IMG/VR virus record: IMGVR_UViG_2681813261_000018
From: a virus
Lineage: Duplodnaviria; Heunggongvirae; Uroviricota; Caudoviricetes
Length of the DNA: 11,945 nt
Direction: 5' to 3' (one strand)
The notes below the pieces were generated by a model that worked only from the letters and a program-made list of their open reading frames with translations, did no database searches and had not been told where the DNA came from. The position numbers and the translations under genes were made by a program. This document shows, one piece after another, positions 1 through 11,945 of this stretch (positions are counted from its first letter, which is position 1; the number at the start of each line of letters is the position of its first letter).

Positions 1-1
1 C

Positions 2-832
2 AACAAGCGTTTTGACGGCGTGCTGGCAAGCGAACTGGCTGACCCGCAACTGTACAAAACCTTTACTGATGCCGCTGAAGTGATTGGCGAAGCATGGGAA
101 AGCCGCGAATTTGGTAAAGCTATCCGTGAAATCATGGCATTGGCTGACCTGGCTAACCGCTATGTCGATGAACAGGCTCCGTGGGTGGTGGCGAAGCAGG
201 AAGGACGCGATGCCGATCTGCAGGCGATTTGCTCTATGGGCATTAACCTGTTCCGCGTGCTGATGACGTACCTGAAGCCGGTACTGCCGAAACTGACTGA
301 ACGTGCAGAAGCATTCCTGAATACAGAACTGACCTGGGATGGTATCCAGCAACCGCTGCTGGGCCATAAAGTAAATCCGTTCAAGGCACTGTATAACCGC
401 ATCGATATGAAGCAGGTTGAAGCACTGGTGGAAGCATCCAAAGAAGAAGTGAAAGCCACAGCCGCACCGGTAACTGGCCCACTGGCTGACGACCCGATTC
501 AGGAAACTATCACCTTTGACGACTTCGCCAAAGTTGACCTGCGCGTGGCGCTGATTGAAAACGCAGAGTTTGTAGAAGGTTCTGACAAACTGCTTCGCCT
601 GACGCTGGATCTCGGTGGTGAAAAGCGTAATGTCTTCTCAGGCATCCGTTCCGCTTATCCAGATCCACAGGCACTGATTGGTCGTCACACCATTATGGTG
701 GCTAACCTGGCACCACGTAAAATGCGCTTCGGTATCTCTGAAGGCATGGTGATGGCTGCTGGCCCCGGCGGGAAAGATATCTTCCTGTTAAGCCCGGATG
801 CTGGTGCTAAACCTGGCCACCAGGTTAAGTAA
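2..832 (+). CDS. metG: methionyl-tRNA synthetase, C-terminal fragment (5' partial; reading frame enters the window at base 2, stop TAA 830-832)
   Basis: Translation ends ...[100 protein letters not shown], which I recognise as the enterobacterial MetG C-terminal tRNA-binding domain. Frame is open from the window edge. Confidence 0.9.
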
Positions 833-851
833 TTAAACAACCTCTCTTCGC

Positions 852-880
852 AATGCCCGGCAACACGCCGGGCATTTTCA
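852..880 (+). terminator. rho-independent terminator of metG
   Basis: GC-rich inverted repeat AATGCCCGGC / GCCGGGCATT (852-861 and 867-876), 5-nt loop, followed by TTTT; 20 bp after the metG stop. Confidence 0.75.
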
Positions 881-917
881 TATAGACACAATCCCTTCTG
901 ATTTACACAGTACCTAA

Positions 918-937
918 AACAATTTGTTTTCTGCCTT
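918..937 (+). promoter_or_regulatory. conserved 20-mer AACAATTTGTTTTCTGCCTT with palindromic core AACAA-T-TTGTT (copy 1 of 2)
   Basis: Identical 20-mer recurs at 4995-5014; both copies lie between a terminator and the next plus-strand gene. Confidence 0.5.
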
Positions 938-946
938 TTGTTGATG

Positions 947-981
947 GAGATAATAAACCACATAAGAAAACAACTTGTTTT
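947..981 (+). promoter_or_regulatory. shared promoter/leader element: GATAAT (-10-like, 949-954) followed by AAGAAAACAACTTGTTTT palindrome
   Basis: Same architecture recurs upstream of the genes at 3629, 5776 and 6262, with partial versions at 2182-2209 and 4085-4100. Start codon follows 12 nt later, with GGAG at 982-985. Confidence 0.55.
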
Positions 982-993
982 GGAGTGGTTGAA

Positions 994-1293
994 ATGTTGA
1001 ACATTACCCAAGCCTACCAGGTGGCATTGATCAGCTCATCTCATACATCAGAGGAAGATGCTCGCCGATTCATGATCGCAAGCAATGAGCTGGATTGGGT
1101 TTCACAAATTGAGTACGGTTGCATTGTCCACGCAGGGTTACAGGACGATGACTGGAAAGATGAGTTGCGTCGATATGGTATATCCGAGGGCGCGATTGCG
1201 AACATTCAGAAAGTACTTGATGTAGGCTTTGACTCTGTACATTTTGATTGTGGTGCGCCGGTCGTTGAAGGGCTTGAGTGCTGGAACTGGTAA
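994..1293 (+). CDS. hypothetical small acidic protein (99 aa)
   Basis: ATG at 994 with GGAG 8 nt upstream; the track ORF begins at GTG 985. Product MLNITQAYQ... has about 17 acidic versus 6 basic residues. No family recognised. Confidence 0.6.
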   Translation: MLNITQAYQVALISSSHTSEEDARRFMIASNELDWVSQIEYGCIVHAGLQDDDWKDELRRYGISEGAIANIQKVLDVGFDSVHFDCGAPVVEGLECWNW

Positions 1294-1338
1294 CAGATAT
1301 TAAAGCATTGGTAGTTTGTTTTTAGGATTATCAAAGAA

Positions 1339-2073
1339 ATGAAAAAGTTGAAAAGTTTAGAAATCCCTGGGACTGGTTATAAATTCTTTATGGACAACGC
1401 GGAGTGTGCACCTAACGCGTTGGAAAAAATACAAAGTCTTATCAACAGCCTTACTGAAGAAGCGAAAGAACTGAAGAGCGAGGCGACAAAGGACAATACA
1501 GCTAAAATCCAATGCTTAAATCTCGTTTCTTATTGTTTATATCAAGTGTCCAAAACACTGATTAAAGGCAATATCTATTACGACGATGAAGACACCTCGA
1601 CACCTGAAGAAAAAGATAGCGATGAAGAACTCTATGAAGATATCTCTACTAGTGCGGGTCACGCTGCCTTCGATGCTATGGGTGAATCGTCAGGCATCAG
1701 ATCGTTTGTTGAACAGAACAATTCGACAATAATGATTGAGTACTGTGAACAAACAAGCTCCAAGGCCATACATGTTCTTCACGATGTTGCTGCAGGGGTT
1801 CGCTGTGAGGCTGAAGCGGTCAGAAAAGATGTATTTGGTGCAGACAGTAATACCGTGAAAGCGTTTATCAACAGTGCTCTGCTAAATTCTTACTCAAACC
1901 TTATAGTCAATGCGGCACTATGCGCAAATTCAGGTGAAGAACACATTGTCATAACTGAAACCAAACATGAGCATCAACAGTCACCAACCATAGAAGAGGT
2001 AACTGCATTGGCTATCAAACAGGCGAGTGAAATTAGTGATGAAATTCTCTCTCTGCTAAACAAAACTAAGTAA
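1339..2073 (+). CDS. hypothetical protein (244 aa) with acidic D/E-rich central segment
   Basis: ATG at 1339 with AGGA 11 nt upstream. Long open frame in AT-rich DNA; contains the stretch DDEDTSTPEEKDSDEELYED. Only 45 nt from the upstream gene with no intervening hairpin, so probably co-transcribed. Confidence 0.65.
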   Translation: MKKLKSLEIPGTGYKFFMDNAECAPNALEKIQSLINSLTEEAKELKSEATKDNTAKIQCLNLVSYCLYQVSKTLIKGNIYYDDEDTSTPEEKDSDEELYEDISTSAGHAAFDAMGESSGIRSFVEQNNSTIMIEYCEQTSSKAIHVLHDVAAGVRCEAEAVRKDVFGADSNTVKAFINSALLNSYSNLIVNAALCANSGEEHIVITETKHEHQQSPTIEEVTALAIKQASEISDEILSLLNKTK

Positions 2074-2099
2074 AACATTGATAATGGCGGTCACAATTT

Positions 2100-2119
2100 G
2101 ATTCTTTTCTATAAGAATC
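2100..2119 (+). terminator. AT-rich hairpin after the 244-aa gene (weak terminator candidate)
   Basis: GATTCTT / AAGAATC 7-bp arms with a 6-nt loop; no T-run follows. Confidence 0.3.
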
Positions 2120-2209
2120 CGTTGATCGCCACTACTCCCCTTCCATACCCGCAATCACATCCTTAAATATCAATAAGTTATAGTTGTTTATACAATCAAG
2201 AAAACAACT

Positions 2210-2940
2210 GAATAACAGATCAACGAAACATCAACGCTTTCACCCGATTTGGTCTAAAAAATTGACGTTTTCACACATCACTGCTTATACCCGTAATTCT
2301 ACGCAGCAGACAGCGCCACAGCGTCCAATTTTCACCACAGACGACCCAACACACTACCAACAAAAACACACGCTCAAAATCGCTCCCGTTGCGTTACACA
2401 ACCATATAAACAACTTATTTTCAGGCATAACAAAACAACTAAATAACACACATGCCATTCCCCAAAACAACCAACCTCTTTATGTCAGGCTACCGAAAAG
2501 ACCCACCTCTTCTCCCCAGGCTACCGGACAACCAACCTAACTTTCACAGGCAATCCGAAAACATTCATACGCGCGATACCCACGACACGCCATTACCCAA
2601 ACAGCGAAGAAACATCAGAATCACTGAAACCCCAACGAAGCCTGTAACCGCAAGGTTTCTCTCAATCCCTAAAGACACGAAACATAACAATCACGGGAAA
2701 CGCCATTACCCAATACACGAATAACTACAAAAGCCTTTCACACACTCCAGACAAACAACTCAAACACAATAACGAAAGGAATCGCCCACCTGCCATTACT
2801 CCATACACGGAGAAGAACAATCACCAAAACGACGAGAACACCCCATAGAAGAACCACCGCAAAACTAACGAAACCACATACACCGACAGGGAAAACAACA
2901 CACCCAATTCACCAACAGAAATAGTCGCCGTATAGAGCGT
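2210..2940 (+). other. A+C-rich, G-poor non-coding tract of about 730 bp with degenerate internal repeats
   Basis: Counting by eye in 60-nt blocks gives about 5-18 percent G and about 75-80 percent A+C on the plus strand. GCCATTACCCAA-type motifs recur near 2454, 2590, 2702 and 2791. The track ORFs here are proline/threonine-rich and lack ribosome-binding sites. Confidence 0.5.
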
Positions 2941-3134
2941 TCTGGAAGGAGTGAGCATTAACGCCTATAGAGAGGTTGAGACAGATAAAACACGAAGAAA
3001 ACACAACATGTATAGCGAACAAGACAGGTATGTATAAGTGGGGAGGGAATGAGGGGTGTCGCCTCCTTTTTCGTATTTATTCAACTCCTGATTTTATCCC
3101 CCGTAACACCCCTACGGTCAGCCTTCGGTCCATA

Positions 3135-3265
3135 CAGGGAAAAGGTTGCATCCCGCTACAGAAACGGCTGGGTTGCCTTCGGGGAACGGCTGGGGATTTT
3201 CAGGGAAACGGTCGAGTTGCCTGTGTGGATTTCGGGAAAAGGCTCGATGCCGGTTCAGAAACGGC
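3135..3265. repeat. iteron-like direct repeat cluster 1 (core GGGAAACGGC / CAGAAACGGC; full unit about 22 bp)
   Basis: Core copies start near 3135, 3158, 3181, 3201, 3233 and 3256, spaced 20-32 bp. Extended units CTGGGGATTTTCAGGGAAACGG (3190-3211) and GTGTGGATTTCGGGAAAAGGC (3222-3243). Confidence 0.55.
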
Positions 3266-3584
3266 GGCGTACCGGTATAGCGAGAGGGAGAGTTGCGGCT
3301 GTCCACCTGTAATGTGCGGGAAGAAGAGAGGCGCTCACGTGCAGGCGAACTTACTTACCGCTGGATTCCCTCTGAATGCCCAGCTACAGCGTAATTGTGC
3401 CAGACAGTCAGCGGGTCACAATCGATTTCAGTAGGTTTTCGGGGAGAGGATTATTCTGCCCACCAGCCACCTTCGGCCACTAAATCAGAATAATGTAAAA
3501 AGTGTACTCGGTACTGAACCTGAAAACTCACTGCCAAAACCACATTCACCGGAATAAAATCCTTTTTCGCCTGTGCGTTATTGC

Positions 3585-3616
3585 GATAATAACACCATCA
3601 AGAAAACATGTTGTTT
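3585..3616 (+). promoter_or_regulatory. shared promoter/leader element (GATAAT + AACACCATCAAGAAAACATGTTGTTT)
   Basis: Matches the elements at 947-981, 5725-5757 and 6209-6240. The ATG at 3608 sits inside the conserved palindrome and is therefore not taken as the gene start. Confidence 0.55.
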
Positions 3617-3628
3617 AAGGATTGCTTT

Positions 3629-3958
3629 ATGTTTGCAAATATCGACATCAACCAAATCAAGAAATTAACTCAAAAAGAGTTTGATCAGTTTTATGAGTTA
3701 GAAGGTTGGTCTTCCACTCTGATCAATTCGCGGTGGGTGCTTGAGCTGATGACTCGTGATGACGCACCTGCTTTGATGATTTGCGACATGGGTGAAGATG
3801 CTGACTTTATGGATATGAGCGAATTTTGTGTGGACACATACAACCGCAGCCAGAAGTACTACTTCACATGCGATAGCGAGAATGATGTTATTTCTAAGGT
3901 CTATCTTCACCTTGTCCAGCATTGGGACGTTCAGGAGTTTCTTGAAGTATTCGCGTAA
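3629..3958 (+). CDS. hypothetical protein (109 aa)
   Basis: ATG at 3629 with AAGGA 7 nt upstream. Product MFANIDINQIKKLTQKEFDQFYELEGW...; no family recognised. Confidence 0.6.
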   Translation: MFANIDINQIKKLTQKEFDQFYELEGWSSTLINSRWVLELMTRDDAPALMICDMGEDADFMDMSEFCVDTYNRSQKYYFTCDSENDVISKVYLHLVQHWDVQEFLEVFA

Positions 3959-3967
3959 TCCCAACCA

Positions 3968-3986
3968 AAGCCAGCAATGCTGGCTT
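3968..3986 (+). terminator. hairpin of the CCAGCAATGCTGG family (no T-run)
   Basis: AAGCCAGCAATGCTGGCTT lies 10 bp after the stop codon; its core is related to the hairpins at 5592-5615 and 6063-6086. Confidence 0.35.
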
Positions 3987-4084
3987 AACTTAATCTGTAG
4001 CCGCAGGGAAGAACCTGCATATCGCTCATGCACCTGATCAATATGCTTTGTAGCCGTTTTCTTACTGGTATTATTTACGCCATT

Positions 4085-4100
4085 GAGAAAACAAGTTGTT
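4085..4100 (+). promoter_or_regulatory. partial leader palindrome GAGAAAACAAGTTGTTT
   Basis: AACAA-G-TTGTT core upstream of the 4113 start; a TATTAT -10-like hexamer lies at 4069-4074. Confidence 0.4.
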
Positions 4101-4112
4101 TACGGAGTTGTG

Positions 4113-4424
4113 ATGAAAAAATCATTGGTTCTTGGTCTGGACAAAGACCAGAAGAGAAAAGAGAAGCCTGCGCTGGTTGCTCAATTAACTTTGCTGGACA
4201 TCGTTGCCAATGGAACCTCTATTCGTCTGTTCCGTGAAACGGCGGTGTCTTTCGATAAAAACACATTTACTCGTTATGTAATGAATGTTCGTCGCCAGCG
4301 TGGAAAAGGCTGGGTGGCATTTCAAAGAATGTGGCCGGAACATCAGCTCGAACTGGCTTTGATGGAAGTTAACCGCGTGGCCCAGCAAGAGATTCAGAGA
4401 GCATCAGTGATGGCAATAGCCTGA
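4113..4424 (+). CDS. hypothetical basic protein (103 aa)
   Basis: ATG at 4113 with GGAG 5 nt upstream; the track ORF starts at TTG 4083. Product MKKSLVLGLDKDQKRKEKPALVAQ... A strong terminator follows. Confidence 0.6.
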   Translation: MKKSLVLGLDKDQKRKEKPALVAQLTLLDIVANGTSIRLFRETAVSFDKNTFTRYVMNVRRQRGKGWVAFQRMWPEHQLELALMEVNRVAQQEIQRASVMAIA

Positions 4425-4458
4425 TAATGTGCAAGTGGTAATTAGTCGACCGTACGAC

Positions 4459-4488
4459 AGCCCCGCCATCCTTACGGGGCTTTTTTTT
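4459..4488 (+). terminator. rho-independent terminator
   Basis: AGCCCCG / CGGGGCT stem (4459-4465 and 4475-4481) with a 9-nt loop, followed by a run of eight T. Confidence 0.85.
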
Positions 4489-4491
4489 GTA

Positions 4492-4520
4492 TTGTAAGTA
4501 CATACTTACGATCATAGAAT
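4492..4520 (+). promoter_or_regulatory. sigma70-like promoter TTGTAA-17-TAGAAT with palindrome GTAAGTA-CA-TACTTAC in the spacer
   Basis: -35 at 4492-4497 and -10 at 4515-4520 with exactly 17 bp between them. The 7-bp-arm palindrome at 4494-4509 overlaps the -35 and spacer, the position expected for a repressor operator. Confidence 0.6.
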
Positions 4521-4552
4521 ATAAAAATAACCAAAACACTACGGAGAGTGAA

Positions 4553-4948
4553 ATGACCGTTAAACGCGAAAAACTGACAGTTGATGTTTACTATGCCTCT
4601 GAAACCGCCGAAGGTAAGAATGTGGCAAAAATCACCGTTGTTACGTACAACACCGAAACTGGTGCCGAAGTCCAGGCCAGTACGATCGTGCGTAAAGGTG
4701 ATGCCTCCGGCGGCGAGTACGCGACTCAATACCAGTCTATTTTCGATGCAACTGACCCGCTGCTGCTGAAAATCGAGAACTACTTCCGCCAGGTTGATGA
4801 AGAGGTGTTTGAAACCATGATGAATATGGTTGACACCGTATTCGCCTCCAGCCTGAATACCAACACTACCTGGATTGGTCAGTACGGTCTGCGCATTACC
4901 TCTGGCATTCCTGCCGACACCTTAATCCCTGAAAGCGTATTCGCTTAA
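4553..4948 (+). CDS. hypothetical protein (131 aa)
   Basis: ATG at 4553 with GGAGA 5 nt upstream; the track ORF starts at TTG 4487. Product MTVKREKLTVDVYYASETAEGKNVAKITVVTYNTETGAEVQ... Confidence 0.65.
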   Translation: MTVKREKLTVDVYYASETAEGKNVAKITVVTYNTETGAEVQASTIVRKGDASGGEYATQYQSIFDATDPLLLKIENYFRQVDEEVFETMMNMVDTVFASSLNTNTTWIGQYGLRITSGIPADTLIPESVFA

Positions 4949-4957
4949 TCCTCTTTA

Positions 4958-4985
4958 AATGGCGCGTAAACCGCGCCATTTTATT
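4958..4985 (+). terminator. rho-independent terminator
   Basis: AATGGCGCG / CGCGCCATT 9-bp stem with a 5-nt loop, followed by TTATT. Confidence 0.75.
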
Positions 4986-4994
4986 AAGCCCGAT

Positions 4995-5014
4995 AACAAT
5001 TTGTTTTCTGCCTT
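4995..5014 (+). promoter_or_regulatory. conserved 20-mer AACAATTTGTTTTCTGCCTT (copy 2 of 2)
   Basis: Identical to 918-937; preceded by CGAT, which gives a GATAAC -10-like hexamer. Confidence 0.5.
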
Positions 5015-5065
5015 ATCTGATTTGTGAAAATGATTTCACTGAAGCAACTTAATAAGGAAACCATC

Positions 5066-5440
5066 ATGGGACTTGATATCTATATCGAGACACAGCCTAA
5101 AAACGATCTGAATAACGAGGCATCCAGAAAGCGGGTTGCTTACTTCCGTAAGTTCAATGCGCTCGTTGGGTGGATGGAGCGCAACGTAGGTGAAGTCGAA
5201 AATTGTGAGCTTTTAGAATTAACGATGAATGACATTTGTTTTCTGAAGGCTCATTTGATGCACATAAACGAAAGCAATTGCGAAGAGTACTTGCCTACCC
5301 GGGAAGGTTTTTTCTTCGGCAGTCAGGAGTACGATGAAGGTTACTGGCATGATGTGGGGGAGTTGAAAGAGCTTGTGGAAGATCTGATTAAGAACCACGA
5401 CTTTCACAATAACAGACTGACCTTCTGCGCCTGGTGGTAA
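5066..5440 (+). CDS. hypothetical protein (124 aa)
   Basis: ATG at 5066 with AAGGAA 7 nt upstream; the track ORF starts at GTG 5024. Product MGLDIYIETQPKNDLNNEASRKRVAYF... Confidence 0.6.
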   Translation: MGLDIYIETQPKNDLNNEASRKRVAYFRKFNALVGWMERNVGEVENCELLELTMNDICFLKAHLMHINESNCEEYLPTREGFFFGSQEYDEGYWHDVGELKELVEDLIKNHDFHNNRLTFCAWW

Positions 5441-5442
5441 AT

Positions 5443-5586
5443 ATGGGCGATTTCAAGAAACGCCTGAAGGAGAGAGCCGAGATGGTCAGAAAGCGAAACG
5501 CCTCTTCTGTCATCAGATACGCAAGGCAGTTTAGTCGCAACAACAAATCAGTTGAGGAAAAGATCCTTAGCGTAATCGGGCGATAA
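5443..5586 (+). CDS. possible small basic protein (47 aa), translationally coupled to the upstream gene
   Basis: ATG lies 2 nt after the upstream TAA, with GGTGG 5 nt upstream. Product MGDFKKRLKERAEMVRKRNASSVIRYARQFSRNNKSVEEKILSVIGR. Not in the ORF track (short), and rich in rare Arg codons. Confidence 0.35.
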   Translation: MGDFKKRLKERAEMVRKRNASSVIRYARQFSRNNKSVEEKILSVIGR

Positions 5587-5591
5587 TTATT

Positions 5592-5615
5592 AAGACCACC
5601 AGCATTGGTGGTCTT
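5592..5615 (+). terminator. perfect 10-bp-stem hairpin AAGACCACCA-GCAT-TGGTGGTCTT
   Basis: Immediately after the 5586 stop. Inverted-orientation relative of the hairpin at 6063-6086; followed by the shared flank AAATGAC. Confidence 0.5.
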
Positions 5616-5724
5616 AAATGACTTTTAATAACCGAAGGTTAGTTTGAAACCTGGCTATCAACCTCCAGAACCTTTCTTGTGTATTCAGCCTGTATTAACT
5701 TCTTTTATGCCTTATCTACACTGC

Positions 5725-5757
5725 GATAATTACACCAACAAGAAAACAACATGTTTA
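5725..5757 (+). promoter_or_regulatory. shared promoter/leader element (GATAAT + TACACCAACAAGAAAACAACATGTTT)
   Basis: GATAAT at 5725-5730. Near-identical to 3585-3616 and 6209-6240. Confidence 0.55.
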
Positions 5758-5775
5758 CGCAGTGAGGATATGCTC

Positions 5776-6057
5776 ATGACTGATTTCACCATTACCCCTA
5801 AAGCACAAAATGTATTTCTTGAATCATGGCTGGACTTGCCGGAAACAGAACAGCAAGAAATGGATCATGTGGATTATGACGAGCAGGTAAGCACGCGATT
5901 CTTCCACTTTGAGGGCTGCGTTTACGACATTGCCGACTTCATGCGAGATGACCGCTTCCCTGAATGGCACGCAAGCTATCCACTAAACGCCTTTGCCATG
6001 CTGATGATCCGTGTGGATGATTCAGGGGATACCATCGACATCGGTCTGCTCCACTAA
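5776..6057 (+). CDS. hypothetical small acidic protein (93 aa)
   Basis: ATG at 5776 with GAGGA 7 nt upstream; the track ORF starts at TTG 5644. About 20 acidic versus 5 basic residues. Confidence 0.6.
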   Translation: MTDFTITPKAQNVFLESWLDLPETEQQEMDHVDYDEQVSTRFFHFEGCVYDIADFMRDDRFPEWHASYPLNAFAMLMIRVDDSGDTIDIGLLH

Positions 6058-6062
6058 AGATT

Positions 6063-6086
6063 AAGGCCACCAATGCTGGTGGCCTT
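6063..6086 (+). terminator. perfect 10-bp-stem hairpin AAGGCCACCA-ATGC-TGGTGGCCTT
   Basis: 5 bp after the stop codon; followed by AAATGAC as at 5616. Confidence 0.5.
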
Positions 6087-6120
6087 AAATGACCATCCTG
6101 TTTCCCGCAGGCTAAAAACA

Positions 6121-6190
6121 CCAACCTCTTACCTCCAGGCAACCGATAAACCCACCTGTTCCCGTCCGGCTACCGCAACTTTCCACTTTG
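6121..6190 (+). repeat. about 70-bp intergenic repeat, copy B (copy A at about 2471-2547)
   Basis: Shares CCAACCTCTT, CAGGC-ACCGA-AA, CCCACCT and GGCTACCG blocks, in the same order, with 2471-2547. Confidence 0.45.
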
Positions 6191-6240
6191 ACGCCTTATT
6201 CGTACAACGATAATTAACACCAACAAGAAAACAATTTGTT
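6188..6240 (+). promoter_or_regulatory. promoter TTGACG (-35) - 15 bp - GATAAT (-10) followed by the shared leader ACACCAACAAGAAAACAATTTGTT
   Basis: -35 at 6188-6193, -10 at 6209-6214; leader palindrome AACAA-T-TTGTT. Confidence 0.55.
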
Positions 6241-6261
6241 ATTTACGATAAGGAAATAATC

Positions 6262-6744
6262 ATGAATTTTATCGCTACTGTAAACGCACCCGCACATGGC
6301 AATATCGCTGTAACGTTCTCTGACATTGAAAAACGAGTACTTGGTGCATGGCGCGACAATGAGACGGTAGAACTGTCAGCACAAGAAAAATGCATTATTG
6401 CACGCGACATCATTGGCAATCGTCGTTACTCGCGGGTATTTGAGAAAGCGTATGTGGTAAATTCTGGATTCGGAACGTTCGTCTTTCCGGTGCGCTCCGG
6501 GCGATTCTGCCAGTCCAAGCTGATTGAGTTCGCTACGCAGATTTCTGTCTGGATTAAAACTCAATCGTCGTTCAAATTTTCCGACGATGAAGCAGTATCG
6601 CAGGGGATGCGGATCGCCAACAATGCGATTAAATGCAAAAACATTACGTATACCGCTGGCGTTGATACATGGAAACTGTTTTGCGCTAACTTTATGCTGA
6701 ATGTATACGCAAGCAACCGCATCCACATCCTTGATGGCGTGTAA
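6262..6744 (+). CDS. hypothetical protein (160 aa)
   Basis: ATG at 6262 with AAGGA 7 nt upstream. Product MNFIATVNAPAHGNIAVTFSDIEKRVLGAWRDNETVELS... Confidence 0.7.
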   Translation: MNFIATVNAPAHGNIAVTFSDIEKRVLGAWRDNETVELSAQEKCIIARDIIGNRRYSRVFEKAYVVNSGFGTFVFPVRSGRFCQSKLIEFATQISVWIKTQSSFKFSDDEAVSQGMRIANNAIKCKNITYTAGVDTWKLFCANFMLNVYASNRIHILDGV

Positions 6745-6746
6745 CT

Positions 6747-6776
6747 GAGAAGAGGGCCAGAAACGGCCCTTTCTCT
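6747..6776 (+). terminator. terminator-like hairpin
   Basis: AGGGCC / GGCCCT stem with a 6-nt loop, followed by TTTCTCT. Confidence 0.5.
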
Positions 6777-6793
6777 ATAGCCACCAGCTGCCG

Positions 6794-6870
6794 CAGGGAA
6801 ATTTTCAGAAACGGCAAGGAACGTATTCATGAGCCGACGGGAAACGGCCAGGATTTTTTCGGGAAACGGC
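6794..6870. repeat. iteron-like direct repeat cluster 2 (about 22-bp unit GGATTTTC-RGG-AAACGGC)
   Basis: CAGGGAAATTTTCAGAAACGGC (6794-6815) and CCAGGATTTTTTCGGGAAACGGC (6848-6870), plus ACGGGAAACGGCC (6837-6849); same unit as cluster 1. Confidence 0.55.
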
Positions 6871-6994
6871 TGCATTCGCCTTTATGTAGAAAAAACATCG
6901 GGAAGCTGGTGGAATCCAACCAGCGGTTGTCGGACAGGCGAGCGGGGAAAATTATGATGACTTTCGTCGCCTGAGACATCCAGATTTCTTTCGT

Positions 6995-7120
6995 AGCATA
7001 ATCACATACGTGATTAAGTGGTGTGATTATGTGAAAAATCACGCGCACATAATACGCGAGCGGATACGGAACAAAACAAAATGCCGATCCGCGCCGACAA
7101 TTAAACGCGGATCACATAGC
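6995..7120. promoter_or_regulatory. palindrome-dense region (ATCAC/GTGAT half-sites), candidate operator cluster or origin
   Basis: TAATCAC-ATAC-GTGATTA (6999-7016); ATTATGTG ... CACATAAT (7026-7033 and 7045-7052); GCGGATACGG ... CCGATCCGC (7060-7093); five ATCAC/GTGAT pentamers in about 110 bp. Confidence 0.4.
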
Positions 7121-7324
7121 AAGAATAAAAGCCAATGATTAACCATACACCATAGCGCAATATAACGCGTTTTAAGCGCGTTAATGTGTTGAGTAATGGG
7201 TATGTACTGGTAAGATATAAAAGCGCGTTTATGGCGTTATTTTGGCGCTTATTTTTCTGCTGTTGGCTTGAATCAAAGACAATAAAAAAGCGCCATCATT
7301 GGCGCGTTATGGTGGGAGTATTGG

Positions 7325-7354
7325 AAACGAAAAAAGCGCCCATAGTGGGCGCTA
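7325..7354 (-). terminator. rho-independent terminator of the 76-aa gene
   Basis: Read on the minus strand: AGCGCCCACTATGGGCGCT hairpin followed by six T, immediately after the stop codon. Confidence 0.8.
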
Positions 7355-7358
7355 GATT

Positions 7359-7589
7359 TTATTTGTGTAAACTAATTTTGAATCCCATTTCTACAAACGC
7401 TTTCAACATTAAAAATATATCAGCGTCATTCACGTCTGCTTTTTTTCGCTCCTGGTCGCTCAGTAAGTCAATTTTGCGCGTCGTTTCATCGATAAACTCG
7501 ACTGCGCGCCCAGCGTAACCAGCGATCCCAGCGATGCGATTAACAAAATATTCATTGCGCACGTTAACGCCAGCGATAAGAATAAACAT
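7359..7589 (-). CDS. hypothetical protein (76 aa)
   Basis: ATG at 7589 with AAGGAG 7 nt upstream. Product MFILIAGVNVRNEYFVNRIAGIAGYAGRAVEF... Confidence 0.6.
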   Translation of the reverse strand: MFILIAGVNVRNEYFVNRIAGIAGYAGRAVEFIDETTRKIDLLSDQERKKADVNDADIFLMLKAFVEMGFKISLHK

Positions 7590-7602
7590 GATTAAGCTCC
7601 TT

Positions 7603-7626
7603 AAAAGCGCCCATAGTGGGCGCCAG
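7603..7626 (-). terminator. intergenic hairpin (terminator or attenuator) between two co-directional genes
   Basis: Read on the minus strand: GGCGCCCACTATGGGCGC followed by TTTT and then directly the AAGGAG ribosome-binding site of the 76-aa gene; near-identical to the hairpin at 7336-7354. Confidence 0.55.
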
Positions 7627-7636
7627 ATTCCATTAA

Positions 7637-8002
7637 TTACGCTTTGAAAGCATCAGCCAGATAGTTATAGAAATCATTTTTAATAAAGCGATATTGCTGC
7701 GTACCAGCTTTTGCGCTTCCCATTCCTTTGACTTTCTCAACAAGTCCAAGACGTTCGCAAAGATTGATAAGCTGGTTGGCTTGAGTGTATCCTGCGTCTA
7801 ATTTTATTTCGTTGGCTTTTTTCGCTTCATTCATTAAATCGAAAACAGCGCCATTTGTGAACGTCTCGATCTCGTCGTTAATCATATCGATTAATGCGAA
7901 TACACGAGATCCGGACATATCAGCGACGGAATAAACACACTTTCCAGCTTTAATGGATTTAACCAGATAAACCAGTTTTTCCAGAGAATAACTATTAGTC
8001 AT
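7637..8002 (-). CDS. hypothetical protein (121 aa or more; N-terminus uncertain)
   Basis: Frame is open from ATG 8002 to TAA 7637, but also stays open upstream to the masked block at 8055, and the 8002 ATG has a poor ribosome-binding site. The true start may lie in masked sequence. Confidence 0.5.
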   Translation of the reverse strand: MTNSYSLEKLVYLVKSIKAGKCVYSVADMSGSRVFALIDMINDEIETFTNGAVFDLMNEAKKANEIKLDAGYTQANQLINLCERLGLVEKVKGMGSAKAGTQQYRFIKNDFYNYLADAFKA

Positions 8003-8054
8003 TGCATCACGGAAAAATACTTCTGGCGCTTGTTTGCTTGCTTTGATCGCATAG

Positions 8055-8199
8055 NNNNNNNNNNNNNNNNNNNNNNNNNNNNNNNNNNNNNNNNNNNNNN
8101 NNNNNNNNNNNNNNNNNNNNNNNNNNNNNNNNNNNNNNNNNNNNNNNNNNNNNNNNNNNNNNNNNNNNNNNNNNNNNNNNNNNNNNNNNNNNNNNNNNN
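8055..8199. other. masked / undetermined sequence (145 N)
   Basis: Run of N; content cannot be assessed. Confidence 1.
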
Positions 8200-8231
8200 A
8201 TGTTCGTTATATGTTTGAGTTGCCAGATCTG

Positions 8232-8575
8232 NNNNNNNNNNNNNNNNNNNNNNNNNNNNNNNNNNNNNNNNNNNNNNNNNNNNNNNNNNNNNNNNNNNNN
8301 NNNNNNNNNNNNNNNNNNNNNNNNNNNNNNNNNNNNNNNNNNNNNNNNNNNNNNNNNNNNNNNNNNNNNNNNNNNNNNNNNNNNNNNNNNNNNNNNNNNN
8401 NNNNNNNNNNNNNNNNNNNNNNNNNNNNNNNNNNNNNNNNNNNNNNNNNNNNNNNNNNNNNNNNNNNNNNNNNNNNNNNNNNNNNNNNNNNNNNNNNNNN
8501 NNNNNNNNNNNNNNNNNNNNNNNNNNNNNNNNNNNNNNNNNNNNNNNNNNNNNNNNNNNNNNNNNNNNNNNNNNN
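8232..8575. other. masked / undetermined sequence (344 N)
   Basis: Run of N; content cannot be assessed. Confidence 1.
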
Positions 8576-8609
8576 ATTGAAAGAGTTTTAAATGAATGGC
8601 ATGTAAAAT

Positions 8610-8633
8610 AATAACCGGACTTAGCCGGTTATT
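8610..8633 (-). terminator. terminator hairpin after the 174-aa gene
   Basis: AATAACCGG / CCGGTTATT 9-bp stem with a 6-nt loop; on the minus strand it is followed by ATTTTA. Confidence 0.55.
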
Positions 8634-8645
8634 ACCCTTATAGAT

Positions 8646-9170
8646 TTAAAATGGAAGGATTCGTTCAACCCAATCGAAGAAAACAAGTATTTTTCTGCCG
8701 TCTTCTAACTTAAGAGTGACCTGGCAAGCATCAACGCCTCTTGACACCCCTTCTATTTCACGACCGTCTGTCATGTAGACCCTTATAGATTGGTCGTTTT
8801 GATAAGCCTTGCGACATATCGCAAAAAAGTCACGGCGTGATGGCTGATTGTCAACATAGTCTGGATGTATTGTTAGCCTACCTTTGAACTCGCGAGCAAT
8901 GCCATCGATTACACCTGATTCAATTGTGCTAATGCGCTCAAGTGGGAGTCTTATACGATTTTCTTTATCATATGGAATCGGGCATAAATCTAGCTTATTG
9001 CGTGAAGGCATTGTCCCCTGAACGTACATGCAAAACACCTGACCGTCTTCAAGCGTGACTCTTACAGGAATGTTGTTCTTCCGCCAGAACATAAGTATGT
9101 TCTCAGCATGTTCGTAGTCTCGCGGCCAGACTTCAGCCGGTATGCCGTAGGTGATGTCCAATGTTTTCAT
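8646..9170 (-). CDS. hypothetical protein (174 aa) with an internally repeated [VL]-x-[LM]-x-DG-[QR] motif
   Basis: ATG at 9170 overlaps the upstream stop codon (ATGA). Motifs VTLEDGQVF, VYMTDGREI and LKLEDGRKILVF suggest a repeated small beta-rich fold. Confidence 0.65.
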   Translation of the reverse strand: MKTLDITYGIPAEVWPRDYEHAENILMFWRKNNIPVRVTLEDGQVFCMYVQGTMPSRNKLDLCPIPYDKENRIRLPLERISTIESGVIDGIAREFKGRLTIHPDYVDNQPSRRDFFAICRKAYQNDQSIRVYMTDGREIEGVSRGVDACQVTLKLEDGRKILVFFDWVERILPF

Positions 9171-9760
9171 TCTGATACTCTTAGAGGTGTTTTCAGCAAC
9201 CCAAATTTAAATTCTTTGTTACCAACGACAAAGAAGGGAACCTCAACATAGATTTTTTTATCGACGGATTTAGAGTTCGCTGTTTTCTGTATGTCACGAA
9301 CGATACGTTTTGAGGTATTTTCATCGATAAACAATACCTTTCCACTTGTATTCCCTTCAGCCTTGGCGTAAGTAACGATAGGGTCTTCATTGCCAACCCT
9401 AATGTTTACTTGGCAACCTGTTGTAGCCATTTCATCACAGTAAAGTGTGCCGTCTTGAACTTCTAAAACAATTCCAGATGGCTTCATGGCTTCGTCAGAG
9501 CTTACATTAACGTTTTCTGGTACAGCGGTCCCGTTAATTTGCAACCGTAATCTTTCTTTTCCTGCATTAAGTATTGTTTCTTCTGCGTTATCTGAGAATC
9601 TGAACCAGACTGGTTGAATCAGACCTCGTGATTCGTATTTTAGTACGTCTTCAGAAGTATACATGCTGTACGTTTTTTGCATGTCGGAGACGATATCTGA
9701 CAACGCATTTGCGGAAAATGACGAGAGGTATATACAAGCAAGAAGTAACGAACGTTTCAT
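9167..9760 (-). CDS. hypothetical exported protein (197 aa) with N-terminal signal peptide
   Basis: N-terminus MKRSLLLACIYLSSFSANA-LSD: basic n-region, hydrophobic core, and an A-x-A signal-peptidase I motif at residues 17-19. Stop codon overlaps the start of the downstream gene. Confidence 0.65.
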   Translation of the reverse strand: MKRSLLLACIYLSSFSANALSDIVSDMQKTYSMYTSEDVLKYESRGLIQPVWFRFSDNAEETILNAGKERLRLQINGTAVPENVNVSSDEAMKPSGIVLEVQDGTLYCDEMATTGCQVNIRVGNEDPIVTYAKAEGNTSGKVLFIDENTSKRIVRDIQKTANSKSVDKKIYVEVPFFVVGNKEFKFGLLKTPLRVSE

Positions 9761-9859
9761 TTTTATACAGCGATTATTGCAAAGTAGAATTATAAATATC
9801 CAATAGTCTCAAACGATAAGTTTTCAACTGTAAATAGCAGACGTGTTTCTCTAAAAGCT

Positions 9860-9885
9860 GTGCGGCAAAGGCGTTGTTGCCGCAC
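9860..9885. terminator. 9-bp-stem hairpin in the 180-bp gap between the 92-aa and 197-aa genes
   Basis: GTGCGGCAA / TTGCCGCAC with an 8-nt loop; on the minus strand it is followed by AGCTTTT. May separate two transcription units or act as an attenuator. Confidence 0.4.
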
Positions 9886-9940
9886 TCTGTCTATTAGCTC
9901 TTCAAGTCTGGCAATTCTGAAATTGACTAAGAATCCAATA

Positions 9941-10219
9941 TTACGGCAGTTTGCTTAGAATTTGCTCTAAATCTTCCTTTGTCATATTAGAGTTCTCATA
10001 GATGCGCATGATTTTCTCACGAGCCTTAGCAGAGACTCCAACGGCAGATGAAACTTTGTCAAATTCAGCCATTGTCATCGCTTCCAGAATGGTATTGATA
10101 ACTTCAGCCTTAGACATTTTGATGTTTTTTTCTTTTAGTTTCATTTGAAACTTTCCAAGTTTGTCATTGGCCTTATCGGACAATGCCACCTGACAATAAG
10201 TTGTTTTCTTTTCGCTCAT
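9941..10219 (-). CDS. hypothetical small protein (92 aa), translationally coupled to the helicase
   Basis: ATG lies 2 nt after the helicase TAG stop. Product MSEKKTTYCQVALSDKANDKLGKFQMKLKEKNIKMSKAEVINTILEA..., rich in K/E. Confidence 0.65.
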   Translation of the reverse strand: MSEKKTTYCQVALSDKANDKLGKFQMKLKEKNIKMSKAEVINTILEAMTMAEFDKVSSAVGVSAKAREKIMRIYENSNMTKEDLEQILSKLP

Positions 10220-10221
10220 AA

Positions 10222-11781
10222 CTAATCTCGTTTCAGAACTCCAAAATCGAATGCTCCATCAATAGGCAATACACCTTCTGCAAAGCCAGGTGTGGTGTCG
10301 ATGATGTGTTTTCGCTCATAAGAGTGAGACAACAGGTATTTGTTGCTAATGTCAATGAAATCAGTGATAAAACACACGTTTGCCTGATTTTTTTTGGCTC
10401 GTAAGCCACGACCGACACGCTGCCTCATTTCAACTTCTGCTTTCCCACCACCAGCAAGAATGACCGCACCAACGCTTGGCACATCAACACCGACATCCAG
10501 AATAGTCGAGCCTATTAAAACATCTATTTCTCCAGACGCTAAACTGTTCAGCTTTGCTTGCCTTGTCGCCTGGTTAGATTCCCCATAGATGAAATCAACT
10601 CTAAGACCTGACTCCTTCATCATCTCCATCAGGATTTGCCCGTGGCGTTTAAGACGAACCAGAGTCATGCAGTTGAGTGAATGTTGCTTATAAAGCAATG
10701 CCTCGCGCACTATGGCCTCGTTACGTCCCAAATTATACACGATCCCCAACTGATAAGCCTTTTGGTAGGCGGTGCTCATACCAACTCTAAAATTGAGGTG
10801 TTTGTTGGCAAGTTCGGCCTTGATTCTGGCCTCGTCTGGCTTGTAGGCAACTTTATGATAAAGGAAGTACGGCTTTGCCAGAATGCCTCGATCAATCAGG
10901 TACTTTTCTGTGACTTTAATTTCAATTCGCCCGGCCACCGCCATCAGGCGCATGTTGGCTTCCGTCGAATCCTTCATGAACGGCGTGGCTGTAAGCGCCA
11001 GACGATAGTCTGCGTTCACACATAATCTGGCGATGTCATAGAAATTTGAGCCTGAAGACTCATGCGCCTCTTCCAGAATAAGAAGAGAGACACTTGAAAG
11101 GAAGCGTTTCACCAACTCCCGACGTTTGAGGTGGTAGCTTTTCTTATCTGGTGTTGCATCGCGTGGTGGTTCTTCGAGGAAACTTGCAAGAGTTTGAACT
11201 GTAGCGACGTTGATATGTCGTGATACCTGGAACTCACCCGAGCCAATGACTCCAACCTTTTGGTCTTTTAACCACGGTTCGCCATTTTCGGCGCGGTAGT
11301 CGATGGATCTCTGGAAGTTTTCGGCCATTTGAAACATCAGAACAGAGCGGGTTGTTAAAAATAATGTCATTCGACCGATACGTGCAGCTGCTTTGCAGGC
11401 AACGTTAGATTTCCCGCCACCAGTAGCGATCTGCGCAATCATCATTCCCTCTCGAACCAGTGTTTCCACAGTCTGATCCTGATACGCATAATCAGGATTG
11501 TATGGGAATGGGTTAACCGCAGGATTTGGTTTACCAAGCGCCGGGGCTTTGTCTTTGCGGATATGAACACATTTGATGCCCGCCTTGTTCAATTTCGCCG
11601 CTACAGGCTTGGCAAAGCCTGCAGGGAACGAGTTTTTACTCCAGTTGAACATTGTGCTTGTGCCCTTCCAGTCGCCAGTCTCGACTTCGTAGCTCAACAT
11701 CTGTTGCACCAGTTGCTTTACCTTGTCATCTGCGCCAGAAATAAGCGCATTAACTGCGTTAGATACAATCCGAACAGTCAT
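10222..11781 (-). CDS. superfamily-2 helicase (DEAD/DEAH / ResIII-like), 519 aa, with an N-terminal extension of about 100 aa of unknown function
   Basis: Ordered helicase motifs: Walker A QIATGGGKSNV; motif II LILEEAHES (DEAH variant); motif III LTATPF; motif VI QRVGRGLRA. ATG at 11781 with AGGAAAGAGG just upstream. Longest ORF in the window. Confidence 0.85.
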   Translation of the reverse strand: MTVRIVSNAVNALISGADDKVKQLVQQMLSYEVETGDWKGTSTMFNWSKNSFPAGFAKPVAAKLNKAGIKCVHIRKDKAPALGKPNPAVNPFPYNPDYAYQDQTVETLVREGMMIAQIATGGGKSNVACKAAARIGRMTLFLTTRSVLMFQMAENFQRSIDYRAENGEPWLKDQKVGVIGSGEFQVSRHINVATVQTLASFLEEPPRDATPDKKSYHLKRRELVKRFLSSVSLLILEEAHESSGSNFYDIARLCVNADYRLALTATPFMKDSTEANMRLMAVAGRIEIKVTEKYLIDRGILAKPYFLYHKVAYKPDEARIKAELANKHLNFRVGMSTAYQKAYQLGIVYNLGRNEAIVREALLYKQHSLNCMTLVRLKRHGQILMEMMKESGLRVDFIYGESNQATRQAKLNSLASGEIDVLIGSTILDVGVDVPSVGAVILAGGGKAEVEMRQRVGRGLRAKKNQANVCFITDFIDISNKYLLSHSYERKHIIDTTPGFAEGVLPIDGAFDFGVLKRD

Positions 11782-11814
11782 AAACCTCTTTCCTTAGTGC
11801 CTTTTGTATGTTAT

Positions 11815-11850
11815 TTGGCTATTATAATAAGTAAGTGATTACTTAGTGGA
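11815..11850 (-). promoter_or_regulatory. candidate promoter region of the helicase gene (perfect TATAAT on the minus strand, weak -35)
   Basis: Minus-strand TATAAT corresponds to plus 11821-11826; no good -35 at 17 bp. A TAAGT-N8-ACTTA inverted repeat abuts the -10. Confidence 0.35.
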
Positions 11851-11945
11851 TTGTAGCAATAAAATGGATGTAAAAATCACGATTTTGCAGGTTGATGTTG
11901 CCAACCTTCGCCCGAATACCTGGAACACCAATTCGGTTGGTGCGC

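What the first reader, a model, noticed from the sequence alone, without database searches (positions are those of the whole stretch)
994..6057. Array of small, strongly acidic proteins, each with its own promoter: possible anti-defence or DNA-mimic genes
The products at 994-1293 (about 17 acidic versus 6 basic residues), 1339-2073 (D/E-rich stretch) and 5776-6057 (about 20 acidic versus 5 basic) are small and highly acidic, and each sits behind the shared leader element. Small acidic proteins in individually promoted cassettes are typical of phage early regions and plasmid leading regions, where they often act as DNA mimics or inhibitors of host systems. This is inference from composition and layout only.
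Basis: inference. Interest (0 to 1): 0.5.

Follow-up and report, generated by a model that had tools for sequence, protein, structure and literature searches.

The report
Phage-plasmid array of small acidic genes
This stretch is the accessory arm of an SSU5-type phage-plasmid of E. coli. It holds a row of small, mostly acidic proteins of unknown function behind a shared promoter and operator, which makes them plausible but unproven host-takeover or anti-defence factors and gives no sign that they mimic DNA.

Summary
The window is 98.6% identical to Escherichia phage-plasmid Cyrano (SSU5 group). The acid/base counts are exact: 994-1293 has 17/6, 5776-6057 has 20/5 and 1339-2073 has 40/22. Six of nine array proteins have pI below 4.8, against 18 of 111 elsewhere in the genome (p=0.002).

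Two details need correcting. Only six units carry the shared leader: A+B, C, D, F, G and H. B has no promoter of its own, and E has a different one. The leader's 17-bp palindrome, GAAAACAAnTTGTTTTC, is a genome-wide operator with about 20 sites. It also precedes the terS, parA, helicase and nrdB genes.

Protein A belongs to DUF5983. In conjugative plasmids that family sits beside antirestriction and ssb genes next to the relaxase. In phages it sits in arrays of small genes, two of which also carry ArdA or Mom.

The genes are real (dN/dS 0.05-0.16) and are exchanged cassette by cassette. A conserved 1.2-kb non-coding element splits the array, and an FljA-like repressor gene lies nearby.

The parts
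20..832 (+). 3' end of a plasmid-borne metG (methionine-tRNA ligase); this marks the left border of the array
   Evidence: Annotated as metG in matching plasmids and in Cyrano. A hairpin terminator lies at 855-873.
915..982 (+). Leader of cassette A. It has palindrome 1 (915-931, overlapping the -35), the promoter module 927-954 (-10 GATAAT at 949-954) and palindrome 2 (966-982).
994..1293 (+). Gene A: a 99-aa acidic protein (pI 4.3) of the DUF5983 family
   Evidence: Pfam PF19419 scores 49.2 bits against a cut-off of 27. It matches phrog_5003. The AF2 model has pLDDT 95.6. The only fold matches are DUF5983 phage proteins. dN/dS is 0.08.
1339..2073 (+). Gene B: a 244-aa acidic protein (pI 4.7) with a D/E-rich linker at nt 1576-1647. 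It has no promoter of its own and is probably co-transcribed with A.
   Evidence: It matches phrog_20845 only. There is no Pfam, PDB or PADLOC match.
2074..3300 (.). Conserved non-coding element. The 5' part (about 2184-2960) is rich in A and C and the 3' part (3020-3300) is rich in G. It holds three families of short repeats and one operator-like palindrome (2406-2422).
   Evidence: It is present in 839 plasmids of the SSU5 supergroup at 65-99% identity, with no feature annotated under most listed matches. It shows no conserved ORF and no 3-base periodicity. There is no covariation and no excess folding energy. The repeats were mapped.
3563..3618 (+). Leader of cassette C: promoter module 3563-3590 and palindrome 3602-3618
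3629..3958 (+). Gene C: a 109-aa acidic protein (pI 4.2). A terminator hairpin lies at 3969-3985.
   Evidence: phrog_7645; dN/dS 0.08
4047..4103 (+). Leader of cassette D: promoter module 4047-4074 and palindrome 4087-4103 (one mismatch)
4113..4424 (+). Gene D: a 103-aa basic protein (pI 10.5). A strong terminator lies at 4460-4480 and is followed by a run of T.
   Evidence: (phrog_5125)
4553..4948 (+). Gene E: a 131-aa acidic protein (pI 4.4). It has its own, different promoter (TTGTAA-17-TAGAAT at 4492-4520) and no palindrome. A terminator lies at 4961-4977.
   Evidence: Homologues occur in 930 plasmids, of which 908 are non-mobilizable.
4992..5031 (+). Leader of cassette F: palindrome 4992-5008, overlapping the -35, and promoter module 5004-5031
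5066..5586 (+). Gene F (5066-5440, 124 aa, pI 4.8) together with a small basic ORF (5434/5444-5586). A terminator lies at 5590-5617.
   Evidence: (phrog_7971)
5703..5758 (+). Leader of cassette G: promoter module 5703-5730 and palindrome 5742-5758
5776..6057 (+). Gene G: a 93-aa protein, the most acidic of the array (pI 4.1). A terminator lies at 6061-6088.
   Evidence: homologues seen on phage-plasmid-sized contigs of Enterobacteriaceae and Yersinia; pLDDT 65; no matches
6187..6744 (+). Cassette H: promoter module 6187-6214, palindrome 6227-6243 and gene H (6262-6744, 160 aa, basic, pI 9.2)
   Evidence: (phrog_1641)
8646..9170 (-). Gene K: a full-length homologue of FljA, the repressor of phase-1 flagellin. 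It is one candidate regulator in the neighbourhood.
   Evidence: Pfam PF03614 gives E=9e-81 over the full length, with weak Hfq/LSM signals. The published mechanism of FljA is given in PMC2652032.

Best explanation
The region is the accessory arm of an SSU5-type phage-plasmid. It is built from self-contained cassettes. Each cassette has a weak sigma-70-like promoter (TTTnnnGCC-N13-GATAAT), a 17-bp palindromic operator placed just after the -10 box or over the -35, a Shine-Dalgarno sequence, one small ORF (occasionally two) and a hairpin terminator.

The same operator precedes about a dozen other genes of the element, for replication, partition, nucleotide supply and packaging. I infer that one element-encoded DNA-binding protein holds the whole set down while the element resides as a plasmid. 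When the DNA enters a cell that lacks this protein, all the promoters would fire at once.

The small, conserved-acidic products would then act early on host proteins, to help establishment, host takeover or evasion of host defences. The likely mode is protein-protein binding, not imitation of DNA.

What is shown: the anatomy, the acidity, the purifying selection, the cassette-wise exchange, and the genomic company kept by family A. What is inferred: the repressor, the timing of expression and the anti-host function.
For: Identity of the element.

Cassette anatomy: six promoter modules lie in the array, out of seven matches to the slightly looser pattern on that strand of the genome, against 0.7 expected. 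Hairpin terminators follow C, D, E, F and G.

Operator: about 20 sites lie in 108 kb against about 1.4 expected. Most sites that precede a gene lie 9-38 nt upstream of its start codon and shortly after a -10-like box; a few lie 57-71 nt upstream and overlap the -35. They precede terS, parA, the DnaB-like helicase, nrdB, a cobT-like gene, a TciA-like gene and others. The same motif occurs in an Enterobacter relative. Its right arm is usually TTGTTTAC or TTGTTTAA, so an RNA hairpin would be weak, and its position relative to the promoter varies. Both points favour a DNA operator.

Proteins: acidity is enriched and conserved within the families. dN/dS is 0.05-0.16. Identities are mosaic within a single E. 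fergusonii plasmid (C 96%, F 94%, D 75%, E 58%, A 43%). Gene order differs in an Enterobacter element, where identities are 28-40% (G 71%) against 82% for the neighbouring helicase.

Context of family A (DUF5983). In Serratia ficaria the order is RadC, DUF4942, Hha, PF03230 antirestriction..., DUF5983, NikA, relaxase, coupling protein. In S. quinivorans it is Hha, PF03230, SSB, DUF5983..., NikA, relaxase, T4SS. One SSB-DUF5983 fusion was found. Three phage-like contigs carry the family in arrays of small genes, one with ArdA, one with Mom and one directly after a DNA ligase gene. DUF4942 also lies in the same arm of Cyrano.

A DefenseFinder survey found only Rad (16-22% of elements in Escherichia and Shigella, none in S. 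enterica) as a known anti-defence system in SSU5-group elements (10.1101/2025.09.12.675607). The group's counter-defences are therefore largely unidentified.
Against: No array protein has a homologue of known function. The association evidence exists only for A. G's homologues turned up only on phage-plasmid-sized contigs of Enterobacteriaceae and Yersinia, and E's almost only in non-mobilizable plasmids.

About a fifth of all proteins of this element are equally acidic, so acidity predicts little. dN/dS is low across whole genes, with no sign of an arms race at that resolution.

The operator also precedes parA, which must be expressed in the plasmid state. Repression therefore cannot be complete, and the 'silent until entry' picture may be wrong. 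The repressor is not identified. No expression data for these genes could be retrieved, because the moron table of the LF82 study is an image.

E has a separate, operator-free promoter and may be expressed constitutively.
Confidence: 0.45

Rival explanations
1. These are ordinary early or accessory phage ORFans with no link to defence. They would be small modulators of host metabolism, replication, the cell envelope or superinfection exclusion. Their acidity would simply reflect the usual composition of small phage proteins.
For: Twenty-four of 120 Cyrano proteins have pI below 4.8, including terS, ParB-like and Ead/Ea22-like proteins. All array proteins fall in PHROGs of unknown function. Purifying selection is strong. 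The same operator drives replication and packaging genes.
Against: Family A repeatedly lies next to antirestriction, ssb, ArdA and Mom genes in unrelated elements. The cassettes are exchanged and reordered much faster than the core genes. That pattern is typical of genes that interact with the host.
Confidence: 0.3
2. These are lysogenic-conversion or plasmid-maintenance genes ('morons'). They would be expressed while the element resides as a plasmid and would benefit the host or stabilise carriage.
For: E has a separate promoter without the operator and lies between two terminators. The arm also carries host-like metG and apbC genes, a type I restriction-modification system and an FljA-like flagellin repressor. 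Cyrano is reported to have 10 moron genes (10.1101/2022.10.28.514194).
Against: Six of the seven transcription units carry the operator shared with lytic-cycle genes such as terS and the replicative helicase. The morons named in the text of that paper are toxin-antitoxin genes, not these.
Confidence: 0.15
3. The acidic proteins would be DNA mimics of the Ocr or ArdA kind, which block restriction enzymes or other DNA-binding defence proteins by imitating the charge pattern of DNA.
For: Net charges are -11 (A), -13 (C) and -15 (G) over 93-109 residues, and they are conserved in the families. Family A neighbours antirestriction genes elsewhere.
Confidence: 0.1

Closest known systems
Leading regions of conjugative plasmids, the anti-defence islands that carry ardA, psiB and ssb (Samuel and Burstein 2024, PMC11541004)
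   Same: Genes run in one direction and are small. Many families have unknown function. DUF5983 and DUF4942 are shared: both occur in true leading regions and in this arm. The presumed expression on entry is similar.
   Different: There is no oriT, relaxase or ssDNA promoter here, and the plasmids are typed as non-mobilizable. Entry is by phage injection as double-stranded DNA. No known anti-defence gene is present in the window. Control is by a double-stranded palindromic operator.
The dispersed C1-controlled operators of phage-plasmid P1, and the KorA/KorB global regulons of IncP plasmids
   Same: One short operator is repeated at many promoters across a plasmid-like genome. It ties accessory, replication and partition genes to a single repressor. 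This comparison rests on my own knowledge of those systems.
   Different: The operator sequence is different. The repressor is unidentified here. The P1 operator is asymmetric, whereas this one is a 17-bp palindrome. No binding was tested.
DNA-mimic antirestriction proteins Ocr (T7 gp0.3) and ArdA
   Same: The proteins are small, acidic and early-type, and lie on mobile elements.
   Different: There is no sequence or fold similarity. Charge density is lower. A's family has catalytic-looking invariant residues.
DUF5983 / YeeW-like proteins of CP4-44-type islands
   Same: A is a full-length member. The family is acidic throughout.
   Different: In the islands the gene follows the cbtA toxin gene (PMC10790755; 10.64898/2026.06.09.728211). 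Here it follows metG and heads its own cassette. No function is known in either setting.

Membership tests
DUF5983 (Pfam PF19419), for protein A | Score above the Pfam gathering threshold over the whole domain | tested here: met
   49.2 bits against a cut-off of 27; residues 12-99 match profile positions 3-90 of 90.
DUF5983 (Pfam PF19419), for protein A | Same fold as other family members | tested here: met
   Foldseek against BFVD: the top hits are DUF5983 proteins of Erwinia phage pEp_SNUABM_08 and Colwellia phage 9A, with probability 1.00 and TM 0.66-0.75.
DNA-mimic proteins (Ocr, ArdA and others) | Fold or sequence similarity to a known mimic | tested here: not met
DNA-mimic proteins (Ocr, ArdA and others) | Very high density of negative charge, about a quarter or more of residues D/E (threshold from memory) | tested here: not met
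   D+E is 17% in A, 16% in B, 19% in C and 21.5% in G.
DNA-mimic proteins (Ocr, ArdA and others) | Surface carboxylates spaced like DNA phosphates on an elongated dimer, and inhibition of a DNA-binding enzyme | not testable with these tools
   Model coordinates, multimer prediction and assays were not available.
Plasmid leading-region anti-defence island | Location next to oriT and the relaxase gene, in the first DNA to enter | tested here: not met
   No relaxase or NikA is annotated in the element, and the plasmids are typed as non-mobilizable. Which end of the phage DNA enters first is unknown.
Plasmid leading-region anti-defence island | Single-strand promoters (Frpo/ssi long hairpins) | tested here: not met
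   No long inverted repeat lies in the array. There is no Rfam match. The promoters are ordinary double-stranded modules.
Plasmid leading-region anti-defence island | Presence of recognised anti-defence genes (ardA, ardB/klcA, psiB, ssb) | tested here: not met
   There are no such Pfam or NCBIfam hits in the window.
Plasmid leading-region anti-defence island | Shared gene families and uniform orientation | tested here: met
   DUF5983 and DUF4942 are shared. All nine array ORFs lie on one strand.
FljA (PF03614), for neighbouring protein K | Full-length HMM match above threshold | tested here: met
   270 bits against a cut-off of 24; residues 5-171 match profile positions 1-170 of 170. Whether it represses flagellin or phage mRNAs was not tested.

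The most novel reading that the evidence does not exclude
The array and its genome-wide palindromic operator may form the entry-induced counter-defence and establishment island of SSU5-type phage-plasmids. Surveys find almost no known anti-defence genes in this group. On this reading the array holds several new inhibitor families, DUF5983 among them, that act by protein binding. The 1.2-kb conserved non-coding element embedded in it, with three private repeat families, would be a new cis-acting site, such as a lytic origin or a decoy that binds a host or phage protein.
Probability: 0.25. Interest if true: 0.65.

Novelty: new member of a known kind. Interest (0 to 1): 0.4.

Why it matters
SSU5-type phage-plasmids are common in clinical E. 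coli, Klebsiella, Salmonella and Shigella and carry resistance genes. Yet screens find almost no recognised anti-defence genes in them (10.1101/2025.09.12.675607).

If this array is where their counter-defences sit, it offers about eight compact, individually promoted candidates to test. It would also give DUF5983 its first functional handle. That family is widespread in conjugative plasmids, phages and CP4-44-type islands.

The shared operator defines a regulon of about 20 promoters. That regulon could explain how these elements switch between plasmid and phage life. If the proteins prove to be ordinary early ORFans, the finding is routine.

Tried and rejected
1. Homology to anything of known function. 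Pfam, PHROGs, NCBIfam and PADLOC gave only DUF5983 for A and PHROGs of unknown function for the rest. Ten PDB sequence searches gave nothing credible. The C hit to multicystatin had no stretch that passed on its own, so I discounted it.

2. Fold comparison. A's model is excellent but has no PDB neighbour. G's model is poor and has no neighbour. The afdb50 library was unavailable.

3. The palindrome as an RNA hairpin. I rejected this because the arms are not complementary in most copies and the position relative to the promoter varies.

4. A sigma-28 promoter. The CGATAA core is present in three leaders, but there is no TAAAGTTT box at the required spacing (reading).

5. The FljA-like protein K acting on the leader. 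The E. coli fliC 5' UTR contains no clear copy of the palindrome, so this remains only a possibility.

6. The non-coding element as a protein gene. There is no conserved frame, indels are not multiples of three, and there is no 3-base periodicity.

7. The non-coding element as a structured RNA. There is no Rfam hit, the covariation term is +1.67, and the z-score is +0.4 on both strands.

8. The non-coding element as RepA iterons. The iterons at repA read CTCTATAGTGGATA and are unrelated.

9. Enrichment of Chi sites. There are 24 sites in 108 kb, which is the normal E. coli density.

10. The packaging mode of SSU5, needed to decide which DNA end enters first. No paper was found.

Full report
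Where the window comes from. Bases 1-8000 match about 105-120 kb E. coli plasmids at 97-98% identity in 177 genomes. Bases 830-7000 match Escherichia phage Cyrano (OV696614.1) at 98.6%. Cyrano is pLF82, the SSU5-like phage-plasmid of strain LF82, and forms siphovirus particles (10.1101/2022.10.28.514194). In Cyrano's coordinates the array lies at 93.2-98.9 kb of 108.4 kb. It sits between a plasmid-borne apbC-metG pair and a block of minus-strand genes. That block ends with a UvsW-like helicase, which faces two divergently transcribed ParB-like genes; the record then wraps to the terminase genes at position 1. Two runs of N (8055-8199 and 8232-8575) mask part of the window.

The observation. 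A (994-1293) has 17 acidic and 6 basic residues and pI 4.30. B (1339-2073) has 40/22 and pI 4.69, with a low-complexity stretch in which 12 of 24 residues are D or E. G (5776-6057) has 20/5 and pI 4.11. Three more products are acidic: C (3629-3958, pI 4.19), E (4553-4948, pI 4.41) and F (5066-5440, pI 4.78). D (4113-4424) and H (6262-6744) are basic, as is a 47-50 aa ORF after F.

Is the acidity more than chance? Against the other 111 annotated Cyrano proteins the array is enriched for pI below 4.8: 6 of 9 against 18 of 111 (Fisher p=0.002). Against small proteins only it is 6 of 9 against 15 of 74 (p=0.007). I chose the threshold after seeing the data, and a rank test on net charge gives only p=0.08. 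Acidity is a conserved family trait. The median pI is 4.48 over 48 DUF5983 proteins that share as little as 21% identity with A, and 4.16 over 18 relatives of G. The genes are real: dN/dS against relatives is 0.05-0.16.

The shared leader. Six units have an exactly spaced module, TT[TG]NNNGCC-N13-(G/T)A(T/A)(A/T)AT. They are A at 927-954, C at 3563-3590, D at 4047-4074, F at 5004-5031, G at 5703-5730 and H at 6187-6214. With the first base of GCC relaxed to G or A, the module occurs seven times on that strand of the whole 108-kb genome, against 0.7 expected. The seventh copy precedes an Eae-like gene 7 kb upstream. In A, C, D, G and H a 17-bp near-palindrome, GAAAACAAnTTGTTT(A/T)C, follows about 11 nt after the -10 box, and the start codon lies 8-18 nt beyond it. 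In F, and in a second copy before A, the palindrome overlaps the -35. B starts 45 nt after A with no module, so it is probably co-transcribed. E has an unrelated promoter (TTGTAA-17-TAGAAT) and no palindrome. Hairpin terminators follow C, D, E, F and G. 'Each with its own promoter' is therefore right for six transcription units, plus one unit of a different kind.

The palindrome is a genome-wide operator. Allowing three mismatches, Cyrano has about 20 sites against about 1.4 expected. Outside the array they precede terS (two sites), parA, the DnaB-like helicase, a cobT-like gene, nrdB, a TciA-like gene, CYRAN_58 and CYRAN_87. Each of these lies a short distance after a -10-like box and 16-63 nt before the start codon. 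An Enterobacter relative has the same motif. Most copies have a right arm that cannot pair fully with the left, and the site sits at two different positions relative to the promoter. For both reasons a DNA operator for a dimeric protein is more likely than an RNA hairpin. I could not identify the protein. Candidates are the basic array proteins D and H, the 92-aa protein M (a weak site overlaps its start), the two ParB-like proteins, the annotated HTH repressor and the FljA-like protein K. Because parA carries the site, repression cannot be absolute.

Guilt by association for A. In two Serratia conjugative elements the DUF5983 gene lies in the leading region. In one the order is RadC, DUF4942, Hha, PF03230 antirestriction..., DUF5983, NikA, relaxase, coupling protein. 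In the other it is Hha, PF03230, SSB, DUF5983..., NikA, relaxase, type IV secretion genes. One protein is an SSB-DUF5983 fusion. In three phage-like contigs the gene sits in long arrays of small genes, one with ArdA, one with Mom, and one directly after a DNA ligase gene. Published work places the family downstream of the cbtA toxin gene in CP4-44-type islands. DUF4942 also occurs in the same arm of Cyrano, and DUF1380 lies beside the array in an E. fergusonii relative. This is the only positive evidence for an establishment or anti-defence role, and it concerns A alone.

Evolutionary behaviour. In an Enterobacter SSU5-like element the same families occur in a different order (D, C, E, G, A, an unrelated gene, H). 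Identities there are 28-40% (G 71%), while the neighbouring helicase is 82% identical. In an E. fergusonii plasmid the identities are mosaic: C 96%, F 94%, D 75%, E 58% and A 43%. The cassettes are therefore exchanged individually, possibly through their shared leaders and terminators, while each remains under purifying selection.

Most likely mechanism. I infer that the array is an entry-induced set of small effectors. A phage-plasmid repressor that binds the palindrome keeps the cassettes and the lytic and replication genes low in the carrier state. In a naive cell the promoters fire, and the acidic proteins bind host targets to aid establishment or evade defence. I put this at 0.45. The plain 'early ORFans unrelated to defence' reading gets 0.30, carrier-state morons 0.15 and true DNA mimics 0.10. 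A survey with DefenseFinder found almost no known anti-defence systems in SSU5-group elements, which leaves room for unrecognised ones.

The non-coding element inside the array. Bases 2074-3607 carry no RefSeq gene. The stretch 2074-3300 is conserved at 62-81% identity in Escherichia, Citrobacter, Salmonella (pHCM2), Enterobacter, Cronobacter and Klebsiella relatives, 839 plasmids in all. This region aligns at the DNA level far more widely than most of the flanking array; over the 6.2-kb array, phage SSU5 itself matches only a 171-bp stretch that lies inside this element. It is not coding. It shows no sign of conserved RNA structure. Its first 800 nt are strikingly rich in A and C (GC skew down to -0.47, AT skew up to +0.50). 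It holds three repeat families: ACCnACCT-N9-CAGGCTACCG three times at 2470-2560; GCCATTAC...ACGGAGAAGAAC four times; and C(A/G)G(G/A)AAACGGC-like units five or six times at 3136-3262. The first and third families recur on either side of gene H, at 6090-6180 and 6760-6870. Apart from a single pattern match inside metG, the first and third occur nowhere else in the genome; the core 8-mer of the second also has scattered single matches elsewhere. They differ from the RepA iterons. It is probably a protein-binding cis element. I could not tell which kind.

Verdict. The anti-defence idea is reasonable and testable but rests on context for one gene. The DNA-mimic idea has no support. The array is a new example of a known kind of region, not a new kind of system.

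Noticed in passing
window 2074-3300: A conserved non-coding element of about 1.2 kb splits the array. It is present in 839 SSU5-supergroup plasmids across six genera, with no feature annotated under most listed matches. The first 800 nt are very rich in A and C, and the last 280 nt are rich in G. It holds three private repeat families. It is neither coding nor a detectably structured RNA, and its repeats are not RepA iterons.
   Followed up: partly
window 6086-6179 and 6760-6870: Second copies of two of those repeat families (ACCnACCT..CAGGCTACCG and CrGrAAACGGC) flank gene H on both sides. This suggests that H, a basic 160-aa protein, and these sites belong together.
   Followed up: partly
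window 8646-9170 (- strand): A full-length homologue of FljA, the translational repressor of phase-1 flagellin mRNA (PF03614, E=9e-81), with faint Hfq/LSm-like signals. It might silence host flagellin or might have been recruited to control phage mRNAs. The E. coli fliC leader shows no clear copy of the array's palindrome.
   Followed up: partly
window 20-832 and upstream in L001/L002: The phage-plasmid carries its own metG and apbC. All 5,426 complete E. coli genomes match the query (presumably through chromosomal metG), mostly at 90-95% identity, so this looks like a captured and diverged host gene pair. In the matching plasmid pEco_M21170_105 (L001), a type I restriction-modification system and an S24 peptidase lie just upstream.
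   Followed up: no
Cyrano genome (L002-L004); window sites 915, 966, 2406, 3602, 4087, 4992, 5742, 6227, 8679, 10192: The palindrome GAAAACAAnTTGTTTTC defines a regulon of about 20 promoters. It includes terS, parA, the DnaB-like helicase, nrdB and genes like cobT and tciA. The binding protein is unknown.
   Followed up: partly
window 5590-5617 and 6061-6088; also 3464, 6783, 6905: The terminator hairpins after F and G are 79% identical to each other, and each contains a Chi octamer (GCTGGTGG or its complement) in the stem-loop. The overall Chi density of the element is ordinary, at 24 sites in 108 kb.
   Followed up: yes
window 7332-7363 and 7603-7634: Two copies (91% identical) of a hairpin, AAAAGCGCCCATAGTGGGCGC, bracket the small minus-strand gene at 7359-7589. 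They look like bidirectional terminators.
   Followed up: no
protein P0062 (found with A as query): A 242-aa protein fuses an SSB OB-fold domain to a C-terminal DUF5983 domain. This matches the adjacent ssb and DUF5983 genes in a Serratia conjugative plasmid (L018).
   Followed up: partly
window 8055-8199 and 8232-8575: Two runs of N mask the sequence. They remove the 5' part of the minus-strand gene at 7637-8002, which is 219 aa in Cyrano, and whatever lies between it and the FljA-like gene.
   Followed up: no
L013 (Klebsiella plasmid), L011 (E. fergusonii plasmid): In relatives the genes just upstream of the non-coding element differ. In Klebsiella they are a type I restriction-modification M subunit and a DUF262 protein. 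In E. fergusonii they are DUF1380, YdfZ and LprI-family genes. This arm is therefore a variable hotspot that also collects defence genes.
   Followed up: no

Follow-up and report, generated by a model that had tools for sequence, protein, structure and literature searches.

What is a stretch of about 730 bp, made up largely of A and C on one strand, doing in the genome of a tailed phage? The tract, as first delimited, occupies positions 2210–2940 of an 11,945-nt window (the whole stretch of DNA analysed, to which all coordinates refer), where the + strand contains A 0.391, C 0.321, G 0.126 and T 0.161. A previous interpretation made from the letters alone (the sequence-only reading) had put A+C at 75–80%; the skew itself is real, but that level is reached only locally, as the overall value is 71.3%, with 100-nt windows between 0.62 (5' edge) and 0.80 (2801–2900). 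The skew also sets in earlier than had been noted: C-rich, G-poor sequence starts at ~2135, the A+C body proper extends over ~2297–2940, and T depletion continues up to ~3040. In the complete genome of phage Cyrano, which is 98% identical to the window and was used for genome-wide comparison, the tract is the most skewed stretch of the ~108-kb sequence (z ~7). The sliding-window check that had been proposed placed within it both the lowest G content of the genome and all of the top eight 500-bp A+C windows (maximum 0.738 vs a genome mean of 0.501, sd 0.032). Ordinary intergenic composition is ruled out, since the remaining intergenic regions are T-rich with A+C of 0.52 ± 0.05.

The window belongs to an E. 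coli phage-plasmid of the SSU5/pHCM2 type. Of 5426 complete E. coli genomes, 243 (4.5%) have the tract, in each case on a plasmid and never on the chromosome, and it is present in 836 records of a plasmid collection; the plasmids that carry it (>800) come from Escherichia, Salmonella, Klebsiella, Enterobacter, Citrobacter and Cronobacter. It belongs to a module of 1.2–1.5 kb, the largest conserved non-coding region of these phage-plasmids, which is located at the exact border between variable cargo and conserved core and has all of its neighbouring genes on the + strand. The earlier framing of the locus as an accessory island next to metG had to be given up: the carrier is a phage-plasmid, and metG is variable cargo present in E. 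coli members only, to which the tract is not tied. The tract is absent in pMT1 and in IS-disrupted relatives, all of which persist as plasmids; these were set aside as a test of an insulator role and are uninformative on it, because L062 and L087 are IS-mediated deletions and pMT1 is degenerate. Literature searches found no publication that describes this region for SSU5 or pHCM2 elements.

The absence of a credible ORF was confirmed. No conserved ORF was found in the tract: the longest open frames vary in position and frame among 18 relatives, 29% of the 137 indels in that comparison are multiples of 3, and there is no codon periodicity (variability by codon position, 0.70/0.65/0.66). Annotated ORFs disagree between records, with CYRAN_103 on the + strand, SSU5_108 on the − strand and none by PGAP. 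Searches of the tract against Pfam and PHROG gave no match, nor did Rfam 15 covariance models in the module of the window, SSU5, L091 and L093. Both a protein-coding gene and a frameshifted remnant of one, named in the sequence-only reading as a finding that would speak against it, are therefore rejected, as frame conservation, periodicity and homology to any protein family are all missing.

The 1.2-kb non-coding module is 67% identical to that of Salmonella phage SSU5 over ~1.2–1.3 kb, a level equal to that of the neighbouring genes, and 226 alignment columns are invariant among 18 relatives. What is conserved in the tract is its composition, more than its sequence. Variable columns retain 66% A+C and lineage-specific insertions 70%. 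The commonest class of substitution in the tract is A<->C (130, vs 96 A/G and 108 C/T), whereas the flank shows mainly transitions; base composition itself is thus under selection. It can be a selected trait because a sequence of A and C alone cannot base-pair. In two distant Klebsiella subfamilies sequence similarity is gone but base composition and the order of parts are kept; distant subfamilies at 54–60% identity retain A.39, C.30, G.16 and T.15, and the marker protein of subfamilies that keep composition and order is only 31–33% identical. The shared order begins with a stem-loop that lacks a U tract, followed by a promoter-like TTGACn-N18-TAYACC, an A+C body of 650–900 nt with two conserved repeat families, and a G/purine-rich repeat block (Table 1).

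Table 1. Sequence features in and around the A+C tract (positions in the 11,945-nt window)
Feature	Position	Strand	Remark
Boundary stem-loop	2085–2131	+	Just 3' of the stop codon of the last cargo gene (1339–2073)
First C-rich, G-poor zone, rut-like	2135–2217	+	Directly after the stem-loop
Degenerate half-copy of phage-wide operator (AAGAAAACAACTGAATAACAG)	2198–2218	+	Full palindrome there in subfamily L091
Two direct TCAACG repeats, 11 bp apart	2220–2236	+	Inverted partners of TTGAC at 2262
Promoter-like element, TTGACG, 18-bp spacer, TATACC	2262–2291	+	PWM score 7.0
A+C-rich, G- and T-poor body (tract proper)	2297–2940	+	
Diverged 'TGCGATAAT + operator' module (TTGCGTTACA...AAACAACTTATTT)	2388–2420	+	Operator palindrome 2408–2420
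Second half-operator copy (AACAAAACAACTAAATAACAC)	2428–2448	+	94% identical to 2202–2217
Dispersed GCCATTAC(C/T)C..ACACGGAGAAGAAC motif	2454–2820	+	Copies start at 2454, 2589, 2702, 2792
Three tandem 31-nt units (ACCnACCTCTT....CAGGCTACCGAAAAG)	2462–2553	+	
Best-conserved block inside the tract (CACCTGCCATTACTCCATACACGGAGAAGAACAnTCACCAAAACGACGAGAAC)	2785–2840	+	
Purine-rich hinge (A+G 0.60–0.70), conserved CGCCGTATAGAGCG and GTATAAGTGGG blocks	2925–3060	+	
G-rich block, 6–10 GRAAAMGG motifs (CAGGGAAAAGG, CAGAAACGG and similar)	3104–3384	+	
Second array of 31-nt unit	6105–6180	+	Between terminator hairpin 6061–6088 and promoter + operator of gene 6262–6744

The boundary stem-loop (−19.1 kcal/mol, z −5.1) carries UCUAUAAG at its apex and is followed directly by ACUACUCCCCUU, with no U tract. 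Its arms are invariant within the SSU5 subfamily, and equivalent hairpins with other stem sequences are present in SSU5, L091 and L093 (−14.7 to −17.4 kcal/mol, z −2.8 to −6.6). An attC-like reading of this hairpin was set aside, since its GTTGATC core is an imperfect fit to GTTRRRY and SSU5 has no reported integron context. The adjacent C-rich zone belongs to a run of 78-nt windows with C/G of at least 3 (Cyrano 94284–94414, equivalent to 2087–2217) and resembles a rut site that would act on transcripts reading through from the cargo genes. For the 5' block and for 3026–3345, a conserved fold was rejected, as RNAalifold detected hardly any covariation among members of the SSU5 subfamily.

The promoter-like element is preceded by an A tract and oriented for transcription of the A+C strand. 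Its hexamers and the 18-bp spacing are kept, while the spacer diverges, in the 18 relatives, L091 and L093. Its −10 hexamer (TATACC or TACACC) is without the final T that is near-invariant in sigma-70 promoters, so that its promoter activity is putative, a point that counts against the Rho-loading leader discussed below. No conserved promoter that would drive − strand transcription of the tract was found. The inverted TCAACG/TTGAC partners are separated by a constant ~31–32 bp, with an A tract between them, in all three subfamilies. The operator module within the tract is one of 18 sites in the genome that fit AAACAAnTTGTTT with at most one mismatch (~0.24 expected by calculation), and the palindrome at its position is perfect in SSU5. 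The half-operator motif is found in the genome only at its two places in Table 1.

The recurrence of motifs was borne out, with GCCATTCCCC at the first position of the dispersed motif and GCCATTAC at the other three, at spacings of 135, 113 and 90 bp (~137, 112 and 89 had been noted); exact copies of this type of 8-mer expected from composition number ~0.01 by calculation. SSU5 has 5–6 copies, and GCCAT(T/C)ACCC is retained in all subfamilies. The tandem 31-nt units, absent from the earlier list of features, are spaced by 31, 31 and 30 bp, close to three helical turns. Their number varies in close relatives (five in L009, four in L056), and in L091 and L093 an array with a period of ~30 nt was seen by eye only. 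The second array, 3.6 kb from the first, is conserved in SSU5, pMT1, Klebsiella, L091 and L093. Type III toxin-antitoxin (ToxI-like) repeats were rejected on the order of elements at 6061–6262 (terminator, repeats, promoter); the 160-aa protein encoded next to the array had no Pfam and no PDB sequence match, and neighbouring small proteins gave no Pfam or NCBIfam match and only PHROG matches of unknown function. Iteron control of the plasmid replicon was also rejected, as the RepA iterons lie 33 kb away and have another motif (CTCTCTATAGTGGAT). In the λ tR1 terminator, the nut site lies among rut sites; by analogy, with conserved repeats placed on an A+C scaffold, the two ~30-nt repeat families of the tract may be recognition sites for a further factor. 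Directly 3' of the tract, the purine-rich block is kept in all subfamilies (210 nt with 78–88% purine in L093), and the GRAAAMGG motif is enriched over shuffled sequences in all three (z 4.5–12).

By prediction, no RNA of the genome is less structured than that from the + strand of the tract (−0.09 to −0.135 kcal/mol/nt vs −0.265 ± 0.041 genome-wide), in agreement with the earlier expectation of a G-depleted, essentially unstructured transcript, and the − strand has ordinary predicted structure. The MFE fold suggested that the C-rich tract pairs at long range with the G-rich block; this was discarded, as shuffled controls gain as much energy (−27 ± 6 and −31 ± 6 vs −25 kcal/mol). Rho utilization sites are recognized by an excess of C over G in 78-nt windows and by regularly placed C (RhoTermPredict; PMC6407284). 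In the tract, all 78-nt windows have C/G of at least 1.5 and 96% at least 2 (median 2.7, maximum 7.3), the zone with C/G > 1.5 is unbroken for 774 nt (the next-longest runs are 220 and 256 nt), and the regular-C pattern (C-N11–13, six times) has 42 matches. The tract thus offers the requisite C>G sequence of at least 70–80 nt with regular C, predicted to be unstructured and without a conserved ORF. YC dimers in the tract are not enriched beyond composition, which counts against a Rho-loading role. Mapped Rho-dependent 3' ends consist of a stable stem-loop without a U tract followed by a rut site (Dar & Sorek 2018, PMC6061677), a layout which the boundary stem-loop and the C-rich zone fit.

In published RNA-seq of an uninduced LF82 lysogen (five conditions, possibly not strand-specific), the first 357 nt of the tract (2184–2540) show 0–14 FPKM, the upstream gene 45–587 FPKM and the downstream gene 0–218 FPKM. 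The drop across the boundary is consistent with Rho, although not specific for it. Lack of a transcript, together with lack of conservation in related islands, had been proposed as a sign of decayed sequence; the first half of the tract is indeed near-silent in lysogens, but that conclusion fails because conservation is strong, and the silence reads as repression or as rapid termination and decay of the RNA, not as junk.

We tentatively favour the reading that the tract is a repressor-controlled, untranslated and structure-free leader that would load Rho. It would be the leader of a dedicated transcription unit of SSU5-family phage-plasmids, selected for near-exclusive use of A and C. An RNA of A and C has no A-U, G-C or G-U pairs to form and practically no start codons or Shine-Dalgarno sequences, so it would stay naked, and 650–900 nt of naked C-rich, G-poor RNA would be an entry site for Rho in enterobacteria. 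Read-through from the cargo genes would end at 2085–2217, with which the RNA-seq drop is consistent. In the prophage, the operator sites would hold off the promoter at 2262–2291, and transcripts of the tract, if made, would be aborted by Rho inside it. More speculatively, the G-rich block might be transcribed only once both repression and Rho termination are relieved. What is observed is that the module is conserved, that its composition is under selection, that its RNA is predicted to lack structure, that its metrics are rut-like and that the tract is silent in RNA-seq; that the promoter is active and that Rho acts on the tract is inferred. The operator palindromes inside and beside the tract, the + strand neighbours and the conserved promoter-like element also count in favour of this leader.

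Like rut regions and long Rho-controlled leaders (λ tR1 rutA/rutB; rho, mgtA, rpoS), the tract is C-rich, G-poor, unstructured by prediction and untranslated, and like mapped Rho-dependent 3' ends it has an upstream stem-loop without a U tract and a steep drop in RNA. Unlike these systems, it exceeds by 5–10 times the length that a rut region requires, is also depleted in U, carries conserved ~30-nt repeats and has a putative promoter of its own, with no gene that obviously depends on it. Several observations weigh against a Rho-loading leader. A Rho terminator needs ~100–200 nt, as opposed to the 650–900 nt of the body. Insulation of the cargo appears complete before 2184–2540, so the body is not needed for it, and the downstream genes have their own promoters (at 3585 and 6212), which leaves an attenuator without an obvious target. 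A rut role accounts neither for the conserved repeats, nor for the U depletion, nor for the second array at a position unlikely to be transcribed, and lysogen RNA-seq revealed no RNA from the tract beyond the low level given above.

In the main rival, which we consider rather unlikely, lytic replication would start from an origin whose primer or R-loop transcript has the tract as its leader, by analogy with ColE1 RNA II or T4 oriF/oriG. The promoter at 2262 would fire on induction, the naked RNA would stay on or re-invade its template, an RNA:DNA hybrid would form at 2925–3384, and phage RNase H and the replisome would convert it to a DNA start; the 31-nt and GRAAAMGG repeats would be iterons for some origin-binding protein. 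In its favour, 3104–3384 on the + strand has the lowest RNA:DNA minus DNA:DNA nearest-neighbour energy of the 108-kb genome, both strands considered (−0.148 kcal/mol/nt, z −3.1); the G-rich block is also the minimum of the locus in SSU5, L091 and L093 (−0.269 kcal/mol/nt in L093) and is among the five lowest in L004 and L007. The A+C body, however, is only mildly R-loop-favourable (z −1 to −1.6), and − strand energetics through the tract are unfavourable. In ColE1 RNA II, T4 oriF/oriG and mitochondrial LSP-CSB, a promoter is followed after several hundred nt by a G/purine-rich, hybrid-favouring segment; the conserved promoter-like element and the purine-rich block, kept directly after the tract in all subfamilies and predicted to favour a hybrid, may correspond to these. 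As in R-loop origin systems, genes for RNase H and for a UvsW-type helicase (10222–11781 in the window) are present. The genome further encodes T4-like UvsX/RecA, UvsY, a gp32-like SSB, helicase and primase, and its annotated functions include no recognized lytic initiator or origin. On the other side, ColE1 RNA II is rich in structure, of which this leader is predicted to have none, T4 origins are ~100 bp with an unwinding element, and known R-loop origins have no comparable compositional tract.

An origin would also suit the size of the module, the operator sites in it, its loss from pMT1 and IS-disrupted relatives that live on as plasmids, and the helically phased 31-nt units with a second array 3.6 kb off. 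Comparable two-array arrangements are present in P4 ori/crr and SPP1 oriL/oriR, and tandem direct repeats in helical phase with a second array a few kb away recall λ ori, P4 ori/crr and the P1 oriR/incA iterons. In contrast to iteron origins, the tract is accompanied by neither an initiator gene nor an AT-rich region nor DnaA boxes, and the true RepA iterons are elsewhere. No initiator protein was identified, an AT-rich unwinding element is missing (GC 0.44–0.58 across 2300–3400), DnaA boxes are absent or not enriched at the locus, and cumulative GC skew has no inflection there; searches for Chi sites, a DnaA-box array and a replication skew switch were negative. Moreover, Rho should abort such a primer transcript unless countered.

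It is quite unlikely that the tract is a DNA-level array for protein binding (a regulatory hub, centromere-like site or activator platform), with the strand skew as a by-product. Such an array would be in keeping with the second set of 31-nt units, which all subfamilies retain and which, flanked by an intrinsic-terminator-type hairpin and a promoter, is unlikely to be transcribed, with the helical phase of the units, with the GTCAA/TTGAC inverted repeats at constant distance around an A tract, and with ParB-like genes a few kb downstream. It leaves unaccounted for the 66–70% A+C between motifs and in insertions, the A<->C excess and a structure-free transcript on one strand only, and the plasmid's own RepA iterons differ in motif.

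Very improbable, in our view, is a trans-acting decoy or sponge RNA that would, in lytic growth, titrate a host factor binding single-stranded RNA, such as Rho, a ribonuclease or a defence sensor. The build would suit it: an unstructured scaffold with 3–6 copies of each of two conserved motifs, a dedicated (putative) promoter under phage operators, a polymorphic copy number of the 31-nt unit and a length of about nine Rho-binding sites. Like CrcZ/CrcY of Pseudomonas and CsrB/RsmZ, the tract is non-coding, several hundred nt long and has repeated motifs; CrcZ is likewise A/C-rich with single-stranded motifs. Unlike the CrcZ and CsrB sponges, it has no enriched AANAANAA or GGA, no abundant transcript in lysogens and no Rfam match. 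A sponge of the Hfq, CsrA or MazF type was rejected, as motifs for Hfq (AANAANAA, (ARN)n), CsrA (GGA) and MazF (ACA) are not enriched over shuffles (for the Hfq and CsrA motifs, z −1.7 to +2.1, mean ~0, in six relatives; only GGA in L079 reaches +2.1). Stable tract RNA was not seen in lysogens, there is no convincing 3' terminator (hairpin 3036–3085, z −0.5), and unstructured RNA is expected to be short-lived. Antisense targets elsewhere in the genome amounted to chance 12-mers, and an antisense regulator of other phage genes was rejected on the same ground.

Decay, an option of the sequence-only reading, would make the tract a functionless relic of genes and of promoter regions that were duplicated; it is rejected as exceedingly improbable: parts of the tract resemble standard promoter/operator modules and the region upstream of gene 6262–6744, and some relatives have lost it, but decay is contradicted by conservation, as judged from alignment (gene-level identity to SSU5, invariant columns, a non-neutral substitution spectrum, and composition and architecture that outlast sequence similarity), and by the lack of protein-family homology.

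The tract is a rare and clear case of selection on base composition over hundreds of nucleotides. SSU5/pHCM2-type phage-plasmids are common, with resistance and virulence determinants among their cargo. It is unlikely that the tract represents a new phage device, an unfoldable and untranslatable RNA polymer that would act either in trans, as a lytic decoy for Rho or for another host factor or nuclease that binds naked RNA, or in cis, as a Rho-gated origin leader. In either form, base composition, and not sequence or fold, would be the functional determinant, and the ~30-nt repeats would be docking sites; in the cis form, the tract would be the thread-back-prone leader of a transcription-primed origin that ends in the purine/G-rich repeat block. 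The locus opens to direct test the long-standing idea that naked RNA is put to use by cells and phages (Rho loading, R-loops, decoys), and it may offer a handle on the insulation of cargo genes from the lytic programme and possibly on the start of lytic replication in this family.

The tract matched 243 of 5426 complete E. coli genomes, on ~108-kb plasmids and at up to 98.6% identity; none of the 5426 carried a chromosomal copy. It also matched 836 plasmid records (Klebsiella 428, Escherichia 224, Enterobacter 90, Salmonella 49, Citrobacter 25, Cronobacter 9) and the phages Cyrano, CMS-2020a and PhiR41_1, and Salmonella phage SSU5 matched it over its full length at 70%. Together, these matches identify the element as an SSU5/pHCM2-type phage-plasmid. 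The genes 5' of the tract vary by genus (metG and apbC in E. coli, different cargo in others) and the small genes on its 3' side are conserved across genera. The tract marks where cargo meets core and is not a feature of metG. Approximately 1.5 kb after the coiled-coil gene is gene-free, and a series of small genes with no known function comes next.

Features of the window and their positions (numbered parts follow the order common to the SSU5, L091 and L093 subfamilies; L002, locus of a relative)
Feature	Position	Remarks
metG copy (plasmid-borne methionyl-tRNA synthetase)	20-832	3' end only
DUF5983 gene	within 20-2073 cargo	between metG 3' end and coiled-coil gene
Coiled-coil gene (CYRAN_102)	1339-2073	244 aa
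1. Boundary stem-loop	2085-2131	directly 3' of last cargo gene; -15 to -19 kcal/mol; no U tract after; L002 ~3876-3922, L091 4642-4677, L093 987-1028
2. C-rich sequence		~80 nt
3. Two GTCAA repeats, A tract, TTGACn-N18-TA(T/C)ACC		spacing fixed, spacer sequence variable
4. A+C body	~2297-2940	CAGGC...ACCnACC array, period ~30 nt, 3-5 copies; 3-6 GCCAT(T/C)ACCC motifs
GCCATTAC-type motif	2454, 2589, 2702, 2792
31-nt tandem units	2462-2553	three units
5. Purine-rich segment		A+G 0.60-0.70 in window, 0.78-0.88 in L093
6. G-rich block	3104-3384	6-10 GRAAAMGG motifs; z 4.5-12 vs shuffles
7. Promoter of next gene
AAACAAnTTGTTT sites	2408-2420, 3604-3616, 4089-4101, 4993-5005, 5743-5755, 6228-6240
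Terminator hairpin	6061-6088	-20.1 kcal/mol
Second 31-nt-repeat array	6105-6180	~2.5 units
160-aa gene (phrog_1641)	6262-6744
N runs (masked/unsequenced)	8056-8199, 8233-8576	minus-strand gene region; ORFs there are artefacts
DEAD/UvsW-type helicase gene	10222-11781	minus strand

The absence of a credible ORF was borne out in 18 relatives with pairwise identities below 93%: the longest open frame changes position and phase from one to the next, just 29% of the 137 indels have a length divisible by three, and variability shows no three-base period. Close relatives show extra tandem units, adding 31 and 62 nt, and one deletion of 56 nt. Pfam, PHROG and Rfam searches of the tract returned no match, and depositors' ORF annotations for it are mutually inconsistent. 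The G-rich block, annotated in Cyrano as ORF CYRAN_104, is likewise shown by its indels to be non-coding.

Over 2210-2940 the base composition is A.391, C.321, G.126 and T.161 (A+C 71%); the 75-80% A+C estimated by eye holds for the local peak (80%, 2801-2900) but not overall. In the complete ~108-kb genome of Cyrano, 98% identical, the 500-bp windows poorest in G and richest in A+C (0.738 vs 0.501 +/- 0.032) are those of the tract. The remaining intergenic regions are T-rich with a mean A+C of 0.52, and the skew of the tract runs opposite to the genome trend, which is G>C on the same strand. The Dam site GATC is missing from the body and its equivalents in all eight lineages examined (window, L002, L004, L007, L075, L079, L091, L093; first-order Markov expectation ~1.5-2 sites each); the phage itself encodes an adenine methyltransferase.

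The non-coding module (2078-3298) aligns with SSU5 at 67% over 1.3 kb, on a par with adjacent genes (67-82%), and ~65 of 77 IMG/VR relatives, retrieved via the neighbouring 160-aa protein, carry the tract at A+C 0.68-0.75. Within 2300-2940, 226 columns are invariant and 472 variable; the variable columns are 66% A+C and lineage-specific insertions 70%, and the most frequent difference is the A<->C transversion (130, the transition classes numbering 96 and 108). Transitions dominate in the flank, 2941-3125. In the distant Klebsiella subfamilies represented by L091 and L093, whose marker protein is 31-33% identical, tract identity (54-60%) is near noise and the equivalent position is occupied by 650-900 nt whose base composition is A.39, C.30, G.16 and T.15. 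The A+C bias of variable columns and insertions, the A<->C excess and this shared composition show that base composition itself is kept by selection. Decayed sequence, proposed earlier as one possibility, is contradicted by an SSU5 alignment equal to that of neighbouring genes and by the composition of the distant subfamilies; on these comparisons decay is excluded, and junk is highly improbable.

The whole module is lost in pMT1 of Y. pestis (L090, NC_004838, 6078-8000) and in several IMG/VR relatives (L062 4604-5724, L087 3586-4758), so it is not needed for plasmid maintenance. The junctions carry IS elements (IS1541, IS3 family, Mu-type transposase); as a natural test of insulation these tract-less relatives are uninformative, being IS-mediated deletions or pMT1. 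In K. michiganensis pRHBSTW-00909_5 (L094, 1029-1529), sequence with an ordinary base composition and an annotated minus-strand ORF takes the place of the tract middle, a natural variant that may serve as a test case.

By the base-pairing rules, an RNA with no bases other than A and C can make no canonical pairs. No 300-nt windows in the genome are predicted to be less structured than those of the plus-strand RNA of the tract (-0.09 to -0.135 vs -0.265 +/- 0.041 kcal/mol/nt), in agreement with the G-depleted, largely unstructured transcript first suggested; the minus-strand transcript has ordinary predicted structure. By the criteria of RhoTermPredict, C/G in 78-nt windows is >= 1.5 in all and >= 2 in 96%, and the run extends for 774 nt, the next longest being 220 and 256 nt. 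Like mapped Rho-dependent 3' ends, the border consists of a stem-loop without a U tract and a C-rich zone immediately after it (PMC6061677). The stem-loop keeps its apex UCUAUAAG and right-arm GUUGAUC, the remaining stem sequence differing in each subfamily. In an LF82 RNA-seq table (lysogens; log2(FPKM+5) values, reads possibly not strand-specific), CYRAN_103 (2184-2540) had 0 FPKM in LB and 1-14 FPKM in four further conditions, against 45-587 FPKM for upstream CYRAN_102 and 0-218 FPKM for downstream CYRAN_105. In lysogens, then, stable tract RNA is almost absent and transcripts of the upstream gene end at the tract edge. CYRAN_102 is among the highest-expressed phage-plasmid genes in these lysogens.

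Our firmest inference is a physical one: in an enterobacterium, any transcript that runs into this zone untranslated is an ideal substrate for Rho. We therefore place first, tentatively and as something short of probable, a leader under repressor control and free of structure, which would recruit Rho and control the passage of transcription into the G-rich block. The tract has the tested defining features of rut regions, Rho dependence being a prediction here. The leader reading has three weaknesses: the tract is far longer than termination needs, the genes 3' of it are served by promoters of their own, and the repeats are left unexplained. These dispersed repeats recur as first described, with the 31-nt tandem units in addition.

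The main rival, a primer or R-loop origin, is rather unlikely. By nearest-neighbour energy, nowhere in the genome is RNA:DNA favoured over DNA:DNA as strongly as on the plus strand of the G-rich block, and in SSU5, L091 and L093 the equivalent place is the best of its locus. The repeats are helically phased with a second array 3.6 kb away, and the phage encodes T4-like UvsW/X/Y, gp32, RNase H, helicase and primase with no lytic origin recognised; yet an AT-rich element, DnaA boxes and a skew signal are all absent. The second array, kept in SSU5, pMT1, Klebsiella, L091 and L093, lies between the terminator hairpin and the promoter of the 160-aa gene. The plasmid replicon is P1-like, with iterons CTCTCTATAGTGGAT at 21-bp spacing on both sides of repA (L010, 1-2600; Cyrano 60000-62600); they are unrelated to the tract repeats, and a link to them was rejected. 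There is a real, if modest, chance that the tract is something without precedent. Our search of the literature on SSU5, pHCM2 and phage-plasmids found no description of the region. A binding array acting at the DNA level seems improbable, and a trans-acting decoy RNA slightly more so. The tract is like rut regions, primer-RNA origins and sponge RNAs each in certain ways, and only for rut regions does it show the defining features that were tested. No antisense targets were found elsewhere in the genome. Roles for Hfq, CsrA or ACA motifs were rejected because these are not enriched in the tract; its long-range pairing with the G-rich block was no better than in shuffled controls, and no fold was supported by covariation.

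We file the tract as a predicted, extreme, composition-selected Rho-type leader. Cargo read-through would stop at the hairpin and the C-rich zone that comes first, and the leader would load Rho and gate entry of transcription into the G-rich block. Its putative control is the palindrome AAACAAnTTGTTT, often preceded by AAG, which occurs 18 times in the 108-kb Cyrano genome (L010-L012) against ~0.24 expected and is absent from subfamily L093. A typical copy sits ~10 nt 3' of a GATAAT box (TGCGATAAT-type extended -10), with a start codon 10-25 nt further on; terS and parA are among the genes so preceded. The palindrome looks like the operator of the main repressor or regulator of the phage. The tract and its immediate surroundings hold one complete copy and two half copies, so the unit appears to be tied into the general repression circuit of the phage.

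Follow-up and report, generated by a model that had tools for sequence, protein, structure and literature searches.

Two conserved arrays of a C/A-rich tandem repeat in SSU5-type phage-plasmids are candidate protein-binding sites

Plasmid iterons, such as those of RepFIB and of P1 incC-repA-incA, in which repeats lie on both sides of a gene, are direct tandem repeats with a constant period near whole helical turns, a variable copy number and two clusters per replicon, one of them at a promoter region, with a gene flanked. Lambda nutR/tR1 (boxA plus rutA/rutB) and Rho-dependent terminators have a C/A-rich, G-poor untranslated spacer after an ORF and a hairpin. Rho engages 57-85 nt of RNA, and boxA has the core GCUCUUUA, the lambda version CGCUCUUA and the consensus (C/T)GCTCTT(T)A. 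The repeats described here resemble both kinds of system in part. They lie in a window of 11,945 nt from a virus (IMGVR_UViG_2681813261_000018), which is a phage-plasmid of the SSU5/pHCM2/pLF82 (phage Cyrano) type, a group to which the pMT1 type also belongs. To our knowledge, next to nothing is known about the regulation of SSU5-type phage-plasmids.

A first-pass annotation of this DNA had noticed a degenerate 70-bp C/A-rich module shared by two spacers. The similarity between 2471-2547 and 6121-6190 is indeed far above chance (Smith-Waterman score 49 compared with 15.6 +/- 2.7 for dinucleotide shuffles, z = 12.5, 0 of 2,000), and the modules are paralogues, two copies of a single short element. 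The shared element therefore stands but its size does not, as each module is an array of smaller units. A profile built from these units gives a C/A-rich tandem repeat of about 30-31 nt, present three times per site, in which box A, ACC[C/A]ACCTCTT, is followed by 5 variable nt and then by box B, CAGGCTACCG. The arrays are as follows.

2470-2557, plus strand: module 1, three tandem units (2470-2500, 2501-2530 and 2531-2557) with a period of 31 and then 30 nt; box A reads ACCAACCTCTT, ACCCACCTCTT and ACCAACCTAAC in order, and box B, 5 nt after each box A, reads CAGGCTACCG twice and then CAGGCAATCCG.
6092-6175, plus strand: module 2, three tandem units, the first one degenerate.
6092-6119, plus strand: degenerate unit of module 2, ACCATCCTGTT-tcccg-CAGGCTAAAA.
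6120-6149, plus strand: unit of module 2, ACCAACCTCTT-acctc-CAGGCAACCG.
6150-6175, plus strand: unit of module 2, ACCCACCTGTT-cccgt-CCGGCTACCG.

A repeat search recovered a family of five copies of one unit, starting at 2464, 2495, 2525, 6114 and 6144, and the third copy at site 2 is a weak profile match (6088-6114, E = 0.085); the arrays were missed by TRF because the units are less than 70% alike. The geometry is rigid: 183 of 184 units have 5 nt between box A and box B, and successive box B copies recur every 30-31 nt in 74 of 81 cases, near integral helical turns as in iterons. The copy number, which ranges from 2 to 4, is likewise iteron-like, and the information profile shows a variable pentamer flanked by two conserved boxes. 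The surroundings of the two modules contain the following features.

2140-2940, plus strand: C/A-rich part of a gene-free region, holding module 1 (A 39%, C 31%, G 12%, T 17%).
3131-3275, plus strand: G-rich iteron cluster 1, six copies of approximately TTTTCAGGGAAACGGCTGGG, of which four recur at exactly 22 nt.
6061-6088, plus strand: hairpin with a Chi octamer at the end of a 93-aa gene, without a U-tract, directly 5' of module 2 in most relatives.
6187-6243, plus strand: promoter of the 160-aa gene (TTTGAC, 16 nt, GATAAT) and conserved leader/operator palindrome.
6262-6744, plus strand: 160-aa gene (PHROG 1641), between module 2 and G-rich iteron cluster 2.
6790-6880, plus strand: G-rich iteron cluster 2, three to four copies, past the terminator of the 160-aa gene.

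Module 1 is located inside a 1.5-kb gene-free region (2074-3607), to the left of which the gene sets differ completely among relatives and the non-coding sequence starts at an identical base. In the C/A-rich stretch, no open frame is conserved among relatives and the PGAP annotation places no gene. The strand bias at this site spans 800 bp, variable alignment columns are still 64% A+C, and the commonest substitution class in the region is A<->C. Composition skewed in this manner occurs at only two places within the 108-kb genome, and both the C/A-rich units and the 22-bp-period G-rich repeats are found only at these two places; iteron cluster 1 lies about 670 nt downstream of module 1 and cluster 2 about 700 nt downstream of module 2. 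The wider non-coding set comprises the 1.5-kb gene-free region, the 22-bp G-rich iterons, the GCCATTAC boxes and both arrays.

Module 2 ends at 6175, ahead of a -35 element at 6187-6192 and GATAAT at 6209-6214, and the product of the 160-aa gene that follows matches neither a Pfam family nor a known fold. A 90-aa HTH gene on the minus strand lies directly left of module 2 in SSU5 and two IMG/VR contigs, with the junction invariably at CCGCAGGCTAAAAAC. In SSU5, L040 and L050, where the adjoining HTH gene is diverged (74-82% amino-acid identity) and its start codon lies 66-80 nt from the junction, module 2 sits between divergent promoters with no co-directional upstream gene, and the array core is unaltered. 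Module 2 thus remains joined to its downstream promoter despite the changed upstream context. Gene insertions recur precisely at the left edge of module 2.

Across relatives, the arrays are confined to two homologous positions per element and lie on the plus strand every time. They are carried by elements of E. coli, Salmonella, Klebsiella, Enterobacter, Citrobacter, Cronobacter and Kluyvera and by phage SSU5, and Y. pestis pMT1 retains module 2. SSU5-type phage-plasmids occur in 246 of 5,426 complete E. coli genomes and 237 of these 246 plasmids keep module 1 at at least 80%, and the array is found on none of the 5,426 E. coli chromosomes. The mean pairwise identity of units 1, 2 and 3 of module 1 among nine plasmids is 0.855, 0.85 and 0.66, with 0.48-0.71 in the adjoining stretches; the corresponding values for module 2 in ten plasmids, Y. 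pestis pMT1 included, are 0.93, 0.91 and 0.78. Units 1 and 2 of both modules are therefore 85-93% identical across genera, whereas the adjacent gene reaches 63% at its third codon positions. In module 2 (ten plasmids, seven genera) they even exceed the first and second codon positions of that gene (0.85-0.89) and are on par with its leader/operator (0.95; promoter 0.82). The arrays are under strong purifying selection, and this strong conservation across genera points to a selected cis-element and not to a duplication scar. That the arrays taken alone constitute a cis-element is well supported; its function is putative.

The larger scheme into which the first-pass annotation had placed these modules, with hairpin, CA-rich spacer, promoter and gene in every gene unit, is not supported. 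A position just 5' of a GATAAT/leader element applies to module 2 only, as the next GATAAT promoter (3585-3590) is about 1 kb downstream of module 1; the other four to five promoter/leader units have no C/A-rich module, which is thus present in only one promoter unit. Supposed weaker relatives at 5650-5680 and 3455-3490 are chance similarities, as 58-675 of 1,000 shuffles reach their scores and neither has a profile match. The idea that gene cassettes arose by duplication is not supported either, because the flanks and the cassette proteins are unrelated: similarity ends at the array edges, upstream and downstream flanks score like shuffles, no pseudogene of the 160-aa gene was found at site 1, and the nine small proteins show no paralogy (best BLASTP E = 0.03). 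The view of the spacers as module boundaries fared better, in accord with the HTH gene junctions at module 2 and the variable genes left of the 1.5-kb region.

Being real and better conserved than the gene beside them, the repeats resemble docking sites for a single factor, and the identity of box A and box B at both loci implies one trans-acting reader. We tentatively favour the reading, plausible although short of probable, that each module is a helically phased array of predicted binding sites, recognised by a single sequence-specific DNA-binding protein that the phage-plasmid presumably encodes. Each module would offer three co-oriented sites on double-stranded DNA, each of them bipartite, with box A, any five bases and box B. 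As the spacing of 30-31 bp is about three helical turns, proteins on successive sites would occupy the same side of the helix, which could allow cooperative binding. One array is placed directly 5' of the promoter of the conserved 160-aa gene, and the other in a large non-coding control region between variable cargo genes and a small promoter-driven gene block. The likely output would be transcription control or insulation local to these two places, possibly in partnership with the G-rich iterons about 0.7 kb past each array, for example by pairing or looping of the loci. The combination of rigid geometry and free spacer sequence is consistent with such protein-binding sites, and so are the strong selection on the units, the unaltered core of module 2 between divergent promoters, the iteron-like variation in copy number and the pairing of each array with a 22-bp-period repeat family. 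A further point in favour is that the ORF call over module 1 (CYRAN_103) is at the RNA-seq floor in LF82 lysogens, so that this RNA is not abundant there. Several observations count against them: no recognisable promoter lies beside module 1, none of the conserved genes beside the arrays has an assigned function, and the one nucleic-acid binder that can be recognised in the vicinity has an Sm fold, which is RNA/ssDNA-binding. GATAAT lies 63 nt from unit 2 in this element and 70 nt from it in the pHCM2 type, and this 7-bp lineage difference argues against classical face-dependent activation. In addition, the strict strand orientation and the C-rich/G-poor bias are not explained by a duplex-DNA site.

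A more doubtful alternative is that the modules act on nascent RNA as a Rho-loading insulator, rut-like and possibly nut/boxA-like. Read-through past the U-less hairpin that closes the upstream gene would present some 90 nt of C-rich/G-poor RNA, free of structure and of translation, on which Rho, perhaps with a sequence-specific partner, would halt read-through ahead of the next promoter-controlled gene. In agreement with this, both arrays are co-oriented with transcription and lie 3' of ORFs with hairpins lacking a U-tract, and their length of about 90 nt is close to that engaged by Rho. The composition is that of rut sites, for which at least about 60-80 nt of C-rich, G-poor and unstructured RNA is required, with 36-40% C and 12-14% G in the two modules and C/G of 3.0-3.9 in module 1 and 3.2-3.6 in module 2; on the plus strand, C/G of at least 2.5 in 78-nt windows occurs only at 2107-2860 and 6085-6190, and the bias persists at variable columns. 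Indirect evidence comes from LF82 lysogens, in which the RNA-seq signal falls from 56.9 at CYRAN_102 to the floor, 5.0, at CYRAN_103, the ORF call over module 1 (PMC9928086 S1 Table), and no canonical terminator lies between the two. However, Rho is too unspecific for near-invariant boxes and a fixed 5-nt spacer, and the arrays are far more conserved than is usual for rut sites. They are also kept without upstream co-directional transcription: where the upstream gene is divergent, read-through cannot enter the array, yet the array is conserved. The hairpin at 3968-3986 is likewise free of a U-tract but has no module behind it, and YC dinucleotides are not enriched over shuffles. As for a nut-like role, the CUCUU(A) of box A resembles the boxA core, but the units read ACCTCTT(A/C/T), with C in place of the conserved boxA G in every unit of every relative. 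A boxB/N pair is not apparent; the hairpin at module 2 lies 5' and not 3' as boxB would, and no N-like protein is known in this element. A possible mini-hairpin in unit 1, CCUG(U/C)...GCAGG, has one U.G to C-G change behind it.

It is unlikely that the units are single-strand (RNA) operators for an FljA-like protein whose gene lies at a distance of 2.5 kb.

8646-9170, minus strand: FljA-like gene (PF03614, E = 9e-81).

According to its structural model, this protein has two fused Sm/Hfq-like domains; one tandem-Sm protomer would occupy each bipartite unit, three units would hold a trimeric pseudo-hexameric ring, and binding would control the fate of transcripts crossing the arrays. The FljA family offers a precedent in the post-transcriptional repression of fliC (PMC2652032). 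Moreover, the gene is present in the block of module 2 in every relative whose fetched sequence extends that far (pLF82/Cyrano, Citrobacter, pMT1 and SSU5), and the units are strand-specific and bipartite, so that three of them make six boxes. However, equating six boxes with six domains is pure numerology, as Sm domains bind about 1-3 nt each and not boxes of 10-11 nt. The E. coli fliC 5'UTR does not significantly resemble the units, the leaders or the GCCATTAC boxes, array RNA is at the floor in lysogens, and the divergent-gene lineages pose the same transcription problem as for Rho. A sequence-specific Hfq-like switch, with a protomer per unit controlling read-through or translation at two early-region checkpoints, is a quite improbable reading; if true, the arrays would be single-strand operators of a previously unrecognised kind.

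A role as replication or partition parts (a lytic origin, copy control or a centromere-like site) working with the G-rich iterons also appears improbable. Two repeat families at two loci, G-iterons at an exact 22-bp period (four copies plus two) and a repeats-gene-repeats layout about the 160-aa gene that recalls P1 incC-repA-incA would fit it, as would the switch in sign of the strand composition around 2950-3000 and the T4-like replication/recombination set that the element encodes (UvsW, UvsY, gp32-like, helicase and primase). However, no DnaA box (TTWTNCACA) occurs in 2074-3608 or 6050-6900, no AT-rich unwinding element is conserved, the stretch at 2150-2230 being specific to this window, and no cognate Rep initiator gene for the array repeats was found, adjacent or elsewhere. 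The C/A-rich and G-rich families are unrelated to each other, an IS3 insertion between module 1 and its G-iterons is tolerated in a circulating plasmid, and the plasmid's own RepA iterons (CTCTCTATAGTGGATA) are unrelated in sequence and 30 kb distant. Compared with plasmid iterons, the units are also longer (30-31 bp), bipartite and strongly strand-biased. Finally, functionless relics of an old tandem duplication or of cassette-boundary recombination are disfavoured and very unlikely, as the paralogy of the arrays and the insertions at the left edge of module 2 would agree with them, whereas conservation across seven genera that surpasses codon positions one and two of the adjacent gene, an invariant spacer length with variable spacer sequence and the retention of module 1 in E. 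coli plasmids would not.

Other known systems resemble the arrays in part. Type III toxin-antitoxin RNAs (ToxI/ToxN, CptIN and TenpIN) and phage pseudo-ToxI also have 2-4 direct repeats of about 30-36 nt immediately 5' of an ORF of about 160-170 aa on a phage or plasmid. Here, however, a conserved sigma-70-type promoter and operator, not a terminator, lie between repeats and ORF, the 160-aa protein has no ToxN/AbiQ/CptN-type fold, and the G-poor repeats cannot make a ToxI-type pseudoknot. The RfaH ops element has the consensus GGCGGTAGnnTG on the non-template strand of an operon leader; the reverse complement of box B and its flank, (T/C)(T/C)CGGTAGCCTG, matches it at positions 3-9, 11 and 12 (9 of 11 specified bases). 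This match falls on the minus strand, which has no operon there and runs against all neighbouring genes; both 5' G residues, the -10 pause G among them, are missing, and three tandem copies are no known ops arrangement. Protein-sponge RNAs (CrcZ and CsrB) are similar in having a long unstructured C/A-rich non-coding stretch with several families of repeated boxes. In contrast to these, the RNA is at the floor in lysogens and no promoter/terminator pair is conserved, and the A-R-N and AAnAAnAA motifs of Hfq/Crc-type sponges are not enriched (AANAANAA, 2 observed and 2.7 expected; (ARN)x3, 5 observed and 6.1 expected).

In summary, the arrays and the wider non-coding set count among the best-conserved sequences in this segment, above the neighbouring protein-coding gene, and lie exactly at the border between exchangeable cargo and small early genes. 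SSU5-type phage-plasmids are common, include S. Typhi pHCM2 and the backbone of Y. pestis pMT1 and carry resistance and virulence cargo. Identification of the factor that reads the arrays would reveal a point at which lysogeny, induction or maintenance is controlled in this family and would also explain the swapping of cargo at these borders.

The similarity that the first-pass annotation noticed between 2471-2547 and 6121-6190 is real: the local alignment scores 49, against 15.6 ± 2.7 for dinucleotide shuffles (0/2000). The core of the 70-bp module described there stands, in that two tandem triplets are present, but its unit length does not, the true unit being about 30 nt. A repeat search of the window returned five copies of this length, at 2464, 2495, 2525, 6114 and 6144, and a profile built from them recovered a sixth, weaker copy at 6088-6114. 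The profile had no further match in the window, on the minus strand or across the 108-kb genome of Escherichia phage Cyrano, and the weaker relatives claimed at 5650-5680 and 3455-3490 could not be distinguished from shuffles.

In each unit, box A (11 nt, ACC[C/A]ACCTCTT) is separated by five variable bases from box B (10 nt, CAGGCTACCG), and a short A-rich linker follows; the boxes vary as ACCAACC versus ACCCACC and as CAGGCAACCG versus CAGGCTACCG, and there is a unit-3 type. The information profile drawn from 93 IMG/VR contigs and the plasmid loci shows the variable pentamer between two conserved boxes. Of 184 units, 183 have 5 nt between box A and box B, and in 74 of 81 cases successive box B copies recur at a period of 30-31 nt. 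Arrays contain one to four recognisable units, mostly two or three, and all of them (144/144) sit in one or other of two homologous contexts, represented here by module 1 (2470-2557) and module 2 (6092-6175).

About 150 E. coli plasmids (~105-120 kb) match the 6.5 kb around the arrays at 97-98% identity and 100% coverage; the same 6.5 kb also matches pLF82, deposited as Escherichia phage Cyrano, and sequence searches gave no chromosomal match. These are SSU5/pHCM2-type phage-plasmids. The metG fragment that opens the window belongs to the MetRS gene of the plasmid itself; the phage-plasmid has this methionyl-tRNA synthetase gene at full length (window 20-832 (+); 3960-5993 in L001), with an ApbC/Mrp-like ATPase and an S24 (LexA-like) peptidase as neighbours, and this cargo is missing from the Salmonella and Klebsiella relatives. 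Nearly all genes of the region lie on the plus strand. Downstream of metG there are two small genes and then 1.5 kb (2074-3607) without any gene in the PGAP annotation of NCBI. Beyond this stretch follows a series of small genes of unknown function, every one of which has a GATAAT promoter and a palindromic leader/operator to itself. The leader, AACACCAACAAGAAAACAAnTTGTTT, contains the palindrome AAAACAAnTTGTTTT, and in two promoter units a second copy lies over the -35. Two N runs (8055-8209 and 8232-8575) mask part of a 219-aa gene, homologous to CYRAN_113 of Cyrano, and the spacer before an FljA-like gene; these stretches are ordinary sequence in relatives.

Features of the window around the two arrays
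913-990, 3549-3624, 4046-4112, 4990-5031, 5689-5764, 6186-6243: repeated promoter unit, (TG)CGATAAT plus leader
6187-6214: promoter of the 160-aa gene, TTTGAC, 16 nt, GATAAT
2197-2216, 2407-2445: operator-like copies without promoter, within the CA-rich region
2076-2132 (+): conserved block opening the gene-free region, 88% identity
2589-2617, 2702-2730, 2792-2820 (+): GCCATTAC boxes (CGCCATTACCCAATACACGGAGAAGAAC), at ~100-nt intervals
3131-3275, 6790-6880 (+): G-rich iteron clusters (~TTTTCAGGGAAACGGCTGGG)
3460 (-), 5595 (-), 6074 (+), 6780 (-), 6904 (+): Chi octamers, five within 3.5 kb

Module 2 is flanked by a hairpin (6061-6088) that contains a Chi site and lacks a U-tract, and by the promoter of the 160-aa gene (6262-6744 (+)). 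Four of the five Chi octamers lie in non-coding spacers, two of these within gene-end hairpin stems, and the one at 5595 starts in the final bases of a 47-aa ORF; over the whole element, Chi occurs 25 times, where base composition predicts ~2.4. Module 1 lies midway in an 800-bp tract with 39% A, 31% C, 12% G and 17% T. Such a strand bias occurs in the genome only at the two module sites, and it holds at variable alignment columns, where A<->C is the most frequent substitution class. No conserved open frame was found in the CA-rich region among the relatives compared; as open frames change position and frame among them, a protein-coding role was dropped. An Rfam search of the region at a permissive threshold found nothing.

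The block that opens the gene-free region (2076-2132) holds a nested inverted repeat, TGGCGGTCA...TGATCGCCA, and forms the exact border to the variable cargo genes; conserved RNA structure in it is unsupported, the covariation term being close to zero. GTTGAC/GTCAAC heptamers occur four times within 190 bp, and the region contains operator-like half-sites as well as the GCCATTAC boxes. The latter number three in the window and five in pHCM2-type relatives, and box 3 is 90% identical across genera. A link to fliC was rejected, since the similarity of the E. coli fliC 5'UTR to the cassette leaders and GCCATTAC boxes was not significant, the shared 9-mer ACCCAATAC being equalled by 32-35% of shuffles.

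The gene-free region can be aligned, at 65-78% identity, in plasmids of E. fergusonii, Citrobacter, Salmonella (pHCM2), Enterobacter, Cronobacter and Klebsiella, and module 2 is additionally present in Y. pestis pMT1, phage SSU5 itself and one Kluyvera contig. A contig scan with a loose pattern returned one SSU5-like Kluyvera contig and otherwise chance singletons. Plasmids of 246 of 5,426 complete E. coli genomes carry module 1, and neither a copy nor a complement was found on any of the 5,426 chromosomes. Across ten elements, the identity of module 2 is 93% in unit 1 and 91% in unit 2, on a level with the operator/leader (95%), and 78% in unit 3, and that of the adjacent 160-aa gene is 63% at third and 85-89% at first and second codon positions; in module 1, the first two units show 85-86% identity within stretches of 48-71%. 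These figures indicate that the module units are selected sequences and not decaying duplicates.

The proposal that each gene unit carries a CA module and that the cassettes arose by duplication fared poorly. Only one promoter unit has a module, similarity between the sites stops at the array edges, and the small proteins are not paralogues; therefore, the modules give no evidence for cassette duplication. At site 1, tblastn and blastn gave no signal of a degraded 160-aa gene or of its promoter, and the flanks there score no better than shuffles. Modular recombination, the more modest idea, does have support. The genes to the left of the 1.5-kb region differ wholly by host (MetRS here, type I restriction-modification in Klebsiella, others in Salmonella), and yet the non-coding region starts at the same base in all compared hosts. 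In SSU5 and two IMG/VR contigs (L040 and L050), a 90-aa minus-strand HTH gene lies directly left of module 2. Its junction is always at CCGCAGGCTAAAAAC, in contexts covering both module sequence types.

The HTH gene in SSU5
9907-10179 (-) of L228 (phage SSU5): SSU5_116, 'repressor-like', with a weak antitoxin-HTH PHROG match

The motif (G/C)CCGCAGG(G/C), the junction used in the HTH-gene insertion, occurs at 4001, 6105 and 6791 (+), 13-17 nt past three gene-end hairpins (those with stems that end at 3986 and 6088, and the terminator at 6744); across the genome it shows no enrichment (10 observed, 6.6 expected).

A cluster of G-rich iterons, a second repeat family unrelated to the CA units, lies ~0.7 kb downstream of each CA module. 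Iterons lie at 3140, 3162, 3184 and 3206, at an exact 22-nt period, then at 3237 and 3259, and in the second cluster at 6809, 6842 and 6864. They are found nowhere else in the 108-kb genome, are conserved across genera and are unrelated to RepA iterons. They are not inverted CA units, as neither profile matches the other family on either strand, and long-range RNA pairing with the CA modules was rejected because duplex energies were not clearly better than those of shuffles (23/300, 82/300 and 18/300; one cross-pair 4/300). In the circulating E. coli plasmid pECAZ155_2 (L231), an IS3 element is inserted in the CA-rich region at about window position 2830, between module 1 and the G-iterons; therefore, this spacing is not essential for maintenance.

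What reads the arrays can be proposed only tentatively, and we rank first, at somewhat less than even chances, arrays of binding sites at the DNA level. Near-invariant boxes, a spacer of fixed length and free sequence, and the same boxes at both loci favour a sequence-specific reader with fixed geometry; with a period of 30-31 bp, close to three helical turns, a duplex-bound protein would occupy the same face at each unit. That the reader sees DNA and not RNA is argued most strongly by the divergent-HTH lineages. In these, two back-to-back promoters enclose the array, which is 66-80 nt away from the HTH start codon and has no co-directional upstream gene to provide a transcript; its core is unchanged although identity among the HTH proteins has fallen to 74-82%. 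In addition, CYRAN_103, the ORF call over module 1, is at the RNA-seq floor in LF82 lysogens; together with the retained core, this places the DNA-level array first. However, no binding protein was found for this reading, it leaves the strict strand orientation and compositional bias without explanation, the distance to the promoter varies by 7 bp between lineages, and module 1 adjoins no promoter.

The bias of C over G, the orientation and the position after U-less hairpins would be accounted for by a Rho-loading or nut-like RNA element, as would the drop in RNA-seq signal past CYRAN_102; we consider this unlikely, and it accounts for neither the sequence specificity nor the divergent-HTH lineages. 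Less probable still is a role as origin or in partition: two repeat families and 22-bp iterons would suit it, but there are no DnaA boxes, no initiator and no conserved unwinding element, and a plasmid tolerates the IS3 insertion that parts module 1 from its iterons. The arrays are like iteron or operator arrays in geometry and like rut/nut regions in composition, but the tests that define these classes do not place them in either. RepA iterons differ in sequence. A type III toxin-antitoxin system was attractive because tandem ~30-nt repeats precede the 160-aa ORF, but the confident protein model (pLDDT 89) showed no match to a known fold, and a promoter stands between repeats and ORF. Box B read as its reverse complement is similar to the RfaH ops element, yet on the wrong strand; the motifs of an Hfq/CrcZ-type sponge are not enriched; and likeness by eye to CRISPR repeats (I-E, I-F), sigma-28, sigma-54, the LexA box or P1 parS box B is partial or at chance level.

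No description of these elements turned up in the literature searched on SSU5, pHCM2 and Cyrano. The arrays are a real and strongly selected cis-element, of unusually regular architecture, that is specific to one family of phage-plasmids.

Follow-up and report, generated by a model that had tools for sequence, protein, structure and literature searches.

Gene-end hairpins at the apparent seams of a cassette array in an SSU5-like phage-plasmid

What are the palindromes that recur behind genes in a short stretch of viral DNA, and why do two of them seem to face in opposite directions? The window analysed here, the whole 11,945-nucleotide stretch of IMG/VR record IMGVR_UViG_2681813261_000018, had been described from its letters alone as carrying a family of post-gene hairpins with a CCACCA-ATGC-TGGTGG core, present in both orientations. 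This sequence-only reading proposed either RNA processing or stability elements, or small REP-like repeat units spread by recombination, rather than simple terminators.

The window is 98-99% identical to plasmids of the pLF82/phage Cyrano type, and every match was plasmid-borne. By this identity, it derives from an SSU5/pLF82 ("Cyrano")-type phage-plasmid. The Cyrano genome is 108 kb in size, and the element, a temperate phage-plasmid of siphovirus-like type, encodes ParB-like genes and several regulators. Among the Cyrano products are T4-like recombination proteins (UvsW, UvsY, a gp32-like SSB, RecA and SbcCD). Pfam and PHROGs matches of the genes flanking the hairpins were to families of unknown function only (DUF5983 and seven unnamed PHROGs).

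The hairpins lie at the 3' ends of small ORFan genes, each with a promoter of its own, in the variable region of the SSU5-like phage-plasmid. Intergenic regions of this array are laid out as a stop codon, a hairpin, a spacer of 60-100 nt, a promoter, a ribosome-binding site and the next gene. The promoters are conserved and sigma-70-like, with a palindromic operator-like box. All features described here are on the + strand, and copies of the promoter/operator-like repeat are found at 4046-4100 (3' of hairpin 3 and 5' of gene 4113-4424), at 5701-5755 (5' of gene 5773-6057, with a GATAAT -10 element and the block CACCAACAAGAAAACAAnnTGTT) and at 6186-6240 (5' of gene 6262-6744). A large genomic survey of SSU5-like phage-plasmids mentions no hairpins, terminators or intergenic repeats, and a literature search on pMT1/pHCM2 intergenic repeats found nothing relevant.

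Hairpin 1 (5590-5617, TTAAGACCACCA-GCAT-TGGTGGTCTTAA) and hairpin 2 (6061-6088, TTAAGGCCACCA-ATGC-TGGTGGCCTTAA) both have a perfect 12-bp stem, and each begins 3 nt past a stop codon, that of ORF 5443-5586 and that of gene 5773-6057 (phrog_1845), respectively. The shorter relative, hairpin 3 (3968-3986, AAGCCAGCA-A-TGCTGGCTT), has an 8-bp stem closed by a 3-nt loop and begins 9 nt past the stop codon of gene 3608-3958. It has the 9-mer CAATGCTGG in common with hairpin 2, and its central base flips between A and T among close relatives. The coordinates and sequences first reported were all correct, the shorter relative included, and 5592-5615 corresponds to the inner 10 bp of hairpin 1. Both long hairpins are indeed followed by the flank AAATGAC (5616-5622 and 6087-6093). 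Stop codon, hairpin and flank together make up a 39-nt direct repeat, with a left copy at 5584-5622 and a right copy at 6055-6093, 79% identical and spaced by 471 nt. Two mini-ORFs that start within the flank (5618-5647 and 6089-6115) were set aside, because Klebsiella-type relatives do not have the ATG.

Predicted RNA folding energies for hairpins 1, 2 and 3 were -18.0, -20.1 and -12.4 kcal/mol, with z-scores of -5.6, -4.8 and -3.2 relative to shuffled sequences, and the core CCACCA-N4-TGGTGG, with at most two mismatches, was found twice where 0.35 occurrences were expected. As both measures exceed expectation, the hairpins are not a chance occurrence. No Rfam match was obtained at or near them, with E-values up to 1.

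The two long hairpins had been called inverted versions of each other. The stems being perfect palindromes, this reduces to the 4-nt loops, GCAT and ATGC, which are exact reverse complements as claimed, and to one stem pair, A-T versus G-C, at which the stems differ. Among orthologous hairpins with the same flanks, loops were again found exactly reverse-complemented, and in one case the whole hairpin was reversed. Loops CTGC and GCAG occur at one orthologous site, and the Klebsiella-type hairpin AGGGCCACC-GATGCT-GGTGGCTCT is present as its exact reverse complement in relatives L120 and L154. This pattern shows the two apparent orientations to be in-place inversions of a perfectly palindromic hairpin, and not the insertion of a unit in two directions. 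Such inversions may have been produced by template switching during replication, or by recombination between the arms. Hairpin loop inversions are also known in chloroplast non-coding hairpins. Mutations in which template switching inverts a loop have been documented as a class (Mönttinen & Löytynoja 2022, PMC8794818); as here, the loop and sometimes the stem changes to its exact reverse complement at an orthologous site, the flanks being unchanged. That study concerned rRNA and microRNA genes, whereas here a small family of hairpins at gene ends, carried by a mobile element, has undergone at least three inversions.

Covariation was measured on 27 distinct hairpin variants, with significance estimated from 500 shuffles. 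Pairing was kept in 89% of cells and five of the 12 pairs had changed on both sides, values that none of the 500 shuffles reached. Complete G-C/G·U/A-U series were observed at three stem positions; in hairpin 1 orthologues, for instance, the third stem pair is A-T, G·T or G-C. Within the 10 core pairs, G·T or T·G mismatches numbered 21 and A·C or C·A mismatches three, a bias that counts variants rather than independent events and to which a strand-biased C-to-T mutation rate could contribute. Read on the + strand, pairing was 95.9%, versus 89.3% on the - strand. Wobbles that fit the + strand by 21 to 3 point to a structure formed in RNA. The core of hairpin 2, GGCCACC/GGTGGCC, is kept from E. 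coli to Klebsiella, Salmonella and Yersinia, and its outer pairs have changed in a compensatory way: this 7-bp stem does not vary between genera in which the genes beside it share only about 80% identity, and the loop and outer stem vary freely. In one lineage, inversion left an A·C mismatch on the + strand, so that selection on pairing is not absolute. Overall, covariation and the strong G·U over A·C bias support the RNA-level part of the sequence-only reading, with conserved stem-loops that function in RNA of the + strand. A larger conserved fold, joining hairpin 2 to the 30-nt repeats downstream of it, was dropped, as RNAalifold detected no covariation outside the hairpin.

The other part, that repeat units were moved by recombination, was examined through the gene content of relatives and is likewise supported for movement between gene ends, but not for a REP-like identity. 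A 471-bp cassette (5623-6093), made of the spacer, a promoter-like repeat, gene 5773-6057 and hairpin 2, is variably present in close relatives and absent in about half of related E. coli plasmids. The 471-bp difference, compatible with deletion or insertion, spans exactly from hairpin 1 to hairpin 2. Plasmid pTW10722 and one S. sonnei plasmid have no cassette, and the junction in each retains one hairpin; at such empty sites the remaining hairpin is sometimes chimeric. In pU_B2_3, the same two hairpins enclose a different gene body. Breakpoints of homology are concentrated at 5620 and 6060, although part of this clustering is expected anyway, since intergenic DNA is where they naturally occur. 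Genes of at least six unrelated protein families have a hairpin of this family at their end, in some copies with a T-run. Other junctions fall in the promoter repeat or inside the 5' end of a gene. A 699-bp indel relative to pHCM2 lies between two promoter repeats, the copy at 5701-5755 forming its right end. An E. cloacae relative does not have a 336-bp block (5443-5778) that contains a 47-codon ORF, hairpin 1, spacer and promoter, and that is flanked by ATGnnnGATTTCA repeats; its two flanking genes abut. Taken together, these comparisons show hairpins marking the places where gene cassettes have been gained, lost and swapped.

Could the hairpins nevertheless be terminators? They are GC-rich stem-loops soon after a gene end, as in intrinsic terminators, and also stable stem-loops without a U-tract at a gene 3' end, as in protective stem-loops. 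No canonical T-run follows them, as had been noted: T-tail scores were 0.5-2.1, with no U-tract 3' of the stem. By a terminator score of the d'Aubenton-Carafa type, the three hairpins reached -4 to -9, well under the threshold for terminators, versus +2.1 for a canonical intrinsic terminator at the equivalent position after gene 4113-4424 (4460-4482, its last TT opening an 8-T run). Other positional equivalents are found after a MetRS-like gene (852-876, AATGCCCGGC..GCCGGGCATT, then TTTC) and after gene 4553-4948 (4957-4981, AAATGGCGCG..CGCGCCATTT, then TATT). In relatives, paralogous members of the same stem family have TTTT(T) tails (GCCACC-AGCA(C)-GGTGGC-TTTT). The contrast with simple terminators that had been drawn from the window is thus not established: ordinary terminators stand at the equivalent position in other intergenic regions of the array, and the stem family itself includes members with T-runs.

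Directly after hairpin 2 come three units in tandem, each about 30 nt long (ACCNACCT..CMGGCWACCG, 6086-6179), which are nearly invariant across genera. The 97 nt 3' of this hairpin contain 40% C and 13% G, a C/G ratio of 3.0; 3' of hairpin 1 the values are 22%, 16% and 1.4, and 3' of hairpin 3 they are 25%, 20% and 1.25. Being C-rich and G-poor, the tandem stretch could be a rut-like region or an array of protein-binding sites. Protective stem-loops without U-tracts, with rut sites immediately downstream, have been published (PMC6061677). The resemblance lies in a stable stem-loop just after the gene without a uridine-rich tail and, for hairpin 2, in the C-rich, G-poor stretch immediately downstream, which is weak at hairpins 1 and 3. 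A Rho-type explanation is therefore rejected as the single mechanism for all three hairpins and kept as one option. Unlike the hairpins here, chromosomal examples of Rho-dependent protective stem-loops are neither repeated sequence families nor recombination junctions.

The explanation we favour, and consider probable, is that the hairpins are terminators or 3'-end-protecting stem-loops, parts of repeated hairpin-promoter units that drive modular shuffling. The hairpin would close the upstream transcript, acting as a weak terminator or attenuator that is poor in U, or else forming an exonuclease-resistant end left after Rho-dependent termination in a C-rich, G-poor spacer just downstream, a composition clear at hairpin 2 and weaker at hairpins 1 and 3. 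Roles in termination, attenuation and stabilisation are what these features would suggest. Since hairpin plus flank, and also the promoter block, recur near-verbatim between cassettes, they serve, as the relatives show, as short homologies for recombination, by which whole promoter-gene-hairpin cassettes are deleted, inserted or replaced. The hairpins themselves are ordinary gene-end stem-loops, and no new kind of element is revealed.

Other identities were weighed against this one. A dispersed repeat of the REP/BIME or MITE kind, a small mobile palindromic unit spread over the host genome, is suggested by a palindrome with a conserved flank, in more than one copy and two apparent orientations, but in-place inversion accounts for the latter. 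A genome-wide search for the core, which the sequence-only reading had proposed with high chromosomal copy number as the mark of a generic REP repeat, gave the opposite outcome. REP/BIME elements are dispersed in tens to hundreds of copies over chromosomal intergenic regions, but the core was nowhere high-copy: there are two copies in the 108-kb Cyrano genome, and among 5,426 complete E. coli genomes, 238 of them with matches, all 513 places were plasmid-borne and none chromosomal. Across 185,579 species, with one genome each, 84 stretches were found, with a single hairpin each except in one SSU5-like contig. Of the 85 hairpins scored there, 55 had the runs of T or A that ordinary terminators typically show; the flanks were shared only by that mis-binned SSU5-like contig (L071), and the hits in other species are unrelated. 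Neither a RAYT-type nor another transposase adjoins the hairpins, nor is a RAYT (IS200-like) transposase annotated in the whole Cyrano genome. The dispersed-repeat reading is effectively refuted, and we give it almost no weight. Palindromes acting as double-stranded DNA, bound by a dimeric protein as an operator, partition site or other regulatory site, are very improbable. The palindromes are perfect over 28 bp, the element encodes ParB-like genes and regulators, and a nearly invariant repeat block adjoins hairpin 2. However, changes in the arms are compensatory and pass through G·T and not A·C, which a protein reading half-sites would not select; the loop and outer stem are free to vary, the site is dispensable with its cassette in about half of plasmids, and it always lies just after a stop codon.

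In two further readings the hairpins are cut or exchanged by an enzyme. As endonucleolytic processing sites, of RNase III for example, they would divide a polycistronic early transcript into messages. They are stable, conserved, intercistronic and free of U-tracts, but RNase III normally needs roughly two helical turns (about 20 bp or more of dsRNA) and the stems have 8-12 bp. Members with T-runs exist, and each downstream gene has its own promoter-like repeat, so that polycistronic processing is not required; this reading appears unlikely to us. Dedicated recombination sites, that is, hairpins folded in single strands in the manner of attC or IS200/IS605 ends and moved by a specific recombinase, would explain why cassette boundaries match hairpins precisely, why the empty site keeps one, and why many unrelated genes have the same 3' hairpin; an IS200-family element also lies at the equivalent junction in pMT1. 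Integron attC sites, however, are imperfect inverted repeats with extrahelical bases, near IntI and an attI/Pc platform, whereas the hairpins here have perfect 12-bp stems without extrahelical bases and 4-nt loops. No integrase is present in the window, no integrase or HUH enzyme adjoins the array, and the only Cyrano integrase is about 50 kb away. Moreover, the junctions in the promoter repeat or in a gene's 5' end fit general homologous recombination on short repeats, and the element has a T4-like general recombination system. Specific recombination sites of this kind are therefore doubtful at best. Little probability also goes to the corresponding larger proposal, that the hairpin and flank (TTAAGGCCACCA-N4-TGGTGGCCTTAAATGAC after TAA) together with the promoter/operator repeat go beyond passive homology and form the recognised site of a dedicated cassette-exchange system. 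Were it true, the SSU5-like ORFan array would be an integron-like platform, an element-encoded enzyme would cut and rejoin or invert folded hairpins, and mini-circles would carry cassettes from one co-resident element to another.

For the favoured reading, hairpin-promoter units that act as short homologies, the closest analogue is PeSL (promoter-early stem-loop), the mobile regulatory cassettes of T4-type phages (Arbiol et al. 2010, PMC2839356; PMC4122927). The resemblance is one of analogy, not homology. In both systems a repeated intergenic unit combines a sigma-70-like promoter with a stem-loop acting as terminator or attenuator (a role predicted here) and is concentrated in a variable region rich in ORFans; units bound the insertions, deletions and replacements between close relatives, a single chimeric unit stays at the empty site, stems contain G·T pairs, and the host element has a T4-like recombination system. 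No sequence homology was found to the T4-type early promoter or to the GGGG..CCCC stem consensus, stem and promoter block both being different. The PeSL stem is typically GGGG..CCCC and lies within or next to the promoter, whereas here GGCCACC/GGTGGCC lies right after the stop codon, 85-100 nt upstream of a promoter with an extra palindromic operator-like box, on a temperate phage-plasmid. Intrinsic terminators also have a GC-rich stem-loop a few nt past the stop codon, and the identical stem sequence is an ordinary terminator in many unrelated bacteria, but the window's three copies have no U-tract. Lambdoid morons are likewise autonomous promoter-gene-terminator units added to a phage genome; they have no shared flanking repeat mediating movement, whereas here the hairpin and promoter repeats are common to the cassettes.

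Clinical Enterobacteriaceae commonly carry phage-plasmids of the SSU5/pHCM2/pMT1 type, whose gene content is in part highly variable. The variable ORFan array is built of self-contained promoter-gene-hairpin cassettes, and the hairpin and promoter repeats that these share are the seams for gain, loss and exchange of genes. This model offers a concrete, testable mechanism for plasticity, parallel to that of PeSL in T4-like phages, and a practical rule for delimiting cassettes when accessory or anti-defence genes are sought. The hairpins also provide a clean natural example of recurrent inversion, combined with stepwise compensatory evolution via G·U intermediates.

The three hairpins of the sequence-only reading were confirmed on the + strand, the two long ones extending 2 nt beyond each end of the stretches it had given: hairpin 1 at 5590-5617 (TTAAGACCACCA-GCAT-TGGTGGTCTTAA), hairpin 2 at 6061-6088 (TTAAGGCCACCA-ATGC-TGGTGGCCTTAA) and the shorter hairpin 3 at 3968-3986 (AAGCCAGCA-A-TGCTGGCTT). 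The distance from stop codon to hairpin start is 3 nt for hairpins 1 and 2, and 9 nt for hairpin 3. Hairpins 1 and 2 are enclosed in a 39-nt direct repeat (family D13, spacing 471 nt), running from the stop codon to the AAATGAC flank. Predicted RNA energies were -18.0, -20.1 and -12.4 kcal/mol for hairpins 1, 2 and 3, with folding z-scores against shuffles of -5.6, -4.8 and -3.2, respectively. The earlier remark that a canonical T-run is missing was confirmed: none of the three has a U-tract, and a d'Aubenton-Carafa-type score gave -4 to -9, whereas the terminator at 4460-4482, which is canonical, scored +2.1.

The region around the hairpins is 98-99% identical to E. coli plasmids of approximately 110 kb, of the pLF82 or phage Cyrano type, which are phage-plasmids of the SSU5-like kind and have pHCM2 of Salmonella and pMT1 of Yersinia as relatives. 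The 253 places that the region matched among 5,426 complete E. coli genomes were all plasmid-borne, and none was chromosomal. In Cyrano, window 830-6750 is annotated as a series of small hypothetical genes on the + strand, with a MetRS-like gene on one side and a block of - strand genes on the other. Searches of Pfam and PHROGs matched the array genes to families of unknown function only. A T4-like recombination set (UvsW, UvsY, gp32-like SSB, RecA and SbcCD) is also annotated in Cyrano.

The core CCACCA-N4-TGGTGG is present in 2 copies in the whole 108-kb Cyrano genome. Among 2.9 million viral contigs, the 24-nt pattern AAGRCCACCA-N4-TGGTGGYCTT matched 22 stretches, 19 of them SSU5-like and 3 unrelated terminators. 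In 185,579 species, taken at one genome each, 84 stretches were matched, each with a single hairpin except for one SSU5-like contig; T or A runs, as in ordinary terminators, were found in 55 of the 85 hairpins scored, and the hairpin flanks were shared by that SSU5-like contig alone, which is mis-binned. With a 41-nt query made of hairpin 2 and its flanks, 238 E. coli genomes gave 513 matching places, every one on a plasmid, with no chromosomal match. No Rfam family was matched. Given the low copy number, the plasmid-only distribution in E. coli and the unrelated matches elsewhere, a REP/BIME nature is excluded. The sequence-only reading, which had proposed RNA-level elements or REP-like units spread by recombination rather than simple terminators, was half right: the genome-wide core search did not bear out the REP-like part, whereas elements acting at the RNA level and units spread by recombination both stand, and a terminator role is possible.

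Selection at the RNA level was examined on orthologous and paralogous hairpins gathered from 60-odd SSU5-like contigs and plasmids, anchored on the conserved downstream block or on the upstream gene end. Among the 27 distinct variants, standard pairs were found in 89% of cells and both-sided changes in 5 of the 12 stem pairs; none of 500 shuffles reached the observed pairing or covariation, and sliding the partner by 1-3 columns brought pairing down to 23-51%. Complete stem series were found at three positions: AAGGCC/GGCCTT, AAGGCC/GGTCTT, AAGACC/GGTCTT; CCACCA/TGGTGG, CCATCA/TGGTGG, CCATCA/TGATGG; and AGGGCC/GGCCCT, AGGGCC/GGCTCT, AGAGCC/GGCTCT. The GGCCACC/GGTGGCC core is invariant in E. 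coli, Klebsiella, Enterobacter, Salmonella and Yersinia, next to genes that are only ~80% identical. These are conserved + strand stem-loops placed directly after genes. Non-Watson-Crick cells in the ten core pairs were G·T or T·G in 21 cases versus A·C or C·A in 3 (variants, not independent events), and pairing read as RNA was 95.9% for the + strand versus 89.3% for the - strand. Such a wobble bias would be predicted for a + strand transcript structure, and not for a protein-bound palindrome.

The hairpins are also boundaries of exchangeable cassettes. Plasmid pTW10722 and a S. sonnei plasmid lack the 471 bp between hairpins 1 and 2, comprising the spacer, a promoter-like repeat and gene 5773-6057, and retain at the junction one hairpin with the upstream flank of hairpin 1 and the downstream flank of hairpin 2. 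Among the E. coli plasmids, about half are without this cassette. In pU_B2_3, another gene sits between the same two hairpins, with its right-hand breakpoint within the hairpin, and chimeric junction hairpins exist that combine the loop of hairpin 1 with the right arm of hairpin 2. BLAST segment ends from ~75 related loci cluster at 5620 and 6060, and cluster as well at promoter repeats and other gene-end hairpins. Hairpins of the GCCACC/GGTGGC type end at least 6 unrelated protein families, two of which have TTTT(T) after the hairpin, as an ordinary terminator. That a dedicated system for cassette exchange recognises these hairpins as its sites is possible, but little speaks for it.

A conserved block of 55-75 nt is found in every intergenic region of the array, each time before a small gene (925-979, 3561-3615, 4046-4100, 5701-5755 and 6186-6240). 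Its promoter elements are a sigma-70-like -35 and a -10 of sequence GATAAT, before which TG often stands; the spacer has an invariant GCC, and the block includes a box, CACCAnCAAGAAAACAAnTTGTT. It also holds a palindrome, AAACAA-N-TTGTTT, just downstream or upstream of the promoter. This palindrome recurs at 917-930 and 4994-5007, and looks like a shared operator through which one regulator might act on the whole ORFan array. These promoter blocks are recombination seams as well: pHCM2 lacks 699 bp between the promoter repeats at 5004 and 5703, and in an E. cloacae relative two genes abut because 336 bp are missing (5443-5778: hairpin 1, the promoter and a 47-codon ORF). One seam, at window ~4950-5000, is used by both an insertion sequence and a rearrangement. 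There, locus L031 of Y. pestis pMT carries IS1541 (IS200/IS605 family) at its positions 1750-2480, directly upstream of the promoter repeat, and pHCM2 has a gene-end hairpin, AATGGCGCG..CGCGCCATT; the upstream genes differ.

Since the stems are palindromic, orientation is visible in the loop alone. The loops of hairpins 1 and 2 are inverted (GCAT versus ATGC), which is how the family had been seen in both orientations; comparison of relatives gave this another meaning, in-place inversion at orthologous sites with unchanged flanks. One such loop pair is CTGC in four contigs versus GCAG in one. The Klebsiella-type hairpin AGGGCCACC-GATGCT-GGTGGCTCT is replaced in two contigs by its exact reverse complement, AGAGCCACC-AGCATC-GGTGGCCCT, which turns a G·T wobble into an A·C mismatch, and hairpin 3 has CAATG versus CATTG among relatives. 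Hairpin inversion is thus recurrent. Replication template switching is documented to invert loops whose arms pair perfectly (PMC8794818), and we infer that this process, or recombination between the arms, inverts the hairpins.

In the transcript, each hairpin would close the message of the upstream gene, by one of two routes. Poor in U, the hairpin may itself terminate or attenuate transcription weakly, or else it may be an exonuclease-resistant end that remains after Rho-dependent termination. Rho-dependent 3' ends in E. coli carry stable stem-loops lacking a U-tract, with rut sites immediately downstream (PMC6061677). The Rho route fits hairpin 2 well, because the next 97 nt downstream of it are C-rich and G-poor (C 40%, G 13%), as in this signature; the fit is poorer for hairpins 1 and 3 (C/G ratios of 1.4 and 1.25 after them).

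The hairpins are gene-end stem-loops within shuffling regulatory cassettes. Their closest analogue is the PeSLs of T4-type phages, repeated promoter and stem-loop units found beside ORFans in hyperplastic regions, which terminate transcription and through whose recombination cassettes are deleted, inserted or replaced, the empty site being left with a chimeric unit (PMC2839356). The hairpin-promoter units behave in the same way; however, their sequences and host element are different, and the stem-loop lies 85-100 nt upstream of the promoter, hence an analogy to PeSLs rather than membership. A limited literature search found no description of this architecture in SSU5-like phage-plasmids.

Several other features were observed in the window. 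The 47-codon ORF at 5443-5586, annotated in Cyrano and not in RefSeq plasmids, has no family match in Pfam or PHROGs and begins with ATGGGCGATTTCA, echoing the ATGACTGATTTCA start of gene 5779-6057; it may be a by-product of hairpin-promoter unit insertion and no real gene. Mini-ORFs at 5618-5647 (9 codons, MTFNNRRLV) and 6089-6115 (8 codons, MTILFPAG) open at the ATG of AAATGAC, with GGTGG of the hairpin right arm 6 nt upstream, like a sequestered ribosome-binding site. This arrangement is probably due to chance, as the ATG is absent in Klebsiella-type relatives.

Three tandem units of ~30 nt, ACCNACCT-N9-11-CMGGCWACCG, occur at 2464-2560 and again at 6086-6179, and are confined to these two places in Cyrano (5 matches versus 0.16-0.2 expected). 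At 6086-6179, just after hairpin 2, the block is nearly invariant across genera, next to genes ~80% identical. It showed no RNA fold backed by covariation and might be an array bound by a protein; some of the unit (CCTCTTTA / CCTCTTAC) may loosely resemble boxA.

Approximately 1.5 kb at 2074-3607 is devoid of a convincing gene, and ORFs 2184-2540, 2452-2724 and 2976-3434 had no PHROG match. The + strand of 2080-2950 is strongly A+C-rich and G-poor (A 38%, C 31%, G 13%; GC skew -0.35 to -0.6) and contains internal repeats, and G-rich repeats, GGGAAAAGG..CAGAAACGGC, follow at 3130-3270. The stretch might encode a long non-coding RNA, or be a large region resembling either rut sites or an origin. 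Finally, the convergent region that follows the ORFan array has two copies of a 32-nt direct repeat (7332-7363 and 7603-7634). It holds a hairpin, AGCGCCCA-TAG-TGGGCGCT, which looks like a bidirectional terminator because T-runs lie on either side.

Follow-up and report, generated by a model that had tools for sequence, protein, structure and literature searches.

The 76-aa gene on the minus strand of the window (the whole 11,945-nt stretch analyzed, IMG/VR record IMGVR_UViG_2681813261_000018) lies between two identical hairpins, which probably represent the terminator stem of a short operon, duplicated around a slot for swappable cassettes: the upstream copy appears to be leaky owing to a truncated U-tract. 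The proposed operon order is promoter, U216 (a conserved 216-aa gene), one or more optional small genes and terminator. The region downstream of U216 would be a variable slot, in which cassette families A, A'/C and B lodge between two copies of the stem as promoter-less small genes with their own ribosome-binding site. Homologous (unequal) recombination between the copies would have produced the hairpin duplication and would also act on it, so that cassettes may be inserted, deleted, swapped and stacked. Where a cassette follows a hairpin, T3-4 or a broken T-run leading into AAGGA(G) takes the place of the backbone U-tract; because the upstream copy has in this way given up its U-tract to the ribosome-binding site of the cassette, polymerase would pass. 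RNA polymerase arriving from the U216 promoter would read through the proximal copy into the cassette and halt at the distal copy (T6), with a second terminator as back-up. The duplicated stem thus appears mechanistically ordinary and, as the likely border of a cassette slot, evolutionarily informative.

Anatomy of the duplicated hairpin and its host element

The elements of the region follow one another on the minus strand:

7637-8054, minus strand: 3' part of U216 (phrog_1513; tblastn, PHROGs)
7639-7637, minus strand: U216 stop codon TAA, then 13 nt (TTAATGGAATCTG) before the proximal stem
7607-7623, minus strand: proximal hairpin GCGCCCACTATGGGCGC (GCGCCCA-CTA-TGGGCGC), with 7 G/C-rich pairs; extended to 7606-7624 by a G.U closing pair; in relatives with an empty slot, it forms the U216 terminator stem
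7597-7606, minus strand: TTTT (7606-7603) and AAGGAG (7602-7597), a truncated U-tract fused to the Shine-Dalgarno of the 76-aa gene; left cassette junction
Between AAGGAG and the ATG (7589-7587) of the 76-aa ORF, minus strand: spacer CTTAATC
7359-7589, minus strand: 76-aa gene, cassette family A (phrog_1585; PHROGs, relatives found)
Between the stop of the 76-aa ORF and the distal 17-mer, minus strand: AATCTA
7336-7352, minus strand: distal hairpin GCGCCCACTATGGGCGC, with its tail a canonical intrinsic terminator
7325-7335, minus strand: distal tail TTTTTTCGTTT, TTTTTT at 7335-7330; backbone sequence, also present behind the single hairpin of empty-slot relatives
7284-7305, minus strand: back-up terminator GCGCCAATGATGGCGC followed by T6 (stem 7305-7290; terminator scan), 30 nt beyond the distal copy

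The exact 17-mer GCGCCCACTATGGGCGC occurs at only two sites of the window, 7623-7607 and 7352-7336, against a chance expectation of 0.01 and with 0/200 shuffles reaching that count, which rules out a chance repeat. The first-pass annotation had described a hairpin duplicated around the 76-aa gene, with the upstream copy running through TTTT and AAGGAG into the ATG; this arrangement is confirmed, with CTTAATC preceding the ATG. The annotation understated the length of the repeat: rather than a 17-mer, the hairpins are embedded in a direct repeat of ~32 nt (sense strand AATCT[G/A]GCGCCCACTATGGGCGCTTTT) with 91% identity between copies located 271 nt apart. The back-up terminator, a second hairpin different from the 17-mer, was absent from it. 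Both copies of the repeated hairpin have a folding energy of -13.6 kcal/mol and a pair probability of ~1 in every context tried, and both appear in the MFE and centroid structures.

What had been read as a 121-aa gene at 7637-8002 is in fact the 3' part of U216, which measures 651 bp in unmasked relatives. In the window, the first ~95 codons of U216 and its promoter region fall under the N-masked stretches 8055-8199 and 8232-8575; tblastn aligns the protein of an unmasked relative (locus L001) to positions 8053-7640 at 100% identity. In L001, a promoter-like TTGCAA-16-GATAAT is found ~75 nt upstream of the U216 ATG.

The 76-aa protein and U216 have no match in Pfam, PADLOC or PDB sequence searches, and the cassette B protein (67 aa) has none in PADLOC, the resource searched for it. 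PHROGs assigns the 76-aa protein to family 1585, U216 to 1513 and B to 6145. Families 1585 and 1513 are of unknown function, and the label of phrog_6145 (MIT/CorA transporter) is implausible for a soluble-looking protein of 67 aa. A' is a 75-aa paralogue of A (47% identical), C comprises 75 aa and B is unrelated to A. All 42 cassette A relatives in IMG/VR occupy the same slot of SSU5-like contigs; none was found there in another genomic context.

The window belongs to an SSU5-like phage-plasmid, as indicated by its identity to E. coli phage Cyrano/pLF82 (98%), to ~110-kb E. coli plasmids (96-98% over the region), and to Klebsiella phage-plasmids and Salmonella phage SSU5 (81-86%). Every E. coli match to the region (242/242) lies on a plasmid. 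The metG fragment at window positions 1-832 is not an assembly artefact, since phage-plasmids of this kind carry their own metG copy; a chimeric assembly is thereby ruled out. Elements of the SSU5, pHCM2, pMT1 and pLF82 type are widespread in clinical Enterobacteriaceae. Genes near the slot in relatives encode a helicase, a FljA-like regulator and ParB.

Slot occupancy and proposed recombination joints in relatives

Variability downstream of U216 was first revealed by seven annotated relatives, among them:

Window, Cyrano and L001: hairpin, A (76 aa), hairpin
E. coli p1042d: hairpin, A', hairpin, A, hairpin (three copies)
PhiR41_1: hairpin, B, T8, A, hairpin
SSU5 and a Klebsiella phage: hairpin, B, hairpin

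Because an exact 17-mer scan carries ascertainment bias, the main sample was picked by the U216 protein alone: it consists of 83 loci with complete downstream sequence (U216 amino-acid identity 62-100%) and contains 161 hairpin copies. Segments were extracted starting 30 nt ahead of the point where the U216 coding match ends; the proximal hairpin lies 46 nt into them in nearly all relatives. The slot is empty in 11 loci, holds a single cassette (family A, B or C) in 51 and a double one in 21:

Empty slot (U216, one hairpin, T6), no spacing: 11 loci
Hairpin-B-hairpin, spacing 246-250 nt: 27 loci, plus 4 with an extra tandem terminal hairpin
Hairpin-A-type-hairpin, spacing 262-274 nt: 15 loci
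Hairpin-C-hairpin, as in a Yersinia pestis plasmid contig (probably pMT1), spacing 307 nt: 5 loci
Two cassettes without middle hairpin, spacing 493-499 nt: 19 loci
Two cassettes with three hairpins (hairpin-A'-hairpin-A-hairpin), spacing 270 + 271 nt: 2 loci

The duplication thus appears to mark the edges of an interchangeable cassette slot, for which empty, single and double states occur naturally. A U216 search of genome contigs returned only 5 loci (Yersinia pestis, two Kluyvera, Buttiauxella and one MAG), with the same design in all five. The exact 17-mer scan of IMG/VR gave 104 loci, of which ~90 are the same slot beside a U216 homologue and ~9 are unrelated, mostly high-GC and attributable to chance or convergent matches. 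The 17-mer is confined to one slot in each ~100-kb contig; a dispersed REP-like or genome-wide repeat is ruled out by the predominance of this slot among the scanned loci.

Comparisons between pairs of loci bear on the proposed joints. Between L113 (occupied by B) and L156 (empty), U216 is 96.6% identical and the difference is a precise 247-bp indel, consisting of cassette B and one hairpin, with collinear sequence on both sides. The pair L118 and L115 is mosaic: U216 is 82.6% identical, cassette A 92.8% and the following 250 nt 94.8%. The T-run between stem and Shine-Dalgarno tracks the clade of the backbone, not the cassette: A in an SSU5-type backbone has TAGTTTTAAGGA-GCTTAATCATG, and A in the E. 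coli type has TTTTAAGGAGCTTAATCATG. This places the left joint within the ~28-nt patch formed by stem, T-run and Shine-Dalgarno. Unequal crossing-over between a distal and a proximal hairpin would predict a double cassette with three hairpins and an empty slot, and both are found. Exchange of cassettes from one genome to another could proceed through the extended homology on either side of the slot, with no need for a hairpin; a specific role of the hairpin repeats is indicated by the empty, stacked and tandem states only.

The perfect 14-nt stem is present in 159 of the 161 copies. The two variants, each with a single mismatch, both belong to L155 and are not compensatory. No compensatory variants occur in the set; with a stem that is essentially invariant, a covariation test is uninformative. 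Such near-perfect conservation exceeds the needs of a generic terminator and is not fully explained by the cassette-slot model. Candidate causes are homogenisation by frequent recombination (between copies or co-resident elements), selection for exchange, or recognition by a protein. The last of these can be extended to a sequence-specific site: a perfect 7+3+7 palindrome that a protein of the phage-plasmid or its host (a recombinase or nuclease acting on DNA hairpins, or an RNA-binding protein) would recognise or cleave, so that cassettes move by a dedicated mechanism and not by general homologous recombination. This is quite improbable. It would agree with perfect stems beside U216 genes that diverge to 62% amino-acid identity, with the lack of compensatory changes and with the restriction of the 17-mer to one slot per genome. 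Exact 17-mers also lie beside U216 homologues of 48-53% identity, in loci selected by the 17-mer itself, and tandem hairpin-plus-tail arrays with a 44-nt period exist in some distant lineages. However, the loop varies and inverts freely, which fits a simple stem better than a specific site; the left junction of the cassette falls in the T-run/Shine-Dalgarno, at no fixed position of the stem, with tails that follow the backbone clade; no recombinase is adjacent in the window; and stems of related sequence (GCGCCA...TGGCGC) function nearby as ordinary terminators. A related reading, rather unlikely as well, sees in the 17-nt palindrome a dedicated docking site at which promoter-less cassettes come and go: exchange between two hairpins would release circles of one cassette and one hairpin, which could re-enter the single hairpin of an empty slot, and the perfect stem would be kept by selection for exchange or by a recognising protein, not by termination. 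If so, SSU5-like elements would own an integrase-free, integron- or PeSL-like slot for the trial of small genes. A scan of seven window ORFs with Pfam (9 kb of the minus strand plus 6262-6744) detects no integrase. Under the preferred reading, in which a terminator stem is simply reused as a recombination joint, one phage-plasmid family would gain, lose and stack tiny accessory genes without transposases or integrases.

The hairpin loop is CTA or TAG in 146 copies; ATA, TTA, CAA, TTG, GCAA and others also occur. TAG replaces CTA in 18/161 copies, even between loci differing at 3 of ~890 other positions. The loop of the back-up terminator is likewise present in both orientations among relatives (ATGA/TCAT, TTGT/ACAA). 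Such loop flips indicate that the palindromes are active in DNA-level template switching or recombination.

Tails, predicted termination and probable read-through

The sequence behind the stem differs systematically with its position. All 74 copies that precede a cassette have a short or interrupted T-run, with the ribosome-binding site a few to ~50 nt further on, and in most lineages the T-run leads directly into AAGGA(G). The tails counted among them are TTTAAAGGAG (22 copies), TAGTTTTAAGGA (21), TTTTAAGGAG (7), TATTTTTAAGGA, TTATTCAAAAGA and TTTTAAATGGAC (5 each), and TAGTTTAAGGAT, TGGTTTTAAGGA and TATAAAGGAG (3 each). All 87 terminal copies have T5-7 followed by (C)GTTTC or a close variant, and TTTTTTCGTTTC is the tail behind 53 of these 87. 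In the window, both copies form the stable G/C-rich stem-loop of an intrinsic terminator. The distal copy also has an uninterrupted U-tract (~5 or more of 8 nt; T6, then CGTTT), which the proximal copy lacks (TTTT, then AAGGAG). The first-pass annotation had recognised the distal copy as a canonical terminator with six T, and indeed an independent consensus scan for terminators calls this copy and the back-up, and does not call the proximal one. A rough d-score of the d'Aubenton-Carafa type (1990), with modern energy parameters and hence an approximate zero point, gives +28.9 for the distal copy of the window, ~+29 for terminal and empty-slot copies in general, -2.7 for the proximal copy of the window and -7 to -38 for proximal copies elsewhere. 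Cassette-preceding hairpins are therefore predicted by this score to terminate weakly or not at all, and terminal copies strongly. Four U's after a stem of -13.6 kcal/mol could still stop a substantial fraction of transcripts at the proximal copy.

Re-analysed RNA-seq data are available for LF82/Cyrano as gene-level values of log2(FPKM+5) (PMC9928086, S1 Table), from which FPKM were back-calculated here. In LB, CYRAN_113 (U216) has ~0-2 FPKM and CYRAN_112 (76 aa) 0 FPKM; in macrophages the values are 5.6 / 9.9 and 16 / 15 FPKM, respectively, at 1 h, and 46 / 40 and 24 / 15 FPKM at 6 h (PMC9928086). Both genes are thus silent in LB and increase jointly inside macrophages, with a downstream/upstream ratio of ~0.4-2.9 in which the underlying values are gene-level, near the detection floor and not assumed to be strand-specific. 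The data would fit co-transcription with no more than partial termination; for a read-through fraction, the counts are too low and the table is too coarse.

The first-pass annotation had proposed that the upstream hairpin, as an attenuator or RNase processing site, controls read-through into the 76-aa gene. One part of this stands: expression of the 76-aa protein would need passage through the hairpin, judging by the 4-nt gap, the truncated U-tract and the search of the minus strand from the U216 start to the 76-aa ATG (visible part of the window and unmasked L001), in which no promoter-like site was found. The regulatory part fares less well. A conditional stop or cleavage that tunes the 76-aa protein against U216 is unlikely, even if it would suit a stable stem with shortened U-tract just before the Shine-Dalgarno, its retention in 74/74 cassette-preceding copies, where termination is counter-productive, and the shift of the RNA-seq ratio between conditions. 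Those RNA-seq values, however, lie near the detection floor, and no alternative pairing competes with the hairpin, whose probability stays at 0.97-1.0 with 60-350 nt of upstream RNA. No leader ORF is present, and the U216 stop is 13 nt upstream of the stem. A known RNA family is ruled out, since no Rfam entry passes its threshold (best E = 0.09-0.7, far under gathering scores). The hallmarks of a regulated attenuator or riboswitch, be it a terminator and an antiterminator that exclude each other, a leader peptide or a ligand domain, are thus not found. Post-stem tails vary by lineage (TTTT, TTTAAA, TAGTTTT, TATAAA, TTATTC), so that no common attenuation signal is conserved. Moreover, in 19/83 loci an A-family gene directly follows cassette B, separated from it by a simple T7-8 run that contains no hairpin; in these loci the hairpin is thus dispensable. 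The upstream copy probably works as a leaky or inactive terminator, not as a regulatory switch, and it may passively stabilise an RNA end.

At the other extreme, U216 transcription could end at the first hairpin and the 76-aa gene have its own promoter, which would make the hairpin a plain duplicated full terminator; the first-pass annotation had named this as the scenario that would refute its proposal. The strong stem (-13.6 kcal/mol) with four U's and the borderline proximal score (d = -2.7) point in this direction. Nonetheless, the scenario is very unlikely, because a promoter could not fit into the 4 nt between stem and Shine-Dalgarno. Nor was a promoter-like site found on the minus strand within the 3' portion of U216, in either the window or L001, and transcription from a promoter inside U216 would still have to cross the hairpin. 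In relatives, tails are poorer still (TATAAAGGAG, TAGTTTT) in front of an intact gene, and the joint rise of both genes in RNA-seq also argues against full termination.

Relation to known modular systems

The closest precedent are the PeSLs (promoter-early stem-loops) of T4-type phages, conserved units of promoter and stem-loop that end in the Shine-Dalgarno of the next gene and flank ORFans, and whose copies have been proposed to recombine with each other, deleting or inserting the ORFan (Arbiol et al., 2010, PMC2839356); PeSL cassettes are also treated by Comeau et al. (2014, PMC4122927). The hairpin slot shares several features with PeSLs: a conserved intergenic terminator stem-loop flanks small genes in a variable region, the motif runs into the Shine-Dalgarno and start codon of the next gene, and one copy corresponds to an empty and two copies to an occupied site (11 empty, 51 single, 21 double). 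In contrast to PeSLs, the motif includes no sigma-70 early promoter: the Shine-Dalgarno is located 3-7 nt after the stem (~50 nt in family C), implying promoter-less cassettes that rely on read-through. The homology is also shorter (~27-32 vs. ~100 nt), a single slot per genome replaces ~50 dispersed copies, and the host is a siphovirus-type phage-plasmid, not a T4-like myovirus. By analogy, the slot is best viewed as a promoter-less, PeSL-like variant and not as a member of the PeSL family, given the lack of a promoter, the short length and the single slot per genome.

Leaky intra-operon terminators offer a second comparison. Known partial terminators of this kind set expression ratios. The proximal copy resembles them in its G/C-rich stem of 7-8 bp, its 3-nt loop and its position between two cistrons of one unit, and the distal copy, with its T6 tract and back-up, resembles ordinary intrinsic terminators. 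Unlike intra-operon terminators, the proximal copy is devoid of a full U-tract in every lineage. As the tails differ widely, retention of the proximal stem seems to be owed more to the history of a module boundary than to a selected termination efficiency. With graded U-tracts behind identical stems, the copies form a natural series, a possible test bed for the effect of tail composition on terminator leakiness.

Two further systems involve palindromes. "Flip-flop" inversions of hairpin loops in perfect palindromes are best known from chloroplast non-coding DNA. Similarly, the loops of both terminators occur here in either orientation (CTA/TAG, ATGA/TCAT, TTGT/ACAA); unlike the chloroplast case, the flips are found in phage-plasmid terminators, and they do not explain the duplication. 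The attC site of integrons is an imperfect hairpin of 57-141 bp with extrahelical bases and is served by the IntI integrase, whereas the hairpin of the slot is a perfect 17-nt palindrome and does not qualify as attC.

Mosaicism in lambdoid phages, with morons and boundary or linker sequences, has reportedly been described by Juhala and colleagues in 2000 and by Clark and colleagues in 2001. Like morons, the cassettes are small accessory genes between conserved genes, delimited by transcription signals; like lambdoid boundary sequences, short conserved sequences at gene boundaries would serve as recombination joints. Classical morons carry their own promoter and terminator. The slot gene, in contrast, is accompanied by a terminator and a ribosome-binding site only and has no promoter of its own; in the LF82 RNA-seq study, CYRAN_112 is not classed as a moron, with 0 FPKM in LB (PMC9928086). 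If the cassette-slot model is right, it would be a modest and mechanistically unsurprising extension of the modular shuffling known from T4-like and lambdoid phages, touching no major open question.

A plus-strand array in the window comes closer to true PeSL architecture: a conserved promoter/operator module with AAAACAAnnTGTTT lies upstream of each small gene, and a hairpin pair with inverted loop brackets the gene at 5644-6057. This neighbouring array is populated by motif families other than the 17-mer. Its architecture points to such modules as the building blocks of the entire accessory region in these phage-plasmids.

Hairpin pairs and their loops

The arrangement in which hairpins bracket a small gene, seen on the minus strand around the 76-aa gene, is repeated on the plus strand by a second near-identical pair of terminator hairpins:

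5584-5622 and 6055-6093, plus strand: terminator hairpin pair flanking a gene that ends at 6057

Both copies read TTAAG[A/G]CCACCA-loop-TGGTGG[T/C]CTTAA, and their loops are inverted relative to each other (GCAT vs ATGC). Such inversions also occur on the minus strand. The back-up terminator, a different hairpin beyond the distal copy of the main 17-mer hairpin, has the form GCGCCA-NNNN-TGGCGC; comparison of window positions 7290-7305 with the relatives L004, L006, L022 and L113 gave both loop orientations, ATGA/TCAT and TTGT/ACAA. The loop of the main hairpin is likewise found in either orientation, CTA/TAG (18 of the 161 copies in the loci selected by U216, the conserved 216-aa gene). Loop flips were seen between loci sharing 99.7% identity in the rest of their sequence.

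Two IMG/VR contigs unrelated to SSU5 (L014 and L090), from a phage that differs from the SSU5 type, carry the inverted 17-mer GCGCCCATAGTGGGCGC, preceded by a similar stem, CTGCCCATAGTGGGCAG, and followed by ATTTTAGGAG and ATG. This looks like a further, independent fusion between a hairpin and a ribosome-binding site. Two further loci (L064 and L030), with about 49% identity in U216, have tandem arrays of 2 or 3 hairpin-plus-T6 units directly 3′ of U216, with a 44-nt period and no gene between the units.

Conserved modules and repeats

A module of about 40-76 nt is conserved upstream of nearly all small plus-strand genes; long non-coding stretches hold two clusters of short repeats:

913-988, 2188-2213, 3549-3624, 4075-4100, 4990-5031, 5689-5764 and 6215-6240, plus strand: conserved module, 5′ of small genes
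3120-3290 and 6790-6880: first short-repeat cluster
2464-2560 and 6114-6179: second short-repeat cluster

Within the module are -10 hexamers resembling GATAAT, together with the palindrome AAAACAAnnTGTTT; counted over the two strands, the palindrome matches 14 times, where 0.28 matches are expected. The module resembles a common promoter/operator, so a single repressor would co-regulate the plus-strand array, on the pattern of the PeSL modules (promoter-early stem-loop cassettes) of T4-type phages.

In one repeat cluster, GGGAAA(A/C)GGC / CAGAAACGGC units recur about every 97 nt; the other is built of 30-nt units, ACC(A/C)ACCT...GGCTACCG. Both have the look of iterons, perhaps serving as sites for replication or partition.

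Cargo, masked sequence and minus-strand genes

1-832, plus strand: 3′ end of metG (methionine-tRNA ligase), sharing about 92% identity with the chromosomal metG of E. coli
8055-8199 and 8232-8575: N-masked stretches
8646-9170 and 10222-11781, minus strand: FljA-like "repressor of phase-1 flagellin" homologue and DEAD/ResIII-type helicase, one each

A chromosomal junction or chimera at 1-832 was rejected, because the full metG-to-next-gene junction is shared by about 198 E. coli plasmids; the metG copy is the phage-plasmid's own cargo. The N-mask covers the 5′ third of U216 together with its promoter-like site, and also the upstream gene's terminator; all three can be read in an unmasked relative (L001, 7139-7420). 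Because of the mask, the ORF list gives U216 as only 121 aa. The FljA-like ORF matches Pfam PF03614 (E = 9e-81), and host motility could be affected by such a flagellin-repressor homologue carried on a phage-plasmid.

Follow-up and report, generated by a model that had tools for sequence, protein, structure and literature searches.

A phage-plasmid branch of the FljA family with a predicted tandem Sm/Hfq-like architecture

FljA is familiar from textbooks as part of flagellar phase variation in Salmonella, and Hin, its partner in that system, is related to phage invertases. CsrA/FliW and FlbT are, like FljA, small proteins that bind a flagellin mRNA leader and block translation, although they belong to unrelated folds and families and gave no sequence or structural match to the protein described here. 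FljA is reported to bind an operator region of the fliC mRNA and to inhibit translation, with rapid decay of the mRNA to follow (PMC4122451, citing Yamamoto and Kutsukake 2006; PMC2652032). Pfam describes the family (PF03614 Flag1_repress, FljA) as a "Repressor of phase-1 flagellin". Our search of the PDB found no solved structure of FljA, and our literature search found no paper linking FljA to the Sm/Hfq fold, to SSU5 or to phage-plasmids.

We have analyzed an 11,945-nucleotide stretch of viral DNA (IMG/VR record IMGVR_UViG_2681813261_000018; the window), which encodes a relative of FljA in a different genetic setting. The window DNA matches 243 E. coli genomes, always in plasmids (~105-115 kb) and never in chromosomes, and among phages it matches SSU5 and Cyrano (pLF82). 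The best match is a 106-kb "pLF82"-type plasmid with terminase, portal, capsid, tail, replication and ParB genes. As judged from these matches, the window is part of a phage-plasmid of the SSU5/pHCM2/pMT1/pLF82 type. The local order comprises ParB genes and, divergently, a helicase gene, orf92, a variable slot, the FljA-like gene, a hairpin and orf216, with the following features:

10222-11781, minus strand: DEAD/DEAH helicase (ORF, Pfam, PHROG), a syntenic upstream gene
9941-10219, minus strand: orf92 (ORF call), a syntenic upstream gene
9159-9940, minus strand: exchangeable cassette slot, from orf92 to codon 5 of the FljA-like gene, delimited by junction alignment
9167-9760, minus strand: ORF for a 197-aa exported accessory protein, with a signal peptide at residues 1-19 (9704-9760)
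9167-9170, minus strand: ATGA start/stop overlap (4 nt) of the 197-aa ORF with the FljA-like ORF
8646-9170, minus strand: FljA-family (PF03614) gene, an ORF of 174 aa plus stop codon
8604-8633, minus strand: terminator-like hairpin, AATAACCGG-loop-CCGGTTATT plus ATTTTA, after the FljA-like stop codon

The 174-aa reading frame picked out by the initial annotation is real and lies on the minus strand, but its membership in the FljA family had been missed. The protein matches PF03614 over its full length (E 9.1e-81; 270.1 bits against a cut-off of 24), with residues 5-171 aligned to positions 1-170 of the 170-position profile. It also matches PHROG 1444 (E 5.5e-98), which is labeled "transcriptional repressor", and carries the PGAP/RefSeq label "transcriptional regulator". 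When compared with an annotated FljA (L003:3992-4531, "phase 1 flagellin gene repressor FljA", from the hin-fljB-fljA locus of a Salmonella plasmid), it aligns end to end with 34% identity over 175 columns (E 2e-34). The blocks common to both proteins are DI[ST]YG..AE[IV]WPRDY, IPVR, PSRRD[FY]F.IC, GV[DN]ACQV and FDWV.RI. These alignments identify the 174-aa protein, at the level of its sequence, as a phage-plasmid branch of the FljA family. NCBIfam gave no match for it or its small neighbors, the PADLOC defence models gave none for it, the 197-aa protein, orf92 or orf216, and Rfam and tRNA scans of the window found nothing.

The comparison with FljA as found in Salmonella enterica, on pBSSB1 and in the flagellar phase-variation islets of E. 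coli reveals both likenesses and differences. The two share the same Pfam family over their full length (174 versus 179 aa), and the present protein would resemble FljA in being a small regulator that acts in trans and can travel on mobile DNA. Unlike FljA, however, it is less basic (pI 6.2 versus 8.9), and its gene lies beside a helicase gene, orf92, a cargo gene and orf216 rather than a linked flagellin gene or Hin-type invertase. In fact, the window contains neither a flagellin nor an invertase gene, and the first 100 kb of the 106-kb plasmid that matches it likewise gave none, so that the hallmark of FljA in phase variation, co-transcription with an alternative flagellin gene (fljB/flk type) and usually a position beside an invertase, is not seen here. 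A further difference from FljA is that the gene belongs to the core backbone of ~100-115-kb phage-plasmids, including those of hosts without motility.

Using tblastn, we found the FljA-like gene in 835 plasmid records (Klebsiella 345, Escherichia 229, Enterobacter 92, Yersinia 62, these being Yersinia pestis, Salmonella 60, and others). Nearly all of these plasmids are non-mobilizable (797 of 835), and the records listed are mostly ~100-115 kb in size. The adjoining helicase gene gives genus counts of 346 for Klebsiella, 228 for Escherichia, 92 for Enterobacter and 62 for Yersinia. Since these counts match almost one to one, the FljA-like gene behaves as a backbone gene. All seven phage-plasmid loci compared (L002 and L004-L009) share one gene order, namely helicase, orf92, slot, FljA-like gene and orf216, and the FljA-like gene is thus a core syntenic gene of phage-plasmids of this type. 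In divergent Klebsiella phage-plasmids the position is likewise kept, while the helicase is 67-72% identical and the FljA-like protein 25-36%, which shows that the FljA-like gene evolves faster than its neighbors. The dN/dS values among the E. coli, SSU5, pMT1 and Klebsiella copies are 0.10-0.12, rough figures given that dS is near saturation (1.3-1.5), and point to purifying selection on the gene. Klebsiella pneumoniae and Yersinia pestis are non-motile. Conservation of the gene in their plasmids could reflect recent host jumps instead of a non-flagellar function.

The family around this gene is small. An exhaustive HMMER search of 1.84 billion representatives returned 28 matches, forming about six full-length clusters at 50% identity: the present clade, classical FljA (1141 members, Salmonella), a second clade from Klebsiella plasmids and three metagenomic clusters. 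Most of the diversity of the FljA family is therefore found on plasmids or in metagenomes. We note that word-indexed searches, with either the single protein or a 25-sequence profile, recovered the phage-plasmid clade only, and that it took the exhaustive HMMER search or tblastn to reach classical FljA.

Structural analysis of the protein was based on an AlphaFold2 (AF2) model with a pLDDT of 81 and a pTM of 0.80, computed from a shallow 25-sequence alignment. The elements of the protein, with the three motifs discussed below, are:

9114-9158, minus strand: N-terminal peptide DITYGIPAEVWPRDY (residues 5-19), conserved and predicted to be disordered
8913-9113, minus strand: predicted N-terminal Sm-like barrel (residues 20-86; AF2, block pLDDT 84-94)
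8649-8837, minus strand: predicted C-terminal Sm/Hfq-like barrel (residues 112-174; AF2 secondary structure)
9039-9059, minus strand: motif 1, VTLEDGQ (residues 38-44), β1-β2 turn of the predicted N-terminal barrel
8760-8780, minus strand: motif 2, VYMTDGR (residues 131-137), β1-β2 turn of the predicted C-terminal barrel
8694-8714, minus strand: motif 3, LKLEDGR (residues 153-159), β3-β4 turn of the predicted C-terminal barrel, not conserved

In this model, the N-terminal barrel consists of a helix (20-31) and strands at 35-40, 45-54, 59-63, 72-76 and 80-85, and the C-terminal barrel of a helix (113-124) and strands at 128-133, 138-146, 150-154, 160-164 and 168-173. Both barrels show the same order of one helix and five strands, with near-identical element lengths, and this arrangement of an N-terminal helix followed by a five-stranded bent β-barrel is that of the Sm/LSm/Hfq fold. 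In a Foldseek search against the PDB, the first 26 matches were all Hfq chains, each covering one barrel; the best structural matches were thus to Hfq and not to WYL domains. At the sequence level, the Pfam models for Hfq (PF17209; 19.9 bits versus a cut-off of 27, E 5.6e-4, residues 123-165) and LSM (PF01423; 15.2 bits versus 23.4) both matched below their gathering thresholds. No PDB chain matched the protein sequence at E values up to 10, the C-terminal barrel gave no BLASTP match to E. coli Hfq, and a fold search of BFVD gave no meaningful full-length match for the model. Because there is no sequence-detectable relative in the PDB and the Pfam matches are sub-threshold, the assignment of the fold rests on a prediction from a shallow alignment. 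The protein is thus predicted to contain two Sm/Hfq-like barrels in one chain, whereas Hfq and the Sm/LSm proteins have one barrel per subunit; at the sequence level, its membership among them is not detectable. As a conjecture, a trimer of such tandem barrels could form a pseudo-hexameric Sm ring.

Conservation is unevenly spread over this architecture. Across the 25 aligned homologs, residues T7, Y8, G9, P11, E13, V14, P16, R17, D18 and Y19 are invariant, and the N-terminal peptide, DITYGxPAEVWPRDY, does not vary within the phage-plasmid clade. Classical FljA retains it as DISYGREAEIWPRDY, while it is missing from three further clades (P0116, P0112 and P0119); the AF2 pLDDT falls below 50 at residues 1-14. 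The residues that are invariant in all clades, by comparison, sit in the C-terminal barrel (D114, F116, G141, G145, D166, W167, V168 and I171), and because they lie there this barrel may form the functional core of the protein. With respect to charge, the protein (pI 6.2) and its clade (median pI 6.9) are well below FljA (8.9) and the Hfq core (10.0).

The pattern [VL]-x-[LM]-x-DG-[QR] is matched at residues 38, 131 and 153, and had been described by the initial annotation as a threefold repeat that suggested small barrel or hairpin units, which often bind nucleic acids or ligands. In 200,000 shuffled versions of the protein, at least two full matches to this pattern, which was defined after the fact, were never obtained, and at least three DG[QR] occurred in 21. 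Since shuffled proteins almost never reproduce the motif counts, the recurrence is not an effect of composition, although the pattern was chosen post hoc. The three matches are therefore real, but they do not represent three equivalent units. The 25 homologs conserve only motifs 1 and 2, with motif 3 in a variable stretch of the alignment and, in the model, at a different turn (β3-β4); the DG positions read NN, YG and NG in genuine FljA. Alignment of the N-terminal and C-terminal halves with hhalign detected no internal duplication at the sequence level, giving only a 13-column match (probability 1.6%, E 0.031). In an element-by-element alignment of secondary structure, the turn of motif 2 would be equivalent to the N28-G29 turn of Hfq, and motif 1 would correspond to the same turn in the other barrel. 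On the model, the "repeat" is best described as two structurally equivalent turns plus one incidental turn. Structure prediction, the check that had been proposed, does give a repeated barrel fold, and the suggested barrel hairpins agree with the AF2 model, the Foldseek matches and the FljA family, with two units in place of three. In addition, motif 1 aligns with the stretch of FljA that contains A46, and an A46T substitution in FljA is reported to lower the frequency of phase variation (PMC4122451).

Expression data exist for a close relative. Cyrano is the phage-plasmid of the adherent-invasive strain (AIEC) LF82, pLF82, and its CYRAN_114 is 99.4% identical to the window protein. The log2 expression of CYRAN_114 is 4.16 / 4.19 in overnight LB, 7.07-7.39 in B1 and 6.87-7.07 in B6, and 8.06-8.11 in MB1 and 7.98-8.07 in MB6 (PMC9928086 Table S1); going by the column names, we take B to stand for bacteria in medium and MB for bacteria within macrophages. 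By our own calculation, the LB value of 18.1 is ~1.9 times a prophage background of ~9.5, which was derived from CYRAN_117 (114.5, stated to be 12-fold above background). The neighboring orf216 (CYRAN_113) is almost silent in LF82 (PMC9928086 Table S1). Because the lytic cycle of Cyrano is repressed in macrophages (PMC9928086), where CYRAN_114 is transcribed, the FljA-like gene is expressed in the plasmid-prophage state. LF82 makes FliC filaments and swims (PMC10809763). As the strain is still flagellated and motile, the FljA-like protein does not abolish FliC synthesis in laboratory conditions, which may be compatible with partial or conditional repression of fliC.

Upstream of the FljA-like gene, the initial annotation had proposed that a start codon overlapping the stop of an exported protein implied fixed stoichiometry, with a cytoplasmic protein paired with a periplasmic one. 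The ATGA overlap is present at 9167-9170, and the signal peptide on the 197-aa protein also holds up in a rule-based assessment (positive n-region, hydrophobic h-region of 10-15 residues, small residues at -3/-1). The sequence reads MKR / SLLLACIYLSSF / SANA followed by LSD, as expected for Sec export and signal peptidase I, and homologs down to 45% identity keep the n-, h- and c-regions, the A-x-A motif and invariant C108 and C116. A lipoprotein processed by signal peptidase II was considered and rejected, C9 being too near the N-terminus and absent in three homologs (P0092, P0095 and P0096). The protein matches PHROG 18942, a family with no assigned function, and has no match in Pfam; its AF2 model (pLDDT 54) was too poor for a fold search.

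The proposed pairing does not survive comparison across genomes. The 197-aa protein is present in 65 plasmid records versus 835 for the FljA-like gene, a distribution at odds with an obligate two-gene module. When aligned with Cyrano, the window shows 99% identity downstream of GACATCACCTACGG and no relationship upstream of it, which puts the beginning of homology precisely at codon 5 of the FljA-like ORF (GAC ATC ACC TAC GG). Consequently, the ATGA overlap is part of an interchangeable cassette, as are the start codon and the ribosome-binding site. The same slot is occupied by an unrelated 140-aa lipoprotein gene in SSU5 and pMT1, an opposite-strand gene in Klebsiella P3, two other genes in Cyrano, and an extra gene plus a 53%-identical homolog of the 197-aa protein in pNT1N28, and Cyrano encodes its 99.4% identical FljA-like protein without this neighbor. 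Translational coupling into a stoichiometric pair could draw on the overlap here, the 1-nt overlap in the 53%-identical lineage (pNT1N28; L007) and an SD-like AAGAG within the upstream ORF. However, the recombination boundary falls at codon 5, and the two products would occupy different cell compartments. Tight spacing does recur, with a 4-nt gap in pMT1 and SSU5, but compact phage operons often show it, and it is no sign that the proteins are partners. We regard such a pair as scarcely credible and as largely refuted by the distribution of the two genes. The overlapping exported protein is, as far as the aligned loci indicate, unrelated and exchangeable cargo whose pairing with the FljA-like protein is incidental. 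The original observation on the sequence was thus real but over-read, and is mostly clarified by the protein being a member of a known family with an incidental exported neighbor.

We consider it probable that the protein is an FljA-type, Sm-fold, RNA-binding translational repressor that serves the phage-plasmid and whose target is probably not only fliC. It would be a small cytoplasmic protein with two Sm/Hfq-like β-barrels behind a conserved, flexible N-terminal peptide. By homology to Salmonella FljA, it would bind specific mRNAs, one or a few in number, at their 5' leader, and this binding would block the initiation of translation and leave the mRNA exposed to decay. The RNA pocket would be formed by the invariant C-terminal barrel (G141, G145, D166-W167-V168), and the main target would be a transcript other than, or besides, fliC. 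We take this view of the target because conservation of the gene is just as strong where the host lacks functional flagella, and because the LF82 lysogen makes FliC. That the protein binds RNA, that it represses translation and what its target would be are all points we infer. FljA is specific for one mRNA, in contrast to Hfq, which serves as a global chaperone. The charge of the clade, much less basic than typical RNA binders (median pI 6.9), counts against an RNA repressor. When the fliC leader of E. coli K-12 (-75 to +30) was compared with 100 kb of the phage-plasmid, the best match (22.3 bits) was below the shuffled mean (24.4) in a comparison of low power.

A true flagellin repressor, with which the phage-plasmid would shut down translation of host fliC, is in our judgment unlikely. 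The gene is equally intact in 345 Klebsiella and 62 Y. pestis plasmids, whose hosts are non-motile, no flagellin gene is linked to it, LF82 is flagellated and motile despite a transcribed, 99.4% identical copy, and identity to FljA is only 34% with a markedly different charge. Such a repressor could nevertheless benefit its carrier, for example by blocking superinfecting phages that depend on flagella, by saving energy or by hiding flagellin from innate immunity inside host cells, and the transcripts of CYRAN_114 are in fact highest inside macrophages. The shared family, with its common N-terminal and C-terminal motifs, fits this role, as do the annotations of pHCM2 and SSU5, which name the product a repressor of fliC or phase-1 flagellin, and plasmid-borne FljA (pBSSB1) silences chromosomal fliC in trans (PMC2652032).

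The database labels "transcriptional regulator" (PGAP) and "transcriptional repressor" (PHROG 1444) would instead suggest a DNA-binding protein that controls a phage-plasmid promoter, such as the one downstream for orf216. Hfq is able to bind DNA (PDB 5uk7), a promoter-like region follows the gene, and orf216 (CYRAN_113) is almost silent in LF82. We think this improbable, as the labels go back to how FljA was seen before its action on mRNA was shown, and neither Pfam nor the model reveals a helix-turn-helix (HTH) or other DNA-binding domain. The WYL regulators (DriD, BrxR, CapW and PafBC) combine HTH and WCX domains, neither of which is present here, and the PADLOC search gave no match; moreover, the downstream spacer shows no extra conservation (66-68% versus 75-82% for coding DNA). 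That the barrels bind a small ligand or a protein in place of RNA, as a WYL-like sensor or as an adaptor that sequesters a host factor, seems more improbable still. The near-neutral or acidic pI would suit such a role, and the most conserved segment is a disordered peptide of the kind typical of protein-docking motifs, but the sole characterized member of the family, FljA, binds mRNA, and the best structural matches are to Hfq, with a weak Hfq profile match, and not to WYL. A wider proposal, which we offer tentatively and think rather doubtful, is that the FljA family as a whole consists of sequence-specific, tandem Hfq-fold mRNA repressors, ancestral on SSU5-type phage-plasmids where their non-flagellin target is a transcript of the phage-plasmid or the host, and that the Salmonella repressor is a domesticated copy, much as Hin has relatives among phage invertases.

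The FljA family was already known; what appears to be new relative to the searchable literature is the predicted tandem Hfq-like architecture, together with the finding that phage-plasmids in non-motile hosts have a member of the family as a lysogeny-expressed core gene. If true, the tandem architecture would provide a structural reason for the binding of mRNA by FljA and would extend the RNA-binding repertoire of bacteria by an Sm protein that is compact, sequence-specific and made of a single chain. Phage-plasmids of the SSU5/pHCM2/pMT1 type, which carry resistance genes, occur widely among clinical Klebsiella, E. coli, Salmonella and Y. pestis. A backbone regulator expressed in lysogeny could control the maintenance of the plasmid-prophage or the physiology of the host, possibly including motility and the exposure of flagellin in pathogens such as AIEC LF82 and S. 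Typhi.

Signals for transcription around the gene pair were weak. A promoter and terminator scan gave fewer promoter-like sites than shuffled sequences, and its sole terminator call lay on the opposite strand of a hairpin at 9860-9885; given such weak output, we make no firm claim about transcription units. The spacer between the FljA-like gene and orf216 was also considered as a conserved cis target and rejected, its identity (66-68%) being lower than that of the flanking coding DNA (75-82%). The hairpin after the FljA-like stop codon fell short of the T-run threshold of the terminator scanner, and it is nearly invariant in six phage-plasmid lineages.

In phage SSU5, the copy of the FljA-like gene (L002 4043-4570) corresponds to SSU5_121, a GenBank CDS that is listed with a 148-aa product under the name "putative repressor of phase 1 flagellin". 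The reading frame is open further upstream, and extending it yields a protein of 175 aa that includes the conserved DITYG...WPRDY peptide. The start of this extended ORF lies 4 nt past a lipoprotein gene.

The interval between orf92 and the FljA-like gene (window 9159-9940) is a hot spot of cargo exchange, with at least five distinct gene contents across related phage-plasmids, several of them including genes for exported proteins or lipoproteins. On the right, the slot ends within the FljA-like ORF, at its codon 5. Two features lie at the orf92 side of the 197-aa gene for the exported neighbor:

9860-9885, GC-rich hairpin (GTGCGGCAA...TTGCCGCAC) separating orf92 from the 197-aa gene
9802-9773, minus strand, weak extended -10 promoter-like site following the hairpin

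The scanner called the hairpin as a terminator on the plus strand only, and this element may provide transcriptional insulation of the cargo cassette.

Downstream of the FljA-like gene, runs of N at 8056-8199 and 8233-8575 mask the spacer upstream of orf216 (phrog_1513) together with the 5' portion of that gene. In L001, from which the spacer was read, the FljA-like stop codon is followed by a near-invariant hairpin and T-run, and the spacer presents a promoter-like CTTG..N17..GATAAT and a strong Shine-Dalgarno sequence (TAAGGAT) upstream of orf216. Overall conservation of the spacer between the two genes is no higher than that of coding DNA. In RNA-seq data from E. coli LF82, CYRAN_113, the orf216 counterpart in the phage-plasmid Cyrano, is almost silent.

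The adjacent DEAD/DEAH helicase gene (10222-11781), which partially matches the PbeA helicase models of the PADLOC defense library (E-value 5e-23), is 90-92% conserved across genera, far above the adjacent small genes. In the plasmid collection, a homolog of this helicase with about 42% identity is found in 153 Acinetobacter plasmids, and the FljA-like gene is detectable in none of them. We therefore find the FljA-like gene to be confined to the enterobacterial branch of the helicase-bearing elements.

Elsewhere in the window, a stretch of 1.5 kb (2074-3607) is conserved, yet free of annotated features in every matching record, with a signal that peaks at about 2100-2900. Identity over this stretch is 90-99% among 214 E. 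coli phage-plasmids, and an 851-nt core, present in 839 plasmid records, retains about 70% identity between genera (Klebsiella, 431; Escherichia, 224; Enterobacter, 90; Salmonella, 49; Yersinia, zero). Its plus strand is extremely rich in A and C, with GC skew reaching -0.55 and AT skew +0.62, and contains one repeat feature:

2462-2553, degenerate 31-nt tandem units

Rfam and tRNA scans of the stretch returned no match. The stretch could encode a long non-coding RNA, serve as an origin or form an R-loop. The phage-plasmid pMT1 carries the FljA-like gene and lacks this element; consequently, the two are not obligately linked.

The window opens inside metG, a full-length, plasmid-borne gene for methionyl-tRNA synthetase, and covers its 3' end at positions 20-832. 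On the matching plasmid (region L012 24939-28230) metG adjoins a divergent apbC, as it does on the E. coli chromosome. The presence of both genes on a phage-plasmid suggests captured host DNA.
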